A stretch of DNA of 64,000 nucleotides from Mytilus trossulus. Its lineage: Eukaryota. The notes beneath the pieces are model-generated. The model was not told the DNA's origin. It was given only the letters and a program-made list of their open reading frames with translations, and made no database searches. This document shows, one piece after another, positions 1-64,000 of this stretch (the stretch's first letter is position 1; every line of letters begins with the position of its first letter). The position numbers were made by a program, and so were the translations under genes. The stretch is taken from assembly GCF_036588685.1 (NCBI RefSeq), contig NC_086385.1, positions 34,433,216-34,497,215 of the forward strand, in the 5' to 3' direction.

Positions 1-233
1 CTGTACCAAAATCAGGAATATGACATTTGTAATCCATTTGTTTAATGAGTTTGAGCTTTTAATTTTGTCATTTGATTGTTGACTCTCCGTTTTGGAATTT
101 TCTTCTGAGATCAGTATTTGTATGCCTGATACGTTAGATGCAATATGATCAAAAAGCTCAAATAAAGAATGAGTCGTTTATATGAAATATAATTTGAATA
201 GATCGTGAAATGAACGTCTATAAACGCATGTAC

Positions 234-1376
234 CAGGCGCGTAGCTCCCTATACGCCAACGCGCAGTTGCGTGCACATCGGTTCGGTATGCAAAAAAAAA
301 TATTGCAAAATTAAAAAAATATAAATTAAATTTTAAAGGAAACATATGTTGTCACTTTTTTATTTATGAAATGTCATTAAATAACGGAATTTGGTTTCAG
401 AATAGAAGTTTTATTGAAGACCATGCATGACGAAATCGGACAGTAACTTGTATCTTTTACAAGATTTGAATTTGTTATAATCAGTTTAACACATGTAGTT
501 TCGGAGCCAATTTACAGAGTACGGTTTATCTGTTTGGAATGAGATGTACCAATCGGCATGAGATTTATCAGAACCCTTCGATATCGTTGAAATTATGCCA
601 TGGCGATGTGTTCGACGGACTACCAGAGCCACTCATCCTGCAAACATGCCAAAACAGTATTGGAAAGTCTCATTATATTTTGCGTTTATAGACCATATGA
701 AAATCGAATGCCTATGATAATGGAACTGGAGAGTGGAGTCGCGTCTGGTATTATCAGAAAATCGCTTCTTTGTGCCGTATCTTTCTCCTCTTGTTGTAGG
801 AAATATCACAAACGAACAAAAATCAACATTGTCAGAGACATACGAAACTGACCTGGTATGTAATTTTGAAGAATTCAATTGGGATGTCGCTCGATGGCGA
901 ACACGTACACTGGTTTATAACATATCGCGAGTGCTACCATGGAGATCTTTCAATGTACTACGTCTGTTGAAATCAAATGTACGATCACCAATGAACAATG
1001 ACAGGTTATATCCGCTAGCATTACTGCATTTTCATCGGGATAGTGTGAATATTGCCGACCAATAAATAGAGAAGTTCGTTTCTGCCTAGGCCCGAAAAGC
1101 AGATTTTTGACAATTTTGAGTAAATTCTGTATCAGAAAAATGTGTAGTTTATGTTTTCAATTAACCATGATTTACTCTATTCAGAAGCTTTATAAATAGT
1201 TTTTCATTCATAAATTGTTTATAAGTCCTATCTACATGAAGCTCCTCTATCAACTGTCCTATGACCGAAAACCGAAAAAAAAACATTTTCCTGCATAAAA
1301 GGGTCCCAAAATTTTTTCGCCTCGCTCCTCTCGGCAGTAGTTGCTTCCACATCGTTTCTTTATAGCTACGCCCCTG
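234..1376 (+). mobile_element. Degenerate, internally deleted hAT-superfamily DNA transposon
   Basis: TIRs CAGGCGCGTAGCT (234-246) and AGCTACGCCCCTG (1364-1376), with TGTAC on both flanks. Internal ORF 733-1065 ends in RSFNVLRLLKSNVRSPMNNDRLYPLALLHFHRD, matching the hAT C-terminal dimerisation motif (ERSFSxLxxxKxxLRSxMxxxRLxxLALL). Interrupted by stops and frameshifts. Confidence 0.85.
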
Positions 1377-1995
1377 TGTACACATTATGTTGGTTGAAAA
1401 CTTATAAATTGTTATAGTGTATGTATAACGCATAAACAAATTATTTCGTAATTACCAAACAAACACAAAAAATAGAATAGAATTGAGCTTAGATTTAGAT
1501 ATAGAATAAATCATTGTTTAAATAGATTTAAGTATTGAGTGTTTGGTTTCATTGTATGACAGTAATCGGTTGGTCAATGAATCATGTTGGGGGGAAAAGA
1601 AGAAAAAAAAACGAAAAAAGATGAAAAAAGATGAAAAAAAATAAAAATTATATGAATAAATGATAAGTCTTCAGCAAATTTGATTTTTATAAAAACATTA
1701 ATGGTTGGCTAACACCACATCATCTTTAAGGTAAATCACATATAAAGATGAATAAAAGATTAGTATTACCGAATATGTTAGAGAAAAATAAATATAATAT
1801 GTTACCGGTTTTTCATTTAATTTTTATTTAGTCATTCCATGTTGTTCCTGTTTTAGTTTTAATCAAATTTTTCGTATTCTATTCTTTAAATCAAAATATA
1901 CCAATTTGATACTCATTTGGTTTCTAGGTGAAAATCGTACCTATGTAATTTTATATAGTATACTGAAGGCTGATAATAAGTTAATTTTTTCTTAC

Positions 1996-2296
1996 CTGAG
2001 TTTTGGCAAGTTGATATCGATGGAGAGCCAAGGAAAGTTCTGCGGTCGTTTGAACGATCATTTGCCTATTTATACTATTGATAATTTCTGCTAATTGAGT
2101 TCATTATGTAATAAAACATATGTTTTATAAAAAAAAATCATCGCCATTTTATTTCATCAAAATTATGTGATAGTAAAAACACGATAACCATGTCCGACAC
2201 ATGTTAGACATGTGATACATAATCTTTTCGAAACCATAAAGTCAACACTTCAATGACACAAATAGTTTGTAAGGGTTCATATACTAACATGCTTTT
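1996..2296 (-). promoter_or_regulatory. Promoter and non-coding first exon of a putative paralog of the Met-rich gene (coding exon expected left of the window)
   Basis: About 300 bp of clear similarity to 10839-11145. Minus-strand donor CTCAG|GTAAG at 1996/1995 and TATAAATA box at 2074-2067. Confidence 0.7.
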
Positions 2297-5200
2297 CCGT
2301 TGGTCATTTTTTTTTGTCTTATCGACATACTTTCCACAGCCTCCTTTATTCATACAAATGAAAACATCATGTAGAAATGTTCTACATTGTAATTAATATG
2401 TACATTTCTATCCATTTGACATACACCATACTTAACCTCTGTTAACGAAGGATTTAACCTTTTCTTGTCGTATGAAAAATTAATGTAGTAATGCACGTAG
2501 TCGTTTATAGTATGAAGAAAGAGGTGGATCTTGCATGGTCGTAACAGAACGATATGGTAAGAAATTATAAACAGACAATAGACCATTTTAATATTAACAA
2601 CTTTTGACTCCGGGTTCTACACTTATTCTACAGATTACCTACTCTGTGGTGGGACATCCTGGTCAAATGGCAGCACCTTAAAAAAGCAAAATCAAAATTA
2701 TATGAAATGGACTATATATACAGAAATGCTCTCTCATTGATTTCTTCTTCCAACTTTGATATGCACTATTGAAATATGCAAAGACATTCATGAATTTCTT
2801 TTGAAATATTTTTCTGTTTAAATTTTTTTTAAATCTTTTTAATACAGAAAGATATATTATCATTCTTTTTTTTTTTAAGTTGACTTATTCTTATGCACAT
2901 TATACTTAAGTTCTCTCTTTGTGTGTAACGCTACTAAAGTGTTATTTTAACATGATTTAAAACTATAAAAATACTATAAAAAAAAAACATGATGATTATA
3001 TACTAATTTTTTTATGTGTGGGTTGGTTTTTTTTTGGTAACACGTTGCTGTTAAATAACGGAATGGTATTAGATTGTCTTATGAATGAGATTTTTCGATG
3101 GCCATATAGCCAGTTTTTATCCACCATTTTCTACAGGAATACTCATTTTTTTTAATTTGTTTAAGGTAGATCGGGTGTTTAAATGTTCGCGCCGTTGATA
3201 TCGTAAGTCATGTACGTTGTCGTAATTTGCCATAACTATAAAATTTGATCATCAATTTATTTTCTTTTATTTAAATACATTGAGAATGAGTTAAATAACT
3301 ATTAACTGCAATTTCAAAACTTATTAAAGGTTATTGCAGCTATTGTCATTGTCGAAATAGTACTTCCGTTCTAAAAATATGGAGCATGTTCTTGACGTCG
3401 GAGAAGACTGAAGAGAGAATAACTCATAATAATCGAACACCTGAACTGCTTTTCATGAATACTGTAATGCAGATCGCAATTATAGATAATGTGTTTGAGA
3501 TTTTGATTTTTTCAGTTGTTCATTGACCTTTTGTTTTGAATTTTCATTGGAGTTCAGTATTTATGTTATTGTATCTTTTTCACTTTTACGTAAATAAGCA
3601 AAACTCTTTTCTTTAATTCTACGCAACTTCTGTTGGCCTAGCCTTTCCCACATAACGTATTTGAAGATCAACATATTACTTCCAGGTTTTTTTTTAAAGC
3701 AATCAAATGTTTTGATGTATTTTCTAAACAAATATGCATTGTTAAATGCAAACTATCAATAATATGATTAATTTATAGGTTTGACAATGTTTGAATAAAG
3801 TAAACATTTCAAAACTGAGTTAAAGCAAATTTTAGAGGAGCAATACAGTTCTAACAGAGGGGATAGCGACTGAGGAATGCACAATAAATTAATTACTAGT
3901 ATCTTCATGTACAAATGAAAATACCAAGAAATTGTACACGTGCGATTGTTATAGTAATTCTTGTAGCAGATAAAACAAACCCTTATATTTGATGACAGGT
4001 CTGATGTATACATATTTATAATCTTGTTTATATTGTTTGTTCATGTTGTTTTCATTTTGTAATGATTTGTTACATTCTATGTAATGAAGTGTTATAATAA
4101 TAAAGATTTGAATTGAATTGAATTGGTAATATCGGCCATGAAGTATTAAATACTAGTAGTAATAAAATTATGAAAACATATAAATATTTCTACCATTGTT
4201 TTCATTAATGTATGTGCTCTCCACAGAGAATCATATATATTAAACATATCGTTAATCACATCGCCGAAACATCACGAAATTTATACAGGTTTTTTTTCAG
4301 TTTAAAACCATATACATGTATAAACATTTGACCGTCTCTACTATGTATTGTTTTCCTAAAATACAACCAAACAAATACAGAGAAATCTTCTTTAGTAGCA
4401 GCTTCTTGTGAGTATTCTACAACTATTTCTTCACTGTTTTTCACTAGGTCTCATACTTATATCAAAGATTTTATAATGTACTTTTACACATCGGTGCATG
4501 CTTTGTGATAAAAAGATAGCTCGTTTTAGTCTAGGAAACGTGATTTCAATACTAGCTTTATAAGCAGTTAACTAGTTCTTCAAAACTTGCAGATACTTTA
4601 TATTTTCTATGTTGTGTCTAAAGTTTTTTTTATTACCAGTTGTTGGTTGTTTTTTGTATTTTGTTTCTGCTTTTTATCGATTGAATGATACAATATAAAT
4701 AAGAAGATGTGGTATGAGTGCCAACTCTCCATCCAAGTCACTAAGTATTAAAAAAAACAATTCTAGGTCAATGTACGGTATTTAACACGGTGCCTTGATT
4801 CACTCCGAACAACAAGCTTTAAATGGCCTCAAAATGACTAAATTATGGAAAAGAATTCAAATCGACAAACAAACGGTTCAATCTATATAACACACGACAA
4901 CATGAAACACCTATGAACTACACCAATATACGATAAGTCTTTCTCGAAATAATTTTCCAATCTATATTATTCACTTTTACACAACTGTCTCAGCTTTGCG
5001 TAGAGATGAACCCTCTATAAAATAGTAAACCTATAATTGGAGGTTGTAATTGGTTACTGTCACTTATATCAATTTTTCGTTTATGGTTTCTTTAATAAGG
5101 CCGTTGGATTCTCGTTTGAATTGTTTAAATTTTTGTTAAATTGTTGCCTTGTAAACCTTACTTTCAGTTATGAGTTTTGCTCATTATTGATTGCTTACAA

Positions 5201-5420
5201 GTGATCTATAGTTACTATGATGTACCTGGTTGATATATATCTTATTGCTAAGTTTACTCAAGATCATAATCTTATATATAATTTGAATGTCCACCTACAT
5301 AGCATGACCACGGTAGAGGCCTCACTTCATTAAGATTTATTTTATAGTTATTGTATCGTTTCGTGAAAATAAAACTACTTTATATAGTGTATGGTAAAAT
5401 GCAGACATAGACAATACTTA

Positions 5421-5626
5421 CCGTATAGCGGGTTATTTTCGCGGGATGTAAATTTTCGCTAATTTTCGCGGATATAACAAAATCGCCAAATTTAAAAGTG
5501 TACCTTTAAAGGTATTCAATAGAAGTCTTGAATCCGCCAAAATATAAATCTCCAAAATATTTCGTTTACCTTATTCATTGAATATTGCGAAATTTTATAC
5601 CTGCGAAAAAATAACCCGCTATACGG
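5421..5626. mobile_element. Tc1/mariner-type MITE
   Basis: Long imperfect TIRs CCGTATAGCGGGTTATTTT...AAAATAACCCGCTATACGG, flanked by TA on both sides. Confidence 0.8.
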
Positions 5627-6419
5627 TATTATAGGTACTATTTAGCAAAGAAAATGTTTTTTGCGAATTTTACAATATAGCATACAAATTGTAATAAGGA
5701 AACATGTTTTAAAGATGTCAGACCTTAAGACGAGTCATTATATAATTGTGTTAATTTCATAAGTGCTAAACAAAAAAAATGGGCAAGAAAAGAAAACATA
5801 AGTCGAAGAGAGCTAAACCACACGATGGCGAAAATTCAGACAATTCATAGTATACAAAATAGTACACAGAAAATTTGATAACACGAACACCATTTCAGCA
5901 TGTAGAGAACAACACAATTAGCTTTCCAATATTGAATTGACGAATGTATCGCTCATTTGCAAAACATAATGCATGTTGCTTGTTTTGAGCTACACAAATT
6001 AAATAATCAAAGACTTCAATTATCTATTAGAGGTAGATGTTAGCGACATATTAAGCTCAAATAGACAGAGAAGCTAGTCTACTTTATTCCTATTTGTTTG
6101 ATTTTGACGAATGTCTCAAGTTATTTGCAAAGTAGTAATTAATAACAGTAACATGGGTCCTAAATGTTCTTCAACTTTTTACTTTTTTTGGCTTTTAAAA
6201 AATATTTGATTCGAGTATTATAATACTAAAGCAACTTTTGTCTGAAATGGCAATCCTGGTACCTTCGACGAGTTTATGGACATTAAGACAAAATCCGTTA
6301 TGAACGTACTGAAAAAAAACCATCATTGTTCTTGAATTCAGTTAAAACATGTTAAATTCAGACGTATTTTGTCTTTGCCAACCGACACATCTGGTAATAA
6401 ACAAAACAAAAATTAGAGG

Positions 6420-6995
6420 CATTTAATATTCTCCCATTTATGGTAGATAATCCTCCAAAGATGTAGGAGCAGATCCGAATACAAGAAACATTACACAATT
6501 ATACGTGTTCATACTGTTGCAATCTGTCTACATACTTTTGTCTTAAGGACTTGTAGGTTTTGACCACATCTATCCCATTAGGAAGCTGTTTAGGCAAGAG
6601 TTCCAAATGGTGAAGCTGATATAATCCCTTTGTAATTTTACGGATCTCATCATTGGTTGGCCGTTATAGAATATCCGTGTCACAGATGATCGAACACGTT
6701 CTTTATGTTGTTACTACAATCCCGTTTACTTTTCACGATTGTCACCTACCGAATAAGAATTACTACTGAGCATAACGATGGGTGCCACATGTGGAGCAGG
6801 ATCTGTTAACCTTGGGGAGCACCTGAGATCATGGAGATAACCATCATGTTTTGATGCTTAGTCTTTATTTTTCTATGTTGTGTTTTGTGTTTAATTGTTT
6901 GTCTGTTTGTCTGTTTGTCTTTTTCTTTTAAAGCCATGGCGTTATTTTCGATTTATGAGTTTGAATGTCCCTCTTGTATCTTTTACTCCTCTTTT
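6420..6995 (+). mobile_element. Degenerate 3' end of a retroelement (Penelope-like RT tail plus 3' UTR repeat)
   Basis: Frameshifted remnant KLFRQEFQMVKL..SL..F.G..H......ISVSQM at about 6580-6690. It is followed by a 3' repeat that recurs inverted at about 12360-12535 and 14157-14420. Confidence 0.5.
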
Positions 6996-7543
6996 AGATG
7001 ATGTTTTGAGTTATAGTGCAAAATTGAGAGGGTTTTTGTTGGGTTGGAGAGGGGTCTTGATCATCATTTTCGATAATCTTCGATCATCTTTATTTCTTAT
7101 CCAAATTTTCTGCATTCTGTATATTGAAGCACCATGTTTTCTCTCTTCTCAATTTTGTTGCCAATAAGACCAATAGATTCATTATATAAGACTGCTGTTT
7201 TGAGACATAACAACCAAAACAAGACTATGCAATATGTATCTTGAGAGGAAAAAACTGGTTTTGTTTAAATCTTTATTGTTAAATTTGTATTGTATGCTAA
7301 TGAAATACAGCAAAAGAAAATGAAAGTACACATGCTTTATTCGTGTATTCAATCCTATACAATAACTACATTAGAAGCTGCTACCCAAGAAAGGTTTTTT
7401 TTTCTTTTCACGAAAAAGTGACTAAAGCCCTCGAAATCCAAGCTTAAATCCTTCTGTTATGAATGATATCTATATTTATTTTAAATCTACATCTGCTTTA
7501 AAGTTAAATAATATGTAAATATTCATCAGTTTTAAATGTTTGT

Positions 7544-8383
7544 TTAGTATACTCCTTTCTTCATTGGCATTGATTTCATCATTGGCATTGGTTTCATCAT
7601 TTCCATTGGCATTGGCATGGGCTTCATCATTTCCATTGGCATCATTTTTGGCATCATTTCCATCATCTTAGGCATCATTTCCATTTTCATTGGCATCATT
7701 TCCATTGGCATTGGTTTCATCATTTCCATCATCTTAGGCATCATTTCCATTGGCATGGGTTTCATCATTCCCATTGGCATCATTTTCATCATTTCCATTG
7801 GCATCATTTCCATTTTCATTGGCATCATTTTCATCATTTCCATCATCTTAGGCATCATTTCCATTTTCATTGGCATCATTTTCATCATTTCCATCATCTT
7901 AGGCATCATTTCCATTTTCATTGGCATCATTTCTTTCATTTTCATCATTTCCATCATTGGCATCATTTCCTTCATTTTCATCATTTCCATCATTTTTGGC
8001 ATCATTTCCATCTTTCCTTTCATCTCCATCATTTCCTTCATTTTCATCATGCCCATCATTTCTTTCATCTTCATCATTTCCATCATTTTACCTTTCATTT
8101 CCATCATTGGCATCATTTTCATCATTTCCATCATTGGCATGGGCATCATTTTCATCATTTCCATCATTGGCATGGGCATCATTTCCATCATTTTCATCGG
8201 CATCATCTCCATCATCATCGGCTTCATTGGCATCATTTCCATCATGCCACCTTTGCCACCCATACCGCCCATCATTTCCATCGGCATCATTTTCATCATG
8301 TCCATCGGTGGTGGCATCATTTTCATCATACCTGCGTTTACGCTAGCCAATATGGCTGCAGCTGTAATCACGATAAAAGCCAT
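7544..8383 (-). CDS. Secreted methionine-rich repetitive protein, 279 aa (candidate hinge-ligament or shell-matrix structural protein)
   Basis: Single coding exon with signal peptide MAFIVITAAAILASVNA. The mature chain is almost only M, K, E, P and G (55 Met in the first 100 mature residues by hand count) and ends KKGVY. Acceptor TTTTTCAG at 8399-8400, candidate non-coding exon 1 ending at donor 10839, AATAAA at 7341-7336 and 7277-7272. Confidence 0.9.
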   Translation of the reverse strand: MAFIVITAAAILASVNAGMMKMMPPPMDMMKMMPMEMMGGMGGKGGMMEMMPMKPMMMEMMPMKMMEMMPMPMMEMMKMMPMPMMEMMKMMPMMEMKGKMMEMMKMKEMMGMMKMKEMMEMKGKMEMMPKMMEMMKMKEMMPMMEMMKMKEMMPMKMEMMPKMMEMMKMMPMKMEMMPKMMEMMKMMPMKMEMMPMEMMKMMPMGMMKPMPMEMMPKMMEMMKPMPMEMMPMKMEMMPKMMEMMPKMMPMEMMKPMPMPMEMMKPMPMMKSMPMKKGVY

Positions 8384-9924
8384 GTTTTACGACGAAACCT
8401 GAAAAACAAAAAGCACATGGTATAAAACGAAAATATAAAATCAAGCATGCATAATCTTCCAACTGTTCGCTTAGAAATAATCAAATTTTAATGCGGATAA
8501 ACGTATATTTAAGGACTTGAAATAGAAAGGGTTGCAATGGTTTGCTTAACCTCGAACGTAAAGCAGCATTTAGACGTTTTCCCAATGTTACACTTTGTTC
8601 AATTTACTCCAATTATTCTTCGCTCAAAAAACCACACATCCCTAGTATTACCCAGTGACAACATAATATTAACAACCAATAGGACATTTTTATTACAAAA
8701 CTATACCCATGGCATGTTATTTATTTACTCTCTTTACCATCAGTTGCATGAAAATTATTCTGAGGAAGGTTTATCTAGAAAATCGTTTCAGACGCAGTTA
8801 ATTTATCCAGTTATTTTCACTTTACAAAGTAAGAAATATAAAAGCATGAAAATAAATAAGCAGAACATGGTTCATTCTCAATTCAAAAATTGTACCCAAG
8901 CTCGTGAATGAGAAGGTTTGTCTATGAATTGCATGGTACATTATAATGTGACATTGACTTGAAATTTCTTTTCTTGTAAAATTTTGCACAATTTCCATTT
9001 ACGCAAGGACATCTTTAAATATGCGTGTGTTTTAATCAAACTCAGCGTACAAAGTAAACATTTTAAAATAAGAAGTCACAATATTTCGAATACCAATTTG
9101 AAAAGCGTTGATTGTAGATTCAGGTGTCAAAGATAAATTTAAATTGTTGCTGTTTTTCACAATTGATTATCACGATAGAACAACAAATTCTCTCCATCAC
9201 GTAGTGAGAACACAAAATTAACCAATTAAGTACTATTTTAGTTGCATGAACATTACATTTGTTCATAAAAAAGTATAATAAGCATACGCACAATAATGAT
9301 AATTTTTCATTGCAAACATTATCAAAATAAAGCAACAAAGAACTAAAAGAGAACTGGGCATTGAAATTGTATCTTATCAAATAAAGATAAACTCAGTTTT
9401 CCTTCATACATTTACTGCTTTCAGTTAATTATTCTCACATTTGTTACAACAAATTATACGTGTCTCTTAACTTCTAAATATATATGTTGCCTAATATATT
9501 GCTTTTTGAGACACTCCGCGTAATTGTATTTAAAGGAGAGATGGCTTTCAATGTTTTCTTTATATGATTAATTTATGATTTGAGTAAATAATTCATATCA
9601 TTTTAGAGGAGGCTTTTTTGTCTTTTTTATACGTTGTTTACGTTATATTAAATTTTGTCATAGTAGACTATCATGGGATGAATTTTACCCAATCTTTTAT
9701 ACCAGATTAAGTTTTTGGTGTTAGATAATTTTCTCAATAATAAAAATACAGATGTTGCAAATTTTTAAAAGGTCGTCTCAATAAAACATAACTTAACGTG
9801 TAGAAATGTCAATAAATATTGTGCAACTTCAAAACATACATGACCTATTAAATTTTTAAAACATTCAGCTATAAATAGCATACATGTTAGACATAATCAA
9901 TTGCATTATTATAACCAAATAATT

Positions 9925-10273
9925 ACATTAGATGTAAGTTTCATTATAATACGTTATTCTGATTGGCTAACATGTTATTCCGTAAACAATTGCATCAGAC
10001 AATAACATTTATCATGCATGATGACACGAGGTCCCACAAAAAAGTGCACAGGTGAATTATTCTAAACTGGATAAAAATCGTGTTTTCATGATTTTAGCTT
10101 AAAAAATGTAATTATAAGTATTGAATACTTCTTTTTGAAACTTTATAGGGTTGTAAAAGCGTTGACCGTGCGTACATTTTTAGAATGAAGCGCTACCGCG
10201 CTTCATACAAAATGTACTTCGGTCAACGCTTTTACCACCCAATAAATTTACAAAAAGAAGCATTCAATTCTTA
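9925..10273. repeat. Interspersed element ending in a ~160 bp foldback palindrome; second copy at about 42720-43052
   Basis: 10115-10273 is an imperfect palindrome centred on GAAGCGCTACCGCGCTTC. A closely similar copy with a central deletion lies in METTL21A intron 2. Confidence 0.75.
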
Positions 10274-10569
10274 ATTGAAAAAGAGAGAAAATTTTGGTTT
10301 TGAAATAAATATTTTCAATAAATTTTACAAAAGGATACTTTTTAACGATTTATGCGTAGGATTTTTTGGCAAAAAATTAAAAGTACTCTACAGTTTAAAT
10401 AGTTTGAATTAAAAAGAAATGATGGAATCAATTTAATGAAGAATTATATCTTCTTTTTTTTTTGTTATCTATAAACATTTTTAATAGGATATTACAAATA
10501 TTATTTTTTTGCTCTTTAATTTAATGAAACATTCTTTCTTTAACGTCTATCGTATGTATATGTTCATGA

Positions 10570-10815
10570 CAACTAATAAACTCATCAGAGATACCAGGAT
10601 TGAAATTTTGTATTTGGTCCAGACGCCTGTGTCGTCTTCGTCAGACTCCTCAGTGACGCTCGAATCAAATAAAGTGAAAAAGGCCAAATAAAGTACAAAG
10701 TGGAAGAGCACTAAAGATTAAAAGTTTCTAAAACGTTTGTCAAATACAGCTAATGTTATCTATTCATCAGCCTAGAAAAGCCTTAGTATTTTAAAAATTC
10801 AAAGTTTTTAACTGT
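10570..10815 (-). mobile_element. Retrozyme/Penelope-type repeat with a degenerate type I hammerhead motif
   Basis: The minus strand at 10660-10616 reads AGCGTCA-CTGAGGA-GTCT-GACGA-AGAC-GACAC-AG-GCGTC-TGG. This gives a CUGANGA box, stem II and a GUC triplet, but GAAA is changed to GACA. Related decayed pieces at about 6150-6275 and 13880-13915. Confidence 0.55.
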
Positions 10816-10838
10816 TAAATCATAAACACAAATCTTAC

Positions 10839-11145
10839 CTGAGTATAAACTAGATGGCAGGAAGGTATCAATGGGAAGCCAAGGAAAGTACTGCGATCGT
10901 TTCAACAAACATTTGCCTATTTATTCAATTTGCAATTTTCAACAATTAAGCTAATTGCGTAACAAAACACATGTTTTATCAAAAATATGCATGGACATTT
11001 ATTTTCATCAAAATTTTGTGATATTCAATACACGATAGCTATGTCTGACACCTATTTGTCATATTATACATCTTTTCGACATCATTAGATTAACAATCTA
11101 ATTTACACAACTATTTTGTTAAGATTCTTAACATTACATGCTTTT
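10839..11145 (-). promoter_or_regulatory. Promoter and non-coding exon 1 of the Met-rich protein gene
   Basis: Donor CTCAG|GTAAG at 10839/10838, TATA-like AATAAATAGG at about 10925-10916, Inr-like GCAGT about 25-30 nt downstream. The whole block is conserved with 1996-2296. Confidence 0.65.
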
Positions 11146-11260
11146 ACACGATAGCCATGTCTGACACCTATTCGTCAAAAACTACATCATCTTTTCCACA
11201 TCATCAAATCAACACTTTACTTGACACAACTATTTTATTAGAGTTCAAATGATAACATGT
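11030..11260. repeat. ~115 bp tandem duplication in the Met-rich gene upstream region
   Basis: ACACGATAGC(T/C)ATGTCTGACACCTATT at about 11030 and 11146; single copy in the paralogous promoter (about 2179-2295). Confidence 0.75.
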
Positions 11261-11319
11261 TGACATTGTACTATCCGGTGTTTGACATTGTCAAATTCCT
11301 TTACCTTTCCGCTTTAATA

Positions 11320-11730
11320 TAATAACAAATTACCCTCACAATTGTTTTAAGATTTAAATTAATTAAATTAATATGTTAGTGAGAGAGGTTGTTTTTTTTC
11401 TTCGAAAGTTAGTATAATATATAAATGATATAAATTTCAGATTAAGTTGAGGACTGTGGTCTGTTAAGGTTAAAAAATACAGAGCATTAACTTCACTTTA
11501 ATACGATAACAAATTACTCTCAAAACTGTTTTAAGATTTTAAAATAATAAGTTAGTGAGAGAGGTCGTTTTTTCTTCGAAAGTTATTATAATATATAAAT
11601 GTAATAAATTTCACGGATATGTATTTATTTAAATAGCTGATAATTGAAATATGTTAAGGTTAAACAAAACAGCATTCATTTAGCTTAATTACGATAACAA
11701 ATTACCCTCAAAATTGTTTTAAGATGTAAA
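11320..11730. repeat. Degenerate ~185 bp tandem repeat (about 2.3 copies)
   Basis: ATAACAAATTAC(C/T)CTCA(C/A)AA(T/C)TGTTTTAAGAT at about 11322, 11506 and 11694. Confidence 0.7.
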
Positions 11731-14700
11731 CTGATTATTAAATAGATTGACGAAAAAGCACATGTTGGTGTGCGGTCTGTATTTCATAGAAAATTGGTAT
11801 AGTAAAAGTTATGTGTGCAAAGTTTAAAGTTTTAGTCTGATAAGGTTTTTTTTATTTAAAACAGCATGCATTTCTATTTACGTTTTTGAGAGTTGTTTTT
11901 TCTTCGAAAGTTTGTATAATAAATGTTATAATGTTCACAGAAATATCAATGATAAAAAATTGTAGTGTGTATGGTTTTCCAAAAAAAAAAATCAGTATTT
12001 ATTTCAATGTACACAGAAATTTGAACAAAATAAATCTCTCATTTATTTAATATAGAACAATAGAGATGAACGTTAGTCCCTATATATTAAGCAATAAGAA
12101 TTGCTTATTATTTCATGCTGACATTTTATCAATTAGAATTATTAATAAGCCAAACACTAACTCTTTTCCTTGCAGTTTTTATGACGTAATGCATGTTTAC
12201 ATAATAACTAAATTGTCATGTTTGCTGTAAGGTGATTTAGATCCTAACGAAGGTAGTTAAAAAAAGTTAGTATATGAAGATATTATGATAAGATTTTAAA
12301 TTTACATCATAATTAACAATGTAAAATTCAGTAAAAGGTTATAATAAAGTTTATAAAAAAGGGAAGAAAGATACCAGAGGGACAGTAAAAATCATAGATT
12401 GAAACTAAACTGACAACGCGATGGCTAAAAATAAAAAAGACAAAGAGACAAATAATAATACAGAAGACACAACATAAAAAACTAAAGACTAAGCAACACG
12501 AACCCCACCAAGAACGTGGGATGATCTGCTCCACATGTGTAAATTTTCCAAACCTTCCGACTACTTTTTCTTGTAACTTTTGTATTTAATACAGCATTGT
12601 ACACGTTCAAATAACATTTAAGTATGTAATTTTATGACCATTTAATTTCCTATAAGTGATAAGTACATGAGGATATCGTAGTTATGTTCATAATTCTATT
12701 TTAATTTCAATAAGACATATAAATGGATTACGACAGGGTTGTTGTATCTTGCACCAGTTATATCTTGCAATAACCTTTTTTATGTAAAACTTGAAACTAA
12801 ACATTACTAATAACGTACATTTAACGATCAACGTTCAGATGATAATGAGAGGTTGTTTGATCTTTGTAAATGTACTCATTAATGTTTTAACAGTGAGAAA
12901 AAATCCACGCTATGAATCATAAACACGTACTGAATATTTCTTGCGATTTATTCAAGTAATTTGAGTCTGAAAAGATTCAATGTGTTACTTACTGTTAAAT
13001 CTGTATTTCAATGAATAAACAAACATAATGTCTAATTCTAGCAGAACACGTTAAATATGGATAAATTTCTTCTTTTATGTTCATGTATTCCCATTTTTAC
13101 CAAAGATGGATACAACACGTGATAATACCTTCATCAGGAACGATCACACTTATTATTTGGAAGCAAAGGAAGTTAAAGGACCGAAAAAGTTGAAGACCTA
13201 TTTACCAAAGAGGACCATAACAAAAAAGCCAAATCCATATAAAGTAGGTACTATCGTTAATATAAATATACATGGTTGATTTCTATTAATTGAATTCTTG
13301 CAACGCTTTTTTTAATAAACTAAAAGGTTTCTGTCTTTCTTTGATAAGTTTTGACGAGTTTCGGTAGCCAATTTGGTTTAATGCTTTTAAAGTTTTTAGC
13401 GTACATAATGGTGTAAGTGTTTAACGACTTGACTGGCGATACAACCCTCGCACGGTCGGTTAGCATACAAGTTCGTCTTCCTAAATCTTTGATTTTCGGT
13501 TGAATAACAGTTAACAATCGGTCTAAAGCTTTAATGGAATGTGCAAAATATTAAAATAAAAAACTTTGCAATTTATGCGTCAGACTTTTTATTTCAAAAT
13601 AGAAAATTATGTGCTCTACTAGTATTATATTTACGGATGCTCTTTTATTACAACAAAAAACAAAATACTTTTGTTTGATTTATTTTTACCTAACTTTGTG
13701 AATAAGGGGAGATAATTCAGATATTAGTGGAGGAAACTCAGATAAAATAACTTTTATAATATAATTTGCAGTGAATTTACCTAATTATTACATGTGTTAT
13801 GTAGCAAGAAAACGAGTCCGGTGACCCCTTTTTCTTTTTTCTTATCGGAAAGCAATTTATAAGTCAGAACTATCTTCTAATAGATTCAATCCTGGTATCT
13901 ATGATGAGTTTATTTATCTTAAATTCTATAGTGTGTTTCTTTTTATAACAATTAATTGGGTTTTTCATGCTATACACAATATGACAATATCGCAATGCCT
14001 GTAACATTAAAAAAAAGTGTATTTGAGATTTCGAATGCCACTCTGAAATAAGATATATATCTATAACAGTGGAACATAATAAAGCCATAAACAATATACA
14101 GCTTCCAGTGATATACATTGGCATTAATCACAGCTCGGGCGATATGTTCCTTCATAAAAGAGGGGCATAAGAAACCAGAGGCTCATAGATCGAAAATTAC
14201 CTGACAACGCCATGGCTTAAAAGAAAGAGACAAACATACAAATAATAGTATACAAGACACACCATAAAATACTTAAGACTAAGGAACAAGAAACCCATCA
14301 AAAACTGGAAGCGATCTCATGTGCAACGAAACTCAGAGGGTAAGCAGATTCTGCTCCACGTGTGGCACCCGTCGTGTTGCTAATTTTATTACAAATCCAG
14401 TAAATAGTCTAATTCGATAGGTAAGATAAGAAGAGTAACGGATTCACCCAAAGATTGCCGTCTGTCACTTTGGAATAATATATACAATCATGATACTGAT
14501 TGTTTCCAAACGGCAAATGAAGGTCTGGATTGTGTTCCTTCGTATCTGTATTTCCTACTTATACTTGTTTCCAATCATTCTCCATGTAGCACCTCCATTT
14601 CCTCCATTCTTTATTCATTTAGTCCATTTGTTCTCTTGTCAATTATTCTCTTTTCCGTATTAAAATTCCATCCTGCGTGGAGACGCTGAAAAAAATATGC

Positions 14701-15014
14701 TATTGCCTGCTTTTAAATGTAAATACAAAGGAGGCTGTATTAAAAGTATCTAGTACAAAGTCAGCGAAGGCTGTACAAATTTTAATTGGCAATTTAGTAT
14801 TGGCATTAAACGTCACTTTAGAGCGAACTTGGACTACTCCGTTGCGACCAGTTACAGTGGTGGATGAAATCGGGGTGTCGTTAGAAAACAACAAAACTTC
14901 GATTTGAAAGTTGTCTATCCAAGTCAATTAAGATTGGAGTGCAGCCGCACAAGCAGGATTCAAACTTCTAACCTTGGTGCTGACTGACTGTTGATTACAG
15001 AAATAAGTACTTAT

Positions 15015-15268
15015 TAGTGGTTGTCGTTTCTTTATGTGTTACATATTTGTTTTTTGTTCATTTTTTTACATAAATAAGGCCGTTAGTTTTCTCGTTTGAA
15101 TTGTATTACATTGTCTTATCGGGGCTTTTTATAGCTGACTATGCGGTATGGGCTTTGCTCATTGTTGAAGGCCGTACGGTGACCTATAGTTGTTAATGTT
15201 TGTGTCATTTTTGTCTTTTGTGGATGGTTGTCTCATTGGCAATAATACCACATCTTTTTGTTTTATAC
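15015..15268 (-). repeat. Copy of the most abundant interspersed repeat family in the window (AGATGTGGTATGATTGCCAATGAGACAAC...)
   Basis: Related copies at about 4700-4930, 19000-19180, 21385-21640, 22580-22890, 25450-25600, 26740-26850, 42140-42310, 44185-44280, 46935-47190, 56620-56920, 59265-59500 and 62925-62970. Confidence 0.8.
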
Positions 15269-18200
15269 TTAGACCACACAGTCATCGATGCCCCTTAAAC
15301 TGGTATATATATACACAGGCTAAGTTCTATTTCAATTAATTAGATGTCTTTAGTTTTGGCGAACAGAGAGAGCCATGCTGTTATGCTTCTATCCCCTGAT
15401 TTTACAAATTTATTTTACAAATAGCATGTAATAACGCGGTCAAAAAATTTAAGCTTACTCACTTGTCCGCTATCTTCTTATTCTATATAGTTTTCTTGCT
15501 TGCCGGTAACTTCAATAAAATATCATGAAACATGTGTAATAAATGATGAGATGGCATAAATTATTGTTATCAGCATCACACTCACTACTTTCCTTTTTAA
15601 CATTTTAACTCGTGTGCTTTAAACAAGCGTATGCTTTTGAAAAGCTTTACAGACGTAACATTCGATTGAGCCATTGTGATGTTGCTCTTTTACACGTCTT
15701 TGAACATCTTTTTAAATAAAATGGTTTGTTACATATATATTTAGTACATAAAAGTCATGTATTTCGAGCAATTTACCATTTGTTCCACTATTTAGGGCAC
15801 TTTTACCACGACCTTCGAGTAACCTTTATTTCCGGCGATGTTGAAATTTAAAGAAAGGTTGCATCAGAATTTTCTGACGATGCTGTAGTTTTACAAAATA
15901 TTGCATCAGAAATAAATGGCATGCGGGAATTGCGTGACTTTTCGTCTGTAATTCGCGATCGGTAATGATGTTGTTTCTTCCATGCTTTCCTAAATTTTGT
16001 CTGTCCTTTGGATCCGAAAAGTGTATACATTTAGTACGATTTTGAATGCAAAATGAATATATACAAGCGGATTGCTTTTTGATAAAACATGTAAACCATA
16101 CGAACTATGAAAAACTATGAAAAACTATGTACAATCCCCCCCCCCTTTCTGTCTTTTGTTTTTTGTTTTTTTTTTATTCGCGATCGCTTAGCAGATGATG
16201 AAAATAGCACTGTATAAATTGAGTGCGATCGAAAGCAATATTTTCGATTTGCTTTCATCAGAAACGAACAAATCTTTAAACATAGTAACTTCAGGGATCA
16301 AAAGGGACTTATAAACAAGAACAGACAAATTCGTTCCCGGCAAATTTGCATAATATAGTAAATTGGAGTCTTAATTTATCAATGGGAAATTTTACAAAAT
16401 ATGTTTAATGTCGTGCAAGTACCAAGGAACATACTATTATGCTGGTGGTAACGATCACGACTTTAAGTCCCCTAGCTGAGGTACCGACCAAGTGCTTGTA
16501 AATAAAAATAACACTTTATAAATTTGGTGCATCTGAATCTCAGTGTTTTGCTAATATTTTTTATCAGTTTTAATCTTATTTGGTTTTAGATTTATTTTTT
16601 TTAAACAATTTTACTACAATTAATGTCTCTATCGGTTGACTTGCACAAAATTTAGGAGTGCAGATTTGGTTATGTGTGTGGTATGTGAATACACAGAAAT
16701 TCTAGTCAGATTAGAGACGTTGAGCATGGGTACTATAACACGCATTCTGCAGGTTAACAACAAACCTAGGGATTATCTGCAGGGCCTTCTGACCCTGATG
16801 CTGACCCATTGTGACATAGATATCGTAGTATCCCAGTTGCAGTCCAAATGTCTCGTTCTCTATCCAAAATTTGGAGCTTAATAAAAAAAAATATAGCTCA
16901 CTACAAATATTGTCAGTAACCGCTGTGGATAGTAAACTTCGAATTGTGAGCAAATACATGTAGAAAAGGATAAAACTAAGCATGGAAATGGAGAATGAGT
17001 CAAAAATACAACCCGACCAAAAAACAAAAAAAGCAGAAGGCCACCAATGGGTCTTCAACACAGCGAGAAAAATCTGCACCCGGAGGTGAGTAGTAAAGAC
17101 ATGTTATTTCCGGTATAGTGGTGCTTCTAGTAATATATTACCAAGAGAAAAAAACACAACAAAAATGAAATTGTGAGAAAAAAAATACGGATATTTTAAA
17201 AAGGGTTAGGGCAAAAACTAATATTGTCATGTCACCAAACAATGATTTTAGCATCGTCATTCTTTTGGAAACTATTCATGTTCCTTTTCTAACATGTTTC
17301 CCTCAAGAGCATATAAAATGTGAAAAGATGTTACCACTATCAATTAGCTTCATGATCAGCTATTCCACGAAAAGTTCACAATAGTAATTACGATGTCGAT
17401 TGCGTCTATTGCATTACACTTGATACTATGGATACCACAGGCACACATGGTGTTCTTTCTTTGAAATGTGACTAGCTTTAAGAAGTTGACATTAAGGACT
17501 GCACAGCTGAGCATTAACTTGAGACGAAAAAGATAGCTTTATCCTTTCATACTTATGTTACAGCATTCGACATCAACTGTATATGGAGTATGTATAATGT
17601 TATAAACTGACAGCTAGGGGCAAGTTTTCGATTATTATGTATTTTCTATGGACGTTGAATATATAAAAAAAAAAAGAAGATATAATGGTTTGATTGCCAA
17701 TGAGACAACTCTCCCGGATAGTCTTTTATAAACACTTGTGTCCTATTTCATGATGCAATTTAAATCACTTGTATGGCATAATGCATTGCATAGTTGTATG
17801 GTGTTTTTTTCTCAAACTGGTTATTGTTTTAACATATCTTTTACAGATGACCAGGAATATGGCCGTAGAGACAATTGCAGGAACCATCCTCCTCGATTGC
17901 CTCGTTTGAGAAATCATCGCAAGCTAATTATTTCTGAATTTTTACATCAGGATCTATATGGGGTATACATGATATAGAAATTAATAAGCAAATAATACAA
18001 AATAAACGACAATAAAAAGGGGGAGAAAAAGTTGGTCAAAAATAAGGAATTGGGAATGAGGAAATACTCAATAATAAAGAATAGAGAATAACTCAAAGGA
18101 TCAAAATAAAGAAATAGAAAACAAAAATGCTATAAAAAATCAAAGAATAAAGAAGTTAAGGGCTCTCATTCAGACCATCTTACAAATAAAAAGAGGAACA

Positions 18201-19246
18201 ACGAACATTATTATTTGAGAAAAAAAGAACTGCATGCTCTTCTTAGGCATAACTAAGAGTTCATTCGTGTTTTGGTATGATTCGTATTTGTTACAATAAA
18301 TTTGTGTGTTTTGTTATCGTTCACTATTGTGAAAGGTTTTTCCTTTGATACATGTAATGATGTCGGATTTCGATTTAAGCATGGTTTTAAATGCTTTATT
18401 ACATTTCCTTACCTTTACCACTGATAGTTACTCCTCGCGGTACGTTTAACAACTAATGAACCAAAAACTTTATAAAAAAAAAAAAAAAAAAATTAAACAT
18501 TTTTTTTTCTCCAGAAGTTTAATGAAATTGTATAACATGTTCTTAGATCTTACGTAAAAATCAAACATAAATGTCATGCATGCATGTTTTTCATGCTTTT
18601 CCTAATTCAAACGTGCTAGTTGCCATTCACCGAGGCTTTTCTTGATATTAAAAGCGTAGATACATAATGATTATGCATGTATACAAGTTCACTTTGACCC
18701 CAAAATGTAATGATATAATCATTTTCGTGTGACTTGATGCATACTCTTCAAAGGCCTTTTAAAAATTCTAGGTATATTGTAACCCAACTTGAAATCCAGC
18801 GATATACAATAGCATCATTTCTGTATAATTCGATATTTGCTAGGAATTACAAACGGGGTTTCTGTATGTGATACATTAGATTCAAGATCTGCTCCATGTG
18901 TGAATTTGTATAGTTACGATTTCAAACTGTTCAAACGGAAAGTCTTGTTGATTACTGGGATACTAGTATATAAAGATGAACAATTATAAAGAATATGATA
19001 CGATATTTCAATGAAACAACTCACTACCAGATACCATATTACATAGAACAACCGTATAAGTGACCGTACAGCCTTCAACAATGAGCAAACGGCCCCATAC
19101 CGCGTGGTAAACTTTAAAAGGCCAGAAATGACTCACGTAAAATAATTCAACGAAAAAACTCACGGCCTGATTTATATACAAAACTTTTTTCTTTGTTTTA
19201 TTTTCAACAGTAACAAAAACTAAATATAAATTGACAATTTCTTTTT

Positions 19247-22200
19247 TTACAGTTCTTGCTTTGGCTTGGTTCTTTTACCACCTAAATTATTTTGTAATTT
19301 TAGCATAGCCCTAAACTCGTCAGTGCTGATTCCTCCATCTTTGTTTTTGTCGGCGAATCGGAATAGTTCATTTAACATCCCTTCCATTATTGCTGGGTCG
19401 TCTGCCATTGGGAAATTACCATCCTTCATAGCAATGCTCATTACAGCTTCCAACTAAAATATACAATTTGAGAGCGAAAACTATAACTTTGTTCATGTCG
19501 TTTTATTATATATAATCATGTATAATTTATGTCGGTTAAAAGCTCATTAGAGCTTATGTTTGTCTATGTTTATATAACTTGCCGACTCTAAATAAAGCTT
19601 ATTTATTATTATTATTATTTCTATGTATAAAAATTGTTTAATGATTTCTTAACACATTTTTACTTAATTGTTGTATAGATTTATAACAATCTAATATACG
19701 CAAAAATAATAAAAGTTTAAGTCAGCACACATGCATGTAAAAGCTTTAAGACAGCTATTCATTGATAAAAACGTATGGAAGATCGAAGCACAATATTTTA
19801 AAAAGTACTTATAAATTTGCAAATTTAGTATACTCGTAGAGCAAGTTATAAGTTTTAAATCATCAAATGGTTGTGTTTAAGTTCATAAAGGATTTCAACA
19901 TCAAGCGCAAACGACTATTTTTTTGTAGAGCGATATTTTGATGTCGTCACCGCTTCGGCACATTTTAAATTTGCAGCGGAGTTCAAATGCATAAATATTC
20001 TGTATAGCCCCTCCTAAGACTAATATTGAATTGGGAACCCTTCTTTTAAAAATGGCTGGATCCGCCCTTTCACTGTGTTAAATATAACAGGCTGGTTGAC
20101 AGTTGTCTCATTGGTAATCATACCACATCTTCTTTTTGTATCGTTAGCATAAAATTGAGAATGGGAATGGGGAATGTGTCAAAGAGACAACAATCCGACC
20201 AGACAACAGACGAAGTCCACCACTGGGTCTTAATTCATATTGCATTTGACTTTCAATCACATTTTCTTATCTTTTTATTATGCCCCACCTACGATAGTAG
20301 AGAGCATTATGTTTTCTGGTCTGTGCAGCTGTCATAGTTTTATTTAATATGCAAAAACAGTTGTAATGGTTCCGCGGAACCGTTGAAGGTGTATCGCCTA
20401 CTTTTGCTGTTCATTGCAGGCTCCAAAAAAATGTGGAAAAAAATTAATAAAAATATTCTTCTCTATAATATCTTTTGATTATAAAAAGCTTTTGTCCAAA
20501 TTTGGTAAAAATCCAGGATAGTTTATGAATAGTTTATCCGTTCGTCCGTCCGTCCGTCTGTCCCGCTTCAGGTTAAAGTTTCGGGTCAAGGTAGTTTTTT
20601 ATGAAGTTGAAGTCCAATCGACTTCAAACGTAGTACGCATGTTTCCTATGATATAACCTTTCTATGACAATAAACTTAAAATTGTGGATACCACATGTAC
20701 ACATGGGTCACTTATTTATCATGTTCATAAATTGGCTTACTTTATTACCAAATTAGAGTTTTTACCCCAATTTCACGGTCAACAGAACATGTAAAATGAT
20801 AGTGCGAGTGGGGCATTCGTGTACTGAGGACACATTCTTGTTATTATTTAAATTTGTACTAATCAAAACAGAAAGAAATCCTACCTCTGTTACATCTAAC
20901 ACACCATCTTCATTGAGATCTGCACGTGTAAATCTCTGTAGAACTTCATCAGCTGGCTTGGCGTCAAGTAACTCTATTTCATATATCACAGTGGCACCAG
21001 GTGGGAAACGGTCTGAAATCAAAATAAATAAATTAATATAGTGCAGCTCTATCCAGTCGTGTTTTACTTGTGAATTTATAACAAAAAGTAAAAACGCAAA
21101 ATACTGAACTCCGAGGAAAATTCAAAAAGGAAAGTCCCAAATCACATGGCAAATTCAAAAGTTCAAACACATCAAACGAATGGATAACAACTGTCATATT
21201 CCTGACTTGGTACAGGCATTTTCTTATGTAGAAAATGGTGGATTGAATCTGGTTTTAAAGCTAGAAAAACAGACATGCAGACACAATAGGTAAAAATGTC
21301 AAAAATAGGGGATTATGCAGATTATCACAGGTTACAATTTCAGTACGAATGTTTAAAAAATAAGACAAAAATCTATATATTAAAAACAAGATGTGGTATG
21401 AATAACAATACAACAACTCTCCACAAGAGACCAAATGACATATAGGTCAAAGTACAGCCTTCAACAATGAGCAAAGCCCATACCGCATAGTCAGCTACAG
21501 AAGGCCTCAAAATGACAAATAAAAAATTATTCAAACAAGAAAAACAACGGCTTAATGTATGTATATATAATACAATTTACGAAAAACAAATATGCATGTA
21601 ACACAGAAACAAACGACAGCCACTAAATTACAGACTTCAATACTTACCATTTCCCTTAGAACCAAACGCCATATGTGGTGGAATGGTCAGTCTTCTAATT
21701 TCTCCCACACACATACCAGGGATACCTTTGACCAGCCCCTTCAAGGTCACTCCTTTAGTCAACATATGTACAACACCTTTATCTTGAGCATTGTTCCCAT
21801 CTTCGTACCTGTAAACATCAAAGATATTTAAATCACAGGTACAAGACAAGATTTAAAAAAAAACCATTTGAATATACTGTAAACCATGCAACTACAATGT
21901 ATATTACAGATTACAAATGTGTCGAAGTTTGTGATTGGAAACGCCTTCGGCTCAGGGGATATAAACTCTAACCCGGGAATGTCACAGTATATACCCTGTC
22001 TGAGACCTGAATAACATATAATATTTTGCTAGCGATTCATATTCGCGACTTTCGCGAGTAGTCAAATGACGCGAATATAAATAGTCCTGGATCTGTATTT
22101 ACTTTAATTGATCTATTCTTGTTGTACATCAGATAAATTTTTAAATCGCAAAATCGGTTAGAAAAGACAAATCGCGAAATCGGTTAGAAAAGACAAATCG

Positions 22201-24552
22201 CGAAATGAAGTATCCGCAAAAATATAAATAAGTATGTATACTAGTATACGGAATACATTTGATAGGTCTGCAACTTGTATCTTCAGAAAAATACCGGTGA
22301 TAGTACCGGGCTGAAGTACGTCCATTATTCATAGTTCATTATTCATTATTCAATAATGAATAATGAAATAGTTCATTATTCAATATTCAATATTGAAAAA
22401 TGAATAATGAATAATGAAATGGTTTATGTTTCATTATTTAAATTGAAGCGGTGAATAGTGAAAAAAATATAAAAAAAATTTAACCGTGACACTATAGCTA
22501 TATTTTGATTCGCAATGATCATAAGAGGATTTACGGACGACCTAAATGCCACAATAGGCATAAAAATGAGGAAATATAAAAAAGAAGATGTGGTATTATT
22601 GCCAATGAAACAAACATCCACAAAAGACCAAAATGACACAGACATCAACAACTATAGCTCACCGTACAGCCTACAACAATGAGCAAAGCCCATACCGCAT
22701 AGTAAGCTATACAAGGCCCCAATAAGACAATGTAAAACAATTTAAACAAGACAACTAACGTCCTTATTTATTTTTAAAAATGAACGAAAAAAAAATATGT
22801 AACACATAGACAAACGACAACAACTAAATAAAAGACTCCTGACTTGGGACAGACACATACATAAATAATGTGACGGGGTTAAACATGTTAGTCAATTTTG
22901 AATAATGAAATGGATATTTTGAATAATGGAATGGACTGCTGCGACCCTTTAGCCCCTAATTATAGACAAACTTTATACCTCATTCGAAAGCTTATAACGA
23001 GAGGAACAAAATGTCTATAGTCAACATGTTCCGCAACGCATAATATAGGACTTAAATGTCGAAATACGCGTGAAAATTAAGAAATACCCAATTTTGAATA
23101 ATGAAATGGATATTTTGAATATTGGAATGGACTGCTGAGACCCTTTAGCCCCTTCTTATAGATAATTTATATACATCATTCGAAAGCTTATAACGAGAGG
23201 AACAAAATGTCTATAGTCAACATGTTCCGCAACGCATATTAGAGGACTTAAATGTCGAAATACGCGTGAAAGTTAAGAAATAGCCAATTTTGAATAATGA
23301 AATGGATATTTTGAATAATGGAATGGACTGTTGCGACCCTTTAGCCCCTAATTATAGACAAACTTTAAACCTCATTCAAAAGCTTATAACGAGAGGAACA
23401 AAATGTATATAGTCAACATGTTCCGCAATGCATATTACAGGACTTAAATGTCGAAATACGCGTGAAAATTACGAAAAAGCCAATTTTGAATAATGAAATG
23501 GATATTTTGAATAATGGAATGGACTACTGCGACCCTTTAGCCCCTAATTTAAGATAATTTATTTACATCATTCGAAAGCTTATAACAAGAGGAACAAAAT
23601 GTCTATAGTCAACATGTTCCACAACTCATATGAGGGGATTAAAATGTCCAAATACGCGTGAAAGTTAAGAAATAGCCAATTTTGAATAATGAATAATGAA
23701 CTATGAATAATGGACGTACTTCAGCCCGGTGGTGATAGTTCCGGTAGAAATTTTCATCAACCGCTTTTGGTTGGACCTTCTCGTACTTCACATTTAAAAA
23801 AGATCGATTGCTTTTTCTCTTGAATAAACCAGAGAAAAACAACTAACTAGTTCTTTGATTTAACTTATTAGCATAATTTCAAACATGTAATATGCTGCTT
23901 TTTGTAATTTTCTATGTTTGTTAAACCATTGATCGTGTAATAAAGTTAGAAAAAAAAGCAACAAAAATTACCGCCACGATACAGTCAAAAGTGCTGAAAG
24001 TACTTGTAAATCACCAACAACACTCATGGTTGATTTACAAAAGAAAACATGCTATTTGCATGACTTCCAATCACTTTAAGGGTCTAGCTGAAGGTCTTTC
24101 ATTTCTTTATTTAAATATTTTAGACTGTTTTTTCTCTATCGCTTTTTTTCTTCTTTTCAATTCATCTCTATTCTTTATATTTCAACACAGCAATGTTCTG
24201 TAGTCTTTTAATTTTTCTATATAAGTTTAATATTTTTCGGCACTTTTTTCTTTCTATTATTCCCTTTTCTGTAAACCCCCATTGTAATATGCAAATGCTA
24301 TGAAATCAGCAATACTCACGTAGATTCTATTATTTCTGGGTGACCTTCAACTGACAATTTATAATGAAAATGTACGACACTTCCCAACTGTGCTGATTTG
24401 TCGTCTGCGCATTCAACCTTCTTCAAAGTTTCGATTTTCATTTCTTTACGCTTTGTTTTGTTCTTAGAGTTACCATTTGCTTTACTTGCAGCCGAACAAA
24501 CTACGAAACAGACGATGCAAATAAATACAAATTTACGAATTTGTTTGAACAT
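19247..24552 (-). CDS. ER-resident FKBP-type peptidyl-prolyl isomerase with two EF-hands (FKBP7/FKBP14-like), 242 aa
   Basis: Exons 24552-24320, 21808-21648, 21012-20885 and 19453-19247 (729 nt, GT-AG, phases consistent). Signal peptide, FKBP motif GMCVGEIRRLTIPPHMAFG, EF-hands DLNEDGVLDVTE and DKNKDGGISTDE, C-terminal KQEL ER-retrieval-like signal. Confidence 0.9.
20278..20842 (-). mobile_element. Short Helentron-associated (HINE/DINE-like) element, interrupted
   Basis: Reverse complement of the element at 50593-50876: same terminus, (GGAC) microsatellite and terminal hairpin. Confidence 0.65.
22305..23730. mobile_element. Mutator-like (MULE) non-autonomous element containing a 196 bp tandem array
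   Basis: About 49 bp TIRs (ACCGGGCTGAAGTACGTCCATTATTCATAGTTC...) and a perfect 9 bp TSD GGTGATAGT (22296-22304 and 23731-23739). Tandem units start at 22893, 23089, 23285 and 23481. Lies in FKBP intron 1. Confidence 0.9.
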
Positions 24553-25627
24553 TTCGTTACTGTATGAGGTCAAATATTAAAATGAGTGAAATATTGTGTC
24601 TATATATTGAATATCAATTCGAAATACATGACTTCCGTATACAGTCCGGCCAACGGTCATGTCAGGACAAATTTGTCCTCCAGCCAATAGATATCTTGTC
24701 TTAAATCGCATGTGGTTATTATACCTCATGTTATACATGCAATTCTTACAAGACGACATGTGTTTATCAAAGTTTAAGCGTTGTAATATCGTGAAATCAA
24801 TATAACATCGCGAAACGAAGGTTATGTAGTACTATGGTAGAATCAACGTTTGAATGGGGTCAAATCTATAGAAAATAGACCTAAGAAATAGAGAATAGAG
24901 GAATAAAGGGCAATGAAATAAAGATTAGAGAATAGCCGTGTGCTAAAATATGAATAAAGAATAATGAATAATGGGTAGAAAATATAAAAGAATATTGAAA
25001 CATCACCATAGTTTTTGCATAACATCAAACAGGGAACACATCGTAAATTTAGAGCAACTGCTCTTATTAGAACTTTGTCAACTGACGGTTTCTTCAAGTT
25101 GACCCATTTATAAGTCTCGTCTGGCCTATATACATCTTTAGACTTTCGTGATAAATAATAAGAAGTGGTATGATTGCCAATAACACAAAAAAACACAAAT
25201 TTCAAATGAAGTGGATATAGCTATAATTGTAGTTTTAAAATTGTAGTTGCAAAAATGAGAAAAATCCTCATCAAAGGACTTTATGAAGTCGTTTTTAGTT
25301 TCTGGACATGCATGCTGGAACTTTTGCAGATCGTGTTCATCTGGTTATATTGACTGTTTAAAATTACCTTTCTTGACAATATTTTTGGACAAAAATTCAA
25401 AACTTGGCAAGTTCATTTAAAATAAATACCCCTATATGGAGTTGAAATAACATTTTTGGGGTCCTTTTGATATAGCATGTTGTTGTGCGTGAGCCTAAAA
25501 TCTGTGTTGAAGGCCATATTTTGACCTATAATAGTTTACTTTTACAAATTGTGACTTGGACGGAGAGTTGTCTTATTGGCACTCATACCACATCGATCTT
25601 CTTATGTCTATCTATGAAATAGTTGAA

Positions 25628-25850
25628 TCGGTGGCCAAGTGGTCTATGTAGTTCTATATCTGTATTCACTAGCCAGTCAGCATTGAGGTTGGGAGTTCGT
25701 GCACCGACTCAAATCTTAATTGACTAGGATTGTAAGTTTTCCAAGCGAAGATCGGTTATCTCCAGGCACTTCAGCCTCCTCCACCCACGAAACGGTCCAA
25801 CAGTGACACGTTAAAGTGGTGTTAAAACAACAACAATTAATTAATCTATC
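25628..25850 (+). mobile_element. tRNA-derived SINE, degenerate
   Basis: A-box-like GGTGGCCAAGTGGT, B-box-like GGGAGTTCG, central TCTCCAGGCACTTCAGCCTCCTCCACC core and an AAC/AATC-type tail. Confidence 0.6.
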
Positions 25851-28765
25851 AAAAAAGATTTCCGCCATGTTGCCAAATTTGTAGATCTTGTCCTGTTGAC
25901 TTATTATTGACATCAAATAGTCTCTTTATAGTTTTCAAAATAATAAGCACACGTAAAACATCATTCAGGGGCAACAACTCCTATAAGATGTCCACACCAT
26001 GATTTTAGCAACACATGTATTGCTATAATTGTATTGCTCATCATTTTTTGTATTTTAAAGTTTCTCCCTATCTGTTATATAATTTAAAAAGTTGGATACA
26101 AATCATAATTAAATGTCAATAACTTCTATATAAAGTCGACTAAAATTTCTGGCCATGTTCATGTTTGTACAGATCTTGTCCATTTTATAACTTCTGCTGT
26201 TTGAAATTTTTATTCATCTACTGTATAAGTATAGTTTTGGTCAAATAATGAAACATGGGTAAACTCAGGAGTTAGGGGACAAATCACATAACTCCAATAA
26301 GGAACCAACAATAGACTATGTTGATAAATTTGTAGATATTGTCCTGTTGACCATTTTTGCTATTCATGTTCTTATTTAAGAAATAATCGATGCAAGCTAT
26401 AATTTATTGTAGTTTTAACATGGGTAGGCATTATATTCGTAATTATTTTTGCCCGAGCAATAGTGAATGTTATTTCCAAATGCAACACAGTACAGTCATA
26501 ATAAATGAATTAGTAATAACATGTGCATCATTTGACAGCTTGGAAGTGTTTCAAATTAATGAAATAAATTAAATGCATGACAATTTCATAAAATTTATTG
26601 TTCTGCAGTAGTCAATATACATGTGTGCAAATAAATTTTATTGGATTTAGAGCATGGGTTTATCCACAAAGTGAAAGAAGCATGTCATATTAAAATAATC
26701 TATTATAAACTATTTTTTACATAATAAGCAATTACATTGTTTTTCTTTTTTGAATTGTTTTACATTGTCATTGTAGGGGCTTTTATAGCTGACTATGAGG
26801 TATGGGCTGTGCTCATTGTTGAAGGTCATATGGTGACCTGTAGAGGCAAACATAAAAAAGGTAGAGGGTTGAAAGCTTTCTAGCTATGTCAATTTTTTCT
26901 TTGAGAGGTATTGATTTAATTCTATTTATGTTTTATTTTTAGCCATGTTGATACATATCTCTAGACACATTTGGTAACAATAGACTAGGAGCATCAATTA
27001 TGTGTTTTTTTTTCATTATTGTCCTGTAAGAATTAGGGCAATTCCACAAAAAAATGTATGGGTGGGGGTGGGGGTTGGAAGGCATATTGTATCAATAATA
27101 CATGGGTGATGGGTAACAGAGCAACTTTTCACACTATAATGCACTATGATTCTCAATAACAATTGTCTGGGTTGCGGGTGCTGACAAAATCTGCCTTCCA
27201 ACCCCCCAACCCCTTACATTTTTTTTCTGGAATAGCAGTTACGAAAATTGAGAATTGAAATAGGGTATGTGTGTTAAAGAGACAGCAACCAGACCAAAAG
27301 GAAAAAGCAATCAAAGGCATCCAATAGGTCTTCAAAACAATGAGAAAATCCCACACCCAGAAGCATGCTTCAGCTTGCCCCTAAGAAAAATGCAAAATTA
27401 CTGTATGTTTGTTTAAGTTCTTCAGTGCCAATTTTATAGACTTGTACATTTAAGGAATGACTGTAATATTTTTTCTGTCTGTGAAGAAATAGCATAAAAA
27501 ATTTGGTGCACACTAAATATCATACGTAGCAGGTTATTTAACAGTGTGCATCACATTTTTTATGTTATTTTGAATAGACAGAAAATATATAACAGTGATT
27601 TCTTATAATTTAATTCTAAATTCCATTTTAAACCGTAGAAAACCATGAAAAAACGTTGATGACATCACAGTCGCATGACTAAATTATGTCTATGGGCTGA
27701 TAACAAAATAACCTCAGCCAATCAGAAGATGTGTTACATCCAAAATTAAATTATTTACCTATAATGGTTTACTTTTACAAATTGCGACTTGGATGGAAAG
27801 TTGTCTCATTTGCACTCATACCACATGTTCTAAAATCTAAAAGGCACTATATCAATAAAATAAGAATAAAACACTTTTATCTTTCTTTCTTTATTTCATA
27901 TACATTCAAAATTGCACAACAACTTCAAATGCAAAATATAATTTAGTACATAAACTCTTTTTTACAAAAATTATATTTTAACAAATATAAGGAAAATTCA
28001 GCACGTGTAATTTTCTTATAATATAAAAGTATAATATATGAAAAGTCAAAATATAAAATAATACTTTCTTTTGACAATAATTTGACTTCCAATAGAAATA
28101 ATCATACATGCATACTCAACATCTTCATAATGTATTTTAAACATTGGGACAATTTTCAACTGGAATTATCTCCCCTATACAACAATCTTCCAACTTGAAT
28201 TATCTCCCATTTCAAATTCAAAATTCTAAAAATTAAATTATCATTCGACTATAAAAATAAACCTTCTAAAATGATGCAATAGAAAAAGACTAAAAATAGT
28301 TTTAAAATGATGTGAAACAAGGCATTTGATAAAACTAGTTTTTTTATAACTGATGGAAAAAAAATAAAAAATTATACAATCTGCCGTAACAACTTCTAAA
28401 CCAAAATAAAAAAAATTAACAACCAAATACTCAACCACTAATAAAAGATGTTTTCATTTAAATCATTACATAGTTAAATAATTGCACTAAATGGTAAGCT
28501 ATACATAAATCCCTCAAAATAAACCATATATATGTAATTTTTTTCTCAAACTGCAAGTGCAAACCATTCACAATTTGCTCTTGTTGAAAAGTATCTCTGA
28601 TTGATAATACTTAATTTTGTTAATTGTTTGTGGTATATAAATTCCTAGGTAATACAAATATTTCAAAGATTGTCCATTTGTATGATATCAAATTTTTCAG
28701 TAATTGTTAATTTCAATGGCCTGCCATTGTCTGTCTTTGGAAATGAAATGCCATATCCGCCCAGG

Positions 28766-31700
28766 TTAATGGCTGGCTACTGCCGGTCTGTTTGAATTTG
28801 AGGTTACTAGTGGATTGTGAGAGTCTATCTTGGAACCAACATTCTTAAATCTGAAAAATAATTATTATATTTTTAAATCTTTGTTAAATTCAAAATTATG
28901 CACCCTTGATAATTACCAATTTAGAATTTTAGGATTCTTGAAGAGCAGCATTAGTTTTACAGAAATCATGTAGCGAACTGCATTACATTAAAAAAGTTGC
29001 AATATGTGGTAAATCTGATGTAAAATCTGAAATATAAATGTTACATCTCTTGCATGGAAAGTCAATTTAATACATCATTACCCATTTATTAATAAATCTT
29101 TCAAGCTGTTTAAGGTGGTACCTTACACTACAGGGAGATAATTGCGTAAAGTCATCTAAACGTTTTAATTATGTTGTGTTGTAAAGGGAATTTTAAGCTT
29201 CTCAATGATAACTAGAGGCTCTAAAGAGCCTGTGTCGCTCACCTTGGTCTATGTGCATATTAAACAAAGGACACAAATGGATTCATGACAAAATTGTATT
29301 TTGGTGATGGTGATGTGTTTGAAGTTCTTACTTTACTGAACGATTTTGCTTCTTACAATTATATCTATAATGAACTTTGCCCATTAGTAACAGAAGACTA
29401 TATTTGGTAAAAATTTACATAAATTTACCAAATTAATGAAAATTGTTAAAAATTGACTATAAAGGGCAATAACTCCTTAAGGGGTCAATTGACCATTTAG
29501 GTCATGTTGACTTATTTGTAGATCTTACTTTGCTGAACATTATTGCTGTTTACAGTTTATCGCTATCTATAATAGTATTCAAGATAACCAAAAACGGCAA
29601 AACTTCTTTAAAAATTACCAATTGGAGGGCAGCAACCCAACAACCAGTTGTCCAATTCATCTGAAAAATTCAGGGCAGATAGATATTGACTTGATTAACA
29701 ATTTAACTTCTTGTCAGATTTGCTCTAGATGCTTTGGTTTCATAGTTATAAGCCAAAAACTGCATTTTACCCCTATGTTCTATTTTTAGCCGTGGCGGCC
29801 ATCTTGGTTGAATGGCCAGGTCATCGGACACATTTTTCAAACTAGATACCCCAAAGATGATTGTGGCCTAGTAGTTTCAGTGGAGATTTTGTAAAAGATT
29901 ACTTAGATTTATGAAAAATGGTTAAAGATTGACTATAAAGGGCAATAACTCCTAAAGGGGTCAACTGACCATTTTGGTCATGTTGACTTATTTGTAGATC
30001 TTACTTTGCTGAACATTATTGCTGTTTACAATTTATCTCTATCTATAATAATATTCAAGATAATAACCAAAAACAGCAAAATTTCCTCAAAATTACCAAT
30101 TCAGGGGCAGCAACCCAACAACCGATTGACCGATTCATCTGAAAATTTCAGGGCAGATAGATCTTGACCTGATAAACATTTTTATCCCATGTCAGATTTC
30201 CTCAAAATGCTTTGGTTTTTGAGTTATAAGCCAAAAACTGCATTTTACCCCTATGTTCTATTTTTAGCGGTGGCGGCCATCTTGGTTGGTTGACCAGGTC
30301 ACGCCACACATTTTTTAAACTAGATACCCCAAAGATGATTGTGGCCAAGTTTGAATTAATTTGGCCCAGTAGTTTCAGAGGAGAAGATTTTTGTAAAAGA
30401 TTACTTTAATTTACGAAAAATGGTTAAAAATTGACTATAAAGGGCAATAACTCCTAAACGGGTCAACTGACCATTTTGGTCATGTTGACTTATTTGTAGA
30501 TCTTACTTTGCTGAACATTATTGCTGTTTACAGTTTATCTCTATCTATAATAATATTCAAGATAATAACCAAAAACAGCAAAATTTCCTCAAAATTACCA
30601 ATTCAGGGGCAGCAACCCAACAACCGATTGACTGATTCATCTGAAAATTTCAGGGCAGATAGATCTTGACCTGATAAACATTTTTACCCCATGTCAGATT
30701 TGCTCTAAATGCTTTGGTTTCTGAGTTATAAGCCAAAAACTGCATTTTACCCCTATGTTCTATTTTTAGCCGTGGCGGCCATCTTGGTTGGTTGACCGGG
30801 TCACGCCACACATTTTTTAAACTAGATACCCCAATGATGATTGTGGCCAAGTTTGGTTTGATTTGGCCCAGTAGTTTCAGAGGAGAAGATTTTTGTAAAA
30901 GTTAACGACGACGGACGACGACGGACGACGACGGACGACGGACGACGACGACGACGACGGACGCCGGACGCAAAGTGATGGGAATAGCTCACTTGGCCCT
31001 TCGGGCCAGGTGAGCTAAAAATTGGTATTTGTCAAACTGCTATATAACCAGTGTAATTTTTGTGACAGAACGGTTGGTTCAAAATTTTAGAAATTTTGAT
31101 ATTTTTGTTAAAGGGTCAAAGTAAATACATTGTCAAAATGTAATGAAAATTAAAAGAGCCAAATTAATTTTAATGAAATTGTTGGGTACCACCTTAAAGT
31201 TAAAATAATTTTGTACAAATTAATTCTTAGAACTATCACTTATTTCTATCTTTTTTCGTTTCTTTCATCTGCTTACCTGGTTTATATTGGCTGACATTTA
31301 ATAATTCATTTCATTATGGTACTGGTCCAAACTATGGATGTCTTTTTGGTTATTTTGTGTAATTTAGTCATGTTTTATCAACAACAAAAAAAGTAAAAAC
31401 ACAAAAATACTGAACTCCGAGGAAAATTCAAAAAGGAAAATCAAAAGGCAAAAGGCAAAATCAATTACATTGTCAACGATGCATGAACAAAACAAACATA
31501 CTTAAGAGTGAAAATGTCAAAAATAGGGGTACAACAGTCATACGTATAATACGTTTTTTTCTGTTAAGTTACTGGTGAAATCAGGAGTCGTGATTAACAT
31601 ATCACATGTCTTACATGTGCTCCTTCTCAAAAGTTTCACTATAATCATAATTAAGAGTCATACCTTGTTAATTTGAATAATTCTTTTTCTTGATTCACTC

Positions 31701-34700
31701 CTTTGTCTGTAGTTGGTGATTTATACGATCTTGTATCATATACTTTTCTTCCTTTTCTGTAAAAAGCAACGATAAAAGTAATATATTTTCATGTGTATAG
31801 CTCAGGGAATTTTAGTTTCTAGGATACAAATTAATTAATTATAGGATAACTAATCGAAATATTCAAATAGAGAAAAATATTCATCGAGTGACCAATCAAC
31901 ACATCAATTCACGAATGCGTGTAGCGCATGAGTCAATATTCAGTGTTTTCAATATTTTAATTCTTTAATTAGTTATTCTTTTTATTACATTGGCAATGGC
32001 TTTTTTAAAAGAAATTAATGTAAAACATGTAAGGAACTATATCTTTTTTCTACGCATTCACAATTTGTTTATTTCACATGTGAAATTATTGGTTTTTATT
32101 TCGCTGGGAAATTAATGTAATTCATTGCAACCAATGTAATAATTTTGATTAGCTATCTCATTCAATGCATATTCTAAAATAAACATGTAAAAATTGTTTT
32201 ACACCACATGTTCAATGTTACACTGAAATTAATTGTCTGAAACCTGTAAAATTGTTGAAAAATTTTCAGTGTATGATTAAAACTCATATCAGTAAAACTT
32301 GAATACTTATTTGGAATATGCATACACTTACTCTTGAACATATTGGGGTCTTGCTGGTTTGCCAAAGGTTGACCTGTATTCTGATGCCCCTTGTTCTTTT
32401 TCTTGTTCATTTAACATGGCTTTATGTTGTACTCTCAGTTTGTCTTGTTTGAATTGCCATTTGTTGATATCATCATGCCATTTTTTCTCGTATTCATATC
32501 CTAGAATCTTTGACATAGACGGTTTGCCATTTCCATTTGTATCTCCCTCAGGTCTGAATAATAAATATCAAATTTGTATATACTGTGCAGAATTATTATG
32601 TGCATTAATTATTGGTAATCATAGACCAAAAACAATATTGTGCAATCTAATTAAAATGATTGAAAAAATTTATGAAGGGAAAACTGATAACTTTTGAAAT
32701 TATGAATTTGCCCGATATGGATTAAACAGCAGGCTATTTATCACATATGCAAAACTACTGTATTTACTACTAAACATATGATAAATTAATATACGGAATA
32801 TTTGAGACGGGTTTCTTACATCTTTTTTTTTCTTACATTTGTACCCTAGAAAACATTCTTACAACTTATTCAACATTTTATTTTACATGGTTTTAAGTAC
32901 ATGTATACCAAAAAAAATAGATATTTGTGCTTACAATGGTAAATATTTAAGATGAGGTCTTTCCAGTTCTATCTGGGACTGTTTAGCTACTGTTGATGGT
33001 TTTGTCCTTTCTTGTGGTCTTGGTTTTGTCTTTAATGGCTTAGCACTACGAACACCAAAACCAGGTTTTTTAACTTCTGGTAATTTAACTGTCTTATCTG
33101 TAACTCTGTCTCCATCCCTCTCAAATGCTGATAACCTATCAAAGGAGAAGGGTTGTCTCCTGGGTCTCTCGTAGAAATCTGTTTCAGGTTTCCATTCCTC
33201 ATGGACCATATATTCAGGAACCATGTACTGATACTCAATGTCATGATTGATTCTGTAAAAGAATTATAAAATACATATAAGCCTTTTCCAAAAAGATGAT
33301 TTTTTTAGCTTTGATATACAGTTAGTAAGGTGTTCACAGCAGGACAGACAACAAAAAAGATCCCTAACATCAATGAAGAGACATTTATTGTCGAAATCCG
33401 GATCTGGTGTACAAAAAAAATATTGACACCTTATATTTGATATGGTAAATAAAGATATGGGAACATAACACTAAACAACATATTTCATTAAATGTGCTGC
33501 CTGTTCTATTAAAACATATACATGATATATGGTGCCCCATGAGACTTATATAAATTTTTAGATTTTCAAATACACTTTCACAAAAAAAAGCAGGTATCTC
33601 ACACACAACTACATGTATATAATGTATATATATATATATATATACGAGTCTAAATTGAAAACTACGTTCAAACCTATGACTGCGTTGGATAAAAACCACA
33701 ATTTTTATATGTGTGCATGTCAAACAAATTTCGTTGTAGAAGGGTCTAAAAACAGCACAAACAACATTTTCCAAAAGACCAAAAGAGTGAAAATATATAT
33801 ATATGAGTTCAATACAGATTTTTGTGCAACAACCTTCACAGAGTGTAAAAGCAAAGAGCATAAAAATGAATAGGAAGTATCAGTACAATGTGTATGTCAG
33901 TGGTTGTAATTTGTTGCAACATGTAACTTGTCATATTATTTTTTGTTTATTGTCTGTCAGGATTTATGCTGTTAGCTTTTTACTTTCAATTGATTCACAA
34001 TTTAGCTTTTTTGTTTTTATATCCTATTAGTCATGTATTTGTTAGACTTTGTGTAAGAGTTTTGCTTATTGTTGAAAGTTGTTTGGTGACATAAAGTTGT
34101 TTAAGGTGGTACCTAACACTACAGGGAGATAACTCTGTAAAATCAGCTAAAGGTTTTAATTACGTTGTGCTATTAAGGGAATATTAAGCTTCTCAATGAT
34201 CAAAATAAGTGTTTGTCAAACTGCTATATAACCAGTGTAATTTTTCTGATAAAACGGTTGGTTCAAATTTTTTAGAATTTTTATATTTTTGTCAAAGGGT
34301 CAAAGTAAATACTTTGTCAAAATTTCAAAAAAAATAAACGAGCCAAATTAATTTTAGTAAAAGTGTTGGGTACCACCTTAAAGCAATCATTTAGACTTTT
34401 GGAAATCATATAATATCTGCCTAATTTTATATTGTTCTGGTAAGTTTGCTCTTACTGTTCAGTCCTTTTCAATTCAGCATCCTCCAGGGCATTATCCTCA
34501 AGATAAAACCATTCAGGTCTGGGATAACCTTTTGGTGCTTTTTCACGCATATTTGGATTCTCTTTGAACTGTAACAAATCTACAATTCACAAAAACAAAC
34601 AATAAAATTAATTGATTATATAATAAGACAGTACTTTGCTACTTGTACTGATGAAAATTTTTTGATTGACATGATTAATTATATTATAATTTTATGTTGT

Positions 34701-37700
34701 TAACATTCCTTCATTTACTAAAAATAAAGACGGTCAAACTTAATGGAAAGAAAAAATAAGATGCTAGGACAAAAGCATTTAACTTAAAACTTAAGATTAA
34801 TTAAATTGATATGAAATGCTCCCCAAATAACCTTAAATTCTTAATTTAAATATCTAGCATAAATCAAAAGATAACCATATAATTATAGGTCTATATTAAA
34901 AGAGAAATTATTACAAATGTAGATTATCTTACTTTGTCGACCACCCTGTTTGGCCAGTCTGATATATTTAGAATCTGTCTCCCTAAACAATGGTTTAATT
35001 GGATCATCCTGGTATTGTCCTTCTATTTCAGCATTCAATCCTGGGATTTGTGAGGTTGCAGGTAATGGCACAGGCTCTGATGGTACCTTTGGTTTAGCAG
35101 GGGCATGGTAGAACCAACCTTAAAAGACATGAATTACAGTTGTTTTCAAAAAGAGTGTAGACATGTTTAAGTACATTGACATACAAAAAAGAAAAATGTA
35201 CTGTGGATTTATTTCTATTCTGGGAATATTAATTTTTCGTGGATTTTGTGGGTGTAGGTTTACCACGAATTCAAGTGTTCAACGTAATACAAATGTTCTA
35301 TAGGCGTGTATTCATACTTTTGCAAAACCATGAAATTAAATAATCACAAAAATGCAATGTTTACTAAATCCACAAAAATTGATACCCATGAAAAAAAGAG
35401 TCCACAATAACAGAAATAAAAATCAGACATGTAAAACAGGATGTTATTATACTGATGAACAGTATTACTGCTAACAGTAAGAAATTCAATGTTCTAATGA
35501 ATCCTACACCATTCACTTATTTCCCAAACAGTTGCACTTTAAATGCATTGCCATGTATCTGTTCTAGTGAAGGCAGCTGTCAAATTGTAAATCATACAAT
35601 TTCTTGCAAATTTGTATATCTGATTCCAAAAATGAAATTTCAGAAAAAAACAAAAATTAATATTAATTCATTATATGTAAGGAAGGTTACAAATGTACAT
35701 GTACATGAACTTTGAAATTTTTAAATGTTCCTCACAAGTATTCAACATAAGATTTTATAGCAATTTAGCAAACCAAAAATATGACAGATCTTTGTATCAA
35801 TGATACACAAAGATTTATATTACATATGTACAAGTATTAAGCTGGAGTTAGCTAATGTTGTCCAGTGACCAATATTTCCAAAAAAAATCTAGACACTTCA
35901 GACTCAGTTAAAAATAGATGTGTCAAAGCAACACAAATGGCCCGTCCCAAAAAGTTGAAAAATCTGCAATTTCAATATAAAAACATGTGGACACAAACAT
36001 GATGATAGCCTCACATATCAAAAATCAGCTCAAAATCTGGAGGGGAAAAGAGAAAAAATTTGTATAACTGTGATTTTCAATAATTTATCAAAGTCCAAAA
36101 TTTCAGCGAAAATTAGCGGAGCAGAACAAAACTGAAGTTTGACCTATAACTCATCACGGTTAACTCACATACCAAAAATCAGCCCAATATCTGAAGGCGT
36201 TTAGAAAAAAAATCCGTATAACTGTGATTTTCAACAATTTCTCAAAGTCCAAAGCCTGTAATTTTGGTAAAAATTAGTGGAGCAGAACGAAACTTAAACT
36301 AGATCTGTAACTCATTATGGTTAACTCACATACCAGAAATCAGCCCATATTCACTTAATCTTATTCACATTTCGGGGTTCATGTATAATTTTTTTTCCCT
36401 CAACTAAATGTGTACATTTTGGGGTTGATGTATATATTTTTTCCCCTCAACTATTTTTAGTTAAGATATTTTTATGCATTTTTTAATCAGTTGAGCATTT
36501 TTCAGGATTTTTAGTTTAATGCTGTTTAAAATTTCCAAAAAAAAAACACCTTAATTGCTAATTATTTTGCATGAAAGTTTGAATTATTGAAAGGGACTCA
36601 TAGTTTTCCGTTTTATTGCTTCTAATTGCCTCATTGTTAAACAACTGCTTTGGTAATGGCTTTGTTGTTTTTTATTAAGTTTTTGAAGAATAAAACATCA
36701 AAAACTACATGTATACTGTTGAGTTAAAACAACAAACATTTTTACTATGCACTTGATAAAGTTATTAATTAATTGAATAGAAAACTTGTCAAAACAGTCA
36801 TTGAATGTTGGGAAAACTTAAAATAATTAACTTTTGTATTCTAACTGCTTGATGCTTTTTAACAATGTTATGCATGATAAAATCCAACCCCCAAAATAGA
36901 TCATGAATTTATACATTTTTAGAATTATTTATATATATTATATCAAATATTATTGAATGCTGAATTGATTTTAAATAGGTGCCAATTTAACTAGATGCCG
37001 ATTTAACCCGGTGCCAATTTGACTTTTTCTAAGGTTGCTGATTTGACCAGGTGCTAATTTGACTTGTACCCCACTGTAATACACCTTATCGCTATTTGTC
37101 CGCCATTACTGGATATCACAGGTTCCCGTAAAATTACAATGTCATAAAACAAAATAGCTGACGCCACAATGAAAAAGTGATTGTTGTATGCATCAAAAGT
37201 TCAAGCGCCAGGGTCAGCCGGGAATAGCGATAAGGTGTATGTTACAGTACCCAAATTGCACCTATTGAACAAAAATACAATGAAGCTTACAAGTTTTCAT
37301 TGAGACTAGAAACATTTGGTATTATTATGATTTGACATTATACACGTCTTTCAACATAGCTGAATTTATTTATATTTATATGGGTCTCAGTTTAACTGTT
37401 CTTTTTCTATCTGACATCTTCATATGAGTTTGTAATTAATCTAATCTAACTTATCTTTAAACCCCCTTTGTAAAGGAACCATATTTTCTCAGGATATGGT
37501 TGATTGTTGAGACTTCAATGTGTCAGAATATTCATCATGTGCAATGTATATGGAAAAGTGTCAGAAGCCTCGCAGTTACAGATTTGTTCTAATGAAAAAA
37601 AAATCATAAAAAAAACATTGAAATAATTCCAATGACTTTGTCCTTGTAATGTAATCATTTCCAATGACTCTTCATAACTCCATATCTGATAGACAGATCC

Positions 37701-37758
37701 AATTATAGGGTCAATTAATCTACTTACCACATTCGTTTATGTTTTTATTCGTGGCCAT
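28766..37758 (-). CDS. C7orf57: C7orf57-like protein, 352 aa
   Basis: Exons 37758-37728, 35118-34933, 34579-34456, 33252-32935, 32553-32332, 31756-31664 and 28850-28766 (1059 nt, in frame). Motifs WFYHAP, SQIPGL, ETDSKYIRLAKQGGR, PEYMVHEEW, MSKILGYEY and LFKLTRFKNV match remembered C7orf57 motifs. Confidence 0.85.
29114..31193. mobile_element. TTAA-flanked Kolobok-like MITE split by a nested Helentron-like insertion
   Basis: TTAA|GGTGGTACC...GGTACCACC|TTAA termini; an uninterrupted sister copy lies at 34105-34377. Confidence 0.8.
29210..31018 (+). mobile_element. Helentron-associated (HINE-like) element with about three ~480-500 bp tandem units
   Basis: 5' AACTAGAGGCTCTAAAGAGCC hairpin and subterminal GCTCACC. 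Units marked by GACTATAAAGGGCAATAACTCC at about 29455, 29931 and 30433. (GACG/GAC)n microsatellite at 30905-30970 and 3' stem-loop AGCTCACTTGGCCC-TTC-GGGCCAGGTGAGCT at 30986-31016. Confidence 0.8.
34105..34377. mobile_element. Kolobok-like MITE, intact 273 bp copy
   Basis: TIRs GGTGGTACCTAACACT / AGTGTTGGGTACCACC with TTAA on both sides. Confidence 0.8.
35915..36350. repeat. ~160 bp tandem units, probable Helentron-type fragment
   Basis: GTATAACTGTGATTTTCAA...CTCACATACCA(A/G)AAATCAGCCCA repeated at about 36062 and 36216. Confidence 0.6.
37079..37240. mobile_element. Small MITE
   Basis: 18 bp perfect TIR ATACACCTTATCGCTATT / AATAGCGATAAGGTGTAT. Confidence 0.7.
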
Positions 37759-38118
37759 ATTTTCATGTATTGACCCAAAAGAACAACAAACAGACCGGAA
37801 GTGTACGTATTCACTTAGCAACGACCTTCTAAAGCTAGAAGTTTAAACGAAGTATGTTGGATTTTTAAAGGACCATTTTTCACACAATAATTGAAAAAAA
37901 CAAATACAATATTAACTTTATTAAGAAATCATTAAGTTCTAACGAACTTGTCTCATCATTAAAAAAAAGAGATCCGTAACTGTCGCACTTCCTTTCTGAA
38001 CTGATCACGTGATCGTCCAATGTGGTTTCTCTTTCACTTTGGCAGGCAAAAACTAATTGCCCTAATTACAGTGTTGACATTGCACTTTACTGATTGTTTT
38101 GATACTGAAACATGTGGA
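37759..38118. promoter_or_regulatory. Bidirectional promoter between the C7orf57-like gene and METTL21A
   Basis: Only 360 bp between the divergent ATGs. ETS motif CCGGAAGT (37795-37802), X-box-like GTTGCTAAGTGAAT (37822-37809), palindromic E-box GATCACGTGATC (38003-38014). Confidence 0.65.
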
Positions 38119-41100
38119 ATGTCTTGTCAACAGCCATCAACGGCCGTAGTTGTGTACGATGAGAGCAAATTGTCCCCATTGGTCAAGACGTCCAGGACTT
38201 TCAATTTTGTAAATACAGAACTTGTGATCAAACAAGATTGGGGAAATTTAGGAGTTGCAGCAGTTGTATGGGATGCTGTAAGCTATTCAAATGATATTTA
38301 GTTTTATATTTTTGATTTTTCAGACAGAATAATACATTTATTATGAAACAAGCGTTACCTATGATGATCAGTCAAGGATAAAACTCTTAGTATAGTATAG
38401 TCCAAATAATTATTCATGACTCTTGAAAGGCTATCATATTTTTTTTCTTTGACGCCTTACGTCAAAGTAAGGCGTTAAAGAAAAAAATATAATAGCCTTT
38501 CAGGACGTCATAATTATTTGGACTAATAAAATTGAGAATGGAAATGGGGAATGTGTCAAAGAGACAACAACCCGACCAAAATAAAAAAACACAACAGCAG
38601 AAGGTCACCAACAGGTCTTCAATGTAGCGAGAAATTCCCGCACCCGGAGGCGTTTATAGTATATATAGTATAGACTTACTATAGAGAAAAATAACATACA
38701 TGTATGTGTTACAATTTTGTTGACTAAAAACATGACAAATGTGATTAAATAAAAATCAAAAAGATCTTTGATCTCATTCAGGGTTTTGTGCCAATGCTGT
38801 TTTCTGCAGTGACCAAATCATTAAATTACAATGGGCACAGAACCTCAAAAAGGTTTCTCTCATTATATTGCTCATTGACAAACACCATAAAAAAATGCTC
38901 CAAACTCATAATCCTAAGCATGCTAACAAGGAAGATGAAGGTCTTAAACATATATATGTTATAGACATATATATAATTTGCTAAATAATCTCTGTTATAA
39001 TTTATTCTAGATCTGTCTCTGAATATTAAACATGTTAAGGCTTAAATTAAAATATTGTTTGTTTGCAGTTTACCGACCGACCCTTGAAAATCCTCCCGAC
39101 TGTGAAAATTTTATTGCTTTAAATTTGAAGAATTTTTTTTTAATACCTCTATTGACGAGATCCGGAAGTTTGGGTCCTTTCCGGAAATGATTTAAAGTCT
39201 GGGTCAATTACGCATTTCAAGTTCAGTTTTTCTTAGCTTCCCGTCAAGCGTTCATGTGACCATTTCATGATAAAGCACATGGAAATTGTTTACAGGTATC
39301 CATGAAGTCACGGAGGAGTACTTTACGCTGTCGTCTCGTGTCAATTTTAAGACAAATAACAAACAAAAAAGTTTATTAGTAAGCTGTTTATACAGATCTA
39401 GGCACATGTAATGATGTGTTATGATATCATTGACGATGATGCAGCGGATATTCATAACTGACATGATAACCATTCTGTCTCAAACAAATCGGGTTCAGAA
39501 TCTGTGGAGCCTGACTTTATGGAACCAATTTCAGTGGTTAAATAATTCGACAGCAGCTTGAAGTAACTGAAGTATGGCATATTTTCTACAAATCGTTTGA
39601 AGACGACAAAGATGAAACCACTCCTCAGTGACTTAAATCTTCATGGATATCTGTAAACACGCCTGTACGGAGGAAGGGCTCATTTGAAATGTTAATGGAT
39701 ATAGATCATGCCAAATCAATAAGAAGCAACCCTAACTACACAAAATTGTGAAGAAAATGAATGGTTAGCTTGAAAAATAAATATACTCTATATTAAATCT
39801 ATCTTCGATTGCAATGAGTATGCTCCTTTAGGATAAGGGGGCTGCCCCACTCATTGCAATTATTCTCTTTCTTACAATATTAAATATACCCAAACTGTGT
39901 GGCCTGTGTGAATTCAATTAAAACATGTCCTTCGGAGCTATGCTGCCAATTTTTTTTATGCATTAAAAACATTTCAGTACAGACCATTTACTTTTAATGG
40001 GGTGCTATGGATTTCACCCCAAACTTTATAGATTTCTTTGGTTTTCATTGAAGCCTGGCAAAAATATAACCTTATCACATATAATTAAATATTTTTTGAA
40101 ATATGAAAACAGTCAAATGTCTTAATACTTTTTTTTCAAGTTGCCTTTTTTCAATGGAGAAAGATTCAATGGTTATTTTTTTTTTTTATTAAAAATACTC
40201 TTTAATAATAATTAATTGTCATAAATAAATCTATAATATATACATTTTTCTGATGAAAATACTCTACTCATGAAAACATTCTAGTCAAGAAGCATACATG
40301 TCTGAATATATTTCTTTAAAACAGTTCTAGTCATAATGACATTCCTTGTTTATAAGTGTTCCAGTATTTAATAATTATGCCATATTTTATGTCATAAATT
40401 GGATAATGACACTATGTTAAAGTTTCAGTTTTGGTTAAAAAGTTTTTTTATCTGAAAATGCCTGTTCATTTGATGTTGGTTTTCAGCATGTCCAGTGTTT
40501 GTTGTTTTAAAATGGTTTTTTTTCTTCACAAGAAACTTGGTTTAGTGTAACTGCTTGTTTAAACTGTATTTTGGCTGATAAAATAAAATATTTTTCCTAC
40601 CTACCGACCCTTCAGTCTGAAGGTACAGTCGGAAAACTGCAAACAAACATATTTTTAAGGTTGGCCTAAACCTTCCCCTTTTAAATTATAACAATTTTTT
40701 TTTATCAAGTAAGATATGAAATTCAACTTTTAGATATTTGACGCTGCTTTTTCAAACAGTATATTTGGAACAATGTAGTATAAGAAACATTTTAATATAC
40801 AAGATTGCTATTTTCTAATTAAAAAGTTTCAATTCAAAAGAACTTAATCCAAAATTGAGGTGTCATAATTTTGAGTTTAATCAAGTTGCCTAATTGAATG
40901 AACGTTAATATGATTACCCAAGCTAATTAACACAGAACACAAAGGGGACTTATAAATATTTCAATCTGACAGTACAAATATCATTTTAATAAGTTTTGCA
41001 ATAAATCATAAAATTTTCTTATATTTAAAAAAAATAAAACACTAAATATCCAGCAATGAAAATCTAGACTTATGAAACACTAACTGTTTAAAACTTTATA

Positions 41101-44100
41101 CATTAAGAATCTCTACTGATAAAAATATTTGCATTTTAAAACAGTTTTTCACCAGTTAATTTAATTCTAAATAGATATATATCAGTGTATATGGAAGATA
41201 GACAACAAAAATCATTTTCTATGAAAAAAGCAAGCTTTCCTAACAATTTTCAAAAATAATAGTTTTAAATGAAAATGAATCAAAATATTATCAATAGTTC
41301 TTAGACAGTTTGAAAAACACATCAGTGTAACAAAATTGTCTAAAAGAAAGAAAAAATATTTACTAAAGGCTTTAAGGAGCCTGTGTTGCTCACCTAGGTT
41401 AAATAGATCTATGTGCATCTTCAACAATAGAAACTCTCCAGCAAATTTCCTTTTACATGTAGATTAACAGAGGTCAGAGTGGTCTTTGAAACTGATAAGG
41501 TGTGTCCTTAAATGTGGTCAGACTAAAGCCAGGCTAGAGTCTTTCGCCATGGTTCAATTTGATGTTCACACAATGGACACATGTCAGTTGTTGTTCACAA
41601 GACCTAAATAAGTCAGAATTTTTTAAATTGATGAAAATTGTTTGACATTTGGTAGTTTTGCAGATAATTAATTTGGTTCAACTTTTCTTAGGTCCCAGTT
41701 GTCCTAATTCATGGAATTACATGCATTATTTTGAAAGCCACACTTGATCTTATATTTAACAATACATACATGTATCTAATTTAATTTTAAATTTAAAAAG
41801 AGTTGAATTTTTAAAAAAGAAGCAAAATTGGACTACCTAGGGGGAGCATGTTTTTGGGACAAATGAACCCATAACTATTTTGACTGATAATAAAAAAAAT
41901 CAGATTAAGTTTTTAAAAAATATGTCAGTAATAAAAATTCAATGATTAGCAAATAGGCTATTTTTGTTACTTTTGTTACAGTTGTGTAAAATTGTTTGTA
42001 TCATGGCCAAACCCAATTTAAACATGATATTATAAATATGAAAAAAAACCTGTTAACAGTCACACTAGTCACTACCAATTTATTGGAAAGATACATACTT
42101 TTACTCTGTCATGCTTAGCAAATCAAAAATATGCATGCATACAAGCAGGTCTGAAGTCAGGAACCTGTTATTCAGTGGTTGTCTTTTGTTGCAAGCAGCT
42201 TCCCCTCCCCCATTATATTGTACATAACTTAGGTCATAATACAGTGACCTATGGTTGTGAATTTCTGTTTCATTTGGTCTTTTATAGAGAGTGTTGTCTC
42301 ATTGGAAATCATATATATATATAGTATGTCTGATTCATACCACATTTACTCAAAAGATTTAAAGTTTAATTTTAAACTAAAGCTAGTATATATGCATCAT
42401 GTGCATGTATCTTGTTAAATATTGGAACATTGAAAAAATCTAAGAAAAGAGTTAAACATTGCTTTTATTTCTTTGCAGGCAATAGTTCTTTGTGAGTTCA
42501 TAGAAAAGCATAAAGAAGAATTCAAAAACAAAGAAGTTATAGAGCTTGGAGCAGGATCAGGAATTGTTGGCATTGTAACAGCATTGATTGGTAAGAATTC
42601 ATATGTTTAACCAGAGGCATATAGGGGTGAGGTGGGCATAGGCGGATCCAGGGGGGCCTGGTACTGGTGGATCCTCCACTAGTGGGCACAGGGTTTAGTT
42701 TCTTTTGTTGAATAATTACATTAGATATGTTTCATTATAAAACTTTATTCTGATTGGCCAACTGCCTAACACATGTTATTCCGTAAGCAATTGCATCACT
42801 CAATAAAACTTTTCATTCATGATAACACATGGTCCCACAATAAAGTGCACAGGTGAAGAAAATAAAAAATTATAAAATTTGTGTTTTCATGATCATAGCT
42901 AAACAATGTAATTATAAGTATTGAATGCTTCTTTTTGTAACTTCATAGGGTTGTAAAAGCGTTGACCGTGCACATACAAAATGTACTTCGATCAACGCTT
43001 TTACACCCCAATGAATTTCATGAATTTACAAAAAGAAGCATTCAATTCTTAAATAAATGAGATGAAGCATTGAAAGATATGAGTTAATCTGAGAAAAGCT
43101 GTTTAAGGAATGTTTTTATATCCCAAAACATGCAAAATTTAGGGATTGTATTATGTAAATAAAATATTACTTGTACAAATAAATTTTGTGAGAAAATAGG
43201 GGGGGGGGGGAGATTATTCAAACCTTATAAGAAAATATACGAATACAACATTTACTTGTATATTAAAGTATATTATTCTAGAAATTACAAATAATTTGTA
43301 CAAGTACTACCCCTGACTGACTTGAGCCATTTAAAATGTGGTATGAAATAAATGTATATCCACCTGTAACAAAAGGAAGGGGATGTAAACAAAACAGGTC
43401 CCTTAATCTCTTTTCAGACCCATAATATGACTTCATTGTTTTTACATTCTTGATGAATCTGGAAAGTCATAATTCTGTTCTTTTCAAGTTTTGTATCTAT
43501 GAGGATGGTAAAGGGTTATTTTCGTGCAACATGTTTTGCCATTTTTATTTCATGTGCATTCATGAAAAAGATTCATTGTTCACTGTGTTTCGTGAAATCG
43601 GTAAAAAGATCAACATGCAAGACTTTTTTAATTGTTCATTTATCTTACCTATACCCTTTACTCCCCTCATCTATTGTTAATGTCAGTGGAGCAAGTGCTA
43701 TACAAAGAAGTTGTTCAATATTAACTACAATCATGACAATGTAAATAATACACACATTGCTTTAATTTCAGGAGCTAATGTTGTTATCACAGACAGGGAA
43801 CAAGTCTACCGCTACCTAAAACATGTTGTAAAGGATAATCTTAAAGACAAAGAAAATGTCAAATATTCAGTAAAAATCTTAGACTGGACGAGAGACCTTC
43901 ATAAATTTCCACAGAAGTACGATATAATTCTAGGAGCTGATGTCATCTATGTGGAGGAAGTGTTTGATGCTTTGTTAGCAACACTACAACATCTCAGCCA
44001 TGATGAGACGAAAATATATTTGTCATGTAAATTACGATATGATCGTGACACAAGATTTTTAGATATGGTTCAGAAACACTTTTCGTTAAAAGAAGTTCTG

Positions 44101-44160
44101 CATGACAAGGATAAAGATATTAAAATTTTCCTATGTAAAAAAATTAAAGTATTGAGCTAA
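38119..44160 (+). CDS. METTL21A: Protein N-lysine methyltransferase METTL21A-like, 219 aa
   Basis: Exons 38119-38277, 42479-42590 and 43772-44160 (660 nt). Motifs IKQDWGNLGVAAVVWDAAIVLC, VIELGAGSGIVGI, VVITD, DIILGADVIY and CKLRYDRD. Family 16 methyltransferase, closest to METTL21A as remembered. Confidence 0.9.
38528..38652 (+). repeat. Interspersed repeat (AAAATTGAGAATGGAAATGGGGAATGTGTCAAAGAGACAACAACCCGACC family)
   Basis: Related copies at about 16975-17090, 20150-20230, 27243-27385 and 47925-48045. Confidence 0.75.
39039..40666. mobile_element. ~1.6 kb non-autonomous DNA transposon (Kolobok-like) in METTL21A intron 1
   Basis: Imperfect ~40 bp TIRs GGCTTAAATTAAAATATTGTTTGTTTGCAGTTTACCGAC / GTCGGAAAACTGCAAACAAACATATTTTTAAGGTTGGCC, with TTAA on the left and TAAA on the right. 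Confidence 0.7.
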
Positions 44161-44631
44161 ATGTCATAAATGTGTTATAATATAGATATAAGAAGATGTG
44201 GTATGAGTGCCAATGAGACAACTCTCCATACAAGTCATAATTTATAAAAAAAACATTTATAGGTCAAATTTTGGTCTTGAACATCATGAACACTTTATTA
44301 ATTACAACTTGCTATTCACATACTGATGATAAAACGAACATTCAAGGTCATGAATCATGATAATACGCACATATCATGCATATTACTGTTTTACTTGATG
44401 TACTTTTGAATGAAATTTGATTAAAGTTAAAGTAAAAATGTTCTAGAAGATTGCTGATGAGCATATTTAATGAGCATTGGCTATTCTGTAAGATAATAGC
44501 TGCATGATTTACTAATTTTCCATCATGAATAATAAATGTGTGGTACACTTATTAATAAGACAGAATTCTGCACAATTGAAAATAACACAAAATGGCTTTC
44601 AGAGGTCTGAAGGTTTTTCCGTATTTTATGC

Positions 44632-45542
44632 AACTAGATACCATTGAGATGGGAGCCATCTCTGTGGGCCCCGCAGTCAATAACGTGGGGTAAATAAGTT
44701 GTATGGATAATCTGATATGAAGCATTATTTGAAGTTATTACATAGTCTCAGGTATAAAGTATGAAATAATAACAGCTGTCCTCTCAAAATATTGTGTGGA
44801 TCAAATTTGTGAGCGATGGACAGACCAACAGACAGACAGACCTTTGACCTAGGAAGTTGTGCATACACCATGGCACACCCTCTAGTGTCTGTTAAAATGG
44901 ATGTCAAGTATAATATTTGAAATCATAACGGTTCTCAAGATATAGAGCGGACACGATCTTCACCACAGGACACGGGGTTGTCAACTGAAACCAAAGTTTT
45001 TTTTACCTTGACCTTTGACCTAGGAAGTTGTACATACATCATGACACGCCCTCTGGTGGTGGTTAAAATGGATGTCAAGTATTAACTATGAAATCATAAC
45101 GGTTATCTAGATATGGAGCGGACACGATCTTCACCACAGGACAGGTGGTTGTCAACTGAAACCAAAGTTTTTGACCTTGACCTTTGACCTAGGAAGTTGT
45201 ACAAACATCATGGCACACCCTCTGGTGTTGGTTAAAATGGATGTCAAGTATAAACTTTGAAATCATAACGGTTCTCAAGATATAGAGCGGACACGATCTT
45301 CACCACAGGACACAGGGTTGTCAGCTGAAACCAAAGTTTTTTTACCTTTACCATGTTTACCTTTGACCTAGGAAGTTGTACATACATCATGACACGCCCT
45401 CTGGTGGTGGTTAATAAACATGTAAAGTATAAAGTATGAAATCATAATGGTTCTCTAGATATGGAGCGGACACAAAGTTAAAGTGTTACGGACAGACAGA
45501 CTGATCACTATAGGGCGACCCGCCTAAAGGCGGGGCCCTAAT
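44632..45542 (+). mobile_element. Helentron-associated element with a ~170 bp tandem array, between the METTL21A and JMJD4 3' ends
   Basis: GACCTAGGAAGTTGT at about 44847, 45017, 45186 and 45366; (GACA)n microsatellite; 3' hairpin TAGGGCGACCCGCC-TAAA-GGCGGGGCCCTA at 45511-45540. Confidence 0.8.
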
Positions 45543-46290
45543 TAAAGTTAATGCTTGCCAATTCTTATCTGAGTACAAAAGGGCATTAAAGTTCTTATAA
45601 AGTACATGTAATCAAAAAGACAAAATAAAAATGAAGATATATCTACCTATAATTCATACCTTTGAAGCCTTCTTCACAGGTTACATGTGTTTGTATTTTC
45701 CATCTGTTCGGATAATAATTTTGAGTCTGGTACTTTCTTTTGTAGCTCTAATATGCATTGACGGGTTGTTTAAATGCACAGCACTCTTTTTCAAATTGTT
45801 TGTTAATATAAGATAAGGATCTACAACTTAAATATCTATAAATGCATTTTGTGCTCTATCATATTGAGGTGTCCTTTACTTGAATTCAAATAAGCCACTG
45901 GTAATTTACACTGCATTGTATCTGTTTTCATCATTTCACTCATTTAATGTCTTCATGTGTATAACACACAATTTATAAAATTGAAAATAGAATGTGCATA
46001 AAACACAGTTTATGCAATCTAGAGAAGAAATCGCCTTATATAATGTTTATTTCCAGCTGAATCACAAAAAACAAACAGACCTTAAATAAAGATGAGACCT
46101 GTGGAAAAGCACTATTTATGTTGTAAGTCAACAAAACTCTCAAGTTTCATTTCCAACATGTTCAATTGGGAAGTTCTACAGAAAAATTAAACTTCCATGT
46201 AAAGGAGACAAATATAACATTTCACAAAACAATTAGGATTAAATTCTCTGGTGGACAGTCAAATGCTATATTTGCAGGATAGACTGAGAA

Positions 46291-49200
46291 TTACATGTCA
46301 AGGTCAGAATATTCTATAGATTGGTTAATAGTGCTTAATAATTCCTCTATCTGCATTATATGTTGACCATTAACCTCCTTGTTATAATTTGCAAACTCCT
46401 CATTTTTCAACATATCTTCTAAAATATATTTAACTCTATGAATATCAAACAGAATACAGTCCTTATTCAACCAATGAGTTGTTGTTAATGTTTGAGTTAT
46501 GTCCCCTTTGATTGACAATCTGGTATCCATATGACTGGTTTCAAGTTCATTTTCTACTGAATCAGTTGATTTAGTCTGTTGTTTTAATATTTCAATCCTT
46601 GGTAGAATAATTGTTTTCATGAAATCAAAGAATTCTGGATAGTTTATTCCTTTGTCAGCTTTCAACATTATCTGTAAAATAAATATTTCATATTTAAAAA
46701 GATACATCTGTCAGCCATCCTCAGTAAGAGATGAACTATAAATTCAGATTTTATTGTGAGGATTTCATTGATGCAAATAATGCAACTGAATGACCATAGC
46801 AATAATAAGCACTCACATTCTGAAATCTGAGACATATATATCACTATGCAGCATTTTTTCCTAAAATCAAATTATTAATCTCGCATTTATGCCACTTTGA
46901 CAAAAATTTCAATGATAAATGCATGCAATACAGTAGTTGTCGTTTGTTTATGTACCGGTAATATATACATAATTCTCGTTTTGTTTATATAGATTAGATT
47001 TTTCCGTTGGTTTTCCCTTTTGAATGGTTTTACACTAGTAATTTTGGGGCCCTTTATAGCTTGTTGTTAGGTGTGAGCCAAGGCTCCGTGTTGAAGGCCG
47101 TACTTTAACCTATAATGGTTTACTTTTTAGATTGTTATTTGGATGGAGAGTTGTCTCATTGGCACTCACACCATATCTTCCTATATCTAATAATTACGTA
47201 TTTACAGTATTGTAAAATAAATACTTTGAAAAAATATGTGGTTTAATACTTAAATTACCTAATATTGAAAGAACAAATTATGTTGTTTGTGAATTAAAGC
47301 TTATTCATAAAACAAAACATAATAAAGACACCCAGACTTTTGATATAATCATACAAATACTATTGTATTGAACCTACCAAAATATTATACTTAAAATGGC
47401 TTAAAATAATTCAAATCAGAGTTGTTTTTAGTAAAGTTTTTTCTGCTTGAAGGGATTTAATCTGATTTGAATCTTGTTAATATGTACTTAAAAATATACA
47501 TGAAATATGCAGATAGACAATATTTGTTTATTGTAGGAACCGATAAAATATATTTGTATGAGATTTAGAAACAGTATGAAAGATGTGGCTCCCTGTTTCA
47601 TAGCATGTACAAATACATTTTTTATTTTCTTACAAACATTGTTTTCATCCTGCACTTTAACATTTATGCTCTGAACCACCTATGGACTTTTATAATTAAA
47701 AATCAACATGACTTAAAGAGGAGACTGCTATGAGGACCCCAAATTGAACTGTGATGTAGTCAGTAATTTAACAAGTTACTCACAACAAAAGTGGGATACC
47801 AGGAGACTATAAACATTCATACTATATGTTTATCACTTTATGTTGCCTGTCAACCTGTACTTTTTTTTAGTAGAAAAGCCAATTACAGGATAAATATGCA
47901 TTTACATCTTAGTACATGTATATAAAATTGAGAATTGAAATGGGGAATGTATCAAGGAGACAACAACCCTAGAAAGAGCAGAAAACAGCCCAAGGCTCCC
48001 AATGCCAGGATCTTCAACACAGCAAGAAAATCCTGCTCCTGGAGGTAGAGACTCAGTCTGAAACCATGGTACTACCTGACAATGCTGGTACCAGTCTCCA
48101 TCTACCATTTTAGCCTCTTTCACATCTTGTATTTCCTGTTCTACGTCTATAAGTCCCTGTTTTAGGTAGTTCCAACTTATATCAACATTACAACCGTTCA
48201 ACCAGTTATGATTTATAGATATAGTATCCTCCTGGAAATAAATAAAACCAAAATCTGTGTCATTTAGAAAATTTATTTAGGTAGATGAACAGTTTAACTT
48301 ATTTCCTATTTCAATGTTGCATCATCTTAATTTTGAAAATTCTTATATCGATTCATCTTTATTTGTGGGTACCATTTTTCTTGGATTAAGGTTTTTGTGG
48401 ATGTTTGTGTTCTTCAAAAGTCTGCATTCAAGGCTATAGAAAATTTAAGCCCAAACAAAATAATTTTATGGTTTTCATTTACACAAGATATCCATGAAAA
48501 TTGGTATCCTAGCAATAATAATAAATCCACAGTACTTTTCTTCCTTTTTTATGTAATGCTATTGATGGAGCTTTTATTTCACAATGTTATCTGATTTTCA
48601 TCGACTTGTGATGTGTCTTTCTCTAATTAATGCTCTCTGTATTGTACTATCAGTGTTCATAAAACGTGTACTTTAGTTCAGGGCTTCAGGCATAGTCTTT
48701 TTTCTAATTTCTGATTTCATTTTACACACAAGATAGAAATCTATGCAGTGCTTGGATCAATATTAGGTCAAAATTTTATAAAAATGAAAAGATTTTTTTT
48801 TTAATTTAGAACCACCTTAAAACATTCCATATGCTTAACTTGCCTGTATGGTATGCATGTCAACTGATCACGTATTCAACATCCAAATGAAAACAAAAAT
48901 TCCAGTGAATTCATTTAATTTATGTCTGTAGACATATTTTTTGTAGATTTAGAAAAACTAGAATATTTATAGATACCGGTACATGTATTTAAATGTTTGC
49001 CTTTGCCACAGTTTGCATACAAGTCAATACAAAAAGTGTTCTTGGTTGAACAATAAACATCATCAGTCTGCGCCAAAAAAAAATTCATCTACTAGTCTAC
49101 TAAATATCAAAACTTGTCCCTATATGACTATATAAAATTTTGAAAATTTTCACTAGTCAGAATCAACATTTACTAGTCTGGGGCATCAGACTAGTAGCTA

Positions 49201-52200
49201 TCAGTGCAGACTGAATCATGGTTTAAAAAATTCCACGAGATCTACGAAAATTGGAATCTAAGGAATAATACATTGTAATAATGCATTCAAAGTTGTCAGA
49301 ATTTTTGAAACACATCATAAGTTATCAATGAGATGCATCAAATAAAGAGAAAAGCTGTAATGACCAAGCTATTTTTTTTTTATTTGTATTTATAGTATAA
49401 ATAATTTGTATAGCAACACCAGAAAATAAAAATTAACTTACAAGATTGAAAACTTGATGGTGCCAACCACTTGGCACAAATATTACCTCCCCTGGTAACT
49501 GTGTCACTTCTATTCTGTTTTTGAGTTCAGTAAATTTGGGGTATTTCTTAGCATTCTTCAAATCCTCAGAATTAACATCAAAAACTAGTTGTCCATGAAC
49601 ATCTTTCAAACATTCTTCTTCACCTGGAATTTTATCAATAGAAAAGCAAAGACATAGAATCGGTATATTCGGTCGGACCCACAATTGTCATGATCCCTTG
49701 ATTTTTGTTGAATATAGTCCCTAGTGTTGACAGTAGTTTACTTGCCAATGTTTTTTTATCCCGCTTCCAAATTTATTTCTCCATGTTTTATGCCTCAAAT
49801 TGCAAGTTGGAGGGGAAATTCACTGTAAAAAATGTAAAAAAATTTGGGTCCAGAATTTAAAGGAAAATAGTGATTTGTTCCAGCTGAAAAAGGTTAAAAA
49901 TTAGCACTTTGGAAGCTGTCAAAAGATTTCAAGACGCCCTTAACATAAAATTGTCCATATTTTGAGTTAGAGCCGATGAAGTTTTCTATAATTTTAATAT
50001 AATTTGTCCCAAAAGTAGTAAAACACACTGTAAAAATTTCATTGAGAAAGCACAAATGGGAATTTTTTAAATTTTAATATATGTTCTAAAAGAAATGCAC
50101 TACGAAATAATTGTGGTCTCTGACCATATGCATTAGGTAAATGAATAGTTCTTCTACTGCTGTTCTTAATATCAGAGTAACTTCACCATTTTGGTTTGAA
50201 TCTGAACAAAGGACATTGATTTTAAACTTGACTTGGAACAACTGTGTAATTTATATAGTCCAGGACTTTAATGAAAGAAAATAATCTGATGTTTTTGTAA
50301 TTCCATTTTTCTGTACAAAGGGAGATAATTCTTGCAATATTATTCCTAAATATTTCTTTGTGCTACATGACATACTTAAAAGATAAATCAGTGTAGTGTA
50401 GTAACTTCTGTTTCTAATTCTTTGACTGAATAAGTTTACATGTCAGAACTATTGCAAACAATGTCCTATATTGAAAATTTACTGCAGTTATGATATTTTT
50501 AAACATGCTTAATCTTTATTTATATATTGTTTACAAATAACTGAAATGATGATTATGTTGTACATTTTGTCTTTCATCAAAGTTATAGATAAAACAAGAA
50601 TGTGTCCCCAGTACACGGATGCCCCACTCGCACTATCAATTTCTATGTTCAGTGGACTGTGAAATTGGGGTCAGAACTCTAATTTGACATTTAAATTAGA
50701 AAGATCATATCATAAGGAACATATATACTAAGTTTCAGGTTGATTGGACTTCAACTTCATCAAAAACTACCTCGACCAAAATCTTTAACCTGAAACTGGA
50801 CAGACGAATGAACGGACAACAGACCCACAGACCAGAAAACATAATGCCCCTCTACTATTGTAGGTGGGGCATAACAAGAAGTATAAAAACAACAGTATAT
50901 ATACTATGTTTAGCAACGCATAACTCACAACCTAGAATTATGTCACCATATGTTGACAAAACATACTTGACATATATGTAGATCATTGTTAAAATAATCA
51001 TTTTGCAGTAATTTGCAAATGTTTAGGACGTAATTGTTGTTGTCTTTAATTTCATGTTATTTCCTTTATTTTAAATGAAATAGTTAAATTTAATATGTTT
51101 GCATTTTTAAACTAAGAAAATGTAAGATGGAACTAGCATGTGGTCATCATTCTTAAAAAAACACTACCTGGAGGGAAAAAGATCCACTTCTTCTTTCCAC
51201 AGACATTAGCGGACCAACTGAAAGACCTGAACACATCAGCATGAAATGGTGTCCTGCAAGATAAAATATAAACATATCATAGGCATGGAAATATTAATGC
51301 AAATAATTTCAATAATGACAATAAAATAAAATTCAGAAAGGTAATGGGGAATAACTTGTAATTTTCTGATTTCCTGCTTTATAATAAAAGTCCTAGTGTT
51401 GAACTTTTTGATTCCTGGTTCTTTTAATAACATACCTTTAGATGCTTATTTTTGTTCCTACTGAACAATGTTTTTACTACAACTAGTTGTGTTTATTTCC
51501 TAAATATAGTAACACAGCTTTATTTTGTGCAATGTCAATTGCATCATAAAAAACTTTCTCCACAATCAAGGGTTCATCGTGGATTTAAAATAAGCTTGTC
51601 ATTTGTGTTACGATTTAAAAAGCTATTAATGTATAATTTAAGTTGCAGTATAAAAGCTATATAACTATAAGGTCAGTGTCATAAAGATATAAACTTTTTT
51701 ATATTGAGAGTAAAACTGTTTCTTAAGCCACATTTAAAAAAGTTTATATTTTTATGACATTGACCTAATATTCTATTTGTATGTTCTACAGATAATCAAT
51801 TTCAAGTCCATGAATTTAATAATATAATTATTTTACTGGCAATTTATCATTCCACATTTCAATATGATATTCATTATTTATGAGCAAGTTTTTCCATTGA
51901 TTAAAATATCTATCTCTGCATATTTCTAATTATTAAATAATCTAATTCATGAAATATTTTCTATACCATGTATACAGAGATGGCCATCGAGTAATTAAAT
52001 GACATAAACTGATATATTTGTATAAAATTTTACCAAGAACCTTTAGGTCCCATGTAAACAAATCTGTAATCATCACAAATCTCATTTCTCTTGTCCCAGT
52101 ATTCATTCATCCAATCTGAGGTAAAATATTCTGGAGTTTCATAGGCTTTGTAGTCTGGAAACTCTCTAAAAAAGATAAAAATCGGTGCTGGAAAACTTTC

Positions 52201-55200
52201 AAGATTAAGATTGATTTGTTTAGTTTGTTCTGATGGTGTGCTGTTACACCTGTCCTAATTCAGGGGTTGTTGTTCATGTTGTTGTTTCATGTCTTTAATA
52301 TATTGTTTTTTTAATGAATTGTAATGTTATAATTTAGAACTTTAGTTTCCTTGTTTGAATTGTTTCATATTTTTCATGTTGGGACCTTTATAGCCTGAAC
52401 TAAACAGTTTGGGATTTTCTCATTATTGAAGGCCTTACAGTGACATATAATTGGTTCTATCCACCTCATTTGAACTGCATTAGTGGCAAAATTTAGCTAG
52501 CCTGCATTTTGTGTCTAGACACATGGACACACACTATTATCAATCATGTATTAAGAGTATGCAGATTTCTGATAGCAAAAGAAATATTCATTAAGTTCCC
52601 TTCACAGGGGAAGATCTCAACTTTCTTTGGAATTACTATGGTGGATATATAGACTGTCTCATTTATGACTAAGCAATCTTACCACATCTCCTTATTTTTA
52701 TAATGATCAGTATTAGCTATTAGATTAAGATGAGGAAAGTATTTTCAAACCTACCGATATGTAGCTTGATTACCGTTATAAATAGAAAAAATATGTAACT
52801 GAAAGGTGTTTTAGTACCTGTTAAAATGAAAATCTTTCAGATACAAGCAATCCATGTCCTCAGGGTAACCCCTTTCTTTATACTTCTCCCAGTAGAACAT
52901 AAAGTCATTTATTGTCATCTCAGACTTTGGATGTGAACCATATTTCTCCATTCTACAATTGGCAACAGGTACACATGCATTTCCTGGAAAAACAATTTGA
53001 ATATCTTGATGAATAAAAAATATAAATATTATTAATATGCAGTGACCTATTGTCAAGATAATTGTTAATTATGTTAATATACATAATTAGTGTCTAAGTA
53101 TAATATTCAGAATGCTTCCTTTGCAAATCAATCCGCAGCAACTTTTTTTTTTTATTTCATGAAATTTCTTCTTTTAAATAAACATTATATATATGGCAAT
53201 AGATATGACAGAGTTGGTTGAGAGGTAGGAGTGTCACGGAATAGAAGTTCATTCATAATGTAAGTTCAAATTGGAAAAAATATTCTGGAATATTACTTCC
53301 ACAGGAAAAATGTTACAGTAGATGTTCCTAACGGAATAAATAGTATACATTCAGTCAGGGGTACTACTTGTACAAGTGTATTTTATTTACTTGAAGAAGT
53401 GAAAAAAAATATACACCTATAAGTAAATAAATAATGTTTGAATAATCTCCCCTTAATTTTCTGAAAAATTTACTTGTATAAGTAAATTTTTCTTACAATC
53501 CAACAAAAATCCTCAAGTTTTGAGATGTAAAATCATGCCTTTAATGATTTTTCCCAGGTTTGCTCAATTTTTTTCATTAAAGTTCAATGTTTCATCTCAT
53601 TAATTCATCAAAGAAACTGATTGAGCAAAGATCTTGTATATTTGCGCAACGCCTTCAAAAATTGCTCCTTTGGGGCTTGTAAATGAGCAGTGTTAAGAAG
53701 ATAACAGACAAATGGGACTTTCATTGTCCATGAAATTACACTTAAATGATTAGTTAAGACATCTGCAAAGGGTACATAATTTAAAATTCTATTAGAGCAA
53801 AGAAATATTCAGAATTCAAGAAAAGAAGAAAGGTTGATTTTTTTACCTATACAAGTAAAAAAATCTGAATGCCGAAGGGACATAACTCAGCCAATTTTTT
53901 TTTACCTATACAAGTAAATAAAATTCACTTGTATAAGTATCCTACAAATTTACTTATATGTGTATATTATTTTTTACTTCTTCAAGTAAATAAAATACAC
54001 TTGTATAAGTAGTACCCCTGACTGACATTGTTGAATATTTGTTCCATCAGGTACAGGTATTATGACATTGTTTATAATAAAGTTTTCACTGGAACTTCTG
54101 TTAAATAGGTGGAACAAATATACGTTGACAGGATCATACAATCTTTCTAACAAAAATGTGTTCATTGTACATGGATGCCCCACTCTCACTATCATTTTTT
54201 ATACATGTTCAGTGGACCATGAAATTGGGGTCAGTACTCTTATTTCATGAATTTGACATTAAAATTTAAAAGATCTGACCATAGGGAACATGTGTACTAA
54301 GTTATAAATTGATTGGATTTCAACTTCATCAAAAACTACCATGAACAAAAATTTTAACCTGAAGCTCATATACAACAAGGCCAAAACTTCCAACATATAT
54401 AATTTTCAAATCTATATTTAATCAAGAACAGTAGGTAAAACTCAATTAAACCAAAGATGAACGACATTATAATTTTCTTCATGCATACATGTGTCAATCA
54501 GTCAGTGAATTGTAAAATTAGGGTCCAAACTCTAATTTGGGATTAAAATGATTAAAATTAGAACTTTAGACAATTTCATAGGTAACGTGTGTACTAAGTT
54601 TCATGTTGTTTGGACCTCAATTTCATCAAAAATGCCTTGACCAAAAACTTTAACCTGAAGCAGAACAGACAGACGAAACAAAAGAACGGACGGACAGACA
54701 CACAGACCAAAAAACATCATTCCCCACTTAGGAACAAAATACCTCTTTTGACATCTAATAATGTACATGTATGTCTAAATTAAAAAAAATATTTTCACAT
54801 AACCTGAAATTCTCCAATTATGTCACCAGGTCAACATCTTATTTTAATCATTAATTGTTAATGAGTACAATGTACGATGTACAGGATGATGTATATATTT
54901 TGAAACAGTTTTAGACAACTTATAGTCATGATCATGATGATTGTGCATGCAACAATTCAATTCAAAATATTTTAAGCTTTTGAGTTTGATTGTACAGTCA
55001 AAACTGTATTAAACAGATTGTCACATGATTGTACAGTCAAAACTGTACTGAACAATCACTCTTGATGACTCATTGATCGGAAGTGAAAAGGTGATTGTTC
55101 AAGAGAGGGTTTGAAATTGACCGGTTAGAGTCAGGCAACAGCATGTGCTGAACCGAGTAATTATAAGGCAGGTTCCCATTGATAGAAACTAGTGCCTGTG

Positions 55201-55504
55201 GCTTGAACAGGTGATCAAAATTAGATAAAAATAAAATTTTAATTGTGTATCTACATCATGTACATATTATACCAAATCTAGCTTGAAGAAATTCGAAATT
55301 TGGGCTTCCATCTGCTAGGCACCATTCTTTTCTACTTTGCCAGTGTTTAGTGAAGTCTGATGATAAGATACAAGGATAATTTGGGAGCAAATAGTTCAAG
55401 AAAAAGTCATGATAAGTTTGTTTCACTTCTATTTTCGGAATTTGTTTTAATTCTGTTGAAATGTTTCTCAATTGCACGATTTCCTCGTCTTTGTAGGGAA
55501 TCAT
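46291..55504 (-). CDS. JMJD4: 2-oxoglutarate/Fe(II) oxygenase JMJD4, 444 aa
   Basis: Exons 55504-55273, 52983-52818, 52165-52034, 51253-51168, 49623-49442, 48231-48076 and 46671-46291 (1335 nt). Motifs LLPNYPCI, VPVANC, CLYLKDFH, DDYRFVYMGPKGSWTPFHADVFRSFSWSANVCGKKKW and FVPSGWHHQVFNLEDTISINHNW. The HxD...H triad is intact. Confidence 0.93.
50593..50876 (+). mobile_element. Short Helentron-associated (HINE-like) element
   Basis: AACAAGAATGTGTCC start, GACA/GACG microsatellite, terminal hairpin ATGCCCCTCTAC...GTAGGTGGGGCAT. Degenerate relatives at 54150-54730. Confidence 0.65.
53352..54024. mobile_element. MITE with ~49 bp TIRs and an apparent 5 bp TSD
   Basis: CAGTCAGGGGTACTACTTGTACAAGTGTATTTTATTTACTTGAAGAAGT and its inverse, with ACATT on both flanks. 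A related right end lies at about 43290-43319. Confidence 0.85.
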
Positions 55505-56163
55505 TTTCAAAAATTGTATTTCTGAAAAACGTCATATGTAAATACACAGCTGTTTCACAAAGTTGTAAAATGTTATGGGCGCAGACATCTTTAATTATGA
55601 TATTCACGTTAAAAAGATTCTATCCATTTAAATATTAAAACACATATAAACTAGTTTATAATGTTCACATAACTGAAAATATATACAATTGTGAATAGGA
55701 TAGTTGTTATATAATTTCATCGAAATTTTAACTATAAAATTTAGGACTTTTTTCTTACGCTGTACATCATTTTCTCAAAGTGAAAGTAGAACTTGCATTG
55801 TGTTGCCACAACAGGCACATACTGGAAAACAGACTATTGTCTATTATATTTGAAGGTAAAACAAGGTAACAAATCCACAAAAATTGTAAAATGGCACAAA
55901 CATTAAGCTGGATTTTGATAGTTATTTTAGATAGTACAAGCAGAGACATATATTGTATTATATGTCTCTGGTACAAGGAAGTTAAAACTGAATGAAACCT
56001 AATGATGGATCATTATACCTTTTATCTTCGGGTCATTAGATAAGCCAAAGGCTTCTACTGACCCCTCATATTGGATTGACGTATATGATTTCTCATCTCA
56101 TAATTCATAAATTTATATATGATACACTTATTTACTAGGTGTGCGCAGCTGAAACACATATGA

Positions 56164-56421
56164 ATTTATATGGGTTCCAATTTTTCGCCATTTAAAGCAG
56201 ACTTAAAATTATTCAGAGTCTTTGCCATCACCGTTAAATATGACAGGTTATTCCACTGATCCACTACACTAATTGAAAAAGCATGAATAGGATAGATGTT
56301 ATATAATTTATATGGGTTCCAATTTTCGCCATTTAAATCAGACTTAAAATTATTCAGAGTCTTTGCCGTCACCGTTAAATCTGACAGGTTATTCCACTGA
56401 TCCACTACACTAATTGAAAAA
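56164..56421 (-). mobile_element. Tandemly duplicated 3' fragment of a CR1/L2-type LINE
   Basis: Two ~117 bp copies 141 bp apart encoding FSISVVDQWNNLS...TLNNFKS.L, typical of the CR1-group ORF2 C-terminus. Confidence 0.6.
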
Positions 56422-58412
56422 TATTATAGTCATAGACTTTATATATATATTGTTAATATGTTTGTCTTATTCTAACCTTATTATTCAGATTTGTAGTTTT
56501 ACTAATAAGTAACAATGTTTCTAGATTTTAATCGAGGAGTTATTTGTTTGATCTAAGTTCTTTTCAAATGGGTCAAAATTGAGTTATGACTTCCCAATTT
56601 TTCTAGTGTGCTTTTTGCACCTGTCCTAAGTCAGGAATCTGATGTACAGTAGTTGTCTTAAAGATGTTTATGTAATATTATATGTGTTTCTCGTTTCTCG
56701 TTTTTTTATATAGATTAGACAGTTGGTTTTCCCGTTTGAATGGTTTTACACTAGTGATTTTGGGGCCCTTTATAGCTTGTTGTTTGGTGTGAGCCAAGGC
56801 TCCGTGTTGAAGGCCTTACATTATACTATAATGGTTTACCTTTTTTTTTTTTTTTTTTTAAATTGTTATTTGAATGGAGAGTTGTCTCATTTGGCACTCA
56901 CACCACATCTTCCTATAACTATTTAATTCCAATCGAGTAACTAAAAAATGTTATTATGTGGAAACTATGGCAATTTTTCCTATTGTAAAATGAATTCAGA
57001 CCGTCTTGCTCCATTTTTTTTTACCAACTTCCCCCTTTCATATTAACCAACTCGTCCCACTTATGAAAAATATAGTTTACAATAGACAATATTTTTAAGC
57101 ACAAACACCATGAACACATTTATATTAAATGATTATGGCATACAAAATTAAGACAATAAACTGACAATAGTTAAATTGATAATATAGGGTTATTGCATGA
57201 ATATTAGGGAATATTGTCCCGAGTAGAATTTTATATTGCACGAGCTTGCGAGTGCAATATATGTTCTACGTGGGACAATATTCCCCAATTTTCATGCAAT
57301 AACCCTTTTATTGTATAGCAATATAATATTTGAAAGTAAAAATTGGTTTAAACTAATATTTAAACGTTGATGACGTCATGAATTTTGAAGATTTATTGCA
57401 CTAGTGCAATATTAGAATTGATTGCACGCTAACTTTTGGTTTCTTTCTGTTGGGAATATTATATTGCTATACAATAATAATTGATATTAGACATGTTAGA
57501 GTGACAGTGGTATTCACAGCGAGGGAAAAAAAGACTATAGATATCGACAGTTAACACATTATTAATGTTTATATGAACAAATAAAAAAAGAACACAAACA
57601 AAAATTAGATTGCATATTAAATGAAATACAAGTTATACAGATCATCTCAATAAAAAACAATCATTAATATACTTTATGGTGATTTTTAAAATGACTGGTA
57701 GACTGCTATTTAAAATGCAGTTACATGCTTATTTTGAGTTGAGCCTACCAAATTGTCCCACTTGCAATGACTTATGAAATGTAGTTTAATCCTGATGTTT
57801 TTTGGCCTACCAACTTCCCCCACTTGAAAGAGTGAACCTGACCTTTGGAATTAAAAAAAATAAAACTATATATTACCAAGATTACAATGATTACAGTTCT
57901 GCCAACTTCATGAAGCAAATGCGTGAGATTTGGCCAAAAATTGAAAAGACCAAAGAGAAAATACAATAGATCAAAGGGAAATTCCACCAAAAAATCATAA
58001 ACATGTGTGAGTCTCACGCTAAATGCTTGAGACTTGGCAGCCCTGTATATTATACATACCTGGACTGACTACACAGCCCTTGCATTGACAGTACTGTATA
58101 TACATTATATATATACATGATATATGCAGAATATTACATTAAAAAGAAATTATTACTAAAAATATTTGATGTTACAACAAACCACACCTGAACCATACAC
58201 AACTTCTCTTATGTACAAACAAAGGAGATGAAAACAAAAAAAGGCTTAAAATAAAACTGACTTTATACAGTTGTAAAATGTGGTAGGGGTTTACTTCAGC
58301 ACTACTATAAAATTATTTTTTCCAAGGGACATAATTTTGGAAAAAATAATTGATCATTGTTATTTTTGCAGATTTCTTTTAATCAAGACTGTACAACATC
58401 AAAGACAGCAAC

Positions 58413-59238
58413 ATGATTGTATTATTCCATGAACTCTATATCATAGTTCAGACAGTAATAAAATGGTTACGACCTAAACAGCTGTTAAAACAAATCAAAC
58501 ATGGCAAACACGTCAAGTTTGATGATGAATTAGATGGAAGGAAAGAAGAAGTTGTGGAGGAAATGGTGATAAAAGATGTATGTGGTGTGGAATTAGAAGG
58601 GAGGCCACCAGATTTTAGTGTCGATAAAAATGACAAAACTGTGAACTTTCCATTTCTGTGTGATGAGCCGACTATTTCACACATTAAACACTCTAAAACT
58701 ATGTTTATAATGAGAGGAGTTTCTGGTTCAGGGAAATCAACACTAGTTAAATTGATTGGTAATATATATAGGGATAGTCGAATATGTTCAGCCGATCAGT
58801 ATTTTATGAAAAATGGTGAATACCGATTTGACAAATCCAATTTATCAATTGCACATGAAAAATGTGATGAGAAAGCAAAAAAAGCATGTTTAAATGGGGT
58901 ACCAGTGGTTGTCATCGATAATACAAATGTCAAAAGATGGGAAATGTCCAGTTACTTGGCGCTGGCCTTCACAAATAATTATCCTGTTGTCGTAGTACAA
59001 CCAAGAACACCCTGGAGTAAGGATGCTGACAAGTTAGCCGAACTCAATAGCCATGGGGTAACTTCAGATATTATTAGACAAAAATTACGAAGTTTTGAAG
59101 ATGTAGCGCCACTGTATTATGGATGGTTTATTGATGAACAGCAGTCTAACATGATATATCAATTAGGAAGAAAAAGTTTGGAAGAGTGCCTTAGAATTTT
59201 CCCCCAGTTTAAGGATTTGTTACTTTTCAAGTCTCCAG
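58413..59238 (+). CDS. CNP: First coding exon of a 2',3'-cyclic-nucleotide 3'-phosphodiesterase (CNPase)-like gene: N4BP2/PNK-like P-loop domain plus the start of the phosphodiesterase domain
   Basis: NFPFLCDEPTISHIKHSKTMFIMRGVSGSGKSTL resembles CNP FPFLQDE...KTLFILRGLPGSGKSTL. Also SADQYF, IDNTN, PRTPW and NSHGV, and PLYYGWF resembling CNP PLYFGWF. Acceptor at 58370-58371, phase-1 donor CCAG|GTTTGT at 59238. Confidence 0.85.
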
Positions 59239-59998
59239 GTTTGTTTAACATGTTATTTAAATATAAAAAAAGAAGATGTGGTATGATTGCCAATGAGACA
59301 GCTATCCACAAAAGACCAAAATGACACAAACATTAACAACTATAGGTCACTGTATGGCCTTCAACAATGAGCAAAGCCCATACCGCATAGTCAGCTTTAA
59401 TAGGCCCCGATAAGACAATGTAAAACAATTCAAACAAGAAAACTAACAGCTTTATTTATGTAAAAAAATTAACGAAAAACAAATATGTAACACATAAAGT
59501 GTTGTTAAAGTATTAAGTATGTGAATTGTATAGAGATGTTTTAAAACATTTGTTCCACAGAACACTGCATATTTATTTCCAAATGCTGCTGTCAGTGTAA
59601 AAGAGTATATACTGCCAAAAAGTCCATTTATTAGGAAATCTTTTGAGAAAGATGAAATTTTATTGTGTCTTTGAATTTTAAAACTGTTGACTGTATTCAA
59701 CATGTTCAACTGGAATAAAAATCCACTCGATTCATAAAATAAATATGAAAAAATGTAAAAAAGAAATTTTAAAATTTTGATATAGAAACATATTTCAATC
59801 ATGAAGATTATATTAAAGATCTTGTTAAATTTTCCAAAAATTCAAGGAAGGTTTAACAGAATAATGGTATAAAAAACAAAATTAAATAATAAACTTAACC
59901 TTAATGTTGCCACCACAGATGGTGGAATCTAGAATATAGGATCGCTGTGTCTTTCATCCATTATATTCTTCACTGGTAGAATAACTTTTAGGAATGTA

Positions 59999-60207
59999 CT
60001 GTAAATTCAGAAATTACTGGGTGCATTTATTATTACGATTTTGTAATTTTTGACTAGAATATGCGATTTAAATTTTTGCAATATTGATACAAATCCTGTT
60101 TAATTCATATAAAACATTTCAAAATGCAAGTTTCAATTATTGCGATTATAACCCTGTCGCATTTTTCGCAATAATATAAACATCACAATAATTTATGAAT
60201 TTACAGT
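59999..60207. mobile_element. Tc1/mariner-type MITE
   Basis: TA|CTGTAAATTCAGAAATTA...TAATTTATGAATTTACAG|TA. Confidence 0.7.
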
Positions 60208-60282
60208 ATATGATTGAACAAACAAATTGTAATTATTCCAACTTTTATTTAGAATTTAAATTCATGGTTGATATGATTTCAG

Positions 60283-60417
60283 ATCTATTAGAAGCTGTAG
60301 AGAAAGAATTGGATGACTGTATAATGAAGTGCACAGAATGGTATGGTTTGCATTTCCCAGAATTGAAGAAGCTAGTGCCAAACAGTTTGATTTATGCAAG
60401 AGTAGTAAAACAGTTAG
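60283..60417 (+). CDS. NOP58-like exon A (NOSIC region); an alternative acceptor gives a start at 60253
   Basis: DLLEAVEKELDDCIMKCTEWYGLHFPELKKLVPNSLIYARVVKQLG resembles NOP58 [29 protein letters not shown]. Acceptor TTTCAG, donor TAG|GTAATT, phase 1-1. Confidence 0.8.
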
Positions 60418-62004
60418 GTAATTAAGAATTTTTTCTAAAGTACCCTTATTGAAAATCATACAATGATCTTTTCTGAGTTTTTTTTATGATTTGTTACTCT
60501 CTGGCTTTTCTTCTTCAGATAATGCTTTAACATTGATTTTTCTGAATAATGTTAACATTTAAAAAACCCACATTATCTTGACCTTATGATGATTTCTTAT
60601 ATAACCATAAGCAAAAGGTGATCTACCGGTATAACATATTTTAGATATAGAATAATTTATGGTGACCTTGAATGGTGACATGGACATTTTTCATTATTAT
60701 TTGGCCAATATTAAATTTTAGTGATAAGGTCTCCTTCTAAGATTCTTTAAACAAAAGTCAACTGCATTTTAATTTGGTGAAAACAGATGTTAGGAGAACT
60801 AATCTTTTTTTGAAAGGTTCATCTGACCTTGAATCTATTTTCATTGTTCATTGCATTGGTCATGTTAGTATACATTACATTTTTGTGATTTTGATCTGTT
60901 TCTCAGGAGGGGGTTGGGGGTTGGAGGGGTCCTGATCCCGAAATCCTGGGCTTATAAATACGAAAATAAATTTAAATCCTGACATCCCAAAATTTGAAAA
61001 AATGAATTCCCAGATTTAGTAAGGGTCAATCCCAAAATATCGAGCTTAAAAACACTCTATCCCCCCTCCCTCATTAGACCAACAGTATTTGATGTACAGA
61101 ATAATTGTAAGAGGAACAACTCCTTCAGACATACCGGTTTCCTCTGACATTGACTTAATTTTTCATGGATCATTGGTCAACAAGAGGTTTTTGCAATACG
61201 ATTTTTTCTCCGATACCATAAGCCTGATAAGTGAAGAGAGCTGTATTTGTTGTATAATATGATTGTAATGTCTAATGTCTGTCTGACTTCTTCTAACCTT
61301 GACCTCATTTAGCTTTGATCATTAATAGAAATCAAATTTTATGGTGCCAGTAAAGCAGCAATCAAATTCACAAAAATAATTTACAAGAAAAAATATTTGG
61401 AAACCATGATTATTTCAGTATAAGTTTCCATAGATTTTTGTCGTTAGGTTATTTGTGAAAAGAGTCTAGGCAATTATTTCTGCTCTTTAATTAATTCTCA
61501 TGTGTAGTCAAGGTTGTTAAAATTGAGACCCCCTTTGTGATTGAATGTCATCTTATAGATCAATCTCCGGCGCAGAGTTCTTATCCGTTCCGTACATGCT
61601 TGGCAATACTGCACTTAATATGACCTCTGCCTTACATTGTCCGACTCCATGAGGAAATTTCCTCATGGCTGACAAGCATTTGGTATTCTCTGCAAAGTCT
61701 GTTGCGTGATACACAACCTACCTAAGAATGTCAAATTTTTTTATGCGGAAGGTTTGGAGTAATCAGGTAAAGTGGCGATGGCGGAAATTATGAGAATCAT
61801 CTCCTCACCTCATCTCCTTCAACTAGGATTTTGGCCAAATTAAAGTTTTAAAATTACTTATTTAATTATATTGAGGTAAGAGTTACAAAGAATGAATTGA
61901 ATGGAACGAATATGTGATGTCTGCTTCGGAGAGTGCTTATAGATCAGCTTCTTTTTCAATCCTTTATTCCTTTGTCATAATTTATATCAATTTATTTTTG
62001 ACAG

Positions 62005-62150
62005 GTCACAGAAAAAATGCAAACAGTAAAAATTTTAGTAACATTTTACCGAGGAAACAAGAGAATGATGTGAAATTTACAGCTAAACATTCAATGGGAA
62101 AAGACATTTCTGATGAAGATTTAATACTCATTACTGATTTATGTGTTCAG
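62005..62150 (+). CDS. NOP58-like exon B
   Basis: GHRKNANSKNFSNILPRKQENDVKFTAKHSMGKDISDEDLILITDLCVQ resembles NOP58 GDRKN...ELLPEEVEAEVKAAAEISMGTEVSEEDICNILHLCTQ. Acceptor TTGACAG, donor CAG|GTTAGT, phase 1-0. Confidence 0.8.
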
Positions 62151-62497
62151 GTTAGTTTATTTCGCATGCAAGTAAAACCTAGACAACTGCCAAAATGAAT
62201 GAGTTGATATTCATCACTTATGTGTTCAGGTTACTAGTATGTTACATGGAAGTAAAACCCAGAGGACTGCCAAAATGAATGAGTTGATAATCATGACTTA
62301 TTTATGTGTTCAGTTTACTAGTATGTTACATACAAGTAAAACCCAGAGGACTGCCAAAATGAATGAGTTGATAATCATGACTTATTTATGTGTTCAGTTT
62401 ACTAGTATGTTACATACAAGTAAAACCCAGAGGACTGCCAAAATGAATGAGTTGATAATCATGACTTATTTATGTGTTCAGTTTACTAGTATGTTAC
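62113..62497 (+). repeat. ~84 bp tandem repeat (about 4.6 copies) derived from the exon B 3' end and its splice donor
   Basis: TTATGTGTTCAG(G/T)TTA...AAGTAAAACC(T/C)AGA...ACTGCCAAAATGAATGAGTTGATA repeated. Confidence 0.85.
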
Positions 62498-63803
62498 TGT
62501 AACATACTGACAAAAATGCGTTAGAATGACAAATTTACGACAAACAAACTTCAAATTGTGATCATTTGAGAAATACTGAAATTAAAATGTGAACTATCCG
62601 AGGGGGGACACTTTCAAAACTTAAGTGACAAAATTGATTTGAAATACTTTCTTCAATGAGAAAACTATGTTCGTAAATTATGAAAGTGACCATTCGCTAG
62701 CAAAATCACTGATGTTATGTAGAAGTAAAACCTACAAAAACTGTCAAACAACTTAATTGAAACCTACATTATAATATTTCAAAAATTCATGAAACCCAGT
62801 TAAAGTGGTTGGTTTAGAAAATGAGTGAGCCTAAGGTAAAAATATAAACTTCTTTCATTAATTGACTTGTTGAAGGTCATATGATTACCTACGGATTTAA
62901 CGTCACCTTACTAATGTTACTTTGCCTCTGGTGGAGAGCTGTCTCATTGGCAATCATACCCCATCTTTTTTTTAAGGAACCTGGCTTGTCATGTTTTGGA
63001 TTTTCTATCGTTTTATCCATTTGAATTCCTTGAAAAAATTTGCCTGGTGATCCCCATTTTTTTTGGGGTAAATCTTTTACATGTATAATTATAACCATCT
63101 GTAAAAGTCTTATAAAATTTTAATTACTTTTGAACAGTTTTTGAGAACTTCCACCTGTCGATGATAAAGCTATGAAAAGTCAAAAGAGAATATTTTCCCT
63201 CCAAAATTTCAATGGCTTAAATCTCGAAAACAAGCACGGTGACCTATATATTTTTTTTGCTATTTGGATTCCTTTATTAATTCCCTATCAATATTAAGTA
63301 GTGTTTTGAAAAGTAAATTACTTTGAAATTTAGAAGCGAACACCCTTAAGTTTACTCTTTAAGGGATGTATTGATTGCAACTCAGATTTGGCATCTCACC
63401 AAATATTGACCTATTTTATCTTTATAAAACCAAAACATATTCATGATATTGTAAGTTGGAAAAATTGTACATATATATCCCCAATAATTTAGACCAGGTA
63501 CATTTATAAATTTCCATTTATTTGTACTTTATTAATTAAAGAAATGTTTCAACGGAAAAAAACTTCCTTTGGAACCACACTAGATTGACTTTAAATTAAG
63601 AAAATACATTCATAATGGTTTTCTCTTTTAAATTGCTTTACCATGTTAACATTTTGCTTTGCTGGTTTCATATGGTATTTTGAACTCCCTCAAGAGTGAA
63701 TCATGGATTATAAAATACCATATCGAAAAATACCAGTTTTAAAAAAAAAATGGTTGAAAGAGTGACCTTTGTGTACTAATTTCTTTGTCATTTGGTATTT
63801 CAG

Positions 63804-63930
63804 ATAATAGAACTAACAGATTTCAAAGACAACTTAGAAGAATTCATAAGAAATCCAATGACAGCAAACTCTCCCAAAGTAACAGAACATGTTGGTCAGG
63901 TGATAGGACCACTTCTTATTTCACATGCAG
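63804..63930 (+). CDS. NOP58-like exon C (gene presumably continues beyond the window)
   Basis: IIELTDFKDNLEEFIRNPMTANSPKVTEHVGQVIGPLLISHA(G) resembles NOP58 [43 protein letters not shown]. Acceptor TTTCAG, donor CAG|GTAAAA, phase 0-1. Confidence 0.8.
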
Positions 63931-64000
63931 GTAAAATAGTGCAATTAAACTGTGATAGGGGTTCTAAATGTAATTCTTGGCCATGGATGGATATAGCTTT

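Follow-up and report, generated by a model that had tools for sequence, protein, structure and literature searches.

A CNPase-type gene of Mytilus mussels carries a three-exon coiled-coil module of NOP58, very probably captured by exon shuffling

The window analysed here, a stretch of 64,000 nucleotides of Mytilus trossulus DNA, contains the first four coding exons of a PNK/CPDase (CNPase-like) gene on C13; the fifth, which encodes an intact 2H/CNPase domain, lies outside it (Table 1). The positions and splice borders that the original prediction had read from the letters alone were confirmed for all four exons in the window, which show AG/GT borders, as was the phase-1 donor of exon 1 (CAG/gtttgt) at 59238. 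The translations of the five exons tile RefSeq XP_063410923.1/XP_063410924.1 (603 aa; Pfam AAA_33 + Nop + CNPase) exactly, with zero gaps or mismatches, in agreement with the predicted chimera of a CNP gene and NOP58. Database searches took the exons one at a time, and comparisons at full length used this 603-aa database protein. Exon 1 (residues 1-275 of XP_063410923.1) begins with the ATG and runs through a variable N-terminus and a P-loop kinase-like domain into the 2H domain, of which it encodes the first helices and strand. In the Pfam search it matched AAA_33, a P-loop domain, with E 5e-13 and the CNPase profile over roughly its first 28 positions (2-28), and it has a single match across the whole genome. 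The three exons that follow, here called module exons A, B and C, supply residues 277-320, 322-369 and 370-411, respectively, and together form 408 nt that are stop-free in this frame. Exon A bears the motif EWYG(W/L)HFPEL, and exon C ends ..SHA G/gt like the canonical NOP58 exon. The fifth exon provides residues 413-603, and its first HxT motif (HCT) stands 20 residues past the end of the module, which had been predicted to sit just before that motif.

Table 1. Features of the chimeric locus, in window positions (the fifth exon is given as its window equivalent)
Feature	Position	Strand	Description
CDS exon 1 of PNK/CPDase (CNPase-like) gene	58413-59238	+	826 nt; ends in phase 1
Intron 1	59239-60282	+	1044 nt; common interspersed repeats inside
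Module exon A	60283-60417	+	135 nt, phase 1 to 1; NOP58 coiled-coil helix 1
Module exon B	62005-62150	+	146 nt, phase 1 to 0; tip region of NOP58 coiled-coil domain
84-nt tandem repeat	62113-62497	.	4.7 copies; begins within exon B
Module exon C	63804-63930	+	127 nt, phase 0 to 1; coiled-coil helix 2 and first Nop-core helix
Fifth (last) coding exon	64606-65183 (C13:34497821-34498398)		outside the window, 675 nt downstream; 2H domain, HCT and HVT motifs, TGA stop

The tandem repeat duplicates the last 38 nt of exon B together with its donor, and the reading frame of the exon is found in the first copy only. Three ORFs elsewhere in the window gave no Pfam match.

Judged from its sequence, the host gene is the invertebrate gene homologous to vertebrate CNPase and to the tRNA-healing enzyme of the lancelet, and the catalytic motifs of both of its enzyme domains are intact. 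The Walker A P-loop GVSGSGKST lies in exon 1; G102, G105, S106, G107, K108, D128 and D169-N172 (DNTN), as well as H431/T433 and H522/T524 of the two HxT motifs, are nearly invariant in 60 homologues. The 2H exon matches the Pfam CNPase profile PF05881 over positions 29-215 with 97.8 bits (cut-off 25). This refutes the earlier suggestion that the module replaces the phosphodiesterase domain. When the sequence beyond position 64000 was inspected, as the original prediction had proposed, the 2H exon with its HxT motifs was found, whereas the search of 30 kb downstream gave no further Nop exons. The protein ends in GFYGGSFNNSPKK (..NSPKK), where a CaaX isoprenylation signal is absent. CaaX is a feature of vertebrate myelin CNPase and not of the wider PNK/CPDase family.

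The family heals RNA ends with 5'-OH and 2',3'-cyclic phosphate (PMC5434554). The lancelet PNK/CPDase is a CNPase homologue and an active tRNA-healing enzyme, polynucleotide kinase and 2',3'-cyclic phosphodiesterase activities have been demonstrated for the lancelet and yeast homologues, and the yeast enzyme can accommodate a long insertion between its domains (PMC5434554). Like Branchiostoma floridae PNK/CPDase, the healing domains of yeast Trl1 and vertebrate CNPase, the mussel protein has a P-loop PNK-like domain at the N-terminus and, behind it, a 2H domain bearing two HxT motifs. Unlike these proteins, it carries, ahead of the first HxT motif and behind the opening structural elements of the 2H domain, a 136-residue NOP58-derived coiled-coil. 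It also differs from vertebrate CNPase in having no CaaX-type end, and its enzyme activity is putative.

The structure of the 603-aa protein was predicted with AlphaFold2 (pLDDT 83.4, pTM 0.72), and the prediction places a NOP58-like hairpin on a normal CNPase fold. Residues 232-594 of the model superpose on human CNPase (1woj) with Z 25.6 and an rmsd of 2.0 A over 205 residues, and the model matches the catalytic domains of human and mouse CNPase at Z of about 25. Residues 265-391 superpose on NOP58 chains, which come from SSU-processome structures, with Z 16-17 and an rmsd of 1.9-2.8 A over 119-125 residues. The module is thus predicted to leave the 2H/CNPase fold at its N-terminal segment as a surface excursion, in which the helical hairpin, modelled at a pLDDT around 90, retains the shape it has in NOP58.

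Sequence comparisons identify NOP58 as the source. Exon A matches Pfam Nop (PF01798) positions 1-43 (E 4e-11), and exons B and C match positions 51-91 and 93-134. In the PDB comparison, exons A, B and C correspond to human NOP58 168-209, 214-260 (E 7e-5) and 261-302, respectively, and NOP58 chains rank above those of NOP56 and PRP31, which, like archaeal Nop5, are relatives of the box C/D snoRNP core protein NOP58. The three open exons accordingly encode the middle of NOP58 (168-302) in the correct order, as had been claimed. Moreover, the separate NOP58 locus that the original prediction called for was found on the same C13 piece, 18.7 Mb away (C13:15.816-15.819 Mb), and its exons at C13:15816355-15816489, 15817056-15817201 and 15819272-15819398 are identical to the module exons in length (135/146/127 nt) and phase. 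The source locus is NOP58, not NOP56. In tblastx of the NOP58 locus versus the host locus, the three module exons were the only matches. Nucleotide identity between module and canonical exons is 58-64% (exon A 64%, exon B 58%) with zero indels, and amino-acid identity is 47% (dN 0.34-0.36, dS saturated); canonical NOP58 itself differs from yeast at only about 8/41 positions of the exon A region, as counted from alignments. A search with the protein sequence of the module region returned only XP_063410923.1 itself and one archaeal-type Nop5.

The rest of NOP58 was not captured. The module comprises the coiled-coil domain of the NOP58/Nop5 family, as seen in the profile match (1-134), the human NOP58 match and the fold. 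In contrast to NOP58, it has no NOP5NT, no C-terminal Nop core and no Lys-rich tail, shares only 47% of its residues with the canonical protein and is embedded in an enzyme. NOP5NT (PF08156) is absent from the locus, in line with the earlier failure to find N-terminal NOP58 exons there, and its only whole-genome profile match is at C4:34.587 Mb. Exons for the C-terminal Nop core (Pfam positions about 141-228) occur neither at the locus nor in the 30 kb downstream, and in the protein the 2H exon follows the module directly with no Nop core between them. We also considered, and rejected, a separate truncated NOP58 gene: the 2H exon continues the reading frame of the module, and in a related clade, described below, transcripts run through the whole gene.

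The exon borders of the module are those of the donor gene, its splice sites are AG/GT everywhere, and it is bounded by phase 1 on both sides, which makes it the symmetric unit that had been proposed. Classical (Patthy-type) exon shuffling concerns the symmetric phase 1-1 modules of metazoan proteins, and the mussel case resembles it in that a phase-1-bounded module lies in a phase-1 host intron. It departs from the Patthy-type pattern in that the module consists of three exons with their introns rather than a single-exon domain, the donor is a nuclear RNP housekeeping gene rather than a gene for an extracellular protein, and the landing site is inside an enzyme fold. The shuffling event itself we infer from these sequence comparisons. 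In the proposed course of events, a DNA segment of NOP58 with three consecutive exons and their introns, encoding the coiled-coil domain and flanked by phase-1 introns, would have been copied in a mytilid ancestor, in sense orientation, into a single phase-1 intron of the PNK/CPDase gene, and the present intron 1 would be the upstream part of that ancestral intron. Since a phase-1-bounded module entered a phase-1 intron, the reading frame would have been kept; the matching phases would also allow the three exons to be spliced into the mature mRNA, giving a 603-aa protein with a P-loop kinase-like domain, a NOP58-type hairpin and a 2H phosphodiesterase core.

The same architecture is found in relatives. 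Full-module orthologues of about 600 aa occur in five Mytilus species, those of M. galloprovincialis, M. californianus, M. edulis (two independent annotations) and M. coruscus being 601-604 aa long. Because the annotated proteins of five Mytilus species have this architecture in common, misassembly, which the original prediction had named as a possible flaw, was rejected. A second mytilid-like clade (clade 2) contributes six sequences of 582-583 aa with the same architecture, encoded by contigs of only 1957-2466 nt, which must therefore be spliced mRNA. The exon-1 donor is read through in unspliced contigs of relatives, including genomic-type contigs of clade 2. Outside these groups the module is missing: only 1/85 CNP-like cluster representatives carries Nop, and among 119 hits only two mytilid clusters do. 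Other molluscs lack the module, and module-free orthologues include those of Argopecten (468 aa) and Liolophura (512 aa). A metagenome scan with exon 1 yielded nothing but remote P-loop kinases of microbes, which are about 35% identical.

At the protein level, the module is about as conserved as both enzyme domains. Within Mytilus, identity reaches 93.7% in the module, 94.2% in the kinase-like domain and 94.8% in the 2H domain; when the two clades are compared with each other, it is 64.7%, 70.3% and 67.5%, respectively. The module is gap-free in 12/12 aligned sequences from both clades, which bears out the view that it has been retained under new constraints. At 34 of its 135 sites the two clades have a common residue that differs from canonical NOP58; these shared-derived changes arose on the stem and were retained afterwards. 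An otherwise invariant Trp of the EWYG(W/L)HFPEL motif has been replaced by Leu in M. trossulus and M. galloprovincialis and by Ser in two clade-2 sequences, so some NOP58-type contacts are relaxed.

Our data indicate that the locus is very probably a genuine chimeric gene produced by exon shuffling, with the module as part of the mature protein. Its inclusion in M. trossulus is supported by the RefSeq model and by the transcripts of the related clade. It is scarcely credible that a segmental duplication left the NOP58-like exons as a dead relic in the intron and that gene predictors stitched them in because, by chance, they are open and in frame. Such a relic might account for the large divergence from NOP58 (47% amino-acid identity) and the lost Trp of M. 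trossulus, and the RefSeq models are computational; however, the 2.0-2.5 kb contigs of clade 2 encode a 582-583-aa fusion, the 408 nt have no indels or stops and 6/6 splice sites are retained, and the module matches the enzyme domains in conservation and keeps its shared-derived residues in both clades. In a neutral-decay simulation started from the canonical NOP58 exons, the 135 codons, once decayed to the observed divergence, were still free of stops in only 0.1-0.7% of runs (P 0.001-0.007). It is also improbable, if less so, that the exons form an optional cassette and the main product is a 467-aa skipping enzyme, with the 603-aa form as a minor or regulated isoform. The exon phases would permit in-frame products with none of the exons, A alone, B+C or A+B+C, and a second M. 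coruscus model has only exon A joined. That model, however, is truncated with a broken 2H part and is most likely a haplotig or mis-model, since it shares 99% of its residues with the full protein of M. coruscus. Searches spanning the lengths concerned found no Mytilus protein of about 467 or 512 aa, whereas the whole module is present in 6/6 full-length Mytilus models and 6/6 clade-2 transcript ORFs, and its conservation equals that of the catalytic domains. The earlier idea that the module could be included or skipped gains no support from this, as the protein collections searched hold no skipping isoform.

A different question is whether the included module does anything. It could be a passive spacer in a permissive loop with no partner-binding role: the yeast and lancelet homologues have large insertions in or near the same region (PMC5434554), and the regions of NOP58 that bind fibrillarin and Snu13/RNA are missing. 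We consider this unlikely, because a spacer would be expected to gather indels and evolve faster, whereas the 12 sequences show 0 indels and a rate equal to that of the catalytic domains; the hairpin predicted at high confidence, which superposes on NOP58, also speaks for a retained fold.

For the module of the chimeric gene, the likeliest role would be protein-protein pairing, either as self-association or as docking on NOP56-type coiled coils, because the hairpin fold is kept while the N-terminal domain for fibrillarin and the Nop core for Snu13 and the K-turn are missing. NOP58 pairs with NOP56 through this hairpin and archaeal Nop5 with itself, while NOP5NT binds fibrillarin and the C-terminal Nop core binds Snu13/L7Ae and the K-turn. 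The module is not expected to act as a snoRNP scaffold. Pairing of the hairpin would bring an enzyme that processes RNA 5'-OH / 2',3'-cyclic-phosphate ends to a partner. The specific proposal that the captured coiled-coil has kept its pairing with NOP56 or self-associates is tentative and, in our estimate, rather doubtful.

Our literature search found no paper that covers both CNPase and NOP58 or discusses the fusion gene, in keeping with the earlier remark that no described fusion was known; the gene itself is already present in automatic annotation (RefSeq and UniProt). One M. coruscus model of it bears the name 'NOP58', an annotation pitfall that may mislead expression and orthology studies.

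Taken together, the locus offers a clean natural case of exon shuffling in which donor, host, matching phases and unchanged exon lengths are all found in one genome, and its product is conserved across an animal family, the Mytilidae. It suggests that an enzyme fold can take up three exons of a housekeeping RNP scaffold, which then come under a new regime, with 34 shared-derived residues followed by stasis. If the NOP58-type hairpin binds a partner, that partner would give a lead to the RNA substrates of the mussel CNPase-type enzyme. If pairing is retained, the RNA 5'-kinase / 2',3'-cyclic phosphodiesterase of mussels would be tethered to assemblies of the box C/D snoRNP or pre-ribosomal kind, or would form a dimeric healing enzyme; RNA end repair would then be physically linked, in this lineage specifically, to the nucleolar machinery of RNA processing.

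We class this gene as a PNK/CPDase that has captured a NOP58 coiled-coil. Within the AT-rich, eukaryotic DNA of the window (C13:34433216-34497215; assembly size 1.3 Gb), its first exon carries an AAA_33 P-loop domain (Pfam, E 5e-13), and the C-terminal residues of that exon match the Pfam CNPase profile at positions 2-28. The next three exons (A, B and C, hereafter the module) are stop-free in the frame fixed by the phase-1 donor of exon 1, and their matches to Pfam Nop (PF01798) cover profile positions 1-43, 51-91 and 93-134, respectively. In PDB comparisons, NOP58 ranks above NOP56, archaeal Nop5 and PRP31 for every module exon, and jointly the three span residues 168-302 of human NOP58 with no gap. 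Splice borders, open frame and the Pfam Nop and PDB NOP58 matches show that the exon coordinates of the original prediction were all correct. An alternative in-frame AG acceptor pointed out there (60253-60282), 30 nt 5' of exon A, would add an extension with two ATG codons (60264, 60273); the RefSeq protein uses 60283.

Exons of the host gene, in window coordinates unless indicated
Exon	Position	Strand	Borders and content
Exon 1	58413-59238	+	ATG start, 826 nt, CAG|gt donor, phase 1
Module exon A	60283-60417	+	AG acceptor, GT donor
Module exon B	62005-62150	+	AG acceptor, GT donor
Module exon C	63804-63930	+	AG acceptor, GT donor
Fifth exon (2H)	acceptor L004:705/706 (window-equivalent 64606), 675 nt after exon C	+	pyrimidine-rich acceptor, phase-1 compatible

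The original prediction had advised inspecting the sequence past position 64000 for CNP 2H exons versus further NOP58 exons, and the former was found. Searched across the whole genome, the CNPase profile gave a single match (C13:34497766-34498371, 97.8 bits, profile positions 29-215), which begins 621 nt past the last NOP58-like exon. The fifth exon encodes both HxT motifs (..KILHCTAMF.. and ..AAHVTIG..) and ends with a stop codon at L004:1281-1283. Nop profile positions 141-228 were found neither at the host locus nor within the 30 kb downstream of it, and NOP5NT occurs once genome-wide, on another chromosome piece and not at the host locus. Therefore, the NOP58-derived part comprises exactly three exons, which sit within an otherwise two-exon CNPase-like coding region.

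Database searches were made exon by exon, whereas full-length steps used XP_063410923.1; the module exons were joined only for local comparison with other Nop loci and for codon comparison with NOP58. XP_063410923.1, which a profile search with a length range reaching 600 aa yielded, and XP_063410924.1 are 603-aa proteins named '2',3'-cyclic-nucleotide 3'-phosphodiesterase-like [Mytilus trossulus]', and the Pfam architecture of the former is AAA_33 + Nop + CNPase. The five exon translations equal its residues 1-275, 277-320, 322-369, 370-411 and 413-603, the residues outside these ranges being split codons, which establishes the gene structure. Its 90% cluster contains 601-604 aa proteins of M. 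galloprovincialis, M. californianus, M. edulis (in RefSeq and an independent annotation) and M. coruscus. A second mytilid-like clade (clade 2; P0156 and five others) has 582-583 aa proteins, 64-66% identical, with the same three domains. The ENA and Logan contigs that carry the clade 2 fusions are just 1957-2466 nt long, whereas the coding exons span 6.8 kb in M. trossulus; these contigs must therefore be spliced mRNA, which demonstrates for at least one clade that the module is part of the mRNA. Other clade 2 contigs read through the exon-1 donor (..LLLFQSPGIYDF..), and thus the intron is present in clade 2 too.

M. coruscus has another gene model for this type of locus, CAC5398330.1 (318 aa), which is labelled 'NOP58', a name that can mislead. 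After exon 1 and module exon A, it continues into a 2H part that has lost the second HxT motif. The model is truncated and its 2H part is broken; in common parts it shares 99% identity with the complete M. coruscus protein of 604 aa, and therefore probably represents a haplotig or mis-model.

Besides the host locus, the genome has three Nop-domain loci, and the one most similar to the module lies on the same piece (C13, 15.816-15.821 Mb); its next exon scores 92.7 bits for NOP58 versus 76.9 bits for NOP56. A search for a separate NOP58 locus had been advised in the original prediction, and this is such a locus: its corresponding exons measure 135, 146 and 127 nt, with phases and AG/GT borders equal to those of the module, which demonstrates the NOP58 origin of the latter. 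Aligned without gaps, exons A, B and C are 64, 58 and 60% identical to their NOP58 counterparts in nucleotides, and amino acid identity is 64/135. Differences at codon positions 1/2/3 number 51, 33 and 76, with dN 0.34-0.36 and dS saturated. In tblastx of the two loci, the three module exons alone match, shared interspersed repeats aside. Because introns were kept and exon borders are identical, the module is a DNA-level copy, and a retrocopy origin is ruled out. A ~210-bp repeat lies 75 nt 5' of exon A (59997-60208) and, in opposite orientation with 85% identity, ~800 nt 5' of the corresponding NOP58 exon (C13:15815342-15815551). Since additional copies occur elsewhere in both loci, we rejected it as a duplication footprint and regard it as an interspersed element.

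Other repeats were observed around the module exons. An 84-nt tandem repeat (62113-62497; 4.7 copies, 90% matches) starts within exon B, copying the final 38 nt of that exon along with its donor; the second copy keeps CAG|GT, 79 nt downstream and out of frame if used, and subsequent copies are without the GT. A ~340-bp repeat between exons B and C (63010-63350) is very abundant genome-wide (2,714 candidates at first look; the 39 further places scored are all 88-93% identical) and probably represents an element of SINE or MITE type. Elsewhere in the window, ORFs of 158-279 aa at 7544-8402 and 33385-33861, two of which overlap on opposite strands, have no Pfam matches and are probably repeat-derived or chance.

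Constraint was measured on a protein alignment of 12 full-length fusions, in which the module has no gaps. Mean identity within Mytilus and between the two clades is 94.2 and 70.3% for the kinase-like domain, 93.7 and 64.7% for the module, and 94.8 and 67.5% for the 2H domain; the free N-terminus has 34% between clades. These values establish the conservation of the module. Relative to canonical NOP58, 50/135 module sites are unchanged in all, 34/135 carry a residue common to both mytilid clades and unlike NOP58, 10/135 are altered in Mytilus alone and 13/135 in clade 2 alone, and 28/135 are variable or different among all three. This pattern indicates, at the level of sequence, many stem changes after capture followed by conservation, in agreement with the earlier suggestion of retention under new constraints. 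One site is relaxed: in place of the Trp of EWYG(W/L)HFPEL, M. trossulus and M. galloprovincialis have Leu, and two clade 2 sequences have Ser.

These data also bear on other readings of the module. Phase arithmetic allows a mostly skipped cassette, but no skipping isoform was found in the protein collections searched. That the exons are a dead relic is contradicted by the clade 2 transcripts and by conservation. Moreover, when canonical exons were decayed neutrally with local intron base composition, only 0.7% of runs stayed stop-free at a p-distance of 0.24, and the share dropped to 0.2-0.3% for 0.31-0.37; the module itself stands at 0.395. The total lack of indels points the same way. Zero indels and conservation on a par with the enzyme domains are hard to square with a passive spacer.

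Among 85 CNP-like cluster representatives, AAA_33 is present in 84, CNPase in 70 and Nop in a Mytilus entry only. Among 119 profile-search hits, Nop was confined to the two mytilid clusters and was not found in scallop, chiton, gastropods, other bivalves, hemichordates or others. As far as these collections show, the insertion is specific to the mytilid lineage. RefSeq and UniProt already list the fusion proteins, with CNPase-like names; in the literature searched, we found no paper on CNPase together with NOP58, and NOP58 with Mytilus gave only a cephalopod transcriptome paper.

An AlphaFold2 model of the fusion, built on a 60-row alignment, has mean pLDDT 83.4 (module mostly 88-93) and pTM 0.72, and predicts a NOP58-like fold for the module. 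Re-examination of Foldseek PDB matches with VIA-align placed model residues 232-594 on human CNPase 1woj (Z 25.6, rmsd 2.0 A, 205 residues) and 265-391 on NOP58 chains of the SSU-processome (Z 16-17, rmsd 1.9-2.8 A, 119-125 residues, 37-42% identity). The CNPase match covers both sides of the module; in the model, the latter therefore protrudes from the N-terminal part of the 2H fold, at a point ~20 residues ahead of the first HxT motif. The original prediction had placed it just ahead of this motif; its alternative, replacement of the phosphodiesterase domain, does not hold, as no part of the 2H fold is replaced. Columns that hardly vary in the alignment include the catalytic residues of the kinase-like and the 2H domain alike, and judged by sequence and model the two domains appear intact.

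The host family heals RNA ends. In the lancelet enzyme, PNK and CPDase activities are both present (PMC5434554). Unlike NOP58, the mussel module is without the parts binding fibrillarin and Snu13/RNA, and therefore cannot scaffold a snoRNP alone. NOP58 and NOP56 pair through their coiled-coils, and archaeal Nop5 is self-pairing. We infer that the captured hairpin may serve protein pairing, whereby the mytilid enzyme would self-associate or dock on a NOP56-type coiled coil.
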